DNA from: Clostridiales bacterium UBA1770
Lineage (GTDB): Bacteria; Bacillota; Clostridia; Oscillospirales; CAG-272
Assembly: GCA_002315325.1 (NCBI GenBank)
Contig: DCGU01000020.1
Coordinates: 84 to 64,083 of the forward strand
Direction of reading: 5' to 3'
DNA: 64,000 bases
This document shows, piece after piece, positions 1 to 64,000 of the stretch; within the stretch, counting starts at the first letter, position 1; the number at the start of each line of letters is the position of its first letter. The notes under the pieces are model-generated. The model was not told the DNA's origin. It made no database searches and saw only the letters and a program-made list of their open reading frames with translations. The position numbers and the translations under genes were made by a program.

Positions 1-440
1 TGTACGCACGCCCCCTCATCCATCGTCAAAAACTCGGCATCGGAACAGTCGAGTTTTTTCTTTTTCGTTGCCGTCTCCACCGCCCATTCAAAATCCTGTT
101 TGGTAACAAATTCCGGCAGTCTGATGACAGAAATCCAGCAAAACGTCGACTTGTCACTGTAATCGATGCCGTCAATGCCCTCCTGCCACCAAAAGCCCTC
201 CAACGGCGGAACGACGTAATCAAAATAGCCGTCAATACGGTGGTCGGTAAGCTTGCTCATTTTCAACGTGTAGGCAACGGCATAGAGAACGCCGACCGCT
301 TTTTTGTAGGCGCCGTCCTCGTCATTGGGATTGCCGCGACCGCGCACAGCGATATAGTTTGCGGCAGGGACAGTCACAATTTCCGGCTTGTTTTTCGGCA
401 AGTAAAACTCTTTATACTCTTTTTTGAAATCAAAAGCCAT
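1..440 (-). CDS. GyrI-like small-molecule-binding domain protein (partial, 3' end outside window)
   Basis: Absent from the ORF track because it is open at the window edge. Reverse translation from the ATG at 440 gives MAFDFKKEYKEFYLPKNKPEIVTVPAANYIAVRGRGNPNDEDGAYKKAVGVLYAVAYTLKMSK...GYFDYVVPPLEGFWWQEG, typical of GyrI-like effector-binding proteins. An AGGGGGAG SD lies about 8 nt upstream. It starts 15 nt after the stop of the UvrA-like gene. Confidence 0.8.
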   Translation of the reverse strand, partial: MAFDFKKEYKEFYLPKNKPEIVTVPAANYIAVRGRGNPNDEDGAYKKAVGVLYAVAYTLKMSKLTDHRIDGYFDYVVPPLEGFWWQEGIDGIDYSDKSTFCWISVIRLPEFVTKQDFEWAVETATKKKKLDCSDAEFLTMDEGACV

Positions 441-455
441 CGTTGCGTCTCCCCC

Positions 456-3263
456 TTAAAAATTGAATTCTTTTTCCCAGGCAAAATCGCCGCTTGCCTC
501 GTAATTTCTCGGCCAATGACCGCACCATTCCGGCACGGCTGCATTTTCCACTTTATCGGCGCTTGGCGTATAGGGCTTAATATCAAGGATAGGCGTCCCG
601 GTGAAAGCGTCGAAATAATCTAAAGATACGATGCCCTTTTCGTAATCAATGCTTTTGATGCCGCACACAGAGACGGCGATGGGATTGGGCCGTTCCGGCG
701 AACGGGTGGCAAAGGTTCCGATAACCTCGGGACCTTTTGTATATGGTTTTTCAACGGTCAGCACGTTCCTATCTTCGTCATTGTCACAGCCGCTGAACCA
801 CCAAATAATCTGGAGATGCGAAAAGCCGTTCAGCCCTTCCAGTCCTTTTTTGAACCTGTCATCCAACACGACGGTAAATTCACCGTTCTCGCACAGCGCA
901 TGGCCGATTTCGTTCATTTTCATACTGTCTTCATCCTCACTTTCGGGTGCTGTATCCGGCAATGCAGCCGCTTCCGTTACTTTGGTTAACGCTTCCAATT
1001 CGTCGTCGGTCAATTTCCTATTTTCAAGGGAATACCGCAGACATTTTGCCGTAATGGTATCTGCTTTTGCAACCATTTCGGCAGGGGTTCCCGTAAACGT
1101 GACGTTTCCGCCGAACTTACCGCCGTCGGGGCCGATATCGATGATATAGTCCGCCGATTTTATCACGTCCAGATTATGTTCGATCACAATCACCGTGTTG
1201 CCCTTGTCCACAAGATTGTTGAACAACGCCATCAGCTTCTCAATATCCGAAACGTGAAGCCCGGTTGTCGGCTCATCCAGGACGTAGATATTCCCTTTAT
1301 GATACAGTTCTTTGGCCAGTTTTAATCGTTGCCGTTCCCCGCCCGACAGCGTGGACGCAGGCTGTCCGAGGGACAAATAACCTAGGCCCACTTCGGACAA
1401 TGCCGTCAACTGTTTGACGATCTTTCGGTTGTCCGAAAAGAACGACGTTGCCTCTTTAACACTCATGGCAAGCACGTCGACGACGTTTTTATCTTTATAG
1501 CGATAGGAAAGTGCCCGAGCGGAATAGCGCTTCCCGCCACAGGACTCACACACGGTGGTAACCGGATCCATAAAAACGAGTTCCGTCGTGATCATGCCCC
1601 TACCCCCGCACGCCTGACATCCGCCGTCGGAATTAAAGGAAAAAAGGGACGCTGATTGTCCTGTTGCCCCGGCGAATACGTTACGGATTTCGTCAAAGAT
1701 GCCCATAAAGGACACGGGTGTGGAACGGTTGTTTGCCGTGATCGGCGATTGGTCCACTAAGACCACGCGGTCTGCATACGTCTTTGCAAAAACGTCACGA
1801 ATCAGTGATGATTTACCGCTGCCCGCAACGCCGCTGACTACGGTAAACACGCCCAACGGAATGTCAACGTTAATTCCCTTGAGATTATGAACCGCAGCAT
1901 TTCGTATCGGTAAAAAGTCTTTCGACACACGGACTTTGCTTTTTATCGGGAGATTTTGTGATAACGCGCGCCCGGTCAACGTATCGGAGAGCAGCAGGTT
2001 TTCGTAGCTTCCCTGAAACATGATCTCGCCGCCGTCAACACCGGCCAAAGGCCCCACGTCGATCACCTCATCCGCAATGGAAATAATATCCTTATCATGT
2101 TCAACCACAAGAACGGTATTGCCTTTATCCCTCAGGTTTCGAAGAAGCTTAACCATACGGTAAACGTCACGCGGATGCATACCTGTTGACGGCTCGTCAA
2201 AAATATACGTCATACCGGTCAGGGCCGAGCCCATATATCTCACGAGTTTTAACCGCTGTGCTTCACCGCCGGACAGAGTGGAGGACTCACGGTCCATACT
2301 GAGGTAAGAAAGGCCGATATCAATCATTCGCGTCAGCGTCAATATCAGGGAATCAATGACGCCCTGTACGCTCGGCTCGTCAATTGTTTGTAACACGTGC
2401 CGCAGCGTGGAAAACTCCATTGCCGTCATATCGGTAATGGAGTATCCCCCGACTTTGGCTGTCAGTGCCATTCTGTTCAGCCGTTTTCCGTGGCACATGG
2501 GACAGTTTTCTTCATATAACAATTCCGTAAGTCTGATGACCGACGCCTCTTTCAACTCGCTCGTGTCACGCCGTAGAAGCATACGGGAGAGATACTGCTC
2601 GATTCCCTCCACGTTTTTATCAAGCTGCTTTCCGTTTTTTTCATCTGCACCGTAAAGAAGACGGTTGCGCTCTTTTTCAGTGAAATCCTTGTATTTTTTA
2701 TCCGTTGGGAAAAGACCGGATTCTTTATATTTTTTCCAATACCAGTTACCGACGTGAAAGGCCGGCAAATCCGCCATACCCTCGTCCCACGTTTTTTCAG
2801 GGTCAATGCGTTCTTCAATTTTGACCTTGACAACCTTGCCGATTCCCGAACATTTGGGGCACATACCGTACGGGTCGTTAAAGCTGAAGAAGCTTGCCGT
2901 ACCCACGTACGGTTTACCGACTCTTGAAAAGATTAATCGAAGCAGCGAATACGTATCGGTAATCGTACCGACAGTGGAACGGGAATTACCGCCGAGCCGC
3001 GTCTGGTCAACGATAACGGATGCCGAAAGGTTTTCAATGCTTTCAGCTCTCGGTTGGTCGTATTTGGGGAGTCTGCCCCGAATCCAAGCGGAATACGTTT
3101 CATTCATTTGCCGCTGGCTTTCTGCAGCAATCGTATCAAAAACGATACTGGATTTACCGGAGCCGGAAACGCCGGTAAAAACGACTATTTTGTTTTTCGG
3201 AATGCGCAAAGATACGTTTTTTAGGTTATTTTGCGTTAGCCCCTTGATAATGATTTCTTCCAT
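456..3263 (-). CDS. UvrA-family ABC ATPase paralog (short, UvrA2/DrrC-like) fused to a C-terminal TsaA/TrmO (YaeB) domain
   Basis: 935-aa ORF with two ABC modules: Walker A GVSGSGKSS and GVAGSGKSS, signatures LSGGEAQR and LSGGERQR. Zn modules are CPKC, CPMCHG, CQACGG and CESCGG. It is too short to carry the UvrB-binding/insertion domains. The last ~155 aa (nt 459-923) read FSHLQIIWWF...GTFATRSPERPNPIAVS...GTPILDIKPY, the TrmO/TsaA signature. Confidence 0.9.
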   Translation of the reverse strand: MEEIIIKGLTQNNLKNVSLRIPKNKIVVFTGVSGSGKSSIVFDTIAAESQRQMNETYSAWIRGRLPKYDQPRAESIENLSASVIVDQTRLGGNSRSTVGTITDTYSLLRLIFSRVGKPYVGTASFFSFNDPYGMCPKCSGIGKVVKVKIEERIDPEKTWDEGMADLPAFHVGNWYWKKYKESGLFPTDKKYKDFTEKERNRLLYGADEKNGKQLDKNVEGIEQYLSRMLLRRDTSELKEASVIRLTELLYEENCPMCHGKRLNRMALTAKVGGYSITDMTAMEFSTLRHVLQTIDEPSVQGVIDSLILTLTRMIDIGLSYLSMDRESSTLSGGEAQRLKLVRYMGSALTGMTYIFDEPSTGMHPRDVYRMVKLLRNLRDKGNTVLVVEHDKDIISIADEVIDVGPLAGVDGGEIMFQGSYENLLLSDTLTGRALSQNLPIKSKVRVSKDFLPIRNAAVHNLKGINVDIPLGVFTVVSGVAGSGKSSLIRDVFAKTYADRVVLVDQSPITANNRSTPVSFMGIFDEIRNVFAGATGQSASLFSFNSDGGCQACGGRGMITTELVFMDPVTTVCESCGGKRYSARALSYRYKDKNVVDVLAMSVKEATSFFSDNRKIVKQLTALSEVGLGYLSLGQPASTLSGGERQRLKLAKELYHKGNIYVLDEPTTGLHVSDIEKLMALFNNLVDKGNTVIVIEHNLDVIKSADYIIDIGPDGGKFGGNVTFTGTPAEMVAKADTITAKCLRYSLENRKLTDDELEALTKVTEAAALPDTAPESEDEDSMKMNEIGHALCENGEFTVVLDDRFKKGLEGLNGFSHLQIIWWFSGCDNDEDRNVLTVEKPYTKGPEVIGTFATRSPERPNPIAVSVCGIKSIDYEKGIVSLDYFDAFTGTPILDIKPYTPSADKVENAAVPEWCGHWPRNYEASGDFAWEKEFNF

Positions 3264-3279
3264 TTTTCAACCCTTCAGC

Positions 3280-3329
3280 GGAGTTCCAACCGATACACGT
3301 CATGCAAATATTTTTCACCATGGAACTCC
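3280..3329. repeat. 9-bp inverted repeat GGAGTTCCA / TGGAACTCC (32-nt spacer) in the leader/promoter region of the UvrA-like gene
   Basis: Read directly from the sequence: 3280-3288 and 3321-3329 are perfect reverse complements, 17-66 nt upstream of the start codon at 3263. Confidence 0.35.
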
Positions 3330-3404
3330 TCATAATACTGTTCGTTTGTTTTTTGGAAATAATCTTTGTGTTTTCATCATTTTATTAACAATTTTTCTTT
3401 TCCT

Positions 3405-4148
3405 TTACGACCGTCCCGCGAGTTCCAATAGTTTCTTATCGGTTTGGATGGCGTGGGTGATAAATACCCCGTCACGGAACAACGCGTAGTTTATCACCGG
3501 TGCCGGAAGATTCTGCGCGGTTTCTTTATCCGTAATATGAATCGTTTTGAGCGGAATCCCGTTTTCTCTTGCGGCCTGCGCCACGCGCGGCACCCAGTAA
3601 TAGGTAAACGGGCATTGGTCGGTGTAGTAAATAACAAAACCCGGTTCGTCGATTTGCGGGTGCTTTGCGCACTCCTTGAATTGCGGTAACGCCGCGTCCG
3701 GGCAAAGCGGCAAATACAAAAGCGTTATGCCGCAATCCGATTCATCCGCCGGCACAAAGCCCTTGTACGCTAAATACTTCGGGTCGGACAGAAACTCCTT
3801 TTTCTTTTTGGCGGAGGACAAAATGCAAATTCCCTTCTTGCCTTGTGCTTCGGCATCTTTGACGCAATAGTCCAAAAGATCGTTGGAATAACCGTGTCCC
3901 TTCATAGACCCGGCAATCCACAGGCAGTTGATGAAGAGATACCCGTCCGCCTTTATCGGTACCCACGCATTTTCGGCGGGAATGTATTCAATAAAACATT
4001 TGCCGCGTTCAATACTCCGATAAAAAACAAGGCCCTCGTCAAACCGATCTTTCATCCATGCCTTTTTGGCCAGCGCCTGCGTGCCCGACATAGCGCAACA
4101 GATATGTTCCCGGTCGATATTATCTTTTGTGATTCTGATATAGTCCAT
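3405..4148 (-). CDS. GNAT N-acetyltransferase with YoaP-like C-terminal domain
   Basis: The ORF track extends to a TTG at 4259. The family-typical N-terminus MDYIRITKDNIDREHICCAMSG starts at the ATG at 4148 (ATG 4229 is an alternative). The C-terminal half, FVIYYTDQCPFTYYWVPRVAQAARENGIPLKTIHI, is YoaP-like. Confidence 0.75.
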   Translation of the reverse strand: MDYIRITKDNIDREHICCAMSGTQALAKKAWMKDRFDEGLVFYRSIERGKCFIEYIPAENAWVPIKADGYLFINCLWIAGSMKGHGYSNDLLDYCVKDAEAQGKKGICILSSAKKKKEFLSDPKYLAYKGFVPADESDCGITLLYLPLCPDAALPQFKECAKHPQIDEPGFVIYYTDQCPFTYYWVPRVAQAARENGIPLKTIHITDKETAQNLPAPVINYALFRDGVFITHAIQTDKKLLELAGRS

Positions 4149-4371
4149 ATTATCCTGCCGCTTCCTTATTGTTTCATTTATTTGCGAAGGGTTTTCGGTG
4201 ATTTTCCGAACCTCGTTTATATCCTTCATGATGAGCGGTTGTATGGTAACCGTCGTCAATCAAACCGGCCCGGAATTCGTTTTGCGGTGTCATAATGACA
4301 AAGCCCTGCGGTTTGCCCAAGACAGTGTCGGATAATTCGTAAATCATTGACTTTTCCCCGCATTGTATCTT

Positions 4372-4878
4372 TTAGCTGTTTTTATTGACGTCGGCAACCT
4401 GTAATGACACCTGCACACTGCCGCCGCGGACGGATTGGGTGCCAACCTCAACAAAGCCCATCGCTTCATGGAACAGCAAGCTTGTCCCGTTATAGGGGAC
4501 GGTATCGATTTCCGCCGTCACAACGGGAATGCCGTTGTTTTGGGCATACGCGAACACGTTTTTATACAGTGCCCTGCCCAAACCGATATGGCGGAACGGG
4601 GCGTCGATGACAATCCGATCGATATACAAAAAATGCGGATAATGCTGCCGGAACCAGCGGTTATTTTCACTGTCATAGGAAGAGGCGTCCTCGGTTAACG
4701 CTATCAGAAAAGCAGCCGGCACACCGTCCGCTGTCGCAACCCAGACCGCAGCCGCTGTTTGTGTGAAGTACTGTAGTTTTTCCCTGTTCATGGGAGACAA
4801 GACCTCGACGTTCTCCCGATTCACCCGCAATATAAAATCAAAATCAGTCGTGACAGCCGGACGAATCACAATATCCAT
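4372..4878 (-). CDS. GNAT family acetyltransferase
   Basis: 168-aa ORF. The acetyl-CoA binding core reads IVIDAPFRHIGLGRALYKNVFAYAQNNG. A GAGG SD lies about 10 nt upstream of the ATG. Confidence 0.8.
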   Translation of the reverse strand: MDIVIRPAVTTDFDFILRVNRENVEVLSPMNREKLQYFTQTAAAVWVATADGVPAAFLIALTEDASSYDSENNRWFRQHYPHFLYIDRIVIDAPFRHIGLGRALYKNVFAYAQNNGIPVVTAEIDTVPYNGTSLLFHEAMGFVEVGTQSVRGGSVQVSLQVADVNKNS

Positions 4879-4895
4879 GTTTTAAACCTCGTTCC

Positions 4896-5438
4896 TTACG
4901 TATTCAATCTGTATTCCATCAGCGTAACGTTTTGCCATTCGCCGAATTTGTCACGTGCAATTCTTTCCCGATAGCCGATTTCCCGAAAGCCGCATTTTTT
5001 ATGGAAAGCAATACTTGCCGTATTTGCGGTGATAATCACCGAATATAGAGACCAAAAACCTAACGCGGGGGCGTTGTCAATCAGCGCAGCCATGAGCGCC
5101 GTTCCGATACCTTTCCCGTGATACGCCGCATCAACGTAAATACTCACTTCAACCACGCCGCTATACACAGGCCTTGCGGAAGTCGGGCTGACGGCAATCC
5201 AGCCGACGACTTTCCCCTCCATTTCCGATACGTATCGGCATTCCTTACGGTGTGCGGCATCCCATTGTGCAAACGTGGGGCACGCCGTATTAAACGTGGA
5301 AAAACCGTTTTCAAGTCCCATGGTGTAGATTGCAGCGACTCTTTCCCAGTCATCCGCTCTCATTTCCCTGACGGTGGGTTTCTCTTGGAATTGTTCTTTG
5401 GATGCCGCATAGATTTTCAAGCGATTCGTTTCTATCAT
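4896..5438 (-). CDS. GNAT acetyltransferase, phosphinothricin/MSO N-acetyltransferase (PAT)-like
   Basis: 180-aa ORF. The segment VREMRADDWERVAAIYTMGLENGFSTFNTACP...YVDAAYHGKGIGTALMAALI...KCGFREIG resembles the PAT/Bar family. An AAGGA SD precedes the ATG at 5438, so the 25-aa N-terminal extension is probably translated. Confidence 0.75.
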   Translation of the reverse strand: MIETNRLKIYAASKEQFQEKPTVREMRADDWERVAAIYTMGLENGFSTFNTACPTFAQWDAAHRKECRYVSEMEGKVVGWIAVSPTSARPVYSGVVEVSIYVDAAYHGKGIGTALMAALIDNAPALGFWSLYSVIITANTASIAFHKKCGFREIGYRERIARDKFGEWQNVTLMEYRLNT

Positions 5439-5525
5439 TGTATCATCCTTTTACGCATTATTATACATATCGTACACGATACAGCCGTGTATCATATTTC
5501 AACCGTTTTTCTTTTACGGAGAGAT

Positions 5526-6077
5526 TTATTTCTTTTTCCACAGTTTCGGCCATACGGTTCCGTTGCTGTAATGAGCAAAAAAGCTGATAAACTGCCGTTT
5601 GCTGAAAGTACCGTTTGCTATCAAAATTTCTTGTTCGACTTTATTCAACCGCATATACCATCCCGATTCGCAAAAACCGTTACGCAAATAAAAGCTTTTT
5701 CGCCGCTGCCGCGTTTGCAAATCCTCTGCTTCCGCAATACAGGGTTCAATGGATACGATGATTTTCTTGGAGGGATAAAACCGTTTGATTTCTTCCAATA
5801 TTTTGCTTCCGTATCCGTTTGAACGCAGATCCCTGTCAACAGCAAAGAACATGATAAAAACAAGATTTCTGTTCTTGGCTAAATATATAAAACCGCATGG
5901 AGCATCTTTCTCATACAAGGCAAGGAATTTAGTATGCCACAGCTTTGACATAGCCACCATCAAGGCAAAAGGCATCCGTTCTGCTTTTGGAAAGGCACTC
6001 TCGTAGATTTGTTTCACTTTTTTGTCCGTCAGTTTGACGTTTTTAAACTCCATCAATCGCTCCTGTTGCCGCGTCAT
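5526..6077 (-). CDS. GNAT family acetyltransferase
   Basis: 183-aa ORF with FFAVDRDLRSNGYGSKILEEIKRFY (Q/RxxGxG/A-type motif). Its ATG overlaps the stop of the upstream GNAT (ATGA at 6074-6077). Confidence 0.7.
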   Translation of the reverse strand: MTRQQERLMEFKNVKLTDKKVKQIYESAFPKAERMPFALMVAMSKLWHTKFLALYEKDAPCGFIYLAKNRNLVFIMFFAVDRDLRSNGYGSKILEEIKRFYPSKKIIVSIEPCIAEAEDLQTRQRRKSFYLRNGFCESGWYMRLNKVEQEILIANGTFSKRQFISFFAHYSNGTVWPKLWKKK

Positions 6078-6595
6078 TGCATTTGTCCGGCATTTTCCTT
6101 CTGCATAACGTAGACCTGAATACGTTCCCCATTTTCATCTTGATATTCCTTCTCAAAATGGGCGCCGTAAGCCATTGCCGTTTTTTGCGACGGAATATTA
6201 TCCGCGCTCATATACGAATACACCTTTTCAAACGGCGTGTTTGCAAACGTCCAATCGCGCACGGCTTTGGCCGCTTCTTTTGCATACCCGTTTCGTTGCA
6301 TATTCCCACGGATATGATAGCCGATTTCCGGCAGAATACTGCCGCCTATCATCTGCATCGTCAGTCCGCAGTCGCCGATCAGTTCCCCGCTCTCTTTTAG
6401 GCACACTGCCCACAAACCAAAGCCGAAAACTGAGTAACGTTCGATATTTTTGGCAATCCACCGTTTGACACGTTCTTCGTCAAACGTGTATGGGTAATAC
6501 TTCATACTATCACTGTCGGCAAGCACTTTGTATAATGCTGCCAAGTCCATCGGTTCAAGTTCACGCAGAACAAGCCGTTCGGTTTGAATCATCAT
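6074..6595 (-). CDS. GNAT acetyltransferase, RimJ/RimL-like
   Basis: MMIQTERLVLRELEPMDL...IGYHIRGNMQRNGYAKEAAKAV is the classic RimJ/L-type N-terminus and core. The start was moved to the ATG at 6595, which has an AAGGAA SD. The ORF track extends to 6634, inside the CPBP gene. Confidence 0.8.
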   Translation of the reverse strand: MMIQTERLVLRELEPMDLAALYKVLADSDSMKYYPYTFDEERVKRWIAKNIERYSVFGFGLWAVCLKESGELIGDCGLTMQMIGGSILPEIGYHIRGNMQRNGYAKEAAKAVRDWTFANTPFEKVYSYMSADNIPSQKTAMAYGAHFEKEYQDENGERIQVYVMQKENAGQMQ

Positions 6596-7400
6596 TTTTC
6601 TTTTCCTTTCTGTCCGCCCAAATCCATAAGGCAACGGATAACCCGAGCCAAATCACTCGATAGTTATTGGTGATAACGTCCCCCGGAAATGCGTCAAACA
6701 GTAAATTCCAGTCATAGACAGCACCGATAGCATCGATAAAAGCGTGATATACAGCGCAGGCGATCACGCTCTTTGTCGCCTTGTAAAGAGCCGCCAATGC
6801 GAATGCCCAGATAAAAATCGTGATACCGAATCCGATGAGACTGTCGCCGTAATGGTTCGACGTCGGATCAAGCCACAGATCCAAGTGCCATACGTACCAA
6901 ACGGAAGCGGTGAACAAAACAGATATGGGAAATTTGAATTTCTCTTCCAAAGCCGGCTGCAGGAAGCCGCGCCAGCCCGTTTCCTCCGCAATGCCGACAA
7001 ACGGAATCATCACAAGGAAACCGAGAGGCAGCATATACCACGGTGAACCGTTCGGTGTACCGTTCATCAGTGCAAACAAAAGTGCCAAAAGGCAAAAGCC
7101 GGAGGTGATCAAAACCGTTTTCAATTTGTGTTCCGTGCGGAAAATTCGGCAAAAAAACTCTTTTAACCCGATTCTCTCTTTGAAAAGCGAAATAATCAGC
7201 ATTGCCACAAAGGGTGCCGGCGTGGAAAAGAGCAAACCGATTGCGGCGTATAAGAAATAACCGACTGTCATTTCCCCGGTTTCGGCGTATGCCGCCGAAT
7301 ACGGCAGCAGCCACAGTTTGAGCGTTACAAAGCAAAACGCCCAAAGACCGAGAATCAAAAGCAGGTATAATCCGATTGTTTTTTCATTTTTCTTATTCAT
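6561..7400 (-). CDS. CPBP family intramembrane glutamic endopeptidase (CAAX protease/Abi, bacteriocin-immunity-type)
   Basis: 279-aa polytopic ORF. It carries the EExxxR motif (IAEETGWRGFLQP), a second motif (WYVWHL) and a third (AVYHAFIDA). Confidence 0.8.
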   Translation of the reverse strand: MNKKNEKTIGLYLLLILGLWAFCFVTLKLWLLPYSAAYAETGEMTVGYFLYAAIGLLFSTPAPFVAMLIISLFKERIGLKEFFCRIFRTEHKLKTVLITSGFCLLALLFALMNGTPNGSPWYMLPLGFLVMIPFVGIAEETGWRGFLQPALEEKFKFPISVLFTASVWYVWHLDLWLDPTSNHYGDSLIGFGITIFIWAFALAALYKATKSVIACAVYHAFIDAIGAVYDWNLLFDAFPGDVITNNYRVIWLGLSVALWIWADRKEKKNDDSNRTACSA

Positions 7401-7518
7401 GTTCGTTCTTCCGCGATGCTATTCAATAGCATTTCACTTATTTCGTGATTGGACCTTTCAATGATTTCGTCGCCAATACACATTTTGACAAAGAATCTGC
7501 CACCGTCAAATCCTGCAT

Positions 7519-7935
7519 TCAGATTTTGCCCTCATAGTATCGCTCGATAAAATCCAAAAGCGATGCGGCAACCAGGGTGCTTTCCTGTGTTTCGTGTTCC
7601 CAAAGATAGATTTTATCTCCGTAGCGACCGGTATCATCTCTTTGATAGCCGTAATAGTCGCCGCAGCCGTTTTCGGCGAAGAACAGATATGCAGAGATTT
7701 CGGGGCAGGTATCGCTCCACACGTCCGTCAGCATTTGATTATCTTCCACGATTTTTTCGGCAGAAAACAGCAGATATCCGTCGCCGTTCAATTCCAAAAG
7801 CAGATTTTTTAAGTCCGTCGGTAACGGAGATTTGAAGTATTTTTCAATCTCTTTGATTTTCTGCTCATCGGCAGGAGGTTCAGCCCCTCCGTACGGGCGT
7901 TCGCTCTCGTATTTATTAACTATTTCCAAGTACAT
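7519..7935 (-). CDS. SMI1/KNR4 (SUKH-1) family protein, immunity-protein-like
   Basis: 138-aa ORF. EQKIKEIEKYFKSPLPTDLKNLLLELNGDGYLLF plus the C-terminal WEHE...FIERYY fit the SUKH-1 pattern. It overlaps the upstream hydrolase gene by 20 nt. Confidence 0.8.
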   Translation of the reverse strand: MYLEIVNKYESERPYGGAEPPADEQKIKEIEKYFKSPLPTDLKNLLLELNGDGYLLFSAEKIVEDNQMLTDVWSDTCPEISAYLFFAENGCGDYYGYQRDDTGRYGDKIYLWEHETQESTLVAASLLDFIERYYEGKI

Positions 7936-8917
7936 ATAAATCTCCTATTGAATCAATAAAGTCGGATATTTCTTTTGTAACCTCATCTTCGTTTGACCAA
8001 TGCAGATAATGAGAGGAATCCGCAAGTGTGACCTGCTTGCTGTTTTCCGACCATCCGGCTAAGGTGTTTTGGACAACGCTCCATGCCTCGCCGCTGTCGG
8101 AGGATAAAACGAGTATCGGTAATTCTCCCAATCGGGGACCATTGATTACTTTTTCTGCGTTCTCGTTCATTTCCTCAATCGCTTGCAGAGTATCTTTACT
8201 TCCTGCGTATTTGTTGAACATTGCCTTATCAAGGTCTGCAATATCCGAAGGCAGGCGCTTCAAACGTTCACTCTCGCCGTAAAGCGGGAGCGGTACGCCT
8301 AGGGCGCACAGAGCCCGATTCAACCCGATAGTCCGTGTGAAGGCAATGCCTCTGTTCAGAATTTTCGCTGCCATTTCCGAGTCGGCTCTGTAAAACTCCG
8401 GGTCGCCGGAATCGAGAAACACAATCCCCGCTGCCTTTTCCGGATTCTGTTGAGCATAATAGATAGCTTCCAAAGAACCCAACGAATGACAAACAAGAAT
8501 AATCGGTTTATCGGGGGCAACGCAATCAATCAGTGTCTTTAATTCGTTGCTGAGGTTTTCGACCGTTCGCGGTTTTTCTGTCTTTGAACTGAAGCCGCTT
8601 CCGGCGTGGTCAAAGGAAATTGTTTGCACCTTGTCGCTGAGATTTTCTTGAAGATTATAAAAATCCGTACAGGCACAGGGCGTACCTGAGCCGGCGATAA
8701 AGACCACTGCGCAGTTCCCTGTTCCTTTGGAAACGTAATGCATCGCGTAGGCGTTCGTCGCAACGGCTGCACCGACGATGGGCAAGGCCTTGCTCTCGGC
8801 CAATGACGCAACGGTCTGCCAAACGGCCCCAACAGCCGGAAGAACCAGCAGTACGGCAATGACACACAACCACCGTTTTGCGGGTTTGATTGATTTCGTT
8901 GTTTTTCTGTCACTCAT
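7916..8917 (-). CDS. alpha/beta-fold hydrolase with N-terminal membrane anchor/signal
   Basis: 333-aa ORF. It has an N-terminal hydrophobic helix (WLCVIAVLLVLPAVGAVW), a nucleophile elbow (VCHSLGSLEA) and a C-terminal SSHYLHW (catalytic His). Confidence 0.75.
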   Translation of the reverse strand: MSDRKTTKSIKPAKRWLCVIAVLLVLPAVGAVWQTVASLAESKALPIVGAAVATNAYAMHYVSKGTGNCAVVFIAGSGTPCACTDFYNLQENLSDKVQTISFDHAGSGFSSKTEKPRTVENLSNELKTLIDCVAPDKPIILVCHSLGSLEAIYYAQQNPEKAAGIVFLDSGDPEFYRADSEMAAKILNRGIAFTRTIGLNRALCALGVPLPLYGESERLKRLPSDIADLDKAMFNKYAGSKDTLQAIEEMNENAEKVINGPRLGELPILVLSSDSGEAWSVVQNTLAGWSENSKQVTLADSSHYLHWSNEDEVTKEISDFIDSIGDLYVLGNS

Positions 8918-8949
8918 TTTACACTTACAGAACTCGCTGTTTTCCCTTC

Positions 8950-9549
8950 TTATTGCGCTGCGTTTTGGCGAATAAAATCGTTGACGTAATTCTCAATTCG
9001 CACAAGCGTTTGGGGAATCAAATCCGGTTCACGGTCGCAAAGGTGGATGAGTGCCGTAATCGGTGCGGTAAAAGAAAAAGCAAGAAAATCAACGTTTGCA
9101 CGCTTCAAAATACCTTTTTCCATCATTGCGGAAAACACTTTTTCAAAGATGGCCTTCGTGTCCTCCAAAAAATACCATGATGCCAGCCGACGAACACGCT
9201 CGTCCCGAAACTGCTCGGTATTTAAAAGTTTACGCATCTTGACAATCTTTTCATCGTGCACGGTAAAGTTCACCATACGCATGGTCATCTCATACAATTC
9301 CGCCGTACTTTGGGGAACGTGCTCAAGGTGCTCGGCAGACCCAAAATGCTCGCTGTAGTATACGCTTGTCATTTCAAAAACGGCATTCCAAATTTCTTCC
9401 TTGCTTTGAAAATGCCGATAAAACGCCGATTTGACCAGCCCCACCGATTCGGCGATATCCTTGATATTCGTGCCGGCGTACCCGTCACGGGCAAATACGT
9501 CCAATGCCGCCTCCAGTATTCTTTCTTTTGTACCGTTGTGCAAACCCAT
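8950..9549 (-). CDS. TetR/AcrR family transcriptional regulator
   Basis: The HTH reads KERILEAALDVFARDGYAGTNIKDIAESVGLVKSAFYRHF. The start was set to the ATG at 9549, which has a GGAGG SD. The ORF track extends to 9621, across the operator. Confidence 0.85.
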   Translation of the reverse strand: MGLHNGTKERILEAALDVFARDGYAGTNIKDIAESVGLVKSAFYRHFQSKEEIWNAVFEMTSVYYSEHFGSAEHLEHVPQSTAELYEMTMRMVNFTVHDEKIVKMRKLLNTEQFRDERVRRLASWYFLEDTKAIFEKVFSAMMEKGILKRANVDFLAFSFTAPITALIHLCDREPDLIPQTLVRIENYVNDFIRQNAAQ

Positions 9550-9572
9550 CTGCGTTTCCTCCGAAAAAGAAT

Positions 9573-9614
9573 GTGACCCAAAGTTCACATATATTATAGT
9601 GAACTTTGGGTCAC
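9573..9614. promoter_or_regulatory. Probable TetR operator: perfect 16-bp inverted repeat GTGACCCAAAGTTCAC-N10-GTGAACTTTGGGTCAC
   Basis: The arms at 9573-9588 and 9599-9614 are exact reverse complements. The repeat sits 24 nt upstream of the tetR start and is interleaved with the -35/-10 elements. Confidence 0.6.
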
Positions 9615-9621
9615 GTGTCAA
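9593..9621 (-). promoter_or_regulatory. sigma-A type promoter of the tetR operon (TTGACA-17 nt-TATAAT)
   Basis: On the minus strand, TTGACA lies at 9621-9616 and TATAAT at 9598-9593. The 17-nt spacer is one arm of the palindrome. Confidence 0.55.
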
Positions 9622-9743
9622 GCACCGTATATATTATAAAAGTAAGTCACGAAAACGTTGCGGAGCCGTCGGCATTTACCGCAACTTTTTTCCGATAGAA
9701 TGCCGTACAACAGACATGCGTTTCATTGTATAACCCAAGGGAG

Positions 9744-11923
9744 TTATACGCCAAAGAGGTCTACGGTAATCAACTTTTCCTCTTCGTCGTAGATTTCATT
9801 GCAGCCGATTTCCTTCAGAATGGGGAACCAACGGGCACGCATATCTTTATCCCACATAACGGGGCGGAAACCGAGTTTCAGATAGATTTTGATGGCGGGT
9901 ATGCGGAACTCATCCGTTGTCAAATACATGATCGGCACGTGATGCTCTTCGGCATAATCCAGCACCATTTCGGATACGCTGTATCCGAGACGATATCCAC
10001 GGCACTCCTCTTTCACCGCAACAAAATGCACCGTTGCAGTATTCGGTTTGTGTTCATTCAACTGGATATTGGAGTGTGCAACGATTTCGCCGTCCTGTTT
10101 GCGGATGAGGAAATGGCCGTCTTCCGGAATTCGGTCATCATTATAGAAATGGTAAAATTCGTCAAGAGACCAGTCGGGGGAGACGTTGAACCAGCCGTCG
10201 ATATACGTCTGCATATCCATCCGCTCGTCGCCGCCGCGGCGGAAGGTAAACTTTTCAAAACCGGGGGCAATGGGCGTATGCAGAACGGGACCGGCATCGC
10301 GGCGCATGAGCAGCTGCTGCGTATCGATGCGGGATACGTTGACCTCTTCCCCCATCTTTTCGTGATTGTCCACAAAGCTAAAGCCGTTATAGGCAATCTG
10401 CAGGTCTTTGACGTGGTCGGCAGCGATGCCGACGGCGCTGCGCTTGAACATATTCCGCATCACGGTCACTTTGCCGTGGCAAACGTGTGCGTCCGGCACA
10501 CGATCCACCGTACAGGAAATACATGCGTCATGCGCGTCGTCAAACGTATTGCCGATAAAGGTCACGTTATCCGAGGGGCCGTAGGTGTACCAATACGCCA
10601 TAAGGTCATTCACGGCAACCTTATTAAAATGCGAAACGGTGTTCATACCGAACCAAACGGGCTTGGCCGAAGCCAAGCGAATCGAGGGAAACTGCGTAAA
10701 CACGTTATTGCGGAAGATGGCCAGCGGCGAACGCTGATGGTTCTCCAACAAATCGCCGGCGGCAAGCGTACCTGCAATCGGTTTGTCTACGTCCATAATC
10801 ACGGCATAGATATCATTGCCGAAGGCGGCAGCCTTAACGGTCACCTGCCCTTTTTCGGCTTGCGTTTGACCGTCTGAAATGGTTAATACGTCGCCCGGTA
10901 AAAAGGGATTGAACCCGGCGTGTCCAACGTGACACAAACGGACGCGCAATTTGGTATCCGAGAGCATTTGTTCGACTTTACCGTAAACGTTGTGCATGCT
11001 GACGGCATCGTCCATGGTATTTGCGATATTGCAGTCATGAACGAAAACTTTACCGCTGTCCTGCGTGAAAAACAAACCGTCCGCCGTAACGGAATAGATT
11101 TCGTCGCCGTTTTCACCGGCGCGGAACATCAGGTGTGACAGTTCGACGTTTTCACACAACTGTGTCACGACGCCCATCCCGGCACCGCGGAACAGGGTGA
11201 CGTTTTCCATTTTGACGTCTTTGCACGCCTCAAAGAAAAAGTTATCGTTTTGTCGGTCTTCATCATAATTGAGCACCAAGCGCCCGTTCGTAAACGGCAC
11301 GTGCACAGAACCCGGTTGATACCGTAAAAAGACGCCACCGTCGATTTTTTCCGCCATGGTATCGATAAACGACGCCGGCAGATTTTTCGGCTCATAATAC
11401 CGTTTCCCGGCCCCGATATAGCAGACGGAACCGCCCTGCTGGGCAAAGAATTTCTTTTCCGACGTTGTCATGGTTTCATCGCCGACAGAAAACGTCAAAT
11501 TACCGTCATTTGAAACGTTGTATTGCCACAGAGCTTCATCAATGGCAAGCGATACGCCGTCATCCGATACGACTGCATCTGCGACGCAATACCGCATAAA
11601 GGAAAACGTCATGGAAAAGTTTTGCAGCGTAATACCGTCGCAATGCAAGGCGGCAAAGGGGAACACGCGGTCGTGGAAAACGAAGCGGCTGCCCTGCCCG
11701 TCAATCACAATATTCTTTTTATCGAAAATCGGGAAGATAATCCGCTTGTCACCGGTTTGGTTACAGCAGGGGCACAAAAAAAGGCGGGACGTACTCCGGC
11801 TGCATAAAAATCATACGTACCCGGCTCGAAGCGCACCGTCGTATCATCCGGGCAATTCCGCAATAATTCAACAATTTCCGGCGTTCTGTTGCCGGATTTT
11901 ACTTTTATTTCTATCACGTTCAT
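9744..11923 (-). pseudogene. Right-handed beta-helix protein fused to a C-terminal GNAT domain, interrupted by a frameshift in a T7 run
   Basis: ORFs 11705-11923 (72 aa) and 9744-11777 (677 aa) are adjacent frames of one gene. Adding one T to the T7 tract (A7 on the plus strand, 11776-11782) reads through as ...AGVRPAFFLCPCCNQTG.... The C-terminal ~130 aa (VHFVAVKEECRGYRLGYSVSEMVLDYAEE...IKIYLKLGF) form a GNAT fold. Confidence 0.7.
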
Positions 11924-11935
11924 TTGAAAGGAACC

Positions 11936-13333
11936 TCACTTCAAATAATCCTTGATTGCCACGGGCCCCATCGCCAGCAGGCGTCTGCCGACAGCGTCCG
12001 TGATATTGCAGACGGCAGACAAACCTATTCCGTACCACAGATATGCCGACTTGAATTGTTCTGCGCTCACTTCGGAATGAACGATAACGGTATTGCCGCG
12101 CAGAACAAGATTTTGAAGATGGATATTCGGCCAGAACACCGGCGGCTCATCCCCTTCCAACTGTATGGAGATACCGCTCGGTTCCCCGTCCGCACGCAAT
12201 TCGCCGACAACGTTGGCAAATTCCAATACCAAATCCAGACACATCGGTACCGTTTCATTTTGTGCCAGACGCATGGAAACAAGTGTCATCGGTTTGGCAC
12301 CGCCCATGCCGCACAAGTCGGCCATGGCATACGCAGCCGCACGGCCGATGGCATGCTGCGAGGGGCTGTTTTTATGAATGCGGTCGGACATTCCAGCACC
12401 GAGCGTGGGGACAGCGGCCGTATTGGAAATAACGTTCGGCAGCGTCCTTTGCAGTTCCCGCACGGCAGACCATTCCAACTGATGCGCTTTATCATTTATC
12501 CACGGCAGCGTCATTGACGCGATTTGATTGATGACGACCGGCAGCGTTTCATCGCCGGTATCCCTGCGCAGACACGAAACCAAATACTGCATCCGCGTTA
12601 CGTATTTTTCAATGCCTTCCTTGTTGCACTCTGACTCGCCCTGGTCCCAATACAGACCGCGAACGTGACCGCCTGCGGCTTTGAACCGACGCAGCATCAC
12701 GGCGTACAACGGCAGTCCCGGGTTTTCGGCATCGGGACTCCAGTCAATCATACTCGTGCCGCCGACAGCACACGGAATGACACCCTGCGGCACACCGGTC
12801 AGCTCGGTCATTGCCTTGGCAAAACCGTACCCCGGGCCGACACCGCGCTTATCCGCATCATACGGCGGTTGCCCCGGTACGTCGTATTTTGCCCAGGAAG
12901 AATCCTTGCGTTCCTTCCAATAAAGATCATAAATGCAGGGATCGGCGCTTTTCCACAGGTTATGGAGCAACGGGACCGCAGCGCCCCACACGTCGTCCAT
13001 ATAGAATGCCCGCACCGTCGGCATCGGAAATGCAGCTGCTTCCCTGTCCTGTGCCGTCACGACGCCGCACCCCTCCATATTGGACTGTCCGCCGAGCAGC
13101 CATAGGTCGCCGACGTACAAATCGGTATAGGTTTGCGTCACGCCGTCCGCCGTGACCGTCAATTCGTACGGGCCGCCCACGGGAATCCCCGTAAGACAAT
13201 AGCGGCAGGCATTGATTTTGGTAACGGTACCGCGCGACACCGCAGGTGCCGTATCCTGCTCCGTCAACAGATAAATTTCACACGTATTATTTGCATTGCG
13301 CTGCAGCAGCGCACCGTTTTGTATACCAATCAT
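11936..13333 (-). CDS. SASA-family (sialate O-acetylesterase-like, SGNH-type) carbohydrate esterase
   Basis: VGDLWLLGGQSNMEG is the catalytic GQSNM block. The start was set at the ATG at 13333 (MIGIQNG, with a GGTGGGGAG SD). The longer track ORF runs into the uxaC terminator. Confidence 0.8.
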   Translation of the reverse strand: MIGIQNGALLQRNANNTCEIYLLTEQDTAPAVSRGTVTKINACRYCLTGIPVGGPYELTVTADGVTQTYTDLYVGDLWLLGGQSNMEGCGVVTAQDREAAAFPMPTVRAFYMDDVWGAAVPLLHNLWKSADPCIYDLYWKERKDSSWAKYDVPGQPPYDADKRGVGPGYGFAKAMTELTGVPQGVIPCAVGGTSMIDWSPDAENPGLPLYAVMLRRFKAAGGHVRGLYWDQGESECNKEGIEKYVTRMQYLVSCLRRDTGDETLPVVINQIASMTLPWINDKAHQLEWSAVRELQRTLPNVISNTAAVPTLGAGMSDRIHKNSPSQHAIGRAAAYAMADLCGMGGAKPMTLVSMRLAQNETVPMCLDLVLEFANVVGELRADGEPSGISIQLEGDEPPVFWPNIHLQNLVLRGNTVIVHSEVSAEQFKSAYLWYGIGLSAVCNITDAVGRRLLAMGPVAIKDYLK

Positions 13334-13376
13334 AATAATCTCCCCACCGTCCTTTGACGGTAAAAAAATACGGAAA

Positions 13377-13409
13377 CAAAGGGCAAAACAACGATTGTCT
13401 TGCCCTTTG
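13377..13409 (-). terminator. Intrinsic terminator after uxaC
   Basis: CAAAGGGCAA-N13-TTGCCCTTTG is followed on the minus strand by a U-rich tract (TTTCCGTATTTTTTT). Confidence 0.5.
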
Positions 13410-13419
13410 CGATTAGATT

Positions 13420-14838
13420 TTACAGTTTGAAGTTGAAATAGCGGTTGGTATTGTTGAAGCAAATATCCTCTACGATTGCGCCGAGCGCCTTTTCGTCATT
13501 GGGATAACGGCCTTCCTCCACCCAGGCACCGATGACGTTGCACAGGATGCGGCGGAAGTATTCGTGACGGGGATAGGACAGGAAGGAACGGGAGTCGGTC
13601 AGCATGCCGAGGAACTCACCGAGAGACGCCAGGTTGGCGTAGGAACGAATCTGCGCCTCCATACCGTCGATGTTATCGTTGAACCACCAAGCGCTGCCCT
13701 GTGTCACCGTGGGGCTGCCGGAACCGTCACCGCGGCAGAAACTGCCGCAAAGCGTACCGATGGCGGCGTTGTCGCCGGGATCGATGGAGTACAGCACCGT
13801 GCGCGGCAGCTTATCGTTGACGTGCAGGTAGTTGAGCAGATTGGCCACGTTGTAGACCTTGCTCTGCCCGAAGATCATATCGTAACCGGTGTCGGGACCG
13901 AGTTTTTCAAACTGAGGGGTATTGGGGTTACGCAATACGCCGAAGTGAATCTGCATAACCCAGCCGCGGCGCTTATATTCGCCGGCAAAGAAACGCATCA
14001 TCTGCGTTTTGAACAGGGCCAATTCCTCCTCGTTAACGTCGGCACCGTCGGAGGCAATCGCCTTTTTCAAAATCAGGTCGGCGTGATAGGGATCGGGCGT
14101 CACGAATTCAATGGATTTATCCATGCCGTGGTCGGCCGTTTTACAGCCGAGCGCCTCGAAACGATCGAGAGACGTCATATAGGCTTTTTCCAGGTCGGCA
14201 AGGCTTGCAATCGTCACGCCGTTTGCCTGTCCCAGTTTTTCAATATACGCCGTAATGCCGCGGCGCTCCACGTTCATACCCTTGTCGGGACGGAATGCGG
14301 GCAGCACCTTGGTGGTGAAATCGGAAGCGGCAATCTGCTTGTGGAATGCCAAATCGTCGGCAGGGTCGTCGGTCGTGCAGACCAGTTTGACGCCGGACTT
14401 GGTAATGAGATCACGCGCCGTCATGCCGGGGGCACACAGTTTTTCGGCCGTCAGCTTCCAAATGGCGTCGCAGTTTTCGGGGTTAATGATAAGGTCGCAG
14501 TCAAAATAGCGGCGCAGTTCCAAATGGGACCAGTGGTACAGCGGGTTGCCGATCAGCTTGGGCATCACGGAACACCAGGCACGGAACTTTTCGTAATCGG
14601 AACCGTCACCCGTGATATATTTTTCGTCCACACCGCAGGAACGCATAGCGCGCCATTTGTAATGGTCGCCGTACAGCCAAACCTCGGTGATATTGGTATA
14701 CGATTTATTTTCGGCGATTTCACGCGGATTTAAATGGCAATGATAGTCAATAATCGGCGTTTTTTCGGCATAATTGTGATACAACCGACGTGCCGTTTCG
14801 CTGCAAAGCAAAAAGTTTTCATTCATGAACGTTTCCAT
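13420..14838 (-). CDS. uxaC: glucuronate isomerase
   Basis: 472-aa ORF. FLLCSETARRLYHNYAEKTPIIDYHCHLNPREIAEN... is a full-length UxaC signature. Confidence 0.95.
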   Translation of the reverse strand: METFMNENFLLCSETARRLYHNYAEKTPIIDYHCHLNPREIAENKSYTNITEVWLYGDHYKWRAMRSCGVDEKYITGDGSDYEKFRAWCSVMPKLIGNPLYHWSHLELRRYFDCDLIINPENCDAIWKLTAEKLCAPGMTARDLITKSGVKLVCTTDDPADDLAFHKQIAASDFTTKVLPAFRPDKGMNVERRGITAYIEKLGQANGVTIASLADLEKAYMTSLDRFEALGCKTADHGMDKSIEFVTPDPYHADLILKKAIASDGADVNEEELALFKTQMMRFFAGEYKRRGWVMQIHFGVLRNPNTPQFEKLGPDTGYDMIFGQSKVYNVANLLNYLHVNDKLPRTVLYSIDPGDNAAIGTLCGSFCRGDGSGSPTVTQGSAWWFNDNIDGMEAQIRSYANLASLGEFLGMLTDSRSFLSYPRHEYFRRILCNVIGAWVEEGRYPNDEKALGAIVEDICFNNTNRYFNFKL

Positions 14839-15009
14839 AATGGTTCTTCCTTCCCGGCGGATTCCGCCGTATATATTTATCGCGTATCATTTTATCATAG
14901 AAACGCGCGACGGTCAATATAACGATTGTCTTTTCCCTTTTCAAATAATCATAAATGTGATATACTATATACTGTTAAAATATCGAAACTTCAATATGGG
15001 GGCTTTCCA

Positions 15010-15816
15010 ATGCTTTGCGATTTACATACGCATTCCTGTTATTCATTTGACGCCAACGTCCCGGTGGACGAAATGTGCCGTGCCGCCATTGCGGCAGGGT
15101 TAACCGATTACGCCATCACAGACCATTGCGACGTGGACTATGAAGTCAACCACTGGCGTCCCAATCTTGACCGCGATGCCGTTTGGGAAGAGATGACCGC
15201 GGCCAAAGAAAAATACAAGGGTCAAATCAACATTTTGCGCGGCGTTGAGCTGGGCAACATCACACACTACCCGGATTTTGCCGACAAAGTGCTGGACGCA
15301 CATCCGTACGATTTCGTCATCGGCTCGGTGCATAACCTGCGCGGCATGCCGGATTGCTCTTCCTTCAACTATCAGGAAATCCCGGAAAAGCAGCGTGAAT
15401 TCCTGTTTAATCAGTGTTTGGACGAGAATATCGGCATTGTCAAATACGGCCGTATCTCGACCCTGGGCCATATCACGTATATGTACCGCTACATCAAACT
15501 GGCCCGTTTGGAAATGGACTTTGCCCCCTTCCGCGACAAGCTCTGCACGTTGTTCGGTCTGTTGATTGAAAAGGACATTCCCATGGAAGTCAACGTTTCC
15601 ACCATGTGGCGCGGTCTCGGTTTCAGTATGCCGCACCGCGAACTGTTGGAACTCTACCGTTCCTGCGGCGGTAAACTGCTGACTGTCGGCACAGATTCGC
15701 ACAGTACGGAACACGTCGGCGAGTGTGTCAAAGAGGGATTTGCCCTGATTAAATCCTGCGGGTTTGACAGCGTATGCGTTTGGCGCGACGGCAAACGCGT
15801 TTTGGAAAAAATCTAA
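15010..15816 (+). CDS. PHP-domain phosphoesterase (HisJ-family histidinol-phosphatase-like)
   Basis: MLCDLHTHSCYSFDA... has the HxH motif at the start, followed by ITDHCD, GSVH and GTDSH metal ligands. The start was moved to the ATG at 15010. Confidence 0.85.
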   Translation: MLCDLHTHSCYSFDANVPVDEMCRAAIAAGLTDYAITDHCDVDYEVNHWRPNLDRDAVWEEMTAAKEKYKGQINILRGVELGNITHYPDFADKVLDAHPYDFVIGSVHNLRGMPDCSSFNYQEIPEKQREFLFNQCLDENIGIVKYGRISTLGHITYMYRYIKLARLEMDFAPFRDKLCTLFGLLIEKDIPMEVNVSTMWRGLGFSMPHRELLELYRSCGGKLLTVGTDSHSTEHVGECVKEGFALIKSCGFDSVCVWRDGKRVLEKI

Positions 15817-15833
15817 TTTGAGAGGTGTTAACG

Positions 15834-17441
15834 ATGGATTTATCGCATTTCAGCCTTTTATATCCGGATGAAGAATCCCAGCGCGACCACTTTGAGGGGC
15901 GTTCCGTACCCGATATCGATATGTTCACGCTGCAGGAGTTGGGCCTTTTGGAACAGTTCACGTTGAAGAACAGCGAACTGGCCGAATATTTGACAATGGA
16001 CCCTGCCGTGATGAAATACCGCCGGGAAACCTTTGGCGATATGCTGGAAACCGAATCCATTGCCGATACGCTCAATCGGTTGATGCCGGTGCTCGGCGAT
16101 ATTATGGAGTTGCGCCGCATGGAATCGGAAAACGGCGACACGACCAACTACCTGCTCTCCATCAGTGAAATTGAATTGTATATTTCCTGCATTGATATCC
16201 TGCACGCAGGCCTAACCGAAGCACGTCCCCACCTGCACAGCCGCGCATTCCTGACACTGTGCGACAGAATTAAGGAATTAGCGGAAAGCGACTATTATAA
16301 AGAACTGAACCGCAAGCTCAGCGAGCTCACGCAGCGTGTACGTGAAATCAGTTCGGTCACCATCGGCGTCAACCTGGATGCGCAACTGCGTCCGCGCGAA
16401 GCCGGCGTACTGTCCATCAATGCAACCCCCTTTAAATCCGGCGACACCATCGACAAGATTCTGCACCTGAACTTTAAGAGTGACGAATATACCTGTATTG
16501 CCAACCTGGTTCCTTTCGGACGCAAGCAATCGGAAAACGAAAAGACGGCACTGACATTGGCTTTTAATTCCGCCATCAATGACGTCTACAAGCAGTCGCT
16601 GCGTTCCTGGAAACAGATTGTGCAGTCCTACGTACTGGAAAACACCGATTTCCTGCTCAACATGGTACCCGAAATGGAACTGCTGGTGCGCGGCAGCGAC
16701 TTTTTGCGCCGTTTGCGTGACAAAGGATGCCATTTGACGGAACCGGACGTTCGCCCCTTAAACGAGCGTGCCTTCAATGCAAAAGACTTGTACAACCCCT
16801 GCGTGGCACTGAAAATTACGGGCGACATCGTGGGCAACGACGTCAATTTTGATGAGAATGCCGGCATTTACGTGCTGACAGGTCCCAACCGCGGCGGTAA
16901 ATCGGTTATTACCTGCGCCATCGGTTTGTGCCAGGTCATGCTGCAGCTGGGTATGTTTGTACCGGCCGAGCACTTGACCATCAGCCCGGCAGACGCCATT
17001 TTCACACACTTCCCCACCGGTGCCGACGATACCATCGACAAGGGGCGCCTGGGCGAAGAGTGCGCGCGTTTGTCCGAAATCTTCCAAAATATCACCCCTG
17101 CAAGCTTGGTGCTTTTGGATGAATCACTGTCCTCCACCGGTTCCTTCGAAGCTGCGTACATTGCATCCGAAGTACTGGCAGGACTGGCCCGCGTCGGCTG
17201 CCGCTGCCTGTTCTCCACGCATCTGCACGAGCTGGCTGCCAAGATTGATGAACTCAATGCCCAATCGGTTGCGGCAGGCGGTGTTCGTATTGACACTTTG
17301 GTTGCCGGTATCGAGGAAGAAGGCAGACGTTCCTTTAAGATTCTGCGTGCCATACCGGACGGCAAGAGCTACGCCCGTGACATTGCGCAGCGCTATGGAC
17401 TGACGTACGACAACATCATTAAAATGATTGGAAAACAGTAA
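15834..17441 (+). CDS. MutS-related ATPase (MutS domain V only, no mismatch-binding domain)
   Basis: It carries LTGPNRGGKSV (Walker A), LVLLDESLSSTGSFEA (Walker B) and FSTHLHELA. No GxFYE-type domain I is present. The ATG at 15834 has a GAGAGG SD. Confidence 0.8.
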   Translation: MDLSHFSLLYPDEESQRDHFEGRSVPDIDMFTLQELGLLEQFTLKNSELAEYLTMDPAVMKYRRETFGDMLETESIADTLNRLMPVLGDIMELRRMESENGDTTNYLLSISEIELYISCIDILHAGLTEARPHLHSRAFLTLCDRIKELAESDYYKELNRKLSELTQRVREISSVTIGVNLDAQLRPREAGVLSINATPFKSGDTIDKILHLNFKSDEYTCIANLVPFGRKQSENEKTALTLAFNSAINDVYKQSLRSWKQIVQSYVLENTDFLLNMVPEMELLVRGSDFLRRLRDKGCHLTEPDVRPLNERAFNAKDLYNPCVALKITGDIVGNDVNFDENAGIYVLTGPNRGGKSVITCAIGLCQVMLQLGMFVPAEHLTISPADAIFTHFPTGADDTIDKGRLGEECARLSEIFQNITPASLVLLDESLSSTGSFEAAYIASEVLAGLARVGCRCLFSTHLHELAAKIDELNAQSVAAGGVRIDTLVAGIEEEGRRSFKILRAIPDGKSYARDIAQRYGLTYDNIIKMIGKQ

Positions 17442-17458
17442 ACGTTCCCGATTGACAT

Positions 17459-17494
17459 AAAGAAAGCCGCGGATTTTCATCCGCGGCTTTCTTT
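17459..17494. terminator. Bidirectional intrinsic terminator between convergent genes
   Basis: AAAGAAAGCCGCGG-attttcat-CCGCGGCTTTCTTT has A/T runs on both sides. Confidence 0.7.
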
Positions 17495-18503
17495 ATGCCA
17501 TGGTTTCCAGCATTTTCTCGGTCACGCCGTATTTTAACGGTTTTCCGGCGATAAAAGATTCAAATTCATCATAAATATACTCACCCATACGATGCACTTC
17601 ATACCCGATGGACCCGGCCATATGCGGCGTCAAAATGACGTTTTTCAGGGTATAGAGTTCGCTGCCTGCAGCAGGCGGTTCCGGCCAGGTAACGTCCAAA
17701 ACGGCGGCACGGGTCGGTTTTTCCTTCATGGCGGCAATCAGGTCGGCTTCCACAACCTGCGCACCGCGGCCGGTGTTGATAAAGACGGCACGCTCTCCCA
17801 TTTGAGAGAAGCACTTTTTATCAATCATGCCGACGGTTTGGGGATTATTGGCCAAGTGGTTGGAAATGACGTTACAGCGGCGGAAGAGCTCCGGCAGCTG
17901 TTCGACTTTTTCCACACCGAGTTCCGCTGCTTTTTCATCCGAGAGGAACGGGTCGAATACCAGAACCTTCACGCGGAAATTTTTGAGCAGTTGGATGACC
18001 ATTTTACCGATCATGCCGGCGCCGATGATACCGACTTCGTTATCAAACGTGCCGGGATAGGGCTTGCCGAAATCGTGCTCAACCCAGGTGTCGCCCGTAA
18101 CGTGCATGGTTTGGAAGAAGCCCTTATTGGCCAAAATGATTTCGGAAATTGTCGTTTCGGCCACGGGAACGGCGTTTGCCCCCCAGGCAGAGATAATCTG
18201 CACGCCGTTATGCATAAACGGACGGGCAAAATACTGCACGGTACCGGCGGCGTAAAAGATTGCCTTTAAGTTGGGCAGCCATTCCCGCACCTGCTCCTCA
18301 GATAATTCCGCCATACCCCAGGTGGAAAAAATATAATTGACGTTCTTCAAAGCGCTGCGGTCTGTATCGGGCGCCAGTACGTATTCCTTGGGATAATACG
18401 TGGGCAGCATATCCAATTCATTGGCCAATTTTGCCTGAATTTCGTCGCTGTAGGCGTAATCAATTCCCTCTTTACTGCCGAAATAAGCACCGATTTCTTT
18501 CAT
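17493..18503 (-). CDS. D-isomer-specific 2-hydroxyacid dehydrogenase family protein
   Basis: It has the Rossmann motif VGIIGAGMIGKMV and a catalytic-region NTGRG...TPHMAG. Its start overlaps the nrdR stop (ATGA). Confidence 0.85.
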   Translation of the reverse strand: MKEIGAYFGSKEGIDYAYSDEIQAKLANELDMLPTYYPKEYVLAPDTDRSALKNVNYIFSTWGMAELSEEQVREWLPNLKAIFYAAGTVQYFARPFMHNGVQIISAWGANAVPVAETTISEIILANKGFFQTMHVTGDTWVEHDFGKPYPGTFDNEVGIIGAGMIGKMVIQLLKNFRVKVLVFDPFLSDEKAAELGVEKVEQLPELFRRCNVISNHLANNPQTVGMIDKKCFSQMGERAVFINTGRGAQVVEADLIAAMKEKPTRAAVLDVTWPEPPAAGSELYTLKNVILTPHMAGSIGYEVHRMGEYIYDEFESFIAGKPLKYGVTEKMLETMA

Positions 18504-18997
18504 AATTTATCTCCTGTTGTTGCCTTTTTGGATTTTTTCGTTTTGGCCGACGTTGGCTTTTTCTGCAGCGTATGCAAAGCGGACAGGAAAGTTTCCACGT
18601 CTTTAAATTCACGATAAACCGACGCAAACCGAACGTAGGAAACCTCATCCCGCTCACGCAGTTTTTCCATCACCATCTCACCGAGTTCGCCGCTGGTGAT
18701 TTCGGTACGCATACTGTTTTGGATTTCGTTTTCAATTTCGGTCACCAGCTCCTCGGCATCGACGGGCCGCTTTTGCGTTGCCTTTAAGACACCGGATAAC
18801 AATTTCTGGCGGTCGAAAATCTCCTTCGTGCCGTTCTTTTTGACAACGATGGGCTGCACGGTTTCAACGATTTCATAGGTATTGAAGCGCCGCTGGCAAG
18901 CGATGCATTCACGGCGGCGGCGAATACTGTTGCCGCCTTCCACGGGACGGGAATCAATAACGCGGCTTTCGGGTGTGCCGCAAAACGGACATTTCAT
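18500..18997 (-). CDS. nrdR: transcriptional repressor NrdR
   Basis: MKCPFCGTPESRVIDSRPVEGGNSIRRRRECIACQRRFNTYE is the Zn ribbon, followed by an ATP-cone. Confidence 0.95.
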   Translation of the reverse strand: MKCPFCGTPESRVIDSRPVEGGNSIRRRRECIACQRRFNTYEIVETVQPIVVKKNGTKEIFDRQKLLSGVLKATQKRPVDAEELVTEIENEIQNSMRTEITSGELGEMVMEKLRERDEVSYVRFASVYREFKDVETFLSALHTLQKKPTSAKTKKSKKATTGDKL

Positions 18998-19041
18998 ATC
19001 GATTTCCTCTCCTTATTTATCGTGCTGTTTTCAAATCAAAA

Positions 19042-19896
19042 TCAGTTTTTGCCGTAGCGTTCGGCTGCCGTCAGCGTATTGCGCATCAGCATCGTAATGG
19101 TCATGGGCCCTACACCGCCGGGAACGGGCGTGATAAAGGAGACCTTGGGTTCCACCGAGGCAAAATCCACGTCACCGCACAATTTACCCTCGGCGTTGCG
19201 GTTCATACCGACGTCAATGACAACGGCGCCTTCCTTCACCATATCCCCGGTGATCATGCCGGCACGGCCGACCGCCACAACGAGGACGTCTGCCGTACGC
19301 GTCACGGCACCGAGATCCGGCGTTTTGCTGTGTGCAATCGTTACGGTACCGTTGGCCTGCAGCAGCAGCATTGCCTGGGGTTTGCCGACAATATTGGACC
19401 GTCCCACCACCACACAATTCTTGCCGGAAACGGATACGCCGCTGCGTTTCAGCAGTTCCATCACACCGGCGGGCGTGCAGGGCAAAAACGTGTAATCACC
19501 GATCATAATATGGCCGACGTTGGTCGGATGGAACGCATCGACGTCCTTTTTGGGGTCAATATGCAGCAAAATCGCATTACTGTCCAAATGCGCCGGCAGG
19601 GGCAGCTGCACCAAGATACCGTGGATTTTAGGGTTGGCATTCAGTTCATCCACCAAACCTTCCAGCTGTTTTTGCGAGGTTTCGGCGGGGAGTTCGTAGG
19701 TTTCCGAATAGAAACCGATTTCTTCGCACGCCTTTTTCTTATTGCGAACGTAGACCTGTGAGGCGGGGTCCTCACCGACGATAATGACGGCAAGACCGGG
19801 GGTGATTCCCTTCTCTGCCTGAAGTTTGCGGCATTCTTCCGCCATTTCCGCGCGCATATCGGCGGAAATCTGTTTTCCGTTGATTAATTGTGCCAT
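19042..19896 (-). CDS. folD: bifunctional methylenetetrahydrofolate dehydrogenase/methenyl-THF cyclohydrolase
   Basis: 284 aa. The sequence has LAVIIVGEDPASQVYVRNKKKACE...GILVQLPLP...VVVGRSNIVGKP...PVPGGVGPMT. Confidence 0.95.
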   Translation of the reverse strand: MAQLINGKQISADMRAEMAEECRKLQAEKGITPGLAVIIVGEDPASQVYVRNKKKACEEIGFYSETYELPAETSQKQLEGLVDELNANPKIHGILVQLPLPAHLDSNAILLHIDPKKDVDAFHPTNVGHIMIGDYTFLPCTPAGVMELLKRSGVSVSGKNCVVVGRSNIVGKPQAMLLLQANGTVTIAHSKTPDLGAVTRTADVLVVAVGRAGMITGDMVKEGAVVIDVGMNRNAEGKLCGDVDFASVEPKVSFITPVPGGVGPMTITMLMRNTLTAAERYGKN

Positions 19897-19930
19897 CGTC
19901 GTACTCCTTACGATATGATATCAAATTCCG

Positions 19931-21418
19931 TTATTTTTTATCCGTTTCGGACGCATCGTCGTCATCAAACATAAAGCGCTGAATGGCAGACGTTAATTCC
20001 TCTGCCGTGGCACCGTCACCCTCCGAAGCATCGTCATATTCGTCCGTTTCAGCGGTATCGGCAGCCTTTTGTCTAATGGTTGCTGCAGGTCTGCGCGTGA
20101 TAACGGCAGCGGCATCAATTTCAGGGATTTCTTCCGCCTCATCCGCTTCGGTCTTTTCGGGTTCAACAGTTTCAACAGGTTCAACGGTCTCAATGGTTTC
20201 AATCGGCGCCGTCGTATCCGCGGTTTCTGTCGATTCAACCGTTTCCGCCGTTTCAAGAACGTCTGACGGTGCCTGTTCGGCAACGTCGGAAACGGTTTCT
20301 GCCGTTTCGTCGGGGGCCGCATTGACGGTTTCAACGGTTTCGTTTGTCAGCAGTTCTTCCGCGTCAGTTGCGGGGAGCGCCGCTTCGGCTGCATCAGCTG
20401 CGCCGACTTCATTTGTCGTTTCAACGCTTTCTGCTTCATTGACGGTTGCTGCTTCTGCAGCGGCCACGTCTGCAGATGCTTGTTCGGTGTCGGCGACGCG
20501 TGACATTACGTCATCTTCCCGGGAGGTTATTGCCTGTTCAGCCGCTGCACGCGTATCATCAACCGGTTCCGTCGGCTCATTCTTTTTCTTTCCGCTCTTG
20601 ATAAAGCCGGCAATCAGTACGATCAAAGCACCGAAGAAGCATAGGAAACCGACCCACTGGGAAATGCGGATATTGGTATTGCCGAGATACAAACTGTCCG
20701 TACGGAGTTGTTCAATCCAAAAACGGCCGAACCCGTACCAGGCAAGATAACTGAAGAAAATCTGGCCGCGGAATTTACGACGTTTATACGTGGCGTTAAT
20801 CCAAATAAAGCCGAGCAAATTCCACAGGGACTCGTACAGGAACGTGGGGTGCACGTACGCCATAATACTGCCCGTGAAATCGTTGGGGGAAAGCCCCATA
20901 CGGAAATAATACAGAAAACTGTCTTCACTCACCAAGCCGCCGTAGGCTTCGCCGTTGAAGAAATTGCCCCAACGTCCCATAGCCTGCGCAACCATACAGC
21001 CGGGCGCGGCAAAATCGAACGCGGCAAGCGGATTTTTCTTTTTGACCAAACAGCAAATGATAAGTCCTATCGCACCGCCGATAATGCCGCCGTAGATGGC
21101 CAGGCCGCCGTTCCATATGGCGATGACGTCGTAAAACGATTGGTATTTTCCCTGCCCCAGCGTGTTGAGCACGTAATAAATGCGTGCGCCCAGGACACCG
21201 GGCACAATGACGCACAGTGCCAAGTCAACCACGTCGTCCAGGGTAAAGCCGTCCATTTTACACCGATACAGTGCATAAAAGACGGCAAACAACATGCCGA
21301 GCGTGATGACGATCCCGTACCAGCGTACGTCACGGCCGAAGAGGCTGAACGCCACCTTATTGACGGTAAATTCCCCGATTCCAAGCCCCGGGAAAGACAT
21401 CGTTACAAGAGTATCCAT
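19931..21418 (-). CDS. lgt: prolipoprotein diacylglyceryl transferase with ~220-aa acidic low-complexity C-terminal extension
   Basis: The N-terminal ~275 aa form the Lgt core (RWYGIVITLGMLFA, GGLAIYGGIIG, GRWGNFFNGEAYG, HPTFLYESLWN). The remainder is an A/E/T/D/V-rich tail. Confidence 0.9.
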   Translation of the reverse strand: MDTLVTMSFPGLGIGEFTVNKVAFSLFGRDVRWYGIVITLGMLFAVFYALYRCKMDGFTLDDVVDLALCVIVPGVLGARIYYVLNTLGQGKYQSFYDVIAIWNGGLAIYGGIIGGAIGLIICCLVKKKNPLAAFDFAAPGCMVAQAMGRWGNFFNGEAYGGLVSEDSFLYYFRMGLSPNDFTGSIMAYVHPTFLYESLWNLLGFIWINATYKRRKFRGQIFFSYLAWYGFGRFWIEQLRTDSLYLGNTNIRISQWVGFLCFFGALIVLIAGFIKSGKKKNEPTEPVDDTRAAAEQAITSREDDVMSRVADTEQASADVAAAEAATVNEAESVETTNEVGAADAAEAALPATDAEELLTNETVETVNAAPDETAETVSDVAEQAPSDVLETAETVESTETADTTAPIETIETVEPVETVEPEKTEADEAEEIPEIDAAAVITRRPAATIRQKAADTAETDEYDDASEGDGATAEELTSAIQRFMFDDDDASETDKK

Positions 21419-21444
21419 ATTTAATCCTTTCCGAAAACGTACCG

Positions 21445-22845
21445 TTACAACGTCACGCCGTTTTTGAAGACGGCGATATCACGGTATCCGTTCTTTTCAT
21501 TACAGGCAGACTGACCGCCTGCCACACGTAAAATCAGCTGCCAAAGGTCGTCTGTTCCTTCTGCAGACACCCCGTCTGCAGCATTGAAATCAATCCACCC
21601 CGGTTTCATTTCATACAGTGCCGCATTGGTCGCGATTTTGACCGTGGGCACACAGGTACCGAAGGGCGTACCGCGCCCCGTGGAGAACAAAATGATTTGA
21701 CATCCGGCAGCCGCCAAAGCCGTTGAGGATACCATATCGTTGCCGGGGGCGCAAAGGAGCGAAAGTCCCGCTTTGGTGACACGTTCCCCGTATTCCAGTA
21801 CGGCATCGACGGGTGCACTGCCGCTTTTTTGGGTACAACCGAGTGATTTTTCCTCCAGCGTTGTAATACCGCCAGCGTGATTGCCCGGCGATGGGTTTTC
21901 ATAAACGGGCTGCCCCGCCGCCGAGAAATAATTTTTGAAGTCGTTAATCATTTGACAAAGGCTGTCGAAAACCTGCCGCGTACGGCATCGATTCATCAAC
22001 AGATGCTCGGCACCGAACATCTCGGGTACCTCGGTCAACACGGCGGCGCCGCCCTGCGCAATCACTCTGTCCGTGATGCGGCCGATAAGCGGGTTGGCCG
22101 TAATACCGGAAAAGCCGTCCGAACCGCCGCATTTCAGCCCAATCCGCAGGGCGGCGGTTGATACCGGCTCTCGTTTATCCTTTGCCAGCAGCGCTGCCAA
22201 TTCAGCCAATATTGCCATGGCGGCAGCCTTTTCATCCGGCACGTCCTGTGCCGACAAAAAGCGGATGCGCGCCGGGTCATACTCCCCGAGTGCAGCGACC
22301 TGGGCGCTCATCACGTTATTTTCGCAGCCGAGTCCCAACAACAGCACACCGCCGGCATTGGGATTGTGCGCAAGCGAAGCGATGAGTCTGCGTGTGTGCG
22401 TCAAATCATCCCCCAATTGCGAGCAGCCGTAAGGATGCGGAAACGCATAGGTTTCCGCCCACAACGCCCCGCGCGCCGCCTCGGCCAGTTTTGCGGCCAA
22501 GCCGTTGATGCAGCCAACCGTCGGGATAATCCAAATTTCATTACGGATTCCCACCTGCCCGTCGGCACGAACGTAGCCGGGAAAAGTATCTGCAGGCAAC
22601 CGCGGCAAATCCGAAAAAGAAGGAGAATATTCATATTTTTGCGTGCCGGACAGTGCTGTTTTTAAATTTTCCGTATGAACGGCCTGCCCTGCGGCAATCG
22701 GTTGCGAAGCGACGCCGATGGGATTCCCGTACTTGATAACGGGACAACCGATATCCATATCGCAAAGGGCGATTTTATGTCCTGCGTGCGGGCCGTCGGT
22801 TTGTACAGCCACGTTATCACAGGGATGAATTTGAACCGTCTTCAT
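21445..22845 (-). CDS. uxaA: altronate dehydratase (UxaA family, SAF + GD_AH_C)
   Basis: 466 aa. It has an N-terminal SAF-like domain (IHPCDNVAVQ...GHKIAL) and a C-terminal UxaA dehydratase core. It is adjacent to uxaB with an ATGA overlap. Confidence 0.9.
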   Translation of the reverse strand: MKTVQIHPCDNVAVQTDGPHAGHKIALCDMDIGCPVIKYGNPIGVASQPIAAGQAVHTENLKTALSGTQKYEYSPSFSDLPRLPADTFPGYVRADGQVGIRNEIWIIPTVGCINGLAAKLAEAARGALWAETYAFPHPYGCSQLGDDLTHTRRLIASLAHNPNAGGVLLLGLGCENNVMSAQVAALGEYDPARIRFLSAQDVPDEKAAAMAILAELAALLAKDKREPVSTAALRIGLKCGGSDGFSGITANPLIGRITDRVIAQGGAAVLTEVPEMFGAEHLLMNRCRTRQVFDSLCQMINDFKNYFSAAGQPVYENPSPGNHAGGITTLEEKSLGCTQKSGSAPVDAVLEYGERVTKAGLSLLCAPGNDMVSSTALAAAGCQIILFSTGRGTPFGTCVPTVKIATNAALYEMKPGWIDFNAADGVSAEGTDDLWQLILRVAGGQSACNEKNGYRDIAVFKNGVTL

Positions 22846-24200
22846 CCGCGTTCGCCTCCGTTCATTTGTGCCATACTGCTGCGCACGCCGTACGTTTCCA
22901 TGGCATACAAAAAGGCTTCAACGTCTTTTTTCATGAACGAGAGATCGCGCCCCCACAAATCCGCATCTGCAAGCAAATCGGCAAGCGGCAGATTTTTCAT
23001 TTTCTCTACGGCCGCCGGCGTGTCGTCACTGAACCCGCCCCGATACAATTGAATCAACGCAGCCAGTGAAAAGGTCAAGTGCGGCGGCAAAGTACCGCAG
23101 GCGGCGTATGCATCCGCAAGCGTCGGTAAAATACGCGCCCGCCATTTGGAGATACTGTTCATACAAATAGCCGACAGGCGATGGGCAATATAGGGGTTAT
23201 CGAAACGGCAAATAACGTCCTGTGCGAATGCCTGCAATTCGGCACGCGGCAGCGTCATTGTCGGAATAATTTCATCTTCAAGCGTGTGCATAAGCCAGGG
23301 ACGAATCACGTCATCGTGCATGGCTTGGTACACGGTTTCATAACCGCACAGCAGTGCGGCCGGAACGAATGCGGTATGCGCACCGTTTAAAATGCGCACT
23401 TTGCGCGTTTTGTACGGGGTTACGTCGGGCACGAACTTCACGTTTAATCCTGCTTCGGCAAACGGCAATGCACGTGCCAGTGTCTCGTCCCCTTCAATCA
23501 CCCACAAATGGAACCATTCGCAGGTATCCAAACAGTTGTCAACGTACCCGAGCTTTTGCCACTCGGCTTCGGCACTGTCTTTCGGGAACCCGGTAACGAT
23601 ACGGTCAACCAGGGTATTGTGAAATACGTTTTGCGTTTCAATCCAATGCACACATGCGGGGGAAAACGCAAAATCCGCGGCATATTGCAAAATACAGCTG
23701 CGCAATGCGGCGGCGTTATTGTCGATTAATTCGCACGGGAGAAAGTCGAATCCCGGCATTCCGGCTTCAAAACGCGCCTGCAGCAAGCGCGCCATACGGG
23801 ACGGAAACGTTTCCTGCCCCTTGACGTATTCAATACCGGCCTCCGTCGTATTGGAAACGATAAAACGCAGCGCGGGATTGTGCACAACGGTCTCCATCCA
23901 ATTATCCTGCACGTAAGGATTCACGGTTCGGACGATGCTTTCCACAACCACCGTTTCTTCACGAGCCTGTCCTGCATCGTTGCCGTGCATACACAGCGTG
24001 AACAGACCGTCCTGTTCCTGCAGTTCGGCACAGTGCCCGCCGGCACGCGGTTGAACGACAACAACACCGAAGTCACCGCCCTGCTCTTTATTCAGTTTAT
24101 CAAACATCCAATCCACAAACCCGCGCAGAAAAACGCCCTCCCCGATTTGGAGGATACGTTCCGTCAGTTTTGCGGGAATCGTGCGGTGCAGAGCAACCAT
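22842..24200 (-). CDS. uxaB: tagaturonate reductase / altronate oxidoreductase (mannitol dehydrogenase family)
   Basis: ILQIGEGVFLRGFVDWM... is the mannitol-DH N-terminus. The start was set at the ATG at 24200 (AAGGAG SD). It is translationally coupled to uxaA. Confidence 0.85.
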   Translation of the reverse strand: MVALHRTIPAKLTERILQIGEGVFLRGFVDWMFDKLNKEQGGDFGVVVVQPRAGGHCAELQEQDGLFTLCMHGNDAGQAREETVVVESIVRTVNPYVQDNWMETVVHNPALRFIVSNTTEAGIEYVKGQETFPSRMARLLQARFEAGMPGFDFLPCELIDNNAAALRSCILQYAADFAFSPACVHWIETQNVFHNTLVDRIVTGFPKDSAEAEWQKLGYVDNCLDTCEWFHLWVIEGDETLARALPFAEAGLNVKFVPDVTPYKTRKVRILNGAHTAFVPAALLCGYETVYQAMHDDVIRPWLMHTLEDEIIPTMTLPRAELQAFAQDVICRFDNPYIAHRLSAICMNSISKWRARILPTLADAYAACGTLPPHLTFSLAALIQLYRGGFSDDTPAAVEKMKNLPLADLLADADLWGRDLSFMKKDVEAFLYAMETYGVRSSMAQMNGGERG

Positions 24201-24254
24201 AGACTTCTCCTTTTCAATTTGTGCCGACCTATCGGCAGCGTCATTCATAAAACA

Positions 24255-24285
24255 AGGGGCACCTGCTATTGAAACAAGTGCCCCT
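24255..24285 (-). terminator. Intrinsic terminator after ispH::S1
   Basis: AGGGGCAC-N15-GTGCCCCT is followed on the minus strand by TGTTTTAT. Confidence 0.5.
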
Positions 24286-24316
24286 ATTCGTGCCGTTCGG
24301 CACCGATTATTGCATT

Positions 24317-26341
24317 TTAAGCCTGTTCTTCGGCAGGAGCTTCTTCTACGGGCTGTTCCTCTTCCATCAAAGCGCGGATGGACAGACCGACCTTCTGCTT
24401 CTCATTATCGATTTCGATAATGCGAACGTCAACCTGCTGGCCAACCTGCAGAACGTCTGCGGGATTAGCGATACGGGTGTTCGCAATTTGAGAAATGTGA
24501 ATCAAACCGTCAACGCCGTCAACGATTTCAGCGAAAGCACCGAAGGGCATCAGGTTTACGATGGTAACGTTTGCAACGTCACCGACTGCATACTGACTGG
24601 TGAAGATATTCCAGGGGTTATCTGCCTCGGTCTTATAACCCAGGGAGATTCTTCTGGCTTCTCTGTCGAAAGACTTCACGAAAACGGTAATTTCCTGACC
24701 GATCTTCAAAACGTCGGCGGGAGATTTGATGCGCTTCCAAGACAGTTCGGTCATATGAACCATACCGTCAACGCCGCCCAAATCAATGAATGCACCGTAG
24801 GAAGTCATGCTCTTTACGGGGCCGGTATAAACCTTACCTTCTTCAATGGTATCCCAGAAAGCGCTCTCGGCCTGTTTGCGGATTTCCTTCTGCACACGGC
24901 TGATGGAACCGACAACCTTTTTGCGGTCGCGCACTTCGATGATTTCAAGTTTAACGGTTTCGCCCTTCAATGCGTTCAGATCGCCGTCCTTCGGAACACC
25001 GGTCTGAGAAGCGGGAACGAATACCTGGTTGGCAGCAACGGCAACAACGACACCGCCCTTGTTTACGTCGACAACCTTACCCTCGAGAACTTCGTGGGAA
25101 TCAACGGCAGCCAGAACGTTTTTCCACTCGCGGTCTGCATCTGCACGTTTTTTAGAGAGTTCTGCAACGCCTTCCACGTCGCTGACACGAATAACGAAAG
25201 CCTCAACTTTGTCACCGCGTTTGAATTGCTCGGGCAGTTTAACGGAAGGGTCGTCGCTGACTTGGTCAGCTTTGATATAGCCGGTTACGCCCATGCCAAG
25301 GTCGAGCTGCAGCTCACCGTCGGTCACGTACTCAACGATACCGGTAACGACATCTCCTGTATTTAAACTGGGGCACATCCCATCCAGCATTTCACTGAAA
25401 TTTTCCTGATCCATGGTTTTCACTACCTCCTGTATTTTGTCACCGGGCGTGGATGCTCCGGCAACAATGCCCACCTTTCGATGGGTTGCTTTAAAATTAA
25501 ACGGCAATTCGGACGCATTCTCGATCCACAAGGTATCGGGGCATCCAGCGCGACATATCGAAAACAGCTTTGCCGTATTGGAACTGTTCCGCCCGCCGAT
25601 CACCAGCATACCGTCGCATTGACGCGAGAGGGCAGCCGCTTCGGCCTGTCTTTTTTCAGTCACACTACATATTGTATCAAATATTAAAGGATTTGTATAT
25701 AGTTTTTTGAGAATTTCCTGTGATTTTTTCCATTCTTCGGTATTGGAAGTCGTCTGTGCTGCCAAAATCGGCTGCATTTCAGCCCATTCACTCCCATTTT
25801 TTTCCGCCAAAACGGCTTCCAACGTTTGCGCGTTGGAAAAAATAAAATGGGGACCGTCAAAACGGCTGACAATGCCCTCCACTTCCGGATGCCCCGCCGT
25901 TCCCAGTAAAAACAAGACGTGCGCACCGTCGTCGTATTGCGCAACGACGTCGTGTATTTTGGCAACGTACGGACAGGTACAATCCACAACCGTCAGAAAC
26001 GGCGTATCAGCTGCCGCTTTTTTCAACAACGCAGCCGTTGCACGCGGGACACCGTGTGCGCGTGTAATAATCACCATCGGGTGTTCGGCATCAATCGTTG
26101 ACAACAGTTCCGGGAGATTGTTTGATTCCGCAACGGCGGCACCGCGCGCCTCGGTTTCACGGACAAAATCAGGATTGTGAATCAACGGGCCAAGCGTAAA
26201 GATACGCGCGTTTTCCGCCTTATCGGCCAACCGTTCTTCCAATGCATTGACCGCGCGCTTGACGCCAGGACAAAAACCGGCCTGCGAAGCAACGATAACC
26301 TCCGGTGCCGTTTGGAACGTCTGTTTAGCCATGATTTTCAT
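24317..26341 (-). CDS. ispH: fusion of 4-hydroxy-3-methylbut-2-enyl diphosphate reductase (IspH/LytB) and a ribosomal protein S1-like domain array
   Basis: The N-terminal IspH has its three Cys ligands (FCPGVKRA, DCTCPYV, DTICSVT). The C-terminal half has four S1 domains (GDVVTGIV..., LEGKVVDV..., YTGPVKSMTSYGAFIDL..., DVANVTIVNLMPFGAFAEI...). Confidence 0.9.
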   Translation of the reverse strand: MKIMAKQTFQTAPEVIVASQAGFCPGVKRAVNALEERLADKAENARIFTLGPLIHNPDFVRETEARGAAVAESNNLPELLSTIDAEHPMVIITRAHGVPRATAALLKKAAADTPFLTVVDCTCPYVAKIHDVVAQYDDGAHVLFLLGTAGHPEVEGIVSRFDGPHFIFSNAQTLEAVLAEKNGSEWAEMQPILAAQTTSNTEEWKKSQEILKKLYTNPLIFDTICSVTEKRQAEAAALSRQCDGMLVIGGRNSSNTAKLFSICRAGCPDTLWIENASELPFNFKATHRKVGIVAGASTPGDKIQEVVKTMDQENFSEMLDGMCPSLNTGDVVTGIVEYVTDGELQLDLGMGVTGYIKADQVSDDPSVKLPEQFKRGDKVEAFVIRVSDVEGVAELSKKRADADREWKNVLAAVDSHEVLEGKVVDVNKGGVVVAVAANQVFVPASQTGVPKDGDLNALKGETVKLEIIEVRDRKKVVGSISRVQKEIRKQAESAFWDTIEEGKVYTGPVKSMTSYGAFIDLGGVDGMVHMTELSWKRIKSPADVLKIGQEITVFVKSFDREARRISLGYKTEADNPWNIFTSQYAVGDVANVTIVNLMPFGAFAEIVDGVDGLIHISQIANTRIANPADVLQVGQQVDVRIIEIDNEKQKVGLSIRALMEEEQPVEEAPAEEQA

Positions 26342-27653
26342 CCTGCAGAGCGCAGACAGCGTCGAAAACGTATTGCGTCATCTTTAAATAGTCTTTCTCT
26401 GCGCCGCCGTGCGCCATGAGTTCTTCATGGGAAATCGGCTTCCCGAAAACGACGGTCTTGCGACACAGGAAACGAGACTTGTGATTTTTCATCACGATTG
26501 CTGCCGGTAAGATCTGCACGCCGGCACGATATGCCACCAGGCCGACGCCGTTCTTGATGGGCGTTGTTGACGGGTGAACGCCCGGGTAGCGGTGTCCCTG
26601 CGGGAACATACCGACACAGGTACCGCCCTGCAGCATGGCAATGGTGTTTTTGACAGCACCGACGTCGGCACCGCCGCGGTTCACCGGATAGGCACCGAGG
26701 GAACGAATCAAAGCGGCCAGTCCGGGGATGGCAAACAATTCCTTTTTGGCCATAAAATGCGGCTGCTGCCACGCAATCGCGGCACACAGCAAAATGGGAT
26801 CGCGCCAGGAAAGATGATTGCTGACCAACAGGTAGGGCCCCTGTTCCGGTTTGGGTTCGTTTTCACTCCCCTTCACTTTGATGCGGTGCAGGAACCGAAC
26901 GATACCGTGCAGCGTAACGTAGACAAAATTAAAAAGGCGGCTGAAATTCTTTTTTTTAGGGGCATTTAACGCGAATTTTATTTTTTTCTTTTTCATCAAG
27001 GCAATGATGGCGTCTGCTGTTCCCTCGATTGTCAAAGAAGAATTATTTAAAAGAACGGCATCCGGCGCCTGCACTGCCGGTGCGACGGCACGGTTCCGAT
27101 CGTTGGCGTCCCGCGTCTGCATATCGGTCAACACTTCGTCGAGCGTCGTTTCAATGCCCTTTGTCTTGAGTTCGTCCAAACGTCTTTGCGCCCTGACGGT
27201 ATCGTCGGCGACGAGGAACACCTTCAGATCGGCGTTCGGCAAAATGACAGTACCGATATCGCGGCCGTCCATAATAACGGAGTTTTCGCGCGCCGTTTTT
27301 TGCTGCGTTTCCAAAAGGAAAGTGCGAACGGCAGGAATGGCGGACACAGCCGACGCATACATGGAAATCTCCGGTCTTCTGATTTCTTCCCCGGGATTTT
27401 CCCCATTGAGATAGACAACCTGTTTGCCGTTTTGATACGTCACCTCAATTTGGATGGACGGCAGCAGGGCGACTACGGCATCGGCATCTTTGGGGTCGAC
27501 GCCGGCACGGAATACGTACAGTCCGATCGTACGGTAGAGTGCGCCGGTATCCACGTATAAAATATTCAGTTTTGCGGCAAGAATTTTGGCAACGGTACTC
27601 TTCCCCGCACCGCTGGGACCGTCAATCGCAATTGTAAAATGCTGTGTTTTCAT
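26325..27653 (-). CDS. cmk: fusion of cytidylate kinase and 1-acyl-sn-glycerol-3-phosphate acyltransferase
   Basis: The N-terminus, IAIDGPSGAGKSTVAKILA...LYVDTGALYR, is Cmk. The C-terminal ~200 aa carry the NHLSWRDP (HX4D) and FPQGHR acyltransferase motifs. Confidence 0.9.
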   Translation of the reverse strand: MKTQHFTIAIDGPSGAGKSTVAKILAAKLNILYVDTGALYRTIGLYVFRAGVDPKDADAVVALLPSIQIEVTYQNGKQVVYLNGENPGEEIRRPEISMYASAVSAIPAVRTFLLETQQKTARENSVIMDGRDIGTVILPNADLKVFLVADDTVRAQRRLDELKTKGIETTLDEVLTDMQTRDANDRNRAVAPAVQAPDAVLLNNSSLTIEGTADAIIALMKKKKIKFALNAPKKKNFSRLFNFVYVTLHGIVRFLHRIKVKGSENEPKPEQGPYLLVSNHLSWRDPILLCAAIAWQQPHFMAKKELFAIPGLAALIRSLGAYPVNRGGADVGAVKNTIAMLQGGTCVGMFPQGHRYPGVHPSTTPIKNGVGLVAYRAGVQILPAAIVMKNHKSRFLCRKTVVFGKPISHEELMAHGGAEKDYLKMTQYVFDAVCALQDENHG

Positions 27654-28930
27654 AAACCGGCATTCTTCCTTTCCTGTGCCGAGACAGCTGCGCCTTCTGC
27701 GGCACAGACCGCCGTGGCGAACGCTATCTGCAAATTATAGCCGCCGGTATAGGCATCCACGTCCATTACTTCACCGGCAAAAAACAAACCATCGCACAGC
27801 TTTGACTGCATGGTGCGCGGATTTATTTCCTTTATATTTACGCCGCCGCGCGTGATAATCGCCTCGTCAATCGGCCGCATACCGGTGATGGTAATCGGCA
27901 TCCCTTTGATGACGGAAAGCAAAGCGGCACGCTCCTTTTGGGTAACGGCATTCACTTTTTTGTGCGGATCGACACCGGACAGGGACACAATCACTGCTCT
28001 GGCCTTTTGCGGCAGCAAATCGTCAAGCGCATTGATTAAGTCCCGCGTGGAATACGCGGTAAAGTCCGACAGGATACGTTTGTCAAGCGTTTCAAGATCC
28101 AGGGCAGGCTTAAAATCTATCAGCGCCCGATATTTTTCATTTTTTTGCAGGTGTGCAGAGCCGGACAAAATCATAGGGCCCGTCATACCGAAATGCGTAA
28201 ACATCATTTCACCGAAATCCTCATACACAAGCGCGTCATCGGATTGACGGCGAATCTGCAGTGCAACGTTTTTGAGCGACAACCCCTGCATGGCGTCGCA
28301 AATATGCCCCGCTGCCGTCAGGGGCACCAGGGACGGTGACGCCGGCGTAACGGAATGCCCTGCCTGCTGCGCAAAACGGTACCCGTCACCGGTGGAACCG
28401 GTTAGGGGATACGACAACCCGCCCGTACAAACGACAACGGCGTCGGCCGACGTTTCACCCGCATCGGTTACGACGCCGCGCACCGCACCGTCTTCTATCA
28501 CAAGAGATTTGACGTTCTCGTGCCGTACTTCCACACCTTTTCTGTGACATTCGTCTGCCAACGCCGCAACGACGTCGGCCGCTTTATCGGACACGGGGAA
28601 AACGCGGCGCCCCCGTTCGGTTTTAAGCGGCACACCGATACTTTCAAAAAAAGCCATCGTGTCGGCCGGAGAAAACCGATTAAAGGCACTGTATAAAAAA
28701 CGCGGGTTCGTGGGGATATTGTTCATCAATTCGGGAACGGTACAGTTATTGGTAACGTTGCAGCGCCCCTTGCCGGTAATCCGCAGTTTTCGGCCCAACT
28801 TTTCATTTTTTTCAAACAGAATCACCCGTACGTCGCACGCAGCGGCAAACACGGCGCAGGTCAACCCCGCCGCACCGCCGCCGACCACAACGACCGTCGG
28901 GGCGTCATCCCTGACTTTTATCGTAGACAT
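27650..28930 (-). CDS. NAD(P)/FAD-dependent oxidoreductase, HI0933/BaiN-like flavoprotein
   Basis: VVVVGGGAAGLTCAVFAA is the dinucleotide fold, and the protein has HI0933-like length and a matching C-terminus. The start was taken at the ATG at 28930 (track: TTG at 28954). The stop overlaps the cmk start (ATGA). Confidence 0.85.
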   Translation of the reverse strand: MSTIKVRDDAPTVVVVGGGAAGLTCAVFAAACDVRVILFEKNEKLGRKLRITGKGRCNVTNNCTVPELMNNIPTNPRFLYSAFNRFSPADTMAFFESIGVPLKTERGRRVFPVSDKAADVVAALADECHRKGVEVRHENVKSLVIEDGAVRGVVTDAGETSADAVVVCTGGLSYPLTGSTGDGYRFAQQAGHSVTPASPSLVPLTAAGHICDAMQGLSLKNVALQIRRQSDDALVYEDFGEMMFTHFGMTGPMILSGSAHLQKNEKYRALIDFKPALDLETLDKRILSDFTAYSTRDLINALDDLLPQKARAVIVSLSGVDPHKKVNAVTQKERAALLSVIKGMPITITGMRPIDEAIITRGGVNIKEINPRTMQSKLCDGLFFAGEVMDVDAYTGGYNLQIAFATAVCAAEGAAVSAQERKNAGL

Positions 28931-29768
28931 CGTATTCGTCCCAAATCTTTTCAAGCTTGCGCAATCTTTCGGTCACAAGCTCTTGGTTTTTACGCGACAG
29001 CGCCACAACCATGGCGTTCAATATACTCATGGGTGCCACCAGAGAATCGGCAAACGATGCCATATCGCTGCGCGCCAGCAAAAGTTCCGTTGCGTAAGGC
29101 GCAATCGGAGACATGGTGCCGGAAGTCAGTGCGACAACCTCGGCACCGGCGTTGCGGGCGAACGTAACGGCATTGACGATTCGTTTGGAATAGCGCGGGA
29201 AGCTGACGGCAATCATCACGTCCTGCGGGCCGATCTGCATAATTTGTTCGAACAGTTCGCTGCCCGACGTCGTCTGTACAAGTTTGACGTTATCAAACAT
29301 CATACGCAAACTGTAATTCAAAAAACCGGCAAGCGTGGCGGAAGAACGGACACCGATGATATAAATCGTTTTCGCACCGGCAATTTTATCAATGGCGCGG
29401 TCAAACGCTTCACGGTCAATTTCTTCCATCGTGCGCCGAATGTTATCGGCATCCGCTTCGAGCACTTTATCCAACACGTCCCCGTCACCGATTAAGGAAT
29501 TGGTAACTTCAATTCTTTGGAAGGAAGTTAAGCGGTTTCGAATCAGTTCCCGCAGGGCCAGTTGGAACTCGGGATATCCGTCGAATCCCATTTCGTTGGC
29601 AAACCGCACAACGGTGGATTCGGAAACGCGGACGACACTGCCGAGCTTTGCCGCCGTCATATACGCGGCCTTATCATAGTTATCGTGAATGAAGTTGGCA
29701 ATTTGCCGCTGTCCGCGGGAAAAAGACCCCATTCGATTTTCCATTTCCTTCAATATATCATTATTCAT
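28905..29768 (-). CDS. MurR/RpiR family transcriptional regulator (HTH_6 + SIS)
   Basis: FSRGQRQIANFIHDNYDKAAYMTAAKLGSVVRVSESTVVRFANEMGFDGYPEF is the HTH. The SIS domain includes IYIIGVRSSATLAGF. Confidence 0.85.
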   Translation of the reverse strand: MNNDILKEMENRMGSFSRGQRQIANFIHDNYDKAAYMTAAKLGSVVRVSESTVVRFANEMGFDGYPEFQLALRELIRNRLTSFQRIEVTNSLIGDGDVLDKVLEADADNIRRTMEEIDREAFDRAIDKIAGAKTIYIIGVRSSATLAGFLNYSLRMMFDNVKLVQTTSGSELFEQIMQIGPQDVMIAVSFPRYSKRIVNAVTFARNAGAEVVALTSGTMSPIAPYATELLLARSDMASFADSLVAPMSILNAMVVALSRKNQELVTERLRKLEKIWDEYDVYDKSQG

Positions 29769-29943
29769 GGTTTAAGCTGCCTTTCCGTGCGGAATTCAAC
29801 CCATATTTTCGCAGTATTATTATAATAGACAAGCGTTTAAAAGTCAAGATTTTACGCATGGTAAAGAAGGACCGGCCGACGTGCGGCGGGCAAACTTGCA
29901 AAAAAACTTTTTGTCTTTTTTCCTTTTTTGTGCAAAAAAACTA

Positions 29944-29973
29944 TTTACATTCACCGCTGCCCTGTGGTATAAT
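29944..29973 (+). promoter_or_regulatory. Promoter of the nucleobase permease gene (TTTACA-18 nt-TGgTATAAT)
   Basis: The -35 element is at 29944-29949 and the extended -10 TGGTATAAT at 29965-29973. Confidence 0.55.
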
Positions 29974-30055
29974 ACAGCCAACAATGAAGCACACTAACGG
30001 CAGATGCGTTACCTTGCGACAAAGTTACCGAATATAAACGCATGGATTGACACGT

Positions 30056-30099
30056 CACCGTATGTTTTGCTTTTCCGAAAGCAGCGGTGTCGTTTTTTT
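30056..30099 (+). terminator. Leader terminator/attenuator hairpin upstream of the nucleobase permease
   Basis: CACCG(30056-60)...TGCTTT-tccg-AAAGCA...CGGTG(30085-89) is followed by T7 (30093-30099). It lies about 80 nt before the start codon and downstream of the promoter. Confidence 0.4.
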
Positions 30100-30177
30100 A
30101 TGCTGACGATAAAAAAACAAATGACACGTTCCGGCAGGAAACAAAACAGTGCCGAAAAAACAAGGAGGAACTTCACT

Positions 30178-31503
30178 ATGAAGCTCACGTACAACGTTCA
30201 GGATAAGCCCTCGTTCGGCAAAGTCCTGGTATTCGCTCTGCAGCAGTTGCTGGCCATTCTGGCTGCAACCATCGCCGTTCCCTCCATCATCGGAAACGGT
30301 ATGTCCCAGTCCGCCGCCCTGTTCGGTGCCGGTGTCGGTACCCTGGTATACCTGCTGTTCACCAAATTTAAGAGCCCCGTGTTCCTCGGTTCTTCTTTCG
30401 CATTCCTCGGTTCCATGGGTGCCGCTTTTGCCGGTGCTGCTTCTACCGCAGCCGGTTACTCCGGTCTGTTGATCGGTGCCATCGGCGCAGGTCTCGTATA
30501 CGTTATCATTGCCCTGATCGTTAAGTTCGCCGGTGTTAAGTGGATTGCAAAACTGATGCCCGCCGTTGTTATCGGTCCGACCGTTGCCATTATCGGTTTG
30601 TCCCTGGCAGGCAACGCCGTCGGCGACCTGAAGGCAGCCAAAGTTGCTACTGCCAATCCTTATATCTGCCTGCTTTGCGGTTTGGTTACCCTGGCTGTTA
30701 CCATGCTCTGCTCCGTCTTCGGCAAGAAAATGCTGAAGATGATTCCCTTCATTATGGGTATTCTTGCCGGCTACGTTCTGGCTGCCATCTTCACTGTAAT
30801 CGGTGCAGCTGCCGACGTTGACGCATTGAAAGTAATCGATTTCTCCGCTTTCCAAAATATGCAGTGGGTTCCCGACTTCACCTTCGTACAGGCCTTCAAG
30901 GGCTTCAAAGAAGTAACGGCTGATTACGTCATCACCGTACTGGTTGCTTACGTTCCCGTTGCCTTCGTAGTATTCGCCGAGCACATTGCCGACCACAAGA
31001 ACCTGTCCTCCATCATTGAGAAGGACCTGTTGGAAGATCCCGGTCTGCACAGAACCCTGTTGGGTGACGGTGTCGGTTCCATCGCCGGTGCTTTCTTCGG
31101 CGGCTGCCCCAACACCACCTACGGTGAATCCGTCGGTTGTGTCGCCATTTCCGGTAACGCATCCGTTGTCACCATTTTCACAACGGCTATTCTGGCTATC
31201 GTTGCTGCTTTCGTAGCACCCTTCACCACGCTGCTGGCTACCATTCCGAACTGCGTCATGGGCGGTGTGTGCATGGCCCTGTACGGTTTCATCGCCGTAT
31301 CCGGTTTGAAGATGATTCAGAAGGTTGACCTGGAAGACAACCGCAACCTGTTCGTTGTATCCGTCATCCTGATTGCCGGTATCGGCGGTTTGGTTGTTGC
31401 CTTCGGTAAGATCACCATCACCTCCATTGCCTGCGCTTTGATCCTCGGCATTCTGACCAACATCATGCTGGGCGGTAATAAAAACAAATCTGAAGAACGG
31501 TAA
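30178..31503 (+). CDS. NCS2-family nucleobase (uracil/xanthine) permease
   Basis: The start was set at the ATG at 30178, behind an AAGGAGG SD. MKLTYNVQDKPSFGKVLVFALQQLLAILAATIAVP... and ...NTTYGESVGCVAISG... are NCS2 hallmarks. The protein is about 441 aa and polytopic. Confidence 0.85.
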   Translation: MKLTYNVQDKPSFGKVLVFALQQLLAILAATIAVPSIIGNGMSQSAALFGAGVGTLVYLLFTKFKSPVFLGSSFAFLGSMGAAFAGAASTAAGYSGLLIGAIGAGLVYVIIALIVKFAGVKWIAKLMPAVVIGPTVAIIGLSLAGNAVGDLKAAKVATANPYICLLCGLVTLAVTMLCSVFGKKMLKMIPFIMGILAGYVLAAIFTVIGAAADVDALKVIDFSAFQNMQWVPDFTFVQAFKGFKEVTADYVITVLVAYVPVAFVVFAEHIADHKNLSSIIEKDLLEDPGLHRTLLGDGVGSIAGAFFGGCPNTTYGESVGCVAISGNASVVTIFTTAILAIVAAFVAPFTTLLATIPNCVMGGVCMALYGFIAVSGLKMIQKVDLEDNRNLFVVSVILIAGIGGLVVAFGKITITSIACALILGILTNIMLGGNKNKSEER

Positions 31504-31530
31504 TTTGATTGATATGTAATCCGTAAATCC

Positions 31531-31565
31531 GGGCGGTACCGAAAGGTGCCGCCCATTTTATTTTT
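31531..31565 (+). terminator. Intrinsic terminator
   Basis: GGGCGGTACC-gaaa-GGTGCCGCCC is followed by ATTTTATTTTT. Confidence 0.7.
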
Positions 31566-31635
31566 CCACTATACAAATGAAGTGCAATGTGATATAATAC
31601 AACCGATTTTTATATAAAAGGAAAGGCTGAATTCT

Positions 31636-32946
31636 ATGCTTGTTTCCGTAATCATTGCCGCCCTGACCTGCATATGCATGATATTGGCGGTATTGTTCAA
31701 ACCGCAAATACGAATCGGTCGGGTCACGCTTGATTCCTATTGGCCCGTTGTCTTGGTCGGTGCGACTGTTATGCTGGCGTCGGGTCAGGTGGACGTGGGG
31801 GCGCTGGGCGACGCCTTGCTGTCCGCATCCTCCATCAATCCTCTCAAGATTTTGGTATTATTCATTTCCATGACGATTCTGTCCATCTTTTTGGATGAGG
31901 TCGGCTTTTTCCGGTATCTTGCCAACAAAACGCTTTCCTACGCCGGCAACAGCCAAATGAAGCTGCTCGTTATTCTGTACGTGACGGTTTCCGTGTTAAC
32001 CGTCTTCACGTCCAACGATATCATTGTCCTGACGTTTACGCCCTTCATTTGCTATTTCGCCAAAAATGCGCATATCAATCCGCGCCCGTATCTCGTGGCC
32101 GAATTCATTGCTGCAAACACGATGAGTATGACGTTGATTATCGGCAACCCCACGAACATTTACATCGCGACGTCTTATAATATCGGCTTCGTTGATTACG
32201 CCGCCGTCATGCTGTTACCGACGTTGGCATCTTCTGCTGTCGCATTCCTCGTTCTGTGGCTGTTGTTCCGTCGTGAACTGCAGGCACCGATTCAAAGCGA
32301 GACGGAAACCGTTGTGATTGAAAACAAAGCGTTCCTCGGCGTCGGCATTTCCATCTTATCGATTTGTACGGTTGTTTTGGCCGTAGGTCCCTACTTTGAC
32401 GTACCGATGTGGATTGTTTCTTTATTTTCCGCCCTTCTGTTGTTCCTGTTGGTAGGTATTCTTTCGGTAACCGGGAAAAAGAAACCGACCGAACTCGGTC
32501 GGACGTTAAAGCGCGCGCCCTGGCCGCTGATTCCTTTTGTTCTGTCCATGTTCGTCATCATTTTGGCGGTTACGCAAAACGGCTTGACGGATAAAATCAA
32601 CGGTTTGCTGGGCGAATCCCAACCTATTTTCAAGTACGGTATTTGCTCCTTCTTCGCTGCGAATCTCATCAACAATATTCCCATGAGCGTTTTGTTCTGT
32701 CCCGTCATTCACCCCCTGGCCGCTGCGGGAAGCGAGGCGCTCCTGCCTGCCGTTTACGCCACTGTCGTCGGTTCCAATCTCGGCGCTTATTTGACGCCGA
32801 TCGGCGCACTTGCCGGTATCATGTGGATGTCCCTGCTGAAAAAGCACAACGTGAAATTCGGCTATTTGGACTTCATGAAATACGGTGCGGCAGTATCCTT
32901 ACCGGCGCTTTTGGCAAATCTGTTGGTATTATCCCTCGTATTATAA
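31636..32946 (+). CDS. ArsB/NhaD (CitMHS-like) superfamily anion permease
   Basis: 436-aa polytopic ORF with the family-typical repeated halves. A TGaTATAAT -10 element lies at 31590-31598. Confidence 0.7.
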   Translation: MLVSVIIAALTCICMILAVLFKPQIRIGRVTLDSYWPVVLVGATVMLASGQVDVGALGDALLSASSINPLKILVLFISMTILSIFLDEVGFFRYLANKTLSYAGNSQMKLLVILYVTVSVLTVFTSNDIIVLTFTPFICYFAKNAHINPRPYLVAEFIAANTMSMTLIIGNPTNIYIATSYNIGFVDYAAVMLLPTLASSAVAFLVLWLLFRRELQAPIQSETETVVIENKAFLGVGISILSICTVVLAVGPYFDVPMWIVSLFSALLLFLLVGILSVTGKKKPTELGRTLKRAPWPLIPFVLSMFVIILAVTQNGLTDKINGLLGESQPIFKYGICSFFAANLINNIPMSVLFCPVIHPLAAAGSEALLPAVYATVVGSNLGAYLTPIGALAGIMWMSLLKKHNVKFGYLDFMKYGAAVSLPALLANLLVLSLVL

Positions 32947-33009
32947 ACGCATCAAATCAGCAAAACAGGGCGACACCGTTGCGGGTGCCGCCCTGTTTTC
33001 ATATTGGTG

Positions 33010-33606
33010 TTACCTGAAAAAGTTTTCGTATTCCTGCCGCAGCAAGGCGCATATGCCGAGCGTACAATACGTCCCTTTGATGAGAATGGCTTCACGCTGC
33101 CAGCCCTCAAACTGCATACCGACCTTTTCCATGACGCGGCGGGAGGCATGATTGCCCTCGAGAAATCGAGCTTCGATGCGGTGCAGTCCCAACTTTTCAA
33201 AGCCGAATGCCAACACGGTGCGCACCGCCTCCGTCGCATATCCCCGGCCCCAATAGGCGGGATGCAGCACGTAGCCGACCTCCCCGACGTCGGATGCAGC
33301 ACGGAATGAGGTAAACCCGCAGGTGCCGATCATACGGCCGTCAAGGCAGTCCACCACAGCCCAATCGTAGAATTCACCGCGATGGTATTGGGCCTCGACA
33401 CGGCGCAAATAATTATAAGTAAAGCAAACGTCCGCATGCGGTGACCAGGTTAAATATTGCGACACCTGCGGCATTTGTGCATAAGCAAACATATCTTCCG
33501 CGTCCGCGACCGACATGCGGCGTAAAATCAAACGCTCCGTTTGCAGCACGGGCATATGGGAAAACGTTTTGGTAATGAATTCCGGCTTCATACTATTGGG
33601 CTCCAT
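33010..33606 (-). CDS. GNAT acetyltransferase, RimJ/RimL-like
   Basis: The sequence has LQTERLILRRMSVADAEDMF...VGYVLHPAYWGRGYATEAVRTVL...GNHASRRVMEKVGM. Confidence 0.8.
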   Translation of the reverse strand: MEPNSMKPEFITKTFSHMPVLQTERLILRRMSVADAEDMFAYAQMPQVSQYLTWSPHADVCFTYNYLRRVEAQYHRGEFYDWAVVDCLDGRMIGTCGFTSFRAASDVGEVGYVLHPAYWGRGYATEAVRTVLAFGFEKLGLHRIEARFLEGNHASRRVMEKVGMQFEGWQREAILIKGTYCTLGICALLRQEYENFFR

Positions 33607-33781
33607 ACGATTTTAATGATAATACGTATATATTATCGCAAACCCGTCTTTCTGTCAATGGCTGCCGCTGTGCCCTGTCAATATTCTGCCCAAAATGCAA
33701 AAAAATGTTGCTTTTTCCGCAATTTGCATTATACTATTAACTATAGATATTTTACGTGTTAAAGAAAGCGGGGATTCAGCC

Positions 33782-34540
33782 ATGGCAAAGAAAAAAGATA
33801 CGGTACTGGGTGTCATCGGCGGACTGGGCCCTGCTTCCACGGTTTGTTTTTACGATATGCTGACGCGCCATACGAGAGCGGCGTGCGATAACGACCACAT
33901 TGACGTCATTCTGTCCAGCCACGCGACCACACCGGACCGAACGGCTTTTATCCTGGGCCAATCCAAGGAGAACCCCCTGGAGGTCATTTTGAAAGATGCC
34001 CGCAAGTTGGTTGACTACGGTGCAACCATGCTGGCAATGCCCTGTAACACAGCTCATTATTTCTATAATGCCGTTCACGCCCGCGTGGCTGTGCCGATTA
34101 TGCACATTCTGGGCGAAACCGTCAGTTATCTGCGCTATTGCGGCGTCAAAAAAGCGGGTTTGTTTGCCACTGTCGGCACAGCGAGCGCCGGCGGATATCA
34201 AAATATTTGCAGTGATATGGGATTATCCTGCGTGGTTCCAGACAATGCCGGACAGGCCTTGCTGATGCATATCATTTATGATCAGGTAAAAGCGGGACAG
34301 ACACCGGATACTGCCGCCTATGAGTCGCTGTGCACTGCTATGCTGGAGGCCGGTTGTGAAACCATCATCGTCGGCTGCACCGAGTTATCGACCATTCCCG
34401 TGACGCATCCCGACAGGTTTGTGGACGCCATGGAAGTATTGGCCTGCCGTACCATTTTTACCTGCGGTAAAGAACCGATCGGGTTCCCGCCCAAAATGCT
34501 GCAGTGGGTAAAGGAGGTGCCGCCTTACGCTTCTTTCTGA
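33782..34540 (+). CDS. aspartate/glutamate racemase-family amino-acid racemase (aspartate racemase-like)
   Basis: MAKKKDTVLGVIGGLGPAST... is followed by the two catalytic Cys motifs MPCNTAHYF and VGCTELS. The start is the ATG at 33782. Confidence 0.85.
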   Translation: MAKKKDTVLGVIGGLGPASTVCFYDMLTRHTRAACDNDHIDVILSSHATTPDRTAFILGQSKENPLEVILKDARKLVDYGATMLAMPCNTAHYFYNAVHARVAVPIMHILGETVSYLRYCGVKKAGLFATVGTASAGGYQNICSDMGLSCVVPDNAGQALLMHIIYDQVKAGQTPDTAAYESLCTAMLEAGCETIIVGCTELSTIPVTHPDRFVDAMEVLACRTIFTCGKEPIGFPPKMLQWVKEVPPYASF

Positions 34541-34580
34541 CGTATTATCCAATCCAGCGCTGCCGCAAACGGCAGAAGTA

Positions 34581-35969
34581 TTGGATCTGTGCACCGATTC
34601 GCGCCTCTGCCGCCCCGGATGTTTGTTCTTTTGTCTGCGCGGCGCCACGGTTGACGGCCACGCATTCGCTGCTGCAGCGTATGCGGCGGGATGCCGGCTC
34701 TTTTGCGCCGAACACTCCCTTGACCTGCCGCCGGATGCTCTGGTTACCATTGTCCCCGACACGACAGAAGCATTGGCTGCGGCTGCTGACATTTTTTACG
34801 GGCATCCGTCCCAAAAACTGCGCGTCATTGCCGTCACGGGCACCAAAGGAAAAACGACAACGGCCGTTATGGCGCAGCACGTATTGTGTGCAAACGGCAT
34901 TCCGTGCGGTTATATCGGCACCTGCGGCATCCGTTACAATGACGTTTTCACGGAAACTGCCAACACAACGCCGGACAGTTTGACGCTGCAGAAAACCATG
35001 CGCGATATGGTTGATGCCGGCATTTCCGTCCTGTGTTTGGAAGTATCCTCCCAAGCGGTTAAAATGAAACGGGTCGCACGTTGCGTTTTTTCCGCTGCAG
35101 TTATGACCAACTTCTCGCCTGACCATATCGGCCCCGGCGAGCATGCCTCCCTTGCGGAATACCTGGCCTGCAAAACGGCCGTATTAACAGACTACGGCGC
35201 CCAATTACTGATTATCAACGCAGACGACGCAACGACTGTTCACGCTGCAGAAAGGGCGCTAACTCCCAAAGTCACCTACGGTACGTCAGGCACCGCCGAC
35301 TATTCCGCCGCCGTCGTCAATCGGCAACCTACCGACAACGGCCCCGGCATCACTTTTACGTGCCGTCACGGTGGGCAAACACTGCCCTGCCGGCTGCCGC
35401 TGCCCGGAGACGTCAACGTCAGCAACGCGCTGGCAGCATTGGCCATTGCCGACTTTTGCGGCGTTCCGACGGACAAAGCCGCACAAGCCTTGGAAACCGT
35501 TGTGATTCCCGGGCGATTTGAAACGTATGCGGCAAACGGCATCACGGTCGTTATCGATTACGCACACAACGGTGCCAGTCTTTCTGCTGCGCTGGCCGCG
35601 CTGCGTCCCTACTGCCGCGGTAGACTGATTGCCGTTTTCGGCTCGGTCGGCGAGCGGACGCAAATCCGCCGCACCGAACTCGGCATTGCCGCCCAAGGGG
35701 CCGATTTCTGCGTCTTAACGGCGGACAATCCCGGCAAAGAAGACCCTCTGGCCATCACTGCAGAGATTGCAAAGGCCATTGGCGAGAGCGTTCCCGTGCT
35801 GCAAATTGCCGACCGTGCGGAAGCAATCAAAACAGCCATTGCACAGGCCTGCCCCGGCGACGTTATTCTGCTGGCCGGCAAAGGCCATGAAACGTATCAA
35901 TTCATCGGACGAACCAAAGAACCCTTCTGTGAAAAGGAAATCGTAAAAAACGCATTGCGAATGCGTTGA
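34581..35969 (+). CDS. murE: UDP-N-acetylmuramoyl-L-alanyl-D-glutamate--diamino-acid ligase (MurE); start uncertain
   Basis: It carries CTDSRLCRPGCLFFCLRGATVDGHAF, the P-loop VTGTKGKTT and DYAHNG, and has TADNPGKEDP in place of DNPR. The track start is the TTG at 34581. In-frame MurE-like sequence continues upstream to 34512 with no canonical start codon. Confidence 0.85.
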   Translation: MDLCTDSRLCRPGCLFFCLRGATVDGHAFAAAAYAAGCRLFCAEHSLDLPPDALVTIVPDTTEALAAAADIFYGHPSQKLRVIAVTGTKGKTTTAVMAQHVLCANGIPCGYIGTCGIRYNDVFTETANTTPDSLTLQKTMRDMVDAGISVLCLEVSSQAVKMKRVARCVFSAAVMTNFSPDHIGPGEHASLAEYLACKTAVLTDYGAQLLIINADDATTVHAAERALTPKVTYGTSGTADYSAAVVNRQPTDNGPGITFTCRHGGQTLPCRLPLPGDVNVSNALAALAIADFCGVPTDKAAQALETVVIPGRFETYAANGITVVIDYAHNGASLSAALAALRPYCRGRLIAVFGSVGERTQIRRTELGIAAQGADFCVLTADNPGKEDPLAITAEIAKAIGESVPVLQIADRAEAIKTAIAQACPGDVILLAGKGHETYQFIGRTKEPFCEKEIVKNALRMR

Positions 35970-35978
35970 AGCGTTAAC

Positions 35979-36011
35979 AAAAACGCGGCACCGAACAGTG
36001 CCGCGTTTTTT
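35979..36011. terminator. Bidirectional terminator between murE and ftsZ
   Basis: AAAAA-CGCGGCAC-cgaaca-GTGCCGCG-TTTTTT. Confidence 0.7.
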
Positions 36012-36022
36012 ATGAAATACGA

Positions 36023-37249
36023 TTATTTCTTAAATGCGTTGAGGAAAATGTCCCAATCGTTTTCCGGACCCTTGGGTTCCGGTTTGGGTTCGGGTTTCGG
36101 TTCCGGCTTGGGCTCCGGCTTCGGTTCCGGTTTGATGACGATGGGTTCCTCCTGTACGGGGGGCTGCACAACAGGTTCTGCAACGACAACCTTGGCCGGC
36201 TCGTTATGGATAGGCGCCGCCGGCTTTGCAGAATTCTGTGATACACCGCCGTAGGTAGCGGGCACGTCCTCCATATCACCGGGAACACGGTCAAAACCGG
36301 TTGCAATGATGGTAATCTTCATGGCGTCTTCCATCTCTTCGTTGAAAGCAACACCCCAAATGGCGCCGCCGTCATCCAAATTAGCTTCTCTGGAAATCAA
36401 CGTGCAGGCCTCGTCAACGGCTTCCATTGTAATGTCGGGAGATACCGTCATAGCGATAACGACACCGGTAGCCCCCTTCATGGAAGATTCCAGCAGCGGG
36501 CTGGCAATTGCAGCGGCTGCGGCTTCTTTTGCCTTATCCTTACCGGAAGCAACGCCCATACCCATATGCGCATAACCGGCATTCTTCATGACGGAAGTCA
36601 CGTCGGCAAAGTCAAGGTTGACATATGCGTTAACGTTAATCAGTTCGGAAATGTTTTGGACACCCTGGCGGAGCACGTCGTCTGCCAATGCGAAAGCATT
36701 CATCAACGTGATGCAGGTATTGGTGGTTTCCTTCAGGCGCTCGTTGGGGATGACAATCAGGGAGTCAACGTAATCGCGCATTTTAGAGATACCTGCCACA
36801 GCCTGTTTCATACGGCGCTTTCCTTCGAATTCAAACGGTTTCGTCACAATGCCGACCGTCAGAATATCCATTTCCTTGGCCATTTTCGCCACGATCGGTG
36901 CAGCACCGGTACCGGTACCGCCGCCCATACCTGCCGTGATAAAGACCATATCGGTACCTTCCAGTACCTTTTTAATTTCCTCCATGGATTCCTGTGCAGC
37001 GCGCTCACCGATCTCAGGGTTCGCACCGGCACCGAAGCCCTTGGTAATTTTTTCACCGATGACAATCTGCGTTGCGCACTCGGAAGCACGCAATGCCTGA
37101 CGGTCCGTATTAATAGCGACGAATTCAACGCCGCGCACGTTCGATTTAATCATGCGGTTGACAGCATTGTTACCGCCGCCGCCGACACCGATAACTTTAA
37201 TTTTTACGTTGGTTGGTTCGTCCTGAGGACGCTCAAAAATAATGCTCAT
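36023..37249 (-). CDS. ftsZ: cell division protein FtsZ
   Basis: [17 protein letters not shown] and the tubulin signature [13 protein letters not shown] are present. The C-terminal linker carries (KPEP)5 and the tail reads [11 protein letters not shown]. Confidence 0.97.
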
Positions 37250-37306
37250 TCTGTTTTTCCTCCGGTATAATAAATCGGGAAAGCCGTATAGTTACAGTTT
37301 AATTTT

Positions 37307-37335
37307 ATTATAATATCTTTTAAGTTTTATTGCAA
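37307..37335 (-). promoter_or_regulatory. ftsZ-proximal promoter (TTGCAA-17 nt-TATAAT)
   Basis: On the minus strand, -35 is at 37335-37330 and -10 at 37312-37307, within the AT-rich 151-nt ftsQ-ftsZ gap. Confidence 0.5.
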
Positions 37336-37400
37336 TAGTTTCATAACCCGATTTTTATACTTTTATGAAAAAACACGAACTTTTTTACGTGAGAGCGGCG

Positions 37401-38231
37401 TTACGAACCGGAAAACGCCGTCCATACAAGGTCCCCGGAAGCCAACGGACGCGCGATTGCTTTTGCCGGGTCGGATACGTCAACCGTCACAAAGGCACCG
37501 CCCCCGAACATGGCGTCCTGCAGCATCGTTTGACATAGTGCCGTTTTTTCACTTGTTTTTTCCGACGTGCCCCAACACAAAACGATGCGGTCCTGTATCA
37601 GGATTTTCAAGTCGTATCTCTTCTCCAAGGAGATGCCGGTGACGTCGTCACGCATGGCGCCGTGCAAAACGTCGGTTATGAACGCAGAATAATAAGCGGT
37701 GTCGTCGCCGAATTGCAGCGGAAGTCCCGGTGCGGTAAACGCATCGTCGGGAACAGCCAAGCGGACAAGACCTACCGTTTCGTTTTCTCCGGCGATACGC
37801 AACAGGGTAAACGTGCTGTCAGCCAAATAAACGTCAGACCCGGATACAATATAGAAATACGGCTGTTTTTCTTCAATTTCAAGTGTGATAACGCCCGTTT
37901 TTGCCGTTTTTGACGTTTTGACTGTTTGAATATCGGGAAACGAAGCAAGAATGGCATCGGATATTTCGCGTTTTGTTTTGGCGTACATGGGTCCGCCGAT
38001 TGCAAGACCAGTCGCTTCTGTCAGGCGTTCAGCCGAATAGATTGTCACACTGTCGGGAGATAAAATGATTTTTTGGATTGTCGGTCTCGACATAGCAACC
38101 GTGATGCCCGTCACTATGGTTCCGCAGAGCACAATCAAAAGCAGGCCGCACAAAAGAACCCTGCCCGCCAACAAACGACGCGGCAGCACGTTGTGCAGCA
38201 TCCGTTTGACCGTACCGACATACTTTTCCAT
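37401..38231 (-). CDS. ftsQ: FtsQ/DivIB-type cell division protein
   Basis: 276 aa with a single N-terminal TM (LLCGLLLIVLCGTIVTGITV) followed by a POTRA-like region. It sits between murG and ftsZ in the dcw cluster. The call rests mainly on position and topology. Confidence 0.6.
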   Translation of the reverse strand: MEKYVGTVKRMLHNVLPRRLLAGRVLLCGLLLIVLCGTIVTGITVAMSRPTIQKIILSPDSVTIYSAERLTEATGLAIGGPMYAKTKREISDAILASFPDIQTVKTSKTAKTGVITLEIEEKQPYFYIVSGSDVYLADSTFTLLRIAGENETVGLVRLAVPDDAFTAPGLPLQFGDDTAYYSAFITDVLHGAMRDDVTGISLEKRYDLKILIQDRIVLCWGTSEKTSEKTALCQTMLQDAMFGGGAFVTVDVSDPAKAIARPLASGDLVWTAFSGS

Positions 38232-38276
38232 TTTTCTCCCCCTCTCCGTTTTATGAATCGATTATGGACGCCGCCG

Positions 38277-39404
38277 TCAATCCGGTATCAGCGTCTGCAT
38301 ATCCGCCCAAATGACGTCAGCCGCATTCGGCACGGCAAACGCGGCAATCGCCTGTTCCAGCTTTTCCCGTGTCTCTGGTTCATTCATCAACTTGACCAAA
38401 ACGGACGCCAGTTTATTTTCATTCAGCGTTTGCTCCTCAAGCAGATAGGCGGCACCGGCATCGGCCAGCGTCTTTGCATTCTTGTATTGATGATTTTTCA
38501 CCACGTTGGGCGATGGGATCAAAACGGCAGCCTTATGCAGGCAGGCCAGCTCCGCCAGCGTCACGGCACCGGAGCGGCTGATGACAACGTCTGCTGCGGC
38601 CATATGCAGCACCATTTGATAGATATACTTACTCCAACGAATCGTACTTTTGCCGGACAGTCCCCTTTCCTCCAATTCCGTCATGGCAGCTTCGTAGTAT
38701 TTATTACCGGTGGCGTGCAGCCAAATCACGTTCGGATACAGGGGGGCCAATTTTTCGGTTGTATCCATCATTTCACGGTTGACGGTAGCCGAGCCGAGAC
38801 TGCCGCCGAACGAAAGAACGACGAAGGCGTCGGGGGCAATGTCGAGCATCCGACGCGCCTCATTGCGGTCAGTGGTTGAAAAGCCGTCCAACAAAGGATT
38901 ACCGACACGCAGTACTTTTTTTCTGTTCTTTGCTTCCAGATAATCTGCGCTCTCGGCAAAGTTGACGTAAATGCGGTTCATACCGGATTGGAGAAGATTG
39001 ACCGTCATACCGGGCAACACGTTGGATTCATGCACGGCGCACGGAATGCCCAGTTTTGACGCCGCCTTCAGCATCGGCCAACAGGCGTAACCGCCGGTAC
39101 CGATGACAAAATCGGCGTGCCAGTCCCGCAGCATTTTTTTAGCTGCCGTGGGTGAACTGATTGCCAAATAGAGTGCACGCACGTTGGCAAGCGATAAAGA
39201 GCGGCTGATTCCTTCCACCTCGATATGGCCGATGGGATAGCCTGCTTTTTGCACCAAATCGTTAAAACGTTCCTCGTCGGCACCGACAAACAGAATCTCC
39301 GCGTCCGGCGTTGCTCTTTTGATTGCATTGGCAATGGCAATTGCCGGGTTGATATGACCGGCAGTACCGCCGCACGTCACGATAATTCTAGGATTCTTTT
39401 TCAT
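38277..39404 (-). CDS. murG: UDP-N-acetylglucosamine--N-acetylmuramyl-(pentapeptide)-PP-undecaprenol GlcNAc transferase
   Basis: It carries IIVTCGGTAGHINPAIAIA and GGSLGSATVN. The ATG at 39404 has a GGAG SD. An alternative ATG at 39425 overlaps the ftsW stop. Confidence 0.9.
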   Translation of the reverse strand: MKKNPRIIVTCGGTAGHINPAIAIANAIKRATPDAEILFVGADEERFNDLVQKAGYPIGHIEVEGISRSLSLANVRALYLAISSPTAAKKMLRDWHADFVIGTGGYACWPMLKAASKLGIPCAVHESNVLPGMTVNLLQSGMNRIYVNFAESADYLEAKNRKKVLRVGNPLLDGFSTTDRNEARRMLDIAPDAFVVLSFGGSLGSATVNREMMDTTEKLAPLYPNVIWLHATGNKYYEAAMTELEERGLSGKSTIRWSKYIYQMVLHMAAADVVISRSGAVTLAELACLHKAAVLIPSPNVVKNHQYKNAKTLADAGAAYLLEEQTLNENKLASVLVKLMNEPETREKLEQAIAAFAVPNAADVIWADMQTLIPD

Positions 39405-39421
39405 ATATTCATCTCCACGTT

Positions 39422-40735
39422 TCATTCTTCGGTAATGGAATCAATATCATTTTTCTGCGCATCTGGCGGCACCGCGGCAACGGGGACGCGTTTAAATCGA
39501 GAAATGGACAGGATAATCCCCATTTCAAATATTTGCAGCATTAAAGCCGTACCGCCCGAGCTGAAAAACGGCAGTGAAATGCCGGTATTCGGCATGGAAT
39601 TGGTGACAACGGCGATATTCAGCACTGCTTGTAATACCGTCTTTACCGTCAACGCGTAAACCGTCAACGAGGAAAAACGGTCGGGGGCCTGCGCCGCGAT
39701 TTTAAAGCCGCGCCACAGTAAGAGTCCGAATAACCCGATCAGCAGGAGCGCCCCGATGGCCCCGAGTTCTTCACAAATAATCGTAAAAATAAAATCGTTC
39801 TGCGGTTCGGAAACGTACCCGTACTTTTGATAACTGTTTCCCAGTCCCTTTCCCAAAAGGCCCCCGGAACCGATGGCGTACAATCCCTGCAGCGTTTGCC
39901 AAGCTTCGTCCAACGGGTCGGCCTGTTCAATATGAAGCCAAATGTCCACACGGTCGCCGGCATAATCGGAAACGAGAATCAGAAAGACCGCGGCCGCGGC
40001 AACACCGCATGCCAAAAGGACAATCCACCGTGTTTTGGTGCCGCCCAAAAACATGACGGAGGCACCGATGGCAGCCACAATCAACAGGCAGGAAATGTGA
40101 TGTTCCAGTGCAATCAATCCCATGGGAATGACCATGATACAACCGGGCAAAAACACACCGAACACAAAACTGTCCGTTTTCTTTTGCCCGTTTTCTATGC
40201 GTTCTTGATACTTACTCATAAACAGTGCCAGCGTCATTGCCAGCCCCAATTTGGCAATTTCAGACGGCTGAAAGGAAATACCGCCCACGTAAATCCAACG
40301 CTTGGCCTCCCCCTGTGCCGTACCGATGACCAACACCAGTGCAAGCAGCGCAAGGGATGCAAAGTAGGTGCCGGCACCGAACAGTTTCCAAAACCACGGC
40401 CTGGAAAACACGATGAACGGCAATACCGCAATGACGGCTAAAGACATATAAAGTACGTATTTTTTTAAGAAATAGGCGCTGTCTGCGAATTTTTTTGCCG
40501 CATAGGCTGAACTGGCGGAAAAAGACATCACACTGCCGAACAACAGCAGCACCGCCACAATCAAGAGAAAGATAACGTCAATATTGCCCCGCACGAGTTC
40601 GGTCCTGCCATCCGGTACAACGCGTCCCCAAGATGCCAAAATACGGGCAGACGAATGGCGTCTGCCCGTAGGTTTGTCGGACCCTGCCGGCAATGTATCT
40701 TTTATGGAAGAATAATCCCGACTGTCCACACGCAA
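39422..40735 (-). CDS. ftsW: SEDS-family peptidoglycan glycosyltransferase FtsW/SpoVE
   Basis: 437-aa polytopic ORF. SEDS blocks include FQPSEIAKL, GGTKTRW, GLGNSYQKYGYVSEPQNDFIF and MPNTGISLPFFSSGGT. Confidence 0.85.
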   Translation of the reverse strand: MRVDSRDYSSIKDTLPAGSDKPTGRRHSSARILASWGRVVPDGRTELVRGNIDVIFLLIVAVLLLFGSVMSFSASSAYAAKKFADSAYFLKKYVLYMSLAVIAVLPFIVFSRPWFWKLFGAGTYFASLALLALVLVIGTAQGEAKRWIYVGGISFQPSEIAKLGLAMTLALFMSKYQERIENGQKKTDSFVFGVFLPGCIMVIPMGLIALEHHISCLLIVAAIGASVMFLGGTKTRWIVLLACGVAAAAVFLILVSDYAGDRVDIWLHIEQADPLDEAWQTLQGLYAIGSGGLLGKGLGNSYQKYGYVSEPQNDFIFTIICEELGAIGALLLIGLFGLLLWRGFKIAAQAPDRFSSLTVYALTVKTVLQAVLNIAVVTNSMPNTGISLPFFSSGGTALMLQIFEMGIILSISRFKRVPVAAVPPDAQKNDIDSITEE

Positions 40736-40742
40736 TATCCTC

Positions 40743-41750
40743 TTATCTGATCCACGTGCCGTTCATCATAAAGAAGGCGGCAACGCAGCATACCATGGCA
40801 GCGGCAGAATAAACGGCAACGATTTTTTCTTCACTCCAGGCATAGAATCTTTCAAACAAATGATGCAGGGGGGCGATTTTGTACAGACGTTTGCCGTGCG
40901 TCACCTTAAAGTAGAGACGCTGCGTCAAACTCGTCAACATCTCAATGACAAAGACGAAACCTGCCAGAACAAGAACTGCCGGCTGGTTGACCATAAAACC
41001 GACGCCGATGATAAAACCGCCGAGGAACAACGAACCCGTATCCCCCATAAAGGCCTGTGCCGGATGCTTATTCACCACCAAAAAGCCAAGAGAACCGCCC
41101 AAAAGAACAGCACCGCAAAAGCCGATTTGACGGCCGCCGTAAGTGACGGCAAGCGCCAGGAACAAAAGCGCAACGATGGCTGAAAGAGATGCGGCAAGCC
41201 CGTCGATGCCGTCGGTAATATTGACGCTGTGCGCCATACCGGCAATGACAACGATTGCCACCGGATAATAAAACCAACCGAAATTCAATTGCAAATTCAA
41301 AACGGGGAGAACCAGGGACGTTTCGAGGTATCCGCCGAGCGCCATCATAAGAACGTATCCGGCGGCAACAATCAGGGTCAAAATCAATTTCGGAAGGTCT
41401 TTCAAGCCCTCGTTTTGTCCCTTGATTAACTTAAGATAGTCGTCTAAAAAACCGACAGCCGCATTGGCAAGCGCCAAATACAACGTTGCGGCAAGCGGCA
41501 GCCAATCGATGCCTTCCCCGCCGAGAATCACTTCGCGCACAAAGAAAACAGACGTCGCCACGGAGATTGCCACGATGAAGCAAATACCGCACATTGTCGG
41601 TGTGCCCTTTTTTTCCTTTTGCTTTTCGGTCATATACTCGTTAATATATTGGCCCATTTTATGGGAACGCAGTGAAGGAATGACAAAATAGGCGGCTATT
41701 ACGGTCAAAAGACACGTAAGGCTTGCGCCGATTAACCATTCAAAATACAT
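40743..41750 (-). CDS. mraY: phospho-N-acetylmuramoyl-pentapeptide transferase
   Basis: It carries GFLDDYLKLIKG, NITDGIDGLA, MGDTGSLFLGG and APLHHLFE. Confidence 0.95.
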   Translation of the reverse strand: MYFEWLIGASLTCLLTVIAAYFVIPSLRSHKMGQYINEYMTEKQKEKKGTPTMCGICFIVAISVATSVFFVREVILGGEGIDWLPLAATLYLALANAAVGFLDDYLKLIKGQNEGLKDLPKLILTLIVAAGYVLMMALGGYLETSLVLPVLNLQLNFGWFYYPVAIVVIAGMAHSVNITDGIDGLAASLSAIVALLFLALAVTYGGRQIGFCGAVLLGGSLGFLVVNKHPAQAFMGDTGSLFLGGFIIGVGFMVNQPAVLVLAGFVFVIEMLTSLTQRLYFKVTHGKRLYKIAPLHHLFERFYAWSEEKIVAVYSAAAMVCCVAAFFMMNGTWIR

Positions 41751-41766
41751 TCCCTCATCCCCTTTT

Positions 41767-43140
41767 CTATTGCGGGAGCAAGCGCTCCATTTCCATGCCG
41801 CGGCTTCCCTTCACCAAAACGGTGTCACTGCGGCCGATTGTATCATATAAAGTCTTTTTCAAATCGTCCATTGCCTCGGTTTGATACACGAGAACGGACT
41901 GTGCCGGCATACCGGCATCCACGGCCGCCTGCGCTGTCCAAACGGACATCGGGCCGTACGTCAAAAGCAAATCACAGGTTTGCGCTGCTTTTTTCCCGAC
42001 GTTTTCATGAATGCGCCGTGATTCGTCCCCCAATTCCAACATATCGCCCAGTACGGCAATATGACGGCCGGGAAACGTATGCAGCACGTCAAGAGCGGCA
42101 GCGACCGATTCGTACGATGCATTATAGCAATCTTCCAACCAGACGACTCCGTCCTTTTGCACGACACCGCCGCGCATCTTTTCGGACGGAACGGCGGCGC
42201 AGCCGTTTTCCAGTGCCGTTTCTTCCATACCGAAAACAGAACCAACCGCAGCGGCATACCCAACGGCCCACAAGGCAGGCTCGCCGAGCAGCGGCACCCG
42301 AACGTTCCGACAGCACTTCCCGAAAATCGTGACCGACACCGTTGACGTATCCAACGTCAGCGGCGCACCGGTAACGTAAACGTCTGCGGTCGGATCTTTT
42401 ACAGAGACGCGAATCACGCGTCCCGGAAAATTGCCGGCGTTTTGCAGCAGCGGCTCGTCACCGTTGATAATCAAAACGTCGTCGGCAGTCATGCCGTGAA
42501 TGATTTCCAATTTAGCGTCGGCAATACCGCGGCGGGAGCCGAGATTGCCGATATGTGCCGTACCGACGTTTGTGATAACGGCAACGTGCGGCTTGGCAGC
42601 CCGTGTCATTCGGTCAATTTCACCGGCATGATTCATACCCATCTCCACCACGTGGAAGGGGGCATCCGCCGTCATGGCCAAAAGCGACATAGGCAGGCCT
42701 AACAAACTGTTATGGTTAGCAACCGTTTTTTCAGTTCTGCCCATGCAGGAAAGAACGGCTGCAATATAATTCTTGACTGTGGTTTTACCGACAGATCCCG
42801 TCACGGCAACCACGGCCCCGGTAAAAGAATCCCGCATACGGGCTCCCATCATCAATAATGCAGTCGGCACAGAAGGCACCGTTATAAATGACAGGGATTC
42901 TTCTACCGGCCGTGAAACCAGCGCCGAACGACAGCCTTGCTCAAGGGCCGCATGCAAAAAATCATGACCGTCGACGCGTTCGCCGGGGAGTGCGAGAAAC
43001 AGCGTTGCGCTGTCAGCCTCGCGTGAATCGGTACAAATAAAGTGAATCTGTCTGTCCGAACCGTGCAGGGTTCCGCACGTATCGGCAGCAATTTGGGATA
43101 ACGCAACGGGGGCAGCAAGTTGGATTTTCACAATTGCCAA
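41767..43140 (-). CDS. murF: UDP-N-acetylmuramoyl-tripeptide--D-alanyl-D-alanine ligase
   Basis: It carries ICTDSREADSATLFLALPGERVDGHDF, the P-loop VTGSVGKTT, and NHNSLLGLPMSLL (MurF-specific NxNNxxG.P-type block). Confidence 0.9.
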   Translation of the reverse strand: MAIVKIQLAAPVALSQIAADTCGTLHGSDRQIHFICTDSREADSATLFLALPGERVDGHDFLHAALEQGCRSALVSRPVEESLSFITVPSVPTALLMMGARMRDSFTGAVVAVTGSVGKTTVKNYIAAVLSCMGRTEKTVANHNSLLGLPMSLLAMTADAPFHVVEMGMNHAGEIDRMTRAAKPHVAVITNVGTAHIGNLGSRRGIADAKLEIIHGMTADDVLIINGDEPLLQNAGNFPGRVIRVSVKDPTADVYVTGAPLTLDTSTVSVTIFGKCCRNVRVPLLGEPALWAVGYAAAVGSVFGMEETALENGCAAVPSEKMRGGVVQKDGVVWLEDCYNASYESVAAALDVLHTFPGRHIAVLGDMLELGDESRRIHENVGKKAAQTCDLLLTYGPMSVWTAQAAVDAGMPAQSVLVYQTEAMDDLKKTLYDTIGRSDTVLVKGSRGMEMERLLPQ

Positions 43141-43164
43141 ACCTCCGTTTCGATTGGTGGATAA

Positions 43165-45447
43165 CTACGGTGTAACGGACACGCTAATATCCGCATCCGA
43201 ATCGTCATCATTTAAATATAGGAAATTCACGGTAACAGCCGCACCGGGTGCGACGTATTCACCGGCAGCGGGCGTTTGTGATACGGCAACCGCTTCCGTC
43301 CCGTACAAATAGCTGTTGGTCCCCTTGATGAGAACGTTGAGATTGGCATTCACCAGCGTTTGATGGGCGGCTGCGGCCGTCATGCCCAACAAATTGGGGA
43401 CCTGTACGGTTGCTTCCGGTCTTTCATTGCCGCAGTAGAAATACAAAACGGCGGCGTCTTTTTCCACAGCGGCTCCGGCTGCGGGAGATTGTGCCATTAC
43501 GTACTTTCCTTCCCCGATGACCTCCACACGGAAGCCGGCGGTTTCGGCGTAGGCAACGGCAGTTTCGGTGCCCCAGTAACAATAGGACGGAACGGTAACC
43601 GCCAAACGGCTCGTTTCCTTTTCCGTATAAACGGCTTCCACGCCGAGATAAGGCAAAATCAATTCCATAACGTTTGAAACGTAGGGCGCGGCAGCGGCGC
43701 TGCCGTACAACGTTCCCAACGTCGGTTCATCAACCACAATGATGCAGGCGTACTGCGGATTGTCTGCGGGCGCATACGCCACGCAGGAACAGATATACGC
43801 ATCGGCTTTATCACCGATTTTTTCCGAGGTGCCGGTTTTCGCAGCAATGCGGAACCCGGCGACGTAAGCGTTTCTGGCACCGCCGTTTCCGGCAACGCCC
43901 TCCTCCAAAACGGCCGTAACCGTCCTGCAGGTTTCCTCACTGATCACCTGGACTTTTTTCTGTGTTTGGTAGGTATAAACGCGGTTGCCGTCGGTGTCTT
44001 CCAACCCCTCGATTAAGTGCGGGGTAACGAGATAGCCGCCGTTTGCCACAGCGGCAATGGCCGTGATTTGGGCCAGCGGCGTCACCTTGAAGTTCTGACC
44101 GAACGACGAAGTGGCAAGGTTCAATTTGGTAAAGTCGGAACGGTTGTAGAAGATACCGACCGCCTCACCAGGCAAATCAATACCCGTTCGTTCCAAATAA
44201 CCGAAAGAAGCAAAATAATCGTAAAAAACATCTGTGCCGAGCCGCAGACCGACCGTCATTAAGATGGGGTTGCAGGACTGCTGCAGGCCTTGGGCAAACG
44301 TCAATTTGCCGTGCCCGCGCGTTTCGTGGCATCGAATGGTAATCCCGTTGACTTTCAGATATCCGGGGCAATAGAAGGTCTCGGATAAGTCAACCAGCTT
44401 TTCTTCCAAAGCCATGGATGACGTAATCACCTTGAAGGTAGAACCGGGGATGTAGGGCTCGGTAATGGTTTTGTTGGACCACATCTCGGTTAAAAGTTCG
44501 GTACGCCTTTTTTCGTAGGCATCCGTATCGGACGTTAAACCGGAAGTCGACAGCACGGCGGATAATTCGTCGTTCAGGGCCCAGGGAGAATTCAAATCGA
44601 AATCGGGATACGTTGCCATGGCTAATATGGCACCGGTATTGACGTCCATAACGATACCGCATACGCGATTTTCCGCGCCGGTATTTTTCCATGCCTCATA
44701 CAGCTGCTGTTCCAGCACCTGCTGTACGTAGACCTTCAGCGTGGAAACGAGCGTCAACCCGTCTTCCTTTTGATACACTTGATCAAAATCGTAAAGCAAA
44801 TCGTTGCCGCGGGAGTCGCTGGCATAAATCGTTTGTCCCGATTTGCCGGACAATTCATCGTTATAGTAGTTTTCAAGGCCGTATAAACCCACGCCCGCAC
44901 TGTTGGTGAAACCCAAAACGTGAGACGCAAGACTGCCGTACGGATAGTAGCGGGTTGAACTTTCGTCCAGATAAATCATGCGGGAAAGTCCGTATTCCGC
45001 AATCAAATCCGTTAAAATATCGGCTTTTTCCTGCGAAACGTTTTTGGCAATCGTTCTATCGTAATACGCGGCGTATTCGTCAATTTGTTCCAGTACGAAA
45101 GCGGCATCCACGGAAAGTGTTTCCGAAAGAACGTCGCAGACCAAAAGGCTGCGTGACCGGTCCCCTTCTTTTTCATCCGCTGCCAAAACGTCAACGGGAG
45201 AGATAAAGACGCGGTACGTTGTCACGGAAGTTGCCAACGTAATGCCGTCGGCATCCTTGATACTGCCCCGCTCTGCCAAGTCGCTTGACCTTGTCGTCAA
45301 CTGTTGTGTCACCTTAGCACGATACGATTCATAATCGGTCGTTTGAATGACGACCACGCGGATAAACAGCAAAACAAAGGCAAACACCAATACCGATCCG
45401 ACAAGGCCGGCACGTCCTTTTACCTTTGCTGCCAAATAACGCATCAT
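43165..45447 (-). CDS. class B penicillin-binding protein (FtsI/PBP2B-like) with two C-terminal PASTA domains
   Basis: It has an N-terminal TM and the transpeptidase motifs STFK (PGSTFKV), SCN and KTGT (AAKTGTSE). Two PASTA-like repeats are present (VTVPSYCYWGTETAVAYAE..., VQVPNLLGMTAAAAHQTL...). Confidence 0.9.
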   Translation of the reverse strand: MMRYLAAKVKGRAGLVGSVLVFAFVLLFIRVVVIQTTDYESYRAKVTQQLTTRSSDLAERGSIKDADGITLATSVTTYRVFISPVDVLAADEKEGDRSRSLLVCDVLSETLSVDAAFVLEQIDEYAAYYDRTIAKNVSQEKADILTDLIAEYGLSRMIYLDESSTRYYPYGSLASHVLGFTNSAGVGLYGLENYYNDELSGKSGQTIYASDSRGNDLLYDFDQVYQKEDGLTLVSTLKVYVQQVLEQQLYEAWKNTGAENRVCGIVMDVNTGAILAMATYPDFDLNSPWALNDELSAVLSTSGLTSDTDAYEKRRTELLTEMWSNKTITEPYIPGSTFKVITSSMALEEKLVDLSETFYCPGYLKVNGITIRCHETRGHGKLTFAQGLQQSCNPILMTVGLRLGTDVFYDYFASFGYLERTGIDLPGEAVGIFYNRSDFTKLNLATSSFGQNFKVTPLAQITAIAAVANGGYLVTPHLIEGLEDTDGNRVYTYQTQKKVQVISEETCRTVTAVLEEGVAGNGGARNAYVAGFRIAAKTGTSEKIGDKADAYICSCVAYAPADNPQYACIIVVDEPTLGTLYGSAAAAPYVSNVMELILPYLGVEAVYTEKETSRLAVTVPSYCYWGTETAVAYAETAGFRVEVIGEGKYVMAQSPAAGAAVEKDAAVLYFYCGNERPEATVQVPNLLGMTAAAAHQTLVNANLNVLIKGTNSYLYGTEAVAVSQTPAAGEYVAPGAAVTVNFLYLNDDDSDADISVSVTP

Positions 45448-45461
45448 CTATTTTTAAAGAA

Positions 45462-45914
45462 TCAACGTGCTGTGTTTGCCGTGACGTGCTCGTCTTCCGC
45501 ACGGTAAGATTCCAAACCGTTTGCACCGCGCACGTTCAAATAGCGGGCTGATACGTATTCTTCATTAATCATACCGTACTCGTTTACAGCAATATTACGA
45601 ATGGCAAGAAGGTCAATTCTGTCATTCAGATCCAGGTTCAAATCCTTTTGCTCTGCCGTCAGAAAATCAAGTTCCGACTGCAGTGCCATAGCCTCGCGGT
45701 AGGTGTTGCTTAACAATGCCGAGCTGCCGACAATCATCAAAAGAGATAAACCGATGGTCAACAGACACATTACCAACGGCAGCGGCATACGTACGTGTAC
45801 TTTTTCGGTACGCGTTTCCTTTTCAATCGGGAACCACGCGCCCGTCAAACGGCGAACAAATCCGGCTGTTTTTTTGTTTTTCAGAGTTGTCTTGTTGTCG
45901 TGTTGATTTGTCAT
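45462..45914 (-). CDS. ftsL: FtsL-like septation protein (single-pass, coiled-coil)
   Basis: 150 aa with one TM (LVMCLLTIGLSLLMIVG) followed by a coiled-coil-like segment. It occupies the canonical slot between rsmH and the PBP gene. The call is positional. Confidence 0.5.
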   Translation of the reverse strand: MTNQHDNKTTLKNKKTAGFVRRLTGAWFPIEKETRTEKVHVRMPLPLVMCLLTIGLSLLMIVGSSALLSNTYREAMALQSELDFLTAEQKDLNLDLNDRIDLLAIRNIAVNEYGMINEEYVSARYLNVRGANGLESYRAEDEHVTANTAR

Positions 45915-45942
45915 AACCGTTCTCCTTTTTCGTTCCGTAATT

Positions 45943-46899
45943 TTATGGTGTTATTTGCTTGAGCTTTTCCGCCACGCGCAACTTGGCGCTTCGAGCTCTG
46001 GGGTTTTCCGCCGTTTCACCGTCGGACGGTAAAATCGGCTTGCGATTCACGAGTTCAACAACGGGCCTTCGACCGCAAACGCAGACCGGCAGGTCGCGCG
46101 GGCAGGTACATCCCTGCGCCAAATCGGCAAATACCTGTTTTGTTACTCTGTCTTCCAAAGAATGGAACGTGATAATGGCGACACGTCCGCCCGGCTTCAG
46201 AACAGCCACGGCGCTTCGGATGGCGGGTTCAATCACGTCAAGTTCGTGATTGACTTCAATTCGAATGGCCTGAAACGTTCGTTTCGCAGGGTGATGCGGG
46301 CCGGCAAGCGCTGCCGCCGGCAATGCTTTTTTAATCACGTTGACCAATTGCCCGGTCGTTTCAATCGGCGCCTCATTGCGGGCCGTCACGATACCGCGGG
46401 CAATACGGGGGGCGAACTTCTCTTCCCCGTAGTCAAATATAATATTCTTTAACTTGTTTTCATCGTAAGTGTTGACGACGTCCCGTGCGGAAAAACCGCT
46501 GCGGATATCCATCCGCATATCAAGGGGCGCGTCTGCCATATAGGAGAACCCGCGCTCGGCAGTATCCAATTGATAAGAAGATACCCCAAGGTCGAGCAGC
46601 ATTCCGTCAATGGCGGAAATGCCGAGTGAGCGAAGCACGTCGCCGACCCGGCAAAAGTTTTCACGCACAACCATTGCCCTGTCGCCAAAGACAGACAAAC
46701 GTTGTGTCGCGGTACGAACGGCGTCCTCATCCTGGTCAAGAGCGATGAGCTTACCGGTCGTTAGGCGGGATGCAATGGCCGATGAATGACCGGCGCCGCC
46801 GGCAGTCCCGTCCACGTAAATCCCGTCCGGTTTAATTGCCAGTCCGTCCAGGCATTCGTTCAGGAGGACCGACTTGTGGGAAAACACAATTTCTTCCAT
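45943..46899 (-). CDS. rsmH: 16S rRNA (cytosine1402-N4)-methyltransferase
   Basis: It carries HKSVLLNECLDGL...YVDGTAGGAGHS...DLGVSSYQLD...FHSLEDR. The start is the ATG at 46899 (the track extends to 46944). Confidence 0.95.
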   Translation of the reverse strand: MEEIVFSHKSVLLNECLDGLAIKPDGIYVDGTAGGAGHSSAIASRLTTGKLIALDQDEDAVRTATQRLSVFGDRAMVVRENFCRVGDVLRSLGISAIDGMLLDLGVSSYQLDTAERGFSYMADAPLDMRMDIRSGFSARDVVNTYDENKLKNIIFDYGEEKFAPRIARGIVTARNEAPIETTGQLVNVIKKALPAAALAGPHHPAKRTFQAIRIEVNHELDVIEPAIRSAVAVLKPGGRVAIITFHSLEDRVTKQVFADLAQGCTCPRDLPVCVCGRRPVVELVNRKPILPSDGETAENPRARSAKLRVAEKLKQITP

Positions 46900-46913
46900 A
46901 TTAATAGAAGCGG

Positions 46914-47339
46914 TTACAGACCGACAGATTCGAGAATCGCACACAATTCGTCGAGACTCGTTTGTTGCTTTTGGTCATCGTAAATCGTTTCATTCCATAT
47001 TTCGGCGTAGTCGCCGCATCCGACAACCACGGCTTCTTTGGCAATGCCGGCGAAGGCCACCAGTTCAGGCGTGATAACGACACGTCCCTGCGCATCGGGG
47101 GTGACCTGCGCGGCACTGGCATTCAGGAGACGCAGGATCATTTCCGCTTTGCTGCGTTCCATCTGTTTGATCGGAGCTGTATAGGCATCCCACCCCTCAG
47201 TGGAATAGACCTTAATACAATGCTTAGAGTGGATATCTATGGCGAGAACCATCTTTTCGCCCAGTTCCTCTCTGAACTTTGCCGGAATGAATATGCGGTT
47301 TTTGACGTCCATCGTATGCCGAAACTCACCCAGCAACAT
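46914..47339 (-). CDS. mraZ: transcriptional regulator MraZ
   Basis: M(L)LGEFRHTMDVKNRIFIPAKFREELG plus a second DAQGRVVITPEL repeat match MraZ. The start is the ATG at 47339, 8 nt after an AAGGAG SD. The 211-aa track ORF is an upstream extension. Confidence 0.9.
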   Translation of the reverse strand: MLLGEFRHTMDVKNRIFIPAKFREELGEKMVLAIDIHSKHCIKVYSTEGWDAYTAPIKQMERSKAEMILRLLNASAAQVTPDAQGRVVITPELVAFAGIAKEAVVVGCGDYAEIWNETIYDDQKQQTSLDELCAILESVGL

Positions 47340-47390
47340 AAGCATAACTCCTTCTTTTGAAATCCTTGGGATAAATGGCTTGGGGTTTGT

Positions 47391-47420
47391 CCCCCATTTT
47401 CCACCACTTTGCTCCACTTT
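47391..47420 (-). promoter_or_regulatory. Three 10-bp-phased direct repeats (AAAGTGGAGC AAAGTGGTGG AAAATGGGGG), candidate MraZ boxes
   Basis: Read on the minus strand, immediately downstream of the -10 element of the dcw promoter. The GTGG/TGGG core at 10-bp spacing resembles the MraZ operators described in E. coli and Bacillus. Confidence 0.55.
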
Positions 47421-47429
47421 TGTGAAATC

Positions 47430-47458
47430 ATTATACAATAAGGCCGAAAAAAATGCAA
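47430..47458 (-). promoter_or_regulatory. dcw (mraZ) promoter TTGCAT-17 nt-TATAAT
   Basis: On the minus strand, -35 is at 47458-47453 and -10 at 47435-47430. Confidence 0.55.
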
Positions 47459-47538
47459 TACCCTTTCCGATATTTTTTTGCGATTTATTCAAAATAAATT
47501 TACAATTGCAAAAGTGCCCTGTTCCGCACAGTGTTTTC

Positions 47539-47567
47539 TTGACATTCAACCGCCGTCGTGATAAAAT
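47539..47567 (+). promoter_or_regulatory. Divergent promoter TTGACA-17 nt-TAAAAT
   Basis: -35 is at 47539-47544 and -10 at 47562-47567, about 55 nt upstream of the ATG at 47624. Confidence 0.5.
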
Positions 47568-47623
47568 GACTTAACCGTCAAAAGGTGATTTTGCCGGCTA
47601 ATTACCCCCGGGAGGTATAAGCT

Positions 47624-48307
47624 ATGAATTTTTCACTGCAATCTATCCTTGATTTTATTCGCGGCCAAATTGAGCAAAGCGAACAAGCAGGCGCCTTGAT
47701 TTCTTACCTGTCGGCACACCCGCTGACAATGATGATTATCATCCTGGCAGCCGGTGTTCTGACCTGCTTTTTCGGGTACAAGTTCTTCCGTTTGATTACC
47801 GCACTTTGCGGTGCCGCCGTCGGTGCTTTCATCGGCTTTTTGATTTCCAACCTGCTGAGCAAAAAAATAGAAAATATGGATGCCCGCATTTCTTTGGGCA
47901 TTATCATCGTCTTAGGACTGATCGGTTTGTTCTCTGCCTTCAAATTGGTTAAATCCGGCATTTTTGCCGCCTGTGCCTATTTAACGTATCGTTTCATTGC
48001 ACCGTTGTGCGCCGGTATCATTTCCGGGTTTGTACAGGAGAAAACCGGCTTCTACGTTTCCGTCATGGTCGTTTCCGTTGTTTTGGGTGTCATCGCCGGT
48101 TTGCTCTCTTTGATTTTGACAAAGCTCACCCTAACCGTCTGCACGGCAGTCGGCGGCGGTTACATTGTTGCCGAGTACGCTTCCCTGATTGCACTTTCAT
48201 CGGAGATCACGCAAACGATAAACAATACGGTCGTTTATATTATCGCCGCCGTATTAGCGCTGCTCGGTTTGCTCGTTCAGTTCAAAATCAATGCCAAATC
48301 AAAATAA
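47624..48307 (+). CDS. polytopic membrane protein of unknown function (DUF4203-like)
   Basis: 227 aa with about 7 hydrophobic helices and a GGGAGG SD before the ATG. No catalytic motif was recognised. Confidence 0.6.
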   Translation: MNFSLQSILDFIRGQIEQSEQAGALISYLSAHPLTMMIIILAAGVLTCFFGYKFFRLITALCGAAVGAFIGFLISNLLSKKIENMDARISLGIIIVLGLIGLFSAFKLVKSGIFAACAYLTYRFIAPLCAGIISGFVQEKTGFYVSVMVVSVVLGVIAGLLSLILTKLTLTVCTAVGGGYIVAEYASLIALSSEITQTINNTVVYIIAAVLALLGLLVQFKINAKSK

Positions 48308-48341
48308 TACAAATATTAACTATTAAAAGAAGGTTATTGCT

Positions 48342-49223
48342 ATGATTTACACTATTTCCAACGAAAAAATGACAGTTCAAATCAACAGCACCGGCGCACA
48401 GTTGTGGTCCGTCAAATCCAACTGCGATGGTTGCGAATATTTGTGGCAGGGCGATCCCGCATTCTGGAGCATGCGTGCCACGGTATTATTCCCCATTTGC
48501 GGCCGACTGTTCGGCGGCAAGTATACCTGGGAGGGCAAAGAATACGAGATGGTGCTGCACGGCATCGTAAAGAATGCGGAATTTGAAATGGTTGCGCAGT
48601 CCGAAACGGCAATTACGTTTGAAAAGAAAGCCGACGACGAAACAAAGGCCATCTATCCCTTTGATTTCACCTTCCGTCTGACCTATTCGTTGGACGGGCT
48701 GACGCTGCGCGAAACTGCCGAAATTATCAACACAGGCGCCGGCGTTCTCCCCTTCTCCTTCGGCGGCCATCCCGGTTTCAACGTGCCTCTCGGCGGCAAG
48801 GGCGCCTTTACGGACTACTATATGGAATTTTCCGATGCAACGGCACCGCGCCGCTTAAACTTCTCCCCCACTTGTTTCCTGTCCGGCGGGGATACGGAAT
48901 TGCCGCTGCGTGACGGCAAAATCCTCCCCCTGCGCCACGATATGTTCGATGACGATGCCATCTTCATCCGTCAAATGGCAGACAGCGTTACGCTGAAATC
49001 GGACGCCACGTCCAAGAGCGTTACGCTGACCTATCCCGGGTTCCGCTTCCTCGGTTTTTGGCACCGTCCCAAAGCCGAAGCCCCTTACGTTTGCATTGAG
49101 CCCTGGTACGGCATTCCTTCCACCGACGGTATCGTGGATGACTTTTCACACAAACAGGCCATGGACTTGCTGCCTGCAGGCGAACGCAAAGAATTATCCT
49201 TCAGCATCTCCATCACCGAATAA
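48342..49223 (+). CDS. aldose 1-epimerase family protein (LacX-like)
   Basis: It carries GAQLWSVKS...EYLWQGDPAFW...ATVLFPICGRL...LHGIV...FSFGGHPGFNVPL. Confidence 0.85.
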   Translation: MIYTISNEKMTVQINSTGAQLWSVKSNCDGCEYLWQGDPAFWSMRATVLFPICGRLFGGKYTWEGKEYEMVLHGIVKNAEFEMVAQSETAITFEKKADDETKAIYPFDFTFRLTYSLDGLTLRETAEIINTGAGVLPFSFGGHPGFNVPLGGKGAFTDYYMEFSDATAPRRLNFSPTCFLSGGDTELPLRDGKILPLRHDMFDDDAIFIRQMADSVTLKSDATSKSVTLTYPGFRFLGFWHRPKAEAPYVCIEPWYGIPSTDGIVDDFSHKQAMDLLPAGERKELSFSISITE

Positions 49224-49237
49224 CGGATAAAAAAGCG

Positions 49238-49275
49238 GCGGCACCGAACCATTCTTTCGGTGCCGCTTTTCTCTT
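49238..49275 (+). terminator. Intrinsic terminator
   Basis: GCGGCACCGAA-ccattc-TTCGGTGCCGC is followed by TTTTCTCTTT. Confidence 0.7.
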
Positions 49276-49438
49276 TGCGAAAATATGACAAAAATATGAA
49301 CGACGGGAATTGACATTTATTTTGCTTTGTGATATGCTATTAGTGTATCAGTGTGCGGAAAGAAGCCCTCAATTCTTTTCGTCGTGCATACCGTTTTGCT
49401 TTTTGCTTTTGTAATAGATATTTTTTCGGAGGACGAAA

Positions 49439-50233
49439 ATGAAGAGACTTCTTTGTTTATTATTTGCTGCTTTATTATTGGTATCATTGGTATCCTGTAA
49501 CAAACACAATGACGATGAACCCGGCAAGGATTTGCCGCCCGTTGTCGATCCTGATGACAAACAGTCCGATACGCAGCAGGACGTAACCGGCACCGATACA
49601 CCTGACACGCCCGATACGCCCGATACCCCTGACACGCCGGATACACCCGACACCCCGGATACGCCCGATACACCCTCAACGGACGTTGTTTGGACCGAAT
49701 GTGACGAAATCGTTTATATTGTCGCTGCTTCCGCATATTTGCGCACCGAACCGAGCAAGGACAATGAAGGCAACAAACTCAGCATGCCCGCCCGTCTCGG
49801 TGAAAGCTACCGCCGCGTAGCCGTCAGCGAAAACTGGAGCCGTATCATCGTCAGCATCAACGAAACCGAAACCGAAGTCTATATTGTCAATGACGCCGTC
49901 ACAACGGAAGACCTGTCCACCGATAAGTTTGAGGTGTACGCCGAGCCCGTCATTCGCTACGTTGCCGTCACTTCCCTGAACGTTCGCTCCTTCCCCACCC
50001 TGAACAACAACGCTTACTACAAAACACTGACACAAAACGATGAGATTACCGTCATCGGGTTCCGTCAGGATGCAGATATGTCCTGGTACATGATCAACCT
50101 GCAGAATGAAGACGGCAGCTTCATCACCAATGCCGACGGCAGCAACGCCGTATTCTTCGTATCCGGGCAACCCAAATACACGTCCGAAACGAAAATCGAA
50201 GTAACTCCTGCCGAATCCGGCACACAACAGTAA
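49439..50233 (+). CDS. lipoprotein with (DTP)9 linker and SH3-like repeats
   Basis: The signal peptide and lipobox read MKRLLCLLFAALLLVSLVSC. Nine DTP triplets follow, then two segments of SH3_3-like character (YLRTEPS..., LNVRSFPT...). Confidence 0.7.
   Translation: MKRLLCLLFAALLLVSLVSCNKHNDDEPGKDLPPVVDPDDKQSDTQQDVTGTDTPDTPDTPDTPDTPDTPDTPDTPDTPSTDVVWTECDEIVYIVAASAYLRTEPSKDNEGNKLSMPARLGESYRRVAVSENWSRIIVSINETETEVYIVNDAVTTEDLSTDKFEVYAEPVIRYVAVTSLNVRSFPTLNNNAYYKTLTQNDEITVIGFRQDADMSWYMINLQNEDGSFITNADGSNAVFFVSGQPKYTSETKIEVTPAESGTQQ
49595..49675 (+). repeat. 9 x 9-nt tandem repeat encoding (DTP)9
   Basis: GAT ACN CCN x9, with synonymous variation between units. Confidence 0.85.
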
Positions 50234-50246
50234 TCATTTATCATTG

Positions 50247-50277
50247 AAAAAGACGGCCGCTGCGCGGCCGTCTTTTC
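50247..50277. terminator. Bidirectional terminator
   Basis: AAAAA-GACGGCCGC-tgc-GCGGCCGTC-TTTT lies between convergent genes. Confidence 0.7.
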
Positions 50278-50832
50278 TTATATTTTGATATGCATTTTTT
50301 TACGCCAAACGTGCAGATACACACGGATGAGCCGCGTTGCGGCGATATCGTAGATGACGAACGTCGGGTTGCCGACGGCGAATAAAACGGCCGTCATTTT
50401 GCCGCCCCATGCGTCCTCCATACCGAGAAACTTGATACAGACAAATAAGGTCAGCGCCAGTGCCGCGTTAAAAACAACGATTTTTAAGGCCCAAGAGATA
50501 ACTTTATTGCATTTTTCAAATAGATTTTTCAACATGGGATAGTAGCCTGCCAACAGCAAATAGAGAACGGCAGGCGCTTTTGCCGGCAATAAAAGCAGCG
50601 ATACGGTTGCCGTGACTGCCCACATCACCCACGGGTAAAAACTGCCCAATTCAATCACCGCCCACACGTTGACAAAGCCGGCCAGCGCCGCAGCGGAGAT
50701 ATCCAATACGTCGAGCAATGCGCCGAGATACAGGATGACAATTTGCAAAGCGCAGCCGACCGAGGCATATGCCAGACGCCGTGTTGCCGCACGTTGCGCG
50801 TCAATCGGCCGCATTTCGTTTTTCGGTGCCAT
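50278..50832 (-). CDS. membrane protein of unknown function
   Basis: 184 aa with about 5 hydrophobic helices. It starts 10 nt downstream of the J-domain gene, so it is probably in the same operon. Confidence 0.55.
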   Translation of the reverse strand: MAPKNEMRPIDAQRAATRRLAYASVGCALQIVILYLGALLDVLDISAAALAGFVNVWAVIELGSFYPWVMWAVTATVSLLLLPAKAPAVLYLLLAGYYPMLKNLFEKCNKVISWALKIVVFNAALALTLFVCIKFLGMEDAWGGKMTAVLFAVGNPTFVIYDIAATRLIRVYLHVWRKKMHIKI

Positions 50833-50842
50833 AATCGTTCCG

Positions 50843-51469
50843 TCAGCAGCAGCGAATCAGGTCGCCGCCCATACACTCACAACAGCAGTCGGCCACCATC
50901 AGGCCCGTGCAGAAATCACAACCGGAACAACCGGAAGACTGTGCATCGCCGTAAGCCGAACGATACGCCGCATTGTTTTGCGTCCGCAACCAATCACGCG
51001 CAGAACTGTATTCCCTATTATAGGGATCCATACGGCAGGCCGTGTCATAGAATTTCATGGCATCGGCATAACGGCCGCGTTGCATCATCAAAACGCCCAT
51101 CAAATAATACCATTCACTGCTTCTGTCCGCATCACAGACGGCACGCAGCGCCTGCTCGGCGTCGTCTAACCGACCTGCATTCAGATTCATGCGGACCGAC
51201 GCATAGGCGGTATCCCCATCCTCGTTTGTATGATACCCGCCGTTATCAAAACTGCCGCTGCTGCTGCCCTGTTTGGCATCGGCACGCATTTTTTGAATTT
51301 CATCGTAGGCGGCGTTGATTTTTTTCATTTTTTCTTCGGCCAGTTCACGCATATCGTTATCGGTGAACTTATCCGGATGATACTTTCGTGCCAGTTCACG
51401 ATACGCTTTTTTAATTTCTTCGTCATCCGCTTCCGGACTGACGCCGAGAATTTTATACGGTGATTCCAC
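50843..51469 (-). CDS. J-domain protein with TPR-like middle and Cys-rich C-terminal tail
   Basis: [31 protein letters not shown] is a canonical J domain with HPD. The tail [29 protein letters not shown] has 9 Cys in 29 aa. Confidence 0.85.
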
Positions 51470-51484
51470 GTTATTGCCTCCCCA

Positions 51485-52345
51485 TTATTTTTTGGGCGCC
51501 GTTACGCGCACAACAGCATCGGGCATCCCCCGCTGTACAACGTTTTGCACGATGCGCTCCAGGTCCTGCCGCCCGTCAAAATCAATCAAATCAACGGCCT
51601 GCTGCAAAGCTAATATTTCCCCCTGCATGCCGACCTTGACGTGTTCAAAAATCGTATCCCTGTCGGCATCCCCCGCATCGGGATAGACGACACGCAACGG
51701 GTTAAACCGGTCAGCCGCCCTGTCCTTTTCCCAATCGTCAAGCGCATCAAGCATATCGACCAGCTTGCCGACGTGATACCCGATATTACCGCACAGCCGC
51801 GCAGCACTGCCCTCCAGACCGTTTTCAAACAACAGCCGCAACATTTGCCCGCACAAATCGGCATGCGCGTCAACCGTTGCACTGCCGTCCGTTTCCATTT
51901 CGGCCAGCCGTGCCGTAAGCGCTTCCAAAGCGGCGTACAATTCCGGATATCGTTTGACGGAACGGCGGGTCCCGCCGAACCAAACGCGCGCCATTCCGGC
52001 TGCAGCACGGCGGACACCGTGTTCGTCATGGCAGTCATCCCGGCATTTTAACCCGGTGAGCAATCCGGCGCAATCGGCACAGTACTGCATCTCAGGGCCC
52101 GCGACAACAAACGTCTTATTCTTCAAAGGGTGTGCCGGGCATCTTCGCTTGGCAAACGTCGGGCGTTCCCCGCTCACCGCCATGCGAACAGCCGCCATAA
52201 AGACAAAATCGTAGGAAAGCGCCATGCGCGACCGCTGGCCGGTGCGTTTGCCCATAGAACGGCAAAGGCCGCAATAGAGCGCCGAATAATATTCATCGTC
52301 CTTGACAAGCAGGTCTGCCCTGCGCACACGAACGTACCCGAACAC
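51485..52345 (-). CDS. Cys-rich hypothetical protein (resembles DUF5685 family from memory)
   Basis: A GTG start at 52345 follows an AAAGGAGG SD. FGYVRVRRADLLVKDDEYYSALYCGLCRSMGKRTGQRSRMALSYDFVF is present, with additional CPAH, CADC and CRDDCHDEH motifs. Confidence 0.6.
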   Translation of the reverse strand: MFGYVRVRRADLLVKDDEYYSALYCGLCRSMGKRTGQRSRMALSYDFVFMAAVRMAVSGERPTFAKRRCPAHPLKNKTFVVAGPEMQYCADCAGLLTGLKCRDDCHDEHGVRRAAAGMARVWFGGTRRSVKRYPELYAALEALTARLAEMETDGSATVDAHADLCGQMLRLLFENGLEGSAARLCGNIGYHVGKLVDMLDALDDWEKDRAADRFNPLRVVYPDAGDADRDTIFEHVKVGMQGEILALQQAVDLIDFDGRQDLERIVQNVVQRGMPDAVVRVTAPKK

Positions 52346-52440
52346 GCGTTTTCCTCCTTTGCAAAGGTAAAAAAGGTAAAATAATAAAGGGGCAACCGTC
52401 GGCCGCATGGGCTGAACGTTACCCCTTCATCAGGTTGTCA

Positions 52441-52644
52441 TTAGGCCTCTTTTTTGTCGGAAGCAACGTTGAGAACCTTCTTACCGTCATAGTATCCGCA
52501 AACCTTGCAGACACGGTGAGGGAGAAGAACCTCGTTGCACGCCGGGTTAGAGCACTTTACCAATGCAGGAGCAGACAACTTGCTGTTATTGGAGCGTCTT
52601 TTATCTCTGCGAGCCTTGGAAACCTTACGTTTTGGAACTGCCAT
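52441..52644 (-). CDS. rpmF: 50S ribosomal protein L32
   Basis: MAVPKRKVSKARRDKRRSN...CxxC...CKVCG is present. An AGGAGG SD precedes the ATG at 52644. Confidence 0.95.
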   Translation of the reverse strand: MAVPKRKVSKARRDKRRSNNSKLSAPALVKCSNPACNEVLLPHRVCKVCGYYDGKKVLNVASDKKEA

Positions 52645-52725
52645 AGTATAACCTCCTCTTTGGCGCGTTGTTGACACGCCGCTTGTATATTTTTTTCATT
52701 TTTAGTTGCCGCTGTCGGTAATGAC

Positions 52726-53229
52726 TTACGTTCTGTATTTCTTCAGCACGTCCCAACGCGGATCTGTCTCCTTTTCGGGGCAGCCGCATTTGCCGTCGCG
52801 AAGCGCTTTTCCGCACTTCGGGCAAAGGCCGGGACAATCTTCCGTACACAGGAAGCGCATCGGAACAGAAAGAATCAATGCCTCACGCAGTTGTTCGTCA
52901 ACGTCCAAACTGCGGTTTTTGATGATGACGTATTCGTCGGCGTTTTCCTCCAATTCCTTTTCGGAAAGGGTACCTTCGGTCACCACCGTACGGTCAAACT
53001 GAATGCTGAACGTCCCGCGGATTTCCGAAAGACATCTGGCACAGCTTGTCACGTATGGGACCTCGGCGCAAAGGGAAAGCCGCATATACCCGGCATCGTC
53101 TGTCAACACACCGTCGACAGTCGCGTTATCCGAAAAGACAACGTCGGGCAGTGAATCGGGCTCCAACGCATAGTTGATGGACATTTCCCTGATTTCGCCG
53201 CGCAAAATCGGTCCGACATCCAAAATCAT
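52726..53229 (-). CDS. yceD: YceD/DUF177 family ribosome-maturation-associated protein
   Basis: It lies upstream of rpmF as usual and has the C-terminal CTEDCPGLCPKCG motif. The ATG at 53229 has an AGGAGG SD. Confidence 0.85.
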   Translation of the reverse strand: MILDVGPILRGEIREMSINYALEPDSLPDVVFSDNATVDGVLTDDAGYMRLSLCAEVPYVTSCARCLSEIRGTFSIQFDRTVVTEGTLSEKELEENADEYVIIKNRSLDVDEQLREALILSVPMRFLCTEDCPGLCPKCGKALRDGKCGCPEKETDPRWDVLKKYRT

Positions 53230-53452
53230 GCAGAAACCCTCCTGTGCGTCATTGCATAAAAAGCGACGATACATATTATAATAGATAGATAGATAAATGT
53301 CAAGTGATTTTCACGGAATTGCTTGTAATTATTGCCGATTACGGTCATATCTGCACGCGAAACTCGGTCGATGCTCCCCTGTCCTGTTGACAAACCCCGG
53401 CATTTTGTGATACGATAATTACCTATTATCGGATGGATTAGGAGGTGCAGCC

Positions 53453-54589
53453 ATGAACGTTACCGGCATTATTTGTGAATACAATCCCTTTCATCACGGT
53501 CACGCCTATCAGCTGCAAAAGGCACGTGAAAACGGCGCTGACGTTATCATTTGCGTGATGAGCGGTCATTTCGTGCAGCGCGGCACACCGGCCTTTTGCG
53601 ACAAATATACCCGTGCTGCCATGGCGTTGGCAGGAGGGGCCGATATCGTGCTGGAACTGCCCTACCCCTGGTGCGCCGCCTCCGCACAGTTCTTTGCGGA
53701 AGCCGGCTTATTCATTGTCAAACAGGCAGGGGCAAACGTTTTATGTTTCGGTGCCGAAACGGATGATATCGACTATTTGCAGAAGGCGGCCCTTTCGCAA
53801 AAAACGCGTTTGGGCTCCCGTACCTTTTTCGATACACTGTTGAAACGGAACGGAACAAATCCGGGGCCGAATGACCTTTTGACCATGGCGTACTTACGCG
53901 CCATGCAGAGCAGCGACGTTAAGCCCCTGCTCATTCCCCGTATCGGCACGGCGTACGATGACCCTAATGCGCCCATCACCCGGGATACTTTCCCTTCCGC
54001 CGCCGCCATACGCGCCGCCTTCAAAAGCGGCCAATCGTGGCAGGACGGCATTCCGCAGGATTGTCTTCCGTTTTTAACAAATGCCATAGCAGACGGGACG
54101 TGCCCCACCGACCCGGAGACGCTGTCTGCAGCGTATTTGACGTACTTTCGCGCCCTGCCGCCCGCATTGCGCGAATCGTTTGCCGAATGCGGCGGCGGCA
54201 TCGGCGATTTATTGTGTAAAGCGGCGAACCGTACGACAACGTATACCGCCATGCTGGAAGCGGCGCGCGCCAAACACGTCACCGACGCGCACCTTCGCCG
54301 CGCCGCATTGTTTGCGCTAACGGGAACCACGTGGAGCGATTTGGAAGCAAAACCGGCATTTTCCCTGCTTTTGGGTGCCAATACACGCGGCACGTCGTAC
54401 CTGTCCGACATTCGCAAAAAGAATTCCTTCCCGATTATCACCAAACCGGCCGACGCGGCAAAACTCGGGAAAGCGGCCGGGCGGCAGCTGCGGCTTTGGC
54501 AGCTTTCGGACAGTTTGTTCGTACAAACGCTGCCGCAGCCGGAACCCGCCGACGCCTTTTTCAAAAGAGGACCCGTTATCATTGACTGA
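53453..54589 (+). CDS. tmcAL: tRNA(Met) cytidine acetate ligase (YlbM/TmcAL family nucleotidyltransferase)
   Basis: MNVTGIICEYNPFHHGHAYQLQKARE...VMSGHFVQRGTPA...ADIVLELP is present. Confidence 0.85.
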   Translation: MNVTGIICEYNPFHHGHAYQLQKARENGADVIICVMSGHFVQRGTPAFCDKYTRAAMALAGGADIVLELPYPWCAASAQFFAEAGLFIVKQAGANVLCFGAETDDIDYLQKAALSQKTRLGSRTFFDTLLKRNGTNPGPNDLLTMAYLRAMQSSDVKPLLIPRIGTAYDDPNAPITRDTFPSAAAIRAAFKSGQSWQDGIPQDCLPFLTNAIADGTCPTDPETLSAAYLTYFRALPPALRESFAECGGGIGDLLCKAANRTTTYTAMLEAARAKHVTDAHLRRAALFALTGTTWSDLEAKPAFSLLLGANTRGTSYLSDIRKKNSFPIITKPADAAKLGKAAGRQLRLWQLSDSLFVQTLPQPEPADAFFKRGPVIID

Positions 54590-54671
54590 TAAACTTTTCC
54601 GTTGACCGGACTATCCGTCGTGCGTTGTGCATTATGCGCGGCATGGATACGACGAAAAGCAGCACGTGCCA

Positions 54672-54700
54672 TTGACAAAGAAATGACGGCATGCTATAAT
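54672..54700 (+). promoter_or_regulatory. Near-consensus promoter TTGACA-17 nt-TGcTATAAT
   Basis: -35 is at 54672-54677 and the extended -10 at 54692-54700, about 50 nt upstream of the ATG at 54751. Confidence 0.6.
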
Positions 54701-54750
54701 ACATTATTACACGCATCATTTCCCACCCGGGTTTAAAGGAGATATGAACA

Positions 54751-55041
54751 ATGGCTGAAGCAAGTCAGATTATTGATGAAAAAAACTATTTGAATTATTT
54801 GGATAAACCTTTGGTTCGCGAAGGCAACACGATTTGTTACGGCAACATGACCGACAAGGCCATTTTAATGCTGGAAATTATGTCCGTTAAGAAAACGGAC
54901 AAGGGCGAGCTGCCGGACAAAGTGTTCGTCCAGGTTGTTGATCCCAAGGATCCCAACAAAATCATCAACCAGGGCAGCAAAGACAGCCTGTACGATGCCT
55001 TTTGTATCGGTATGATTTGGCTGGAACGCGCCTTGAAATAA
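54751..55041 (+). CDS. hypothetical 96-aa protein
   Basis: The ORF has an AAAGGAG SD, a consensus promoter and its own terminator. No family was recognised. Confidence 0.5.
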   Translation: MAEASQIIDEKNYLNYLDKPLVREGNTICYGNMTDKAILMLEIMSVKKTDKGELPDKVFVQVVDPKDPNKIINQGSKDSLYDAFCIGMIWLERALK

Positions 55042-55112
55042 AGAAAATTCCAATAAAAAAGAACGGCAGTTGCAGAGTGTTCTAACGGACAGTATTGCAA
55101 GCATATATAAAA

Positions 55113-55160
55113 ATACCGGCTGAAAAGGAAGATAAATTCTTTTTCAGTCGGTATTTTTTG
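55113..55160 (+). terminator. Intrinsic terminator of the 96-aa ORF
   Basis: ATACCGGCTGAAAA...TTTTCAGTCGGTAT (one G-U pair) is followed by TTTTTT. Confidence 0.6.
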
Positions 55161-55181
55161 TCTTTTGTCGCAGCAAGCAAC

Positions 55182-55465
55182 GACTTTGGTAATCCAAAGT
55201 CAGAAAAGGTGAAATATTTGCCTTTCGGCAAATGTGAAATAATCTGCTTTGCAGATTGTGAAATATTGCTACGCAATGTGAAATGAAATAAATCCCCTCA
55301 CGGGAACCCCCAGCACTCTCTTCGTTCGCGCTGGGGAACCCCTATAACGCTCCGCAGAGCATTTCACTGTCCGAAGGACAATTTCACGAATTCCGTTCGG
55401 AATTCTTTTCACAAATCCCGTATGGGATTTATTTCGTTGCAGAGTGTCCTTCGGGACACTCTGCA
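55182..55465. other. Tiled multi-hairpin element: 7-mer linker (GTGAAAT x4, then ATTTCAC-type x4) alternating with unrelated perfect hairpins; candidate structured RNA or novel repeat
   Basis: Read by eye. The hairpins are at 55182-201, 55216-33, 55241-57, 55265-77, 55293-305, 55308-36, 55349-60, 55368-80, 55388-405, 55413-30 and 55438-65. The linkers are at 55209-15, 55234-40, 55258-64 and 55278-84, and at 55361-67, 55381-87, 55406-12 and 55431-37. The structure is certain; its function, strand and transcription are unknown. Confidence 0.5.
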
Positions 55466-55479
55466 TTGCCGCTCTTTTT

Positions 55480-56541
55480 TTATTGGATGATGCCGCCGCC
55501 GACAACAACGTCGCCGTCATACATCACGACAGCCTGCCCCGGCGCAATTGCGCGCTGGGACGTTTCAAATTCCAAATGAAGTTTTCCCTCATCCGTTGCC
55601 CAAACCGTAGCCGGTTGTTCCAACTGGCTGTAACGGACGCGGGCATAAACGCGCATCGGTGACTTGGGAGGGTCACACGCAATCCAATTGCACTCTGCCG
55701 CATCCAGGGATTTGCCCCACAAATCGGCATCGCGGCCCAAATAAACGTTGTTCGTCCGTATTTCTTTCCGTACAACGTACAGCGGTTCCGGCAGTGCCAA
55801 ACCCAGCCCCTTGCGCTGACCGACAGTGTAATGAATCAGCCCCTTATGCTGCCCCAATACACGGCCGTCTGGGCCGATGAAATCGCCGGCGGGATAAGTT
55901 TTACCCGTTGCATCGGCAATAAAGGCGGCATAGTCGCCGTCGGGAATAAAACAGATATCCTGACTGTCGTGCTTGGCGGCATTGAAGAAACCAAGTTCTG
56001 CGGCGAGTGCCCGTGCCTCATCCTTGGAGGCAAAGTTCCCCATGGGGAACAACGTGTGCGACAGTTCGTCCTGCGTCATGGCGTACAGCACGTAGCTTTG
56101 GTCTTTTTGCAGACATTTTGCTTTTTTCAAGAGATACCTTCCGCTGTTTTGTTCTTTTTCAATGCGGGCGTAGTGCCCCGTTGCCAAACGTCCCCAACCG
56201 TTTTGCCGCGCCAGCGACAACAATGCACCGAACTTCAGTTTTCTGTTGCAGTACAGGCAGGGGTTCGGGGTACGCCCCGCTTCATACTCCTGCACGAAGC
56301 GGCCCATGACCTCCGTTCGGAAAGCGTCGGCAAAATCGGCAACCTGAAAGTCAATGCCGACCGTATCGGCTACGTGCGCCGCGTCTGCCGTGGCGGTCTC
56401 CCGATTACCGAAGAGGAACATCGTGACGCCGTGACAATCGTACCCTTCCCTTTGCAAAAGCGCGGCGCAGAGAGATGAGTCCACGCCGCCGCTGAGTGCA
56501 ATCAATATGGAATTGTCGTTTATTACAGAACCGGTGCTCAT
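55480..56541 (-). CDS. mnmA: tRNA 2-thiouridine(34) synthase
   Basis: The PP-loop IALSGGVDSS is present, along with CLYCNRKLKFG, DQSYVL and the C-terminal barrel. The ATG at 56541 overlaps the iscU stop (ATGA). The track ORF is extended upstream. Confidence 0.95.
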   Translation of the reverse strand: MSTGSVINDNSILIALSGGVDSSLCAALLQREGYDCHGVTMFLFGNRETATADAAHVADTVGIDFQVADFADAFRTEVMGRFVQEYEAGRTPNPCLYCNRKLKFGALLSLARQNGWGRLATGHYARIEKEQNSGRYLLKKAKCLQKDQSYVLYAMTQDELSHTLFPMGNFASKDEARALAAELGFFNAAKHDSQDICFIPDGDYAAFIADATGKTYPAGDFIGPDGRVLGQHKGLIHYTVGQRKGLGLALPEPLYVVRKEIRTNNVYLGRDADLWGKSLDAAECNWIACDPPKSPMRVYARVRYSQLEQPATVWATDEGKLHLEFETSQRAIAPGQAVVMYDGDVVVGGGIIQ

Positions 56542-56975
56542 GCCCCGTGGTCGCAGTGCTCGCAATCTTCGCAGGCCGGGAAAATGGCGGGATCGTAAGC
56601 AATACCGTTTTTGTCGTAGTAGTCCTTGAGGGCCTTTTTGATGGCCTCCTCTGCCAATACGGAGCAATGCAGTTTGTGTGCCGGCAGACCGTCAAGCGCC
56701 TCGGCAACAGCCTTATTGGTCAGGGTCAATGCCTGGGAAATGGGTTGACCTTTGATCATTTCGGTTGCCATGGAACTGGAAGCGATGGCGGAACCGCAGC
56801 CGAACGTTTCAAACTTGACGTCAACGATAATATCGTTCTCAATCTTGAGATAAATCTTCATAATATCGCCGCACTTGGGATTGCCGACCTCGCCGACACC
56901 GTCTGCGTTATCGATGACACCGACGTTGCGGGGGTGCTGGAAGTGGTCCATTACTTTTTCACTGTATAATGCCAT
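56538..56975 (-). CDS. iscU: Fe-S cluster assembly scaffold IscU/NifU-like
   Basis: It carries HFQHPRNVG...NPKCGD...FGCGSAIASSS...HCSVLA. Confidence 0.9.
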   Translation of the reverse strand: MALYSEKVMDHFQHPRNVGVIDNADGVGEVGNPKCGDIMKIYLKIENDIIVDVKFETFGCGSAIASSSMATEMIKGQPISQALTLTNKAVAEALDGLPAHKLHCSVLAEEAIKKALKDYYDKNGIAYDPAIFPACEDCEHCDHGA

Positions 56976-57006
56976 TTTTATATCTCCTTATCGCTTTTCG
57001 TAGCAC

Positions 57007-58197
57007 TTATTTCAAAATAAATTGGCGTTTGCCGGTCTGCAGGTCGCGCCAAACGGGCGACATGCCGCGCAGATACGCAACGACCTCGGGCACAACCTGA
57101 CAAATATGCTCGATTTCCTCGGCCGTGTTATTTTCACACAGGGACAGACGCAGCGAACCGTGTGCCACTTCGTGGGGGCGGCCGATGGCCAGCAGCACGT
57201 GGCTGGGGTCGAGAGAACCCGACGTGCAGGCAGAGCCGGAAGACGCACAAACGCCCTTGGCATCCAGCAAAAGCAGGAGTGATTCACCCTCGATGCCCTC
57301 AAAGCAGAAATTGACGTTACCGGGCAGACGGGGCGATACGGCGCCGTTCAAAGCGCTGTGCGGGATTTTGGACAACTCGGCAATGAGTTTGTCCCGCAGG
57401 GCGCCGACGTAGGCAGCGTTTTTATCGATATGATCGCATGCCTCCTTCAGGGCGGCAGCCATACCCATAATGGCGGGAATGTTTTCGGTGCCGGCACGCT
57501 TACCGCGTTCCTGCGCACCGCCCTCAATCAGGTTGGTTAAAATAATGCCCTTTTTGGCATACAGCACGCCGATGCCCTTGGGTCCGTGGAACTTATGGGC
57601 GGACAGGGACAACATATCGATATTCTGTTCCTTAACGTTGATATGCAGATGACCGACGGCCTGAACGGCATCGGTGTGGAACAACACGCCGGCTTCACGG
57701 CAAACGGCGCCGATTTCGGGAATGGGCTGAATCGTACCGATTTCGTTATTGGCATACATCACGGTCACAAGACACGTGTCGGGACGAATGGCGGCCTTGA
57801 CCTCGTCAGCGGTCACAAGTCCCGATTCGTGCACGTCCAAATAGGTGACTTCAAAACCCTCTTTTTCGAGTTTCTTCAACGTGTGCAGTACGGCATGGTG
57901 TTCGAACGCCGTGGTGATAATATGTTTTTTGCCCTTCTTTTCACCCAAACGTGCGGCACTGACGATGGCCTGGTTATCGGCCTCGCTGCCGCCGGACGTA
58001 AAGATGATTTCACGTGCCTCACAGCCAAGGCAGGCTGCCACGGTTGCACGGGCATCAGCCAATGCTTCGGCAGCTTCCTGACCGATGGAGTGCAGACTGG
58101 AAGGATTGCCGTAGGTCGTTTCCATGTACGGCAGCATGGCGTCAATGGCGGTACGACTCATTTTGGTCGTTGCCGCGTTATCAGCATAAACTTGCAT
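57007..58197 (-). CDS. nifS: cysteine desulfurase (NifS/IscS type)
   Basis: The PLP-Lys motif [12 protein letters not shown] and catalytic Cys loop SSGSACTSG are present. Confidence 0.95.
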
Positions 58198-58223
58198 TTT
58201 GTAGCCTCGATTATCTTGTTTTT

Positions 58224-58643
58224 TTATTTTTCTTCAAAGTTTTGGTCCAGCACGTCCTGGAGCGTGACGGAGTTGAGATAATTGTAAATAATCTTGTCCA
58301 GGTTTTTCCAAATCGGCAGCGTCATACATTGCCCTGCCCGTTCGCATTCGGCTGCGCCGTTTTCCAAGCACGGAATGGGTGCCAGTGACCCCTCGGCCAG
58401 CGCTACGATTTCCCCGACGGAATAGGCTGCGTTTTCCCGTGTCAAACGGTATCCGCCGACCTTGCCGCGCAGGGATTCCACGAACCCGGCCTTGTTGAGC
58501 ATGGCAATGATTGACTCCATATATTTCATGGACACTTCCTGCCGGTCACAAATGGTTTTGACGGAAACGTAACCCTCGTCACGGTGCTGCGCCAAATCAA
58601 TCATGACGCGCAGTGCATAGCGCCCTTTACTGGAAATCATCAT
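58224..58643 (-). CDS. Rrf2 family transcriptional regulator (IscR/CymR-like)
   Basis: It has [20 protein letters not shown]... and Cys ligands near [15 protein letters not shown]. It is the first gene of the Fe-S operon. Confidence 0.85.
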
Positions 58644-58672
58644 GGTACGCTCACCTCTCTTTTCTAATTCCT

Positions 58673-58701
58673 ATTATAATACAAGGATATAAAAAAATCA
58701 A
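58673..58701 (-). promoter_or_regulatory. Promoter of the Rrf2-nifS-iscU-mnmA operon (TTGATT-17 nt-TATAAT)
   Basis: On the minus strand, -35 is at 58701-58696 and -10 at 58678-58673. Confidence 0.5.
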
Positions 58702-58733
58702 GCCTATTCCTACAAAAATAATAGGAATAGGCT
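58691..58733 (-). terminator. Intrinsic terminator after the metallophosphoesterase gene
   Basis: AGCCTATTCCTA-N9-TAGGAATAGGCT is followed on the minus strand by TGATTTTTTT. Confidence 0.7.
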
Positions 58734-58739
58734 GACTTT

Positions 58740-59858
58740 TTATGCCAATGAGATTTCTTTTTCACCAATCACGTTTTTGTCGCGGTCGGTAAACTGCACT
58801 TTGGCGTTTTTGCCGTTCAAAATCAAGGCCGCGCCGGACCACAATTGCCGCGCCCCTGGCTCCTTGCTGTATTCGGGTTTGGAACCGACAATCAGGGGAC
58901 ATGGTACGCCGCGGTCATCCCCTACTTCGCCCGGCATCACAATATGCAGCGTATGCTCGTGACCGGCGAGGAACAAATCCGGCTTGACGCTTTCCCGCAA
59001 AAGGCGGCACCACTCGGTATAAATTTCGTTTTCAATATTGAAGGGCTCGTGGTACACCGTACAAAACGGGATGTGACAAATGACCAGCTTATACTGCACG
59101 CCGGGTGCATCAAATTCACGGTCGGCACGGGCAATCAGGTCGCGGAGATAATCGGTTTCGGCCAAGCGGAACTCATGACAGGCAACGGACCCGCCGTATT
59201 CGGGATTCGTATCGCGTTTGTCCTCGCCGCAGTCCAGTACCACGCCCCAAATGGGCCCCACGCGGAACGAATAAAACGTATTGCCCTGTCGATTGGGCAT
59301 ATACTCTGCCATCCGTTCGGCAGCGATACCGCGCAGGTCGTGGTTGCCGCGCACCGACACGACGGGAATCTCACCGCGCGTCAAGTCACCGATGACGTGA
59401 TAGATGGTGTCGTAAAACGCCACGTTGCCGGATGAGTCGGGGACGTCGCCGTTGAGAATCAACAAATCCAAATCAGCCCCGAAATAGGCACCGGCGGCGA
59501 TGGCCGGTTCATCCACGTTATGCACGTCGGCAATATGATAAATATGTAACGGGCGTCCCGTCGGCAGCGGACGGAAAGCAATCGTCAGTTCTTCTTCCGG
59601 TTCGGTTTCGGGAAAATAGGGTTTGCGGTCGATAATTTTCTGCCAGTGCAGCGTGTATGCTCCGGCAGCGTCCAGGAGCGCCATGGGCACCGTGATGCGG
59701 TGCAGGCGCGTGTCGGAACGCATAACCCCGCAGGACGCGTCGGAGAAGCGTCTGCCGCCGATTTCCGCCCACATAAAGGAGGCAGCGTCCACCGGGATTA
59801 ATATCTGATACTCGTTTTCGACGGCGCACACAGCCGGATAAAATTTCAAATGATTCAT
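58740..59858 (-). CDS. calcineurin-like metallophosphoesterase
   Basis: The metal-binding blocks are IADVHN, LNGDVPD, VRGNHD and AGHEHT, and the N-terminal domain is beta-sandwich-like. Confidence 0.8.
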   Translation of the reverse strand: MNHLKFYPAVCAVENEYQILIPVDAASFMWAEIGGRRFSDASCGVMRSDTRLHRITVPMALLDAAGAYTLHWQKIIDRKPYFPETEPEEELTIAFRPLPTGRPLHIYHIADVHNVDEPAIAAGAYFGADLDLLILNGDVPDSSGNVAFYDTIYHVIGDLTRGEIPVVSVRGNHDLRGIAAERMAEYMPNRQGNTFYSFRVGPIWGVVLDCGEDKRDTNPEYGGSVACHEFRLAETDYLRDLIARADREFDAPGVQYKLVICHIPFCTVYHEPFNIENEIYTEWCRLLRESVKPDLFLAGHEHTLHIVMPGEVGDDRGVPCPLIVGSKPEYSKEPGARQLWSGAALILNGKNAKVQFTDRDKNVIGEKEISLA

Positions 59859-59879
59859 ATACTATTTCCCTCTTTTCTG

Positions 59880-61049
59880 TTATTTTCGGTTTAAGGTCAA
59901 CGAATCGAACCTGGTCAGTGAAACCAACAAACTGTCACCGTACGTCACGACGCCCTTGATATCGTCACCGGTTACCGACACGCACGGCGCCTTCGCTTCA
60001 CGTACGACGGCGTTTTTCATGCCGTGCAGTTCAAAGTCGTGGGCGGCCAATTTATCCAGGTACAAATAACCGTCCGTCCCCTCCGCATTGCTGAAATCAC
60101 GGACAGAAAAAGACCGAACGTTGCCCATGATGCAAATACGTTCCAAAACGGGCCGGTCCGGTGCCGCCCAGGAAACGTGTACGTCGGACAGTGCAACGTC
60201 CCGGATATCGCCAACACCGTTCGGAAAATCCTCCTCGTGAAACAGCGGGACGCGGCAGCCGCGCGCCATATCCATATTCAGCACGCAATACTTACAGGCA
60301 CCCGTGACGTGCGAAATATTGACGTTGGTAATGGGCGACGTCACACTGAGCAAGCGCACGAAGCAATGGCAAAAATCGGAATGGAGATTGCGCACGGTCA
60401 CGTTTTCAATGGGGCCGTTGATGACGTCAAAGCTTTCCTGCCGGTTCAGCGCGTCGTCTGCGTTGAGCGCGATAAAATCGTCGTTGGGGGACCCGTACGT
60501 ACCAAAGAAATCTTCCATAAGGAAGTTATAGCAGTAGCCGGCAAGATGAACACCGTCCTGATTGGGGCCGAGATGCTCCGTGGCAAAACGGATATCCGAC
60601 ATCACCACGTCCTTTGCCTGACAAAAACGCCAATAGTAGCAAAGCGGGTCTTTGACCGTCATATGGGTAAACGACAGGTTTTCTGCGCCACGGAAATTAA
60701 ACAAAACACCCGTCGTGGCCGTCACGTCGTACAAGTCGCTGCCGCGGTCGTTTTGGGCACAGTTGCCGTCCCAAATGCCGCCCGTTATGGAAACGTTGCG
60801 GGTAACGGTCCCCGGCCGCGTGGTCATAAAGTAGTCGTCCCTGCCCTTTTGCGCCCCGGCACCCATTTTGATATGGGCGTTCGGGTCGGCTGCAATCGTC
60901 GTGTCGGAACCGATATACACCGTGTGCCCGATGCGGTACTCGCCCGCCGGGATTGACACCGCGTTGCCGCCGGCAAAGGCCGCATTGAACGCAGCGCTGT
61001 CGTCATGCGCGCCGTCACCGACGGCGCCGAATTCTTTTATACTGATCAT
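59880..61049 (-). CDS. right-handed beta-helix protein (pectate-lyase-3/GH28-related fold)
   Basis: MISIKEFGAVGDGAHDDSAAFNAAFAGGNAVSIPAGEYRI is the characteristic N-terminus of this fold family. It is followed by repetitive beta-helix coils. Confidence 0.75.
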   Translation of the reverse strand: MISIKEFGAVGDGAHDDSAAFNAAFAGGNAVSIPAGEYRIGHTVYIGSDTTIAADPNAHIKMGAGAQKGRDDYFMTTRPGTVTRNVSITGGIWDGNCAQNDRGSDLYDVTATTGVLFNFRGAENLSFTHMTVKDPLCYYWRFCQAKDVVMSDIRFATEHLGPNQDGVHLAGYCYNFLMEDFFGTYGSPNDDFIALNADDALNRQESFDVINGPIENVTVRNLHSDFCHCFVRLLSVTSPITNVNISHVTGACKYCVLNMDMARGCRVPLFHEEDFPNGVGDIRDVALSDVHVSWAAPDRPVLERICIMGNVRSFSVRDFSNAEGTDGYLYLDKLAAHDFELHGMKNAVVREAKAPCVSVTGDDIKGVVTYGDSLLVSLTRFDSLTLNRK

Positions 61050-61276
61050 AGCTGTCCTCCCCCAATGACCGGAAACAGTACTTTTTTCGATACCGTTATA
61101 CCATATATGGCCAAATAAAGCAAGTGCCGATTGAATTTATCTGTTTTTAGGCTCTTTATATGAATATCGGCCGTAAAAATATCAATCAAAGTTTGACCTT
61201 TGGCGGCCCGCAACGTCCAAGAAGGCAATAGAGTATCTACGAGAAAACATTCTAACGTCAAAACGACAAAACCATA

Positions 61277-61304
61277 TTGACAAAAAGAAAAAATGTGATA
61301 TAAT
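61277..61304 (+). promoter_or_regulatory. Promoter of tRNA-Lys (TTGACA-16 nt-TGaTATAAT)
   Basis: -35 is at 61277-61282 and the extended -10 at 61296-61304, about 20 nt before the tRNA 5' end. Confidence 0.6.
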
Positions 61305-61324
61305 AGTCAAGTACGAAAAAATAC

Positions 61325-61400
61325 GTCCCACTAGCTCAGGCGGTAGAGCACTTGACTTTTAATCAAGGTGTCCGGGGTTCGATTCCCCGGTGGGACACCA
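61325..61400 (+). tRNA. tRNA-Lys (anticodon UUU), CCA encoded
   Basis: The cloverleaf was read by hand: acceptor GTCCCAC/GTGGGAC, D arm GCTC-AGGCGGT-AGAGC, anticodon arm CTTGA-CTTTTAA-TCAAG, T arm CGGGG-TTCGATT-CCCCG, discriminator A and CCA. Confidence 0.95.
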
Positions 61401-61436
61401 GAAAAGGGTGAATGCATTCTTGCATTCACCCTTTTC
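61401..61436 (+). terminator. Terminator hairpin after tRNA-Lys
   Basis: GAAAAGGGTGAATGCA-ttct-TGCATTCACCCTTTTC is a 16-bp perfect stem. Confidence 0.65.
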
Positions 61437-61544
61437 TGATATTGCAGCACACGATATCAACCCCTGCATTTCCTGCGTCAGCGGGAAATGCTGGGGTTGC
61501 GCTGCACTGTAAAAACAGTTTCTGCAGACGTTAGCGCAAACGTA

Positions 61545-61607
61545 GGTTCTGTATTCCCCGGACACCAGAATAGGGCTGATGCATCAAAATGCATCAGCCC
61601 TATTCTG
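61545..61607 (+). repeat. Degenerate second copy of the tRNA-Lys 3' end plus a terminator-like hairpin
   Basis: GGTTCtGtATTCCCCGG-ACACCAGAAtAGGGcTGATGCA aligns with tRNA 61374-61416 (GGTTCGATTCCCCGGTGGGACACCAGAAAAGGGTGAATGCA). It is followed by its own 19-bp hairpin (61566-61607). Confidence 0.7.
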
Positions 61608-61663
61608 TTATATCGAGCCCCCCTACGTGCCGCCTTGCGGTACGTGCAGTTGTTCCGTGCGGA

Positions 61664-62401
61664 TCACTTGGAAAGCAGTTTGGGATTGGGATTTTGGTCC
61701 ATCATTTTTTCGCCGGGGTTAAGTTTGCCGACAACGGCGTAGCAGACTACGGAAATGAGCAGACCGGCGGGCATATCCATAAAATAATGCTGCTTGGTGA
61801 ATACAGTGGACAGGCAGATAAGTACCGTCATCACCAGTGAATAGATGCGGAACCACAAAGCCACTTCGGGACGGTGTCTGACGCCGAGATAGCAGTACAA
61901 ACTGATTAAACAATGATATGACGGGAACAGATTGAACGCAACGTCGGAACCGTCGTTTCCGTACACCGTTGCCAAAAGGCCGTTGAAGAAACCGGGGCGT
62001 GCCGCGATTTCCATAAGGTGTTCGGCATTTCTGTCCATATACGTCGGTCCGAATACAAAAATGAGGAAACCGACGACGTAAGCAGCAGACAAACCGATGA
62101 TATAGTTGATAAAATGCTTTTTATCAGTCACAGACACGGCAATCGGTCCGCAAATCCAAAAGACGTAGGAGAACAAATAAATAACGACAAACGGGGCGAA
62201 AACGGGAATATTGTCGTCAATGCAGGGAATCTTGGGACACCAGGCGTAATTGATGGTCCCCGTCAGCCGTGTAATCCAGTCCGCCATGCGGTACATACCG
62301 TACTGCAGGCCGAAATAAACGGCACCGAAAATCCAGCCGTACAAGGGGATGCGTTTTATCAGAGTGACAAGACGATTTTCCTTTTGCAAAGTATTTTCCA
62401 A
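61664..62401 (-). CDS. PAP2-superfamily (PAP2_C / sphingomyelin-synthase-like) membrane phosphatase/transferase
   Basis: 245-aa polytopic ORF. FPSYHCL and TKQHYFMD are the C2/C3-type PAP2 motifs. Confidence 0.65.
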   Translation of the reverse strand: MENTLQKENRLVTLIKRIPLYGWIFGAVYFGLQYGMYRMADWITRLTGTINYAWCPKIPCIDDNIPVFAPFVVIYLFSYVFWICGPIAVSVTDKKHFINYIIGLSAAYVVGFLIFVFGPTYMDRNAEHLMEIAARPGFFNGLLATVYGNDGSDVAFNLFPSYHCLISLYCYLGVRHRPEVALWFRIYSLVMTVLICLSTVFTKQHYFMDMPAGLLISVVCYAVVGKLNPGEKMMDQNPNPKLLSK

Positions 62402-62558
62402 CGTTCACAAACCTCCATCCTTTTTTCATATCTATTATAATCACGTTGGAAAAAAAGTGCAAGAAATATCGGTGAGAAAACGAAAGAGAAAAACAGGGTT
62501 TTATTTGGGGGCCAAATGCGGTATAATGATATGGTAATAAAATTTCAGTGAGGGTTAG

Positions 62559-63206
62559 ATGGACAATTCTGTTTTCCGCACGACGGCGGAAGTGATGAAA
62601 GGCGTGACCAACCTGCCGATTCTTCTGGCCGCCCTGCTCTTTTTCTTTTTGCTTCAAAAAAGGAAAGCGGACAGGAAAAGCATTTTTCTCTTTCTTTTCC
62701 TATCCGTTTCTGCTTTTTTAGGTATTACCGTACACACGTTTGCCCTGCCCGTTTGGGTCAGCCGTGCTTTGTGGGTCGTTCTGTTTGCGTTTATGTACGA
62801 GACGCTGCGCCTGGCCTTTATCGTTTTGACTGCGGCCGCCGGCCACACAGAGGTACTCCTGTACAAGACACGCCTGCCGGTTTTACTTTCTGAACTCGCC
62901 TGCTGGGGCTTTTGTGCAGGATTGACGCTCGGCGGTTCCCTGTGGGACCTGTACGTCATGGGTGCGTGGGCACTGTGCGTCTTTTCCCTGCCCATCGGGC
63001 TGTGTTTCACCAAGCGCCCCGGTATCGGCAAACTGCGGCTGCTGCTCGCCATCCTGGTTTCGGCATTGGCTGCCGTTTTGGTTGAACCCTTGACACCGCC
63101 GGCACTCGGCGTGGTTATTTGTCACGGACTGCTGGTGACATCGCTGTATTTCCTATACAAAATCGGTGCCGCCGAAAAAGCGACACCGACCCCCAAAACA
63201 GATTAA
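62559..63206 (+). CDS. polytopic membrane protein of unknown function
   Basis: 215 aa with 6-7 hydrophobic helices. No motif was recognised. The terminator hairpin GCGGCAC-gaaa-GTGCCGC at 63230-63247 lies inside the convergent gene. Confidence 0.5.
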   Translation: MDNSVFRTTAEVMKGVTNLPILLAALLFFFLLQKRKADRKSIFLFLFLSVSAFLGITVHTFALPVWVSRALWVVLFAFMYETLRLAFIVLTAAAGHTEVLLYKTRLPVLLSELACWGFCAGLTLGGSLWDLYVMGAWALCVFSLPIGLCFTKRPGIGKLRLLLAILVSALAAVLVEPLTPPALGVVICHGLLVTSLYFLYKIGAAEKATPTPKTD

Positions 63207-63220
63207 AATGAGATAACGTT

Positions 63221-63886
63221 TCAATGGAGCGGCACGAAAGTGCCGCTTTCTTTTACGAGTACGTTGGCCGGGATTGTCCCGCGCACCGATACCATCGGAT
63301 AGACTCGTGAGCTACGTCCAATAACGGTACCCGGATTGAGCACACAATGGCACCCCACTTCCGTGCCGTCACCCACTATGGCGCCGCACTTGCGCAAGCC
63401 CGTCGGCACGTCGACGTCGCCGTGAATCACAACGTTGGATTTATCCCCCTTGAGGTTGGAGCAAACGCTGCCGGCACCGAGGTGTGCGTAATTGCCCAAC
63501 ACGGCATCGCCCACGTAATTGTAGTGAGGCACGTCAACGTGATTTAAAAGGATACAGTTCTTTAATTCCGTGGAATTCCCGATGACGCACTTTTCACCCG
63601 TGATAATACTGCCCCGCAAAAAAGCGCCGGGACGCAGTTCACAGTTATGTCCAATGACGCAGGGACCGTCGAATACCACGTTCGGATAGATTTTGACGTC
63701 ACGGCCGACCAGAACGTTGTCGGCGTACTTTGTAAAACCGTTGAGTCCGTCACGCACCAATTGTTCGGTGAGCGCTTTGATACGCGGGAGCAGTTCCCAG
63801 GGATAGGTGCAAGACGCAAATAAATCAACCAAATAGGGGACGTCGCAGGAAAACAGGCTGTTTATTGTCATTTCGTCAAGCGTCAT
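63221..63886 (-). CDS. left-handed beta-helix (hexapeptide-repeat) acyl/nucleotidyl-transferase-like protein, GlmU C-terminal-like
   Basis: Hexapeptide periodicity runs through VGRDVKIYPNVVFDGPCVIGHNCELRPGAFLRGSIITGEKCVIGNSTELKNCILL.... Its start overlaps the glmM 3' end by 11 nt. Confidence 0.7.
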   Translation of the reverse strand: MTLDEMTINSLFSCDVPYLVDLFASCTYPWELLPRIKALTEQLVRDGLNGFTKYADNVLVGRDVKIYPNVVFDGPCVIGHNCELRPGAFLRGSIITGEKCVIGNSTELKNCILLNHVDVPHYNYVGDAVLGNYAHLGAGSVCSNLKGDKSNVVIHGDVDVPTGLRKCGAIVGDGTEVGCHCVLNPGTVIGRSSRVYPMVSVRGTIPANVLVKESGTFVPLH

Positions 63887-64000
63887 AACACAGGCCTCTC
63901 TTTTTGAAAACGGTATACATAGCGTTCACCATTGCCTCGCATTGTGCCGTGTCTTCACATTCCGCCATAATACGAATCACCGGTTCGGTGCCGCTGACGC
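63876..64000 (-). CDS. glmM: phosphoglucosamine mutase, C-terminal fragment (5' part outside window)
   Basis: Reverse translation gives ...SGTEPVIRIMAECEDTAQCEAMVNAMYTVFKKRGLCYDA*, and SGTEP.IR.M.E is the conserved C-terminal block of GlmM. It is absent from the ORF track because it is open at the window edge. Confidence 0.75.
   Translation of the reverse strand, partial: VSGTEPVIRIMAECEDTAQCEAMVNAMYTVFKKRGLCYDA

Follow-up and report, generated by a model that had tools for sequence, protein, structure and literature searches.

What is the string of small hairpins that lies between two convergent genes, a 96-aa ORF and mnmA, in the window (the whole 64,000-nt stretch of DNA that was analyzed), and does it act as RNA or as DNA? 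An earlier note described an array of unrelated perfect hairpins joined by a conserved 7-mer, and direct reading of the sequence confirmed that array at 55209-55437. GTGAAAT linkers start at 55209, 55234, 55258, and 55278, and the right linkers are ATTTCAC at 55361 and 55381, TTTTCAC at 55406, and ATTTCGT at 55431. Each segment between linkers reads as a perfect palindrome with a stem of 5-7 bp and a loop of 3-4 nt. The flanking hairpins reported at 55182-55201 (8 bp) and 55438-55465 (12 bp) are likewise present, and a repeat search recovered the decamer-like GGGAACCCC twice, at 55302 and 55334. Exact GTGAAAT has 24 matches in the window against 13.6 expected, and six of the 24 are packed into 179 nt, where simple arithmetic predicts about 0.04; the clustering is therefore beyond chance, as had been proposed. 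Both strands fold strongly relative to shuffled sequences (z of -11.4 and -12.3), the element does look alike when read on either strand, and sequence conservation does reside in the short linkers, with the stems kept in structure only. The features of the region, in order along the window, are as follows.

55055-55068, unstranded: left arm (AAAAAAGAACGGCA) of an ancestral bidirectional terminator, complementary to 55467-55480; the arms adjoin in locus L123
55069-55466, unstranded: inserted segment of about 398 nt, missing from a sister strain with the same 96-aa protein
55069-55100, plus strand: GTTGCAGAGTGTTCTAACGGACA..., a decayed copy of the terminal hairpin on the left side, in direct repeat with 55436-55458
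55110-55157, unstranded: terminator hairpin inside the insert, with an A run, a 20-bp stem, and a T run, from a plus-strand terminator scan
55182-55201, unstranded: 8-bp hairpin GACTTTGG-TAAT-CCAAAGTC, 5' of the left array, seen as an inverted repeat
55209-55284, minus strand: left array of four GTGAAAT linkers and three hairpins, from the Rfam Gut-1 match and the family loop and pair statistics
55285-55296, plus strand: segment B (GAAATAAATCCC), 5' strand of a long-range helix, pairing with 55424-55435
55297-55348, unstranded: core expansion specific to the window, with GGGAACCCC twice and a 7-bp hairpin at 55308-55336
55349-55360, plus strand: core hairpin GCTCC-GCA-GAGC, from the architecture parse
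55361-55437, plus strand: right array of four linkers and three hairpins, from the Gut-1 match, the parse, and family loops of G..A form on the plus strand
55424-55435, plus strand: segment B' (GGGATTTATTTC), 3' strand of the long-range helix, from inverted repeat, fold, and covariation
55438-55465, plus strand: terminal hairpin (12 bp, TTCG loop) closing the insert on its right side, a 100% complementary inverted repeat
55467-55481, unstranded: right arm (TGCCGCTCTTTTTTT) of the split ancestral terminator, overlapping the mnmA stop codon (55480-82, minus strand)

The array consists of two copies of Rfam's Gut-1 motif (RF01706) in mirror orientation. Using cmscan, the full model (positions 1-77) matched 55207-55289 on the plus strand with 64.1 bits and 55356-55439 on the minus strand with 54.7 bits, both above the gathering score of 50 bits, and no other Rfam family scored above threshold, whether in this region or in 18 related loci. 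The earlier note had recognized no known class and had itself held that a confident Rfam hit would remove the novelty of the motif, which these matches do. Sequence reading and model alignment show the three free-sequence hairpins with GUGAAAU-type linkers that define Gut-1, and the related loci come from gut Clostridia MAGs and human or animal gut metagenomes, the habitat expected of Gut-1. The original report described three variable hairpins between GUGAAAU linkers, found only in uncultured gut bacteria, and, on the strength of covariation, gave the motif a 'Y' as an RNA (Weinberg et al., 2010, Genome Biol 11:R31). Published Gut-1 is a single array on one strand without a stated function, whereas here it forms half of a mirrored unit of about 215-260 nt with a covarying closing helix, and beyond the published description it frequently neighbors a four-helix-bundle gene and behaves as an insertion. 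The second array is visible, without annotation, in the flanks of the Weinberg alignment, as is a ACGGACUUUGGUAAU similar to the hairpin at 55182-55201.

Relatives share one architecture: left array, B, core hairpin, right array, and B' occur in this order in about 110 gut Clostridia elements among the matches listed. Among those matches, the loci with the mirrored arrangement number about 33 in GTDB and about 100 in metagenomes, and no listed locus has the opposite, divergent arrangement with at least two linkers per side. Homology between unrelated contexts extends over 212-217 nt only, starting exactly at the first 7-mer, and the ends of the conserved unit are the inverted 7-mers GTGAAAT...ATTTCGT. 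Two linker subfamilies exist, GTGAAAT and GTGATAT, and they are mixed within some arrays; an Akkermansia locus carries mirrored arrays upstream of a PF05635-type gene. The 76-nt core of the earlier note is present in the window, although it is atypical: relatives have about 26 nt between the fourth left and first right linkers, so the window core holds roughly 50 extra bases, and none of the other loci listed has a B-to-B' distance above 110 nt.

How the linkers relate to one another bears directly on the model first proposed, in which the 5' and 3' 7-mers of a single RNA pair in nested order to give a ladder of stacked four-way junctions. ATTTCGT at 55431-37 had been taken as the fourth 3' linker; it instead belongs to the 12 nt at 55424-35, which are complementary to 55285-96, and the outermost rung (55209-15 with 55431-37) is therefore wrong. 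In the family alignment, 96.6% of the cells of this B:B' helix are paired, double changes occur at 9 of 11 pairs, none of 500 shuffles did as well, and six complementary forms of B and the fourth right linker (R4) were seen. The minimum-free-energy fold contains B:B' and leaves the linkers unpaired, and the last right-array hairpin (55413-55430) competes with segment B for 55424-55435. Covariation of the proposed 7-mer pairings, assessed by pair counting, largely refutes the outer rung, as R4 covaries with B and not with the first left linker, and gives the inner rungs no compensatory support, since only an A/T position varies, and it does so between subfamilies. In the ladder's favor, this position matches in both subfamilies, and complementarity between left and right linkers amounts to about 90% over the family. 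Against it, the A/T difference is uncompensated in five elements with mixed linkers, and the GTGATAT subfamily has 3' linkers that decay (ATATAAC, ATAGAAC, ATACCAC) opposite invariant 5' linkers, with nothing on the left side making up for the change. The rungs would moreover be pseudoknotted by B:B', and we give the ladder almost no credence.

The pairing statistics of the array stems are unusual for an RNA. Counted over the family, the stems comprise 1804 Watson-Crick, 33 GU, and 29 AC pairs, compared with 900, 71, and 4 in tRNA stems of the same loci, which served as control; the array stems are thus almost without wobble and without strand bias. Loops have the form C-GNA-G or C-GNNA-G on the strand that reads ATWTCAC in both halves, which means on opposite strands: on the ATWTCAC strand the G..A form is found 99 + 88 times and the T..C form 1 + 0 times, and the closing pair is C-G in 143/174 and 144/155 hairpins. 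Throughout the family the favored loops and tandem G.A pairs of the left half fall on the minus strand, and the third left hairpin has tandem G.A pairs only in the minus-strand reading. Upstream of the first 7-mer, 77 distinct flanks held no position-specific promoter signal, and a promoter scan of the window, which covered a two-way promoter in the core, returned promoter-like sites at chance level. A TGnTATTAT-like match at the fourth left linker and B was dropped, being confined to the GTGATAT subfamily. Energy parameters were uninformative as a test of DNA against RNA because both sets favor the same strand. Together the GU/AC balance, the mirrored loops, and the promoterless unit point, indirectly, against RNA function, and, going by strand bias, the element may be something other than an RNA. 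The dedicated structured RNA that had been proposed is doubtful, given the missing wobble tolerance, the mirrored loop polarity, and the lack of a promoter. Mini-hairpins of the GCGNAGC and GCGNNAGC types are extraordinarily stable as DNA and much less so as RNA, and occur naturally in the G4 origin, RSF1010 ssiA, and N4 promoters (PMC13037366). GNA and GNRA-like loops stabilize RNA too, a point against a DNA reading.

The surroundings of the array indicate how it came to lie between the two genes. Loci L121 and L122 are identical to the window and contain the insert, whereas L123, from the sister strain, is an empty site that reads TAA, 13 nt, AAAAAAGAGCGGAAATTTCCGCTCTTTTTTT, and then the end of mnmA, with both terminator arms adjacent as one intact hairpin. 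The ends of the insert form a direct repeat (55069-91 and 55436-58, 83% identity over 23 nt); locus L076 has the same direct-repeat hairpin arrangement at both ends, and equivalent terminal hairpins close the element in relatives. A GC-rich hairpin followed by a T run, as in a terminator, is seen at 55110-55157 (an inverted repeat with 91% complementarity, whose minus-strand T run was read directly) and in the split ancestral arms, and is not seen in the array hairpins; at 55438-65 the T run begins about 10 nt past the stem. Split terminators flank the element also in loci L052, L056, L101, and L076. As the array sits between the mnmA stop codon and a minus-strand terminator, it probably forms part of a transcribed 3' UTR, irrespective of its function. 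The comparison of filled and empty sites rests on one pair, in which the 13 nt after the stop codon differ between alleles, so recombination may have brought in the insert allele, or a deletion may have produced the empty site. No clear target-site duplication was found at the window junctions or in relatives, and terminal repeats are not definable. Among named sequences, the 96-aa ORF has its nearest homologues in Ruminococcaceae and Clostridia MAGs; in orthologous loci at 60-70% protein identity the element is absent and the downstream genes differ.

A four-helix-bundle gene (PF05635/TIGR02436) adjoins the left end in 29/114 elements and is absent from most loci; where they occur together, gene and array form a discrete shared module of about 600 nt. 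It is the sole recurrent neighbor: there are no conserved neighboring enzymes, and the recurrent neighbors include no transposase, integrase, or other identified movement enzyme, which argues against a mobile module. PADLOC returned no match for the four-helix-bundle protein as a defense gene. A tRNA-specific association was rejected because the adjacent tRNAs are of many isotypes. Searches of phage and plasmid collections with blastn gave no match, and only 2-3/120 of the IMG/VR pattern matches were real arrays. The view that this is not a high-copy REP-like family holds, with one element in 64 kb and mostly one per sampled MAG; a copy number of about 1-3 per MAG in the sample is also unlike typical MITEs and so speaks against mobility. 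Many near-identical dispersed copies, the mark of REP/BIME and MITE families, were not found: hairpins differ within and between elements, and the matches listed include no other copy of the window's own element. The long-term conservation of structure across families suggests a function at host or module level beyond selfish spread.

With somewhat less than even confidence, we tentatively prefer to see the element as a copy, lacking an ORF, of a small insertion module, with arrays that work in the form of folded single-stranded DNA. Gut-1 then looks more like part of a mobile module than like a new ladder-shaped RNA. The conserved core at 55209-55437 would consist of two mirrored Gut-1 copies and the helix 55285-96/55424-35, and the module, at 55069-55466, would occupy the loop of the terminator that the 96-aa ORF and mnmA formerly shared; fuller copies would be those carrying the four-helix-bundle gene (PF05635/TIGR02436) beside the left array. 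In each half the unit would be ATWTCAC plus a minihairpin whose loop is C-GNA-G or C-GNNA-G. Because the minus strand would present these units in the left half and the plus strand in the right half, either strand would show one functional array once exposed. For the machinery behind copying, movement, or maintenance of the module, these units would then be a structure- and strand-specific site whose only sequence cue is 7 nt long, a role suggested by likeness to integron attC sites, IS200/IS605 ends, and plasmid ssi signals. We infer action at the DNA level, mobility as the mechanism, and any role of the four-helix-bundle protein. A wider proposal is possible and rather doubtful: that Gut-1 is no RNA gene but the cis site, folded as single-stranded DNA, of an undescribed cassette-like mobile module made of mirrored arrays of 7-mers and DNA mini-hairpins, usually with a PF05635 gene. 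Such a module would home to terminator hairpins, at their loops or edges, and to tRNA 3' flanks in Clostridia and, in a related form, in Akkermansia. The presence of PF05635 genes within 23S rRNA hairpin loops might then be explained as well.

The single-stranded DNA reading has rivals. That the element is a structured non-coding RNA, as filed by Rfam (type 'sRNA'), we consider unlikely. In the window the transcript would be the minus-strand 3' UTR of mnmA, ending at the terminator at 55157-55110, and elsewhere it would arise by read-through from tRNA genes; its single-stranded 7-mers might bind the four-helix-bundle protein or another factor. Such an RNA would fit the Rfam matches above the gathering score, the very low folding energy, the terminator after the element on Rfam's right-array strand in loci L065, L008, and L090, and the single arrays followed by terminators in loci L099 and L117. 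It would also fit the 'Y' rating on covariation, and the judgment of the motif as RNA counts against the DNA reading (Weinberg et al., 2010). Against an RNA, GU is about as rare as AC, unlike in tRNA stems of the same loci, no one transcript can hold both halves in the favored loop polarity (right-array loops are UNC on the Rfam strand), the conserved unit has no promoter, and triloops, which are weak in RNA, predominate.

Selection on both transcripts would likewise make GU as rare as AC, which brings in a two-way transcription insulator or 3'-end stabilizer of REP/BIME-like type. The module would land in the terminators of convergent genes or after tRNA genes and would have to stop or protect transcripts from both sides; two-fold symmetry and stems perfect on both strands would follow from transcripts arriving from either side. 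Indeed, the element is found within split terminators and immediately behind tRNA terminators, it brings a two-way terminator of its own, and it folds equally well on both strands. Canonical terminators are already present in or beside it, however, so the arrays are not needed for termination, and G.U should be tolerated on the favored-loop strand, yet it is not. An insulator would also not account for the invariance of the 7-mers, for the B:B' helix, or for the association with the four-helix-bundle gene, and we consider it improbable. We would put little weight on a double-stranded DNA site, operator- or partition-like, for a protein that binds a 7-bp motif, with the palindromes extruding as small cruciforms that bring the 7-mers together. 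Direct arrays of 7-mers facing each other, the mixing of GTGAAAT and GTGATAT in some arrays, as for a degenerate binding motif, and the position of the left array beside the promoter of the four-helix-bundle gene would suit it. Binding to duplex DNA would explain neither the perfect palindromes of free sequence nor the 187:1 loop polarity, and the spacing varies from 16 to 26 bp, which puts the 7-mers out of helical phase. No recurrent DNA-binding protein lies nearby; the four-helix bundle does not rank among classic DNA-binding folds, and its gene is missing at most loci.

Since its single-sentence description in 2010, Gut-1 has remained an orphan motif. If the single-stranded DNA reading is true, a catalogued 'RNA' would become a DNA-level element with free-sequence hairpins, a 7-nt cue, and mirror symmetry across strands, and the widespread PF05635 four-helix-bundle genes would gain a physical partner. 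Hairpin loops, such as those of terminators, would become insertion targets in gut Clostridia, a group with few such known systems. Covariation alone is no proof of RNA, and the balance of GU against AC and loop polarity are cheap checks. If instead the RNA reading is right, the larger architecture and the closing helix would still redefine the Gut-1 family model.

Among known systems, CRISPR arrays share with the element a regular alternation of conserved and variable segments, but the element has a conserved part of 7 nt, variable parts that are self-complementary and not of foreign origin, and two inverted halves. No cas genes and no repeats of at least 23 nt were found, and CRISPR-DR models scored 12-15 bits against thresholds of 36-38. 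Integron attC sites resemble it as discrete units in which structure is kept and sequence is free, with conserved inverted 7-nt motifs only, at two ends; they are recognized as folded single-stranded DNA and are often paired with one small ORF. The 7-mers themselves differ and stand in the opposite order (RYYYAAC...GTTRRRY in attC, GTGAWAT...ATWTCAC or ATTTCGT here), so the end motifs are not those of attC, which is one long bulged hairpin and not a string of perfect minihairpins. Integrons have an integrase, whereas the recurrent neighbor families of the element include none, and to our knowledge integrons are not known in its host phylum. REP/BIME/REPIN sequences and IS200/IS605-derived PATEs are likewise hairpin-based, found at gene 3' ends, paired in inverted orientation, and presumed to act as single-stranded DNA, and the left and right ends of IS200/IS605 elements recall the window insert in having similar hairpins at both ends in direct orientation. 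Unlike REPs and PATEs, the element is low in copy number, every hairpin is different, the linker and not the hairpin is conserved, and no RAYT or TnpA was seen among its neighbors. The ssi signals of the phage G4 origin and RSF1010 (ssiA/ssiB) and the N4 early promoters have the same C-GNA-G/C-GNNA-G loops on short GC-closed stems, and RSF1010 carries two ssi signals on opposite strands. Those are single hairpins in replicons or phages with known primases or polymerases, whereas the element has 3-4 hairpins per strand and is chromosomal, without replication genes. Intervening sequences of 23S rRNA that encode PF05635 proteins interrupt rRNA helices, and RNase III cuts them out of the RNA; like the module described here, these sequences carry the PF05635 protein in an insertion at the apical loop of a stable hairpin.

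The best-supported reading of the hairpin array between the convergent 96-aa ORF and mnmA is that it consists of two mirror-image arrays of Gut-1 (Rfam RF01706), which make up the core of a small insertion module, here in an ORF-less version, in the loop of a terminator. The tiling described in the earlier note holds: the stretches between neighbouring 7-mers are all perfect palindromes with loops of 3-4 nt (55182-55465), and both flanking hairpins, one of 8 bp before the array and one of 12 bp after it, are present. Exact GTGAAAT occurs 24 times in the 64 kb against 13.6 expected, with six copies within 179 nt, and both strands fold far lower than shuffled controls (z -11.4 and -12.3). The array had been taken for an unrecognised class; cmscan against Rfam 15 (threshold 50 bits) returned Gut-1 twice, and because the motif was already known the claim of novelty fails.

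Features of the element in the window (plus strand unless stated; linkers read from the sequence)
55055-55068 and 55467-55481: terminator arms, with 398 nt between them
55069-55091: start of the insert, a decayed copy of its terminal hairpin (55436-55458)
55110-55157: terminator inside the insert
55207-55289, plus strand: Gut-1 match, 64.1 bits
55209, 55234, 55258 and 55278: GTGAAAT linkers
55356-55439, minus strand: second Gut-1 match, 54.7 bits
55361 and 55381: ATTTCAC linkers
55406: TTTTCAC linker
55431: ATTTCGT linker

Gut-1 was described by Weinberg et al. (2010; PMC2864571), who rated it a likely RNA from covariation; none of the later papers searched refers to it. In their Stockholm file an inverted second array is visible in the unannotated downstream flank; BAAZ01000095, for instance, carries GUGAUAU three times followed by AUAUCAC four times (PMC2864571). 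Apparently undescribed so far are the mirrored unit with its closing helix, the absence of a strand bias of the RNA type, the insertion polymorphism, and the association with a four-helix-bundle gene.

A pattern scan of GTDB genomes, together with a metagenome scan for GTGAAATGAAATAAATCC, gave at least about 130 true loci, nearly all in uncultured gut Clostridia (Oscillospiraceae, Acutalibacteraceae, Ruminococcus, Christensenellaceae). Real GTGAWAT-hairpin arrays (W = A or T) also occur on two IMG/VR contigs labelled viral (L170 and L197). We parsed 114 elements, taking the window plus strand as the reference orientation.

Common architecture, from left to right
Left array: four GTGAWAT linkers and three hairpins
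Segment B, 10-12 nt
Short spacer, then core hairpin
Right array: ATWTCAC-type linkers with hairpins
B': 3' arm of the last hairpin plus bases 1-5 of the last linker
(G/A)(T/C)TG, then closing hairpin

The GTGAWAT array always precedes the ATWTCAC array, and the reverse order with two or more linkers per side was found at 0 loci. In 32 GTDB loci, 87-95 nt separate the fourth left linker from B'; in the window the figure is 148 nt, which gives it a private core expansion of ~50 nt. Between loci of unrelated contexts, blastn aligns only 212-217 nt at ~90% identity, starting exactly at the first 7-mer and ending just beyond the last. Some elements are tandem and head-to-tail, with units of 187-269 nt (L266:2133-2466; L304:9179-9464; L305, 2985-3002 and 3254-3271, minus strand); in L266 an identical 26-nt junction, TGAAAAAAGCACTGCCTGACGAATCA, links the copies. 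On another contig (L065), near-identical copies lie 2.7 kb apart with both flanks different (205-400 and 2944-3140), and after each comes a one-way terminator, placed on the strand that Rfam uses to model the right array. Natural deletion variants exist as well: in L279 (match 2895-2912, plus strand) B is fused straight to B' as a simple hairpin, so that the right array is lost, and L262 and L359 lack two right-array hairpins. B and the local hairpin arm are direct repeats that could have mediated right-array losses.

Four contigs encode the identical 96-aa protein: two (L121 and L122) equal the window, and another, L123, shares its stop codon and its mnmA end but has just 13 nt plus AAAAAAGAGCGGAAATTTCCGCTCTTTTTTT between them. 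AAAAAAGAGCGGAAATTTCCGCTCTTTTTTT is the terminator whose two arms the insert separates in the window. The filled/empty comparison comprises one allele pair. Seven of those 13 positions, from the stop codon to the terminator A run, differ between the alleles (55042-55054 versus L123:1150-1162), and the remaining compared 96-aa ORF and mnmA end differs at one base (55005). From these sequences, the alleles may have been exchanged by recombination instead of arising by simple insertion. Among insertion hallmarks, neither a duplication nor an enzyme was found, and window relatives at 60-70% protein identity have no element at this locus. Split terminators also surround the element in L052, L056, L101 and L076; at most other loci it ends at a canonical two-way terminator abutting the CCA end of a convergent tRNA gene, of many isotypes. 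Inside the insert, L052 and L056 share a conserved stretch of ~130 nt (TTCTTAACGGAGAATTT ... CAGCATCGCATTTGT ... GCCCAAACCC ... AACAACAGAAAAGAGAAG) that lies between the left end and the internal terminator, some 70-260 nt before the first 7-mer; L098 and L087 have it in part. It matches no Rfam family at threshold and leaves just a faint echo in the window (GTTCTAACGGACAG, 55079-55092). The gene neighbourhood is ordinary housekeeping: on the minus strand, NifU-like and cysteine desulfurase genes come after mnmA (55480-58197, gene table of L121), and the region upstream of the 96-aa ORF contains a HIGH_NTase1-family gene together with YceD, L32 and DUF5685 genes in the opposite orientation.

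A four-helix-bundle gene (PF05635/TIGR02436) abuts 29 of the 114 elements, always at the left end and with one fixed orientation (L014, L076, L077, L248, L249, L269 and L333 among them). It has its own TGnTATAAT promoter and is transcribed away from the array; some copies are decayed, and the closest solved structure, PDB 2RLD, is of an uncharacterised protein. Between species groups, homology extends over gene and array, about 600 nt in all, and no further on either side; in L076 the two lie together inside the split terminator. The window's copy has no such gene and, judged from sequence, looks like an ORF-less derivative. In an Akkermansia MAG (L007:6171-6509), mirrored 7-mer/hairpin arrays lie upstream of a PF05635-family gene. 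Tandem units about 440 bp apart occupy 2314-3301 of L007; those at 2314 and 2753 are near-identical, each a GTGAAAT-hairpin array followed by a second array with the linker GAGATT, which is not the reverse complement of GTGAAAT, and the same array logic is therefore used with other linkers.

The earlier note had proposed that left and right linkers pair in nested order as a ladder. In an alignment of 43 elements, B (55285-55296 in the window) pairs with B' (55424-55435) in 96.6% of cells, with changes on both sides in 9 of 11 pairs and a covariation score of 0.651 versus 0.21 in shuffles (0 of 500 as high); pairing collapses once the partner is slid by 1-3 columns. Where B is not a copy of the arm of the local hairpin, it covaries with the last linker, and six forms are seen (GAAAT/ATTTC, TATAT/ATATA, TTTAT/ATAAA, TCTAT/ATAGA, TAAAT/ATTTA, GATAT/ATATC), and 55431-55435 therefore pairs with 55285-55289, not with 55209-55215. 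Between the fourth left and first right linkers, two-sided change is confined to the A/T position that splits the two subfamilies, the other six pairs being invariant or broken. Five mixed-linker elements, with GTGATAT as third left linker opposite ATTTCAC as second right linker, leave the difference uncompensated; the GTGATAT subfamily keeps its left linkers fixed, but its right ones drift (ATATAAC, ATAGAAC, ATACCAC). In the minimum-free-energy fold B:B' is formed and the linkers stay unpaired. Thus the outer rung (55209-55215 with 55431-55437) is refuted and the others are unsupported, and a ladder RNA is hardly credible.

Stems of 329 distinct hairpins contain 1804 Watson-Crick, 33 G.U and 29 A.C pairs, and the parser penalised A.C more than G.U, so that its bias works against this near-equality. 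As a comparison, 82 tRNAs of these loci have 900, 71 and 4, respectively, in their acceptor and T stems; the hairpins therefore do not tolerate wobble as an RNA under selection on a single strand would. On the ATWTCAC-linker strand, G..A loops of 3-4 nt (GAA, GCA, GTA, GTAA, GTTA and GAAA among others) close 99 of 174 left and 88 of 155 right hairpins, with a single T..C loop in both arrays together, and the closing pair is C-G in 143/174 and 144/155. The favoured strand is minus for the left half and plus for the right; Rfam models the right array on the strand that is not favoured, and both halves cannot take their favoured form within a single transcript. In the third left hairpin a 2x2 internal loop is frequent; it reads as tandem G.A/A.G on the minus strand and as U.C/C.U on the plus. 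DNA and RNA energy parameters favour one and the same strand, so energies are indecisive. The 77 distinct upstream flanks show no positional signal except an A before the first G, and in the window promoter-like sites are as frequent as chance predicts.

An RNA role for the arrays seems doubtful. A role as two-way insulator or stabiliser is unlikely, and protein binding to the duplex is improbable. We tentatively favour, as plausible if short of probable, that the arrays would function in the form of folded single-stranded DNA, each strand contributing one half, and would provide a site, specific by structure, for the factor that copies, moves or maintains the module. Among known systems, GCGNAGC and GCGNNAGC are "mini-hairpin DNA" motifs, exceptionally stable in DNA form and far less stable as RNA, and are known from the G4 origin, RSF1010 ssiA and N4 promoters (PMC13037366).
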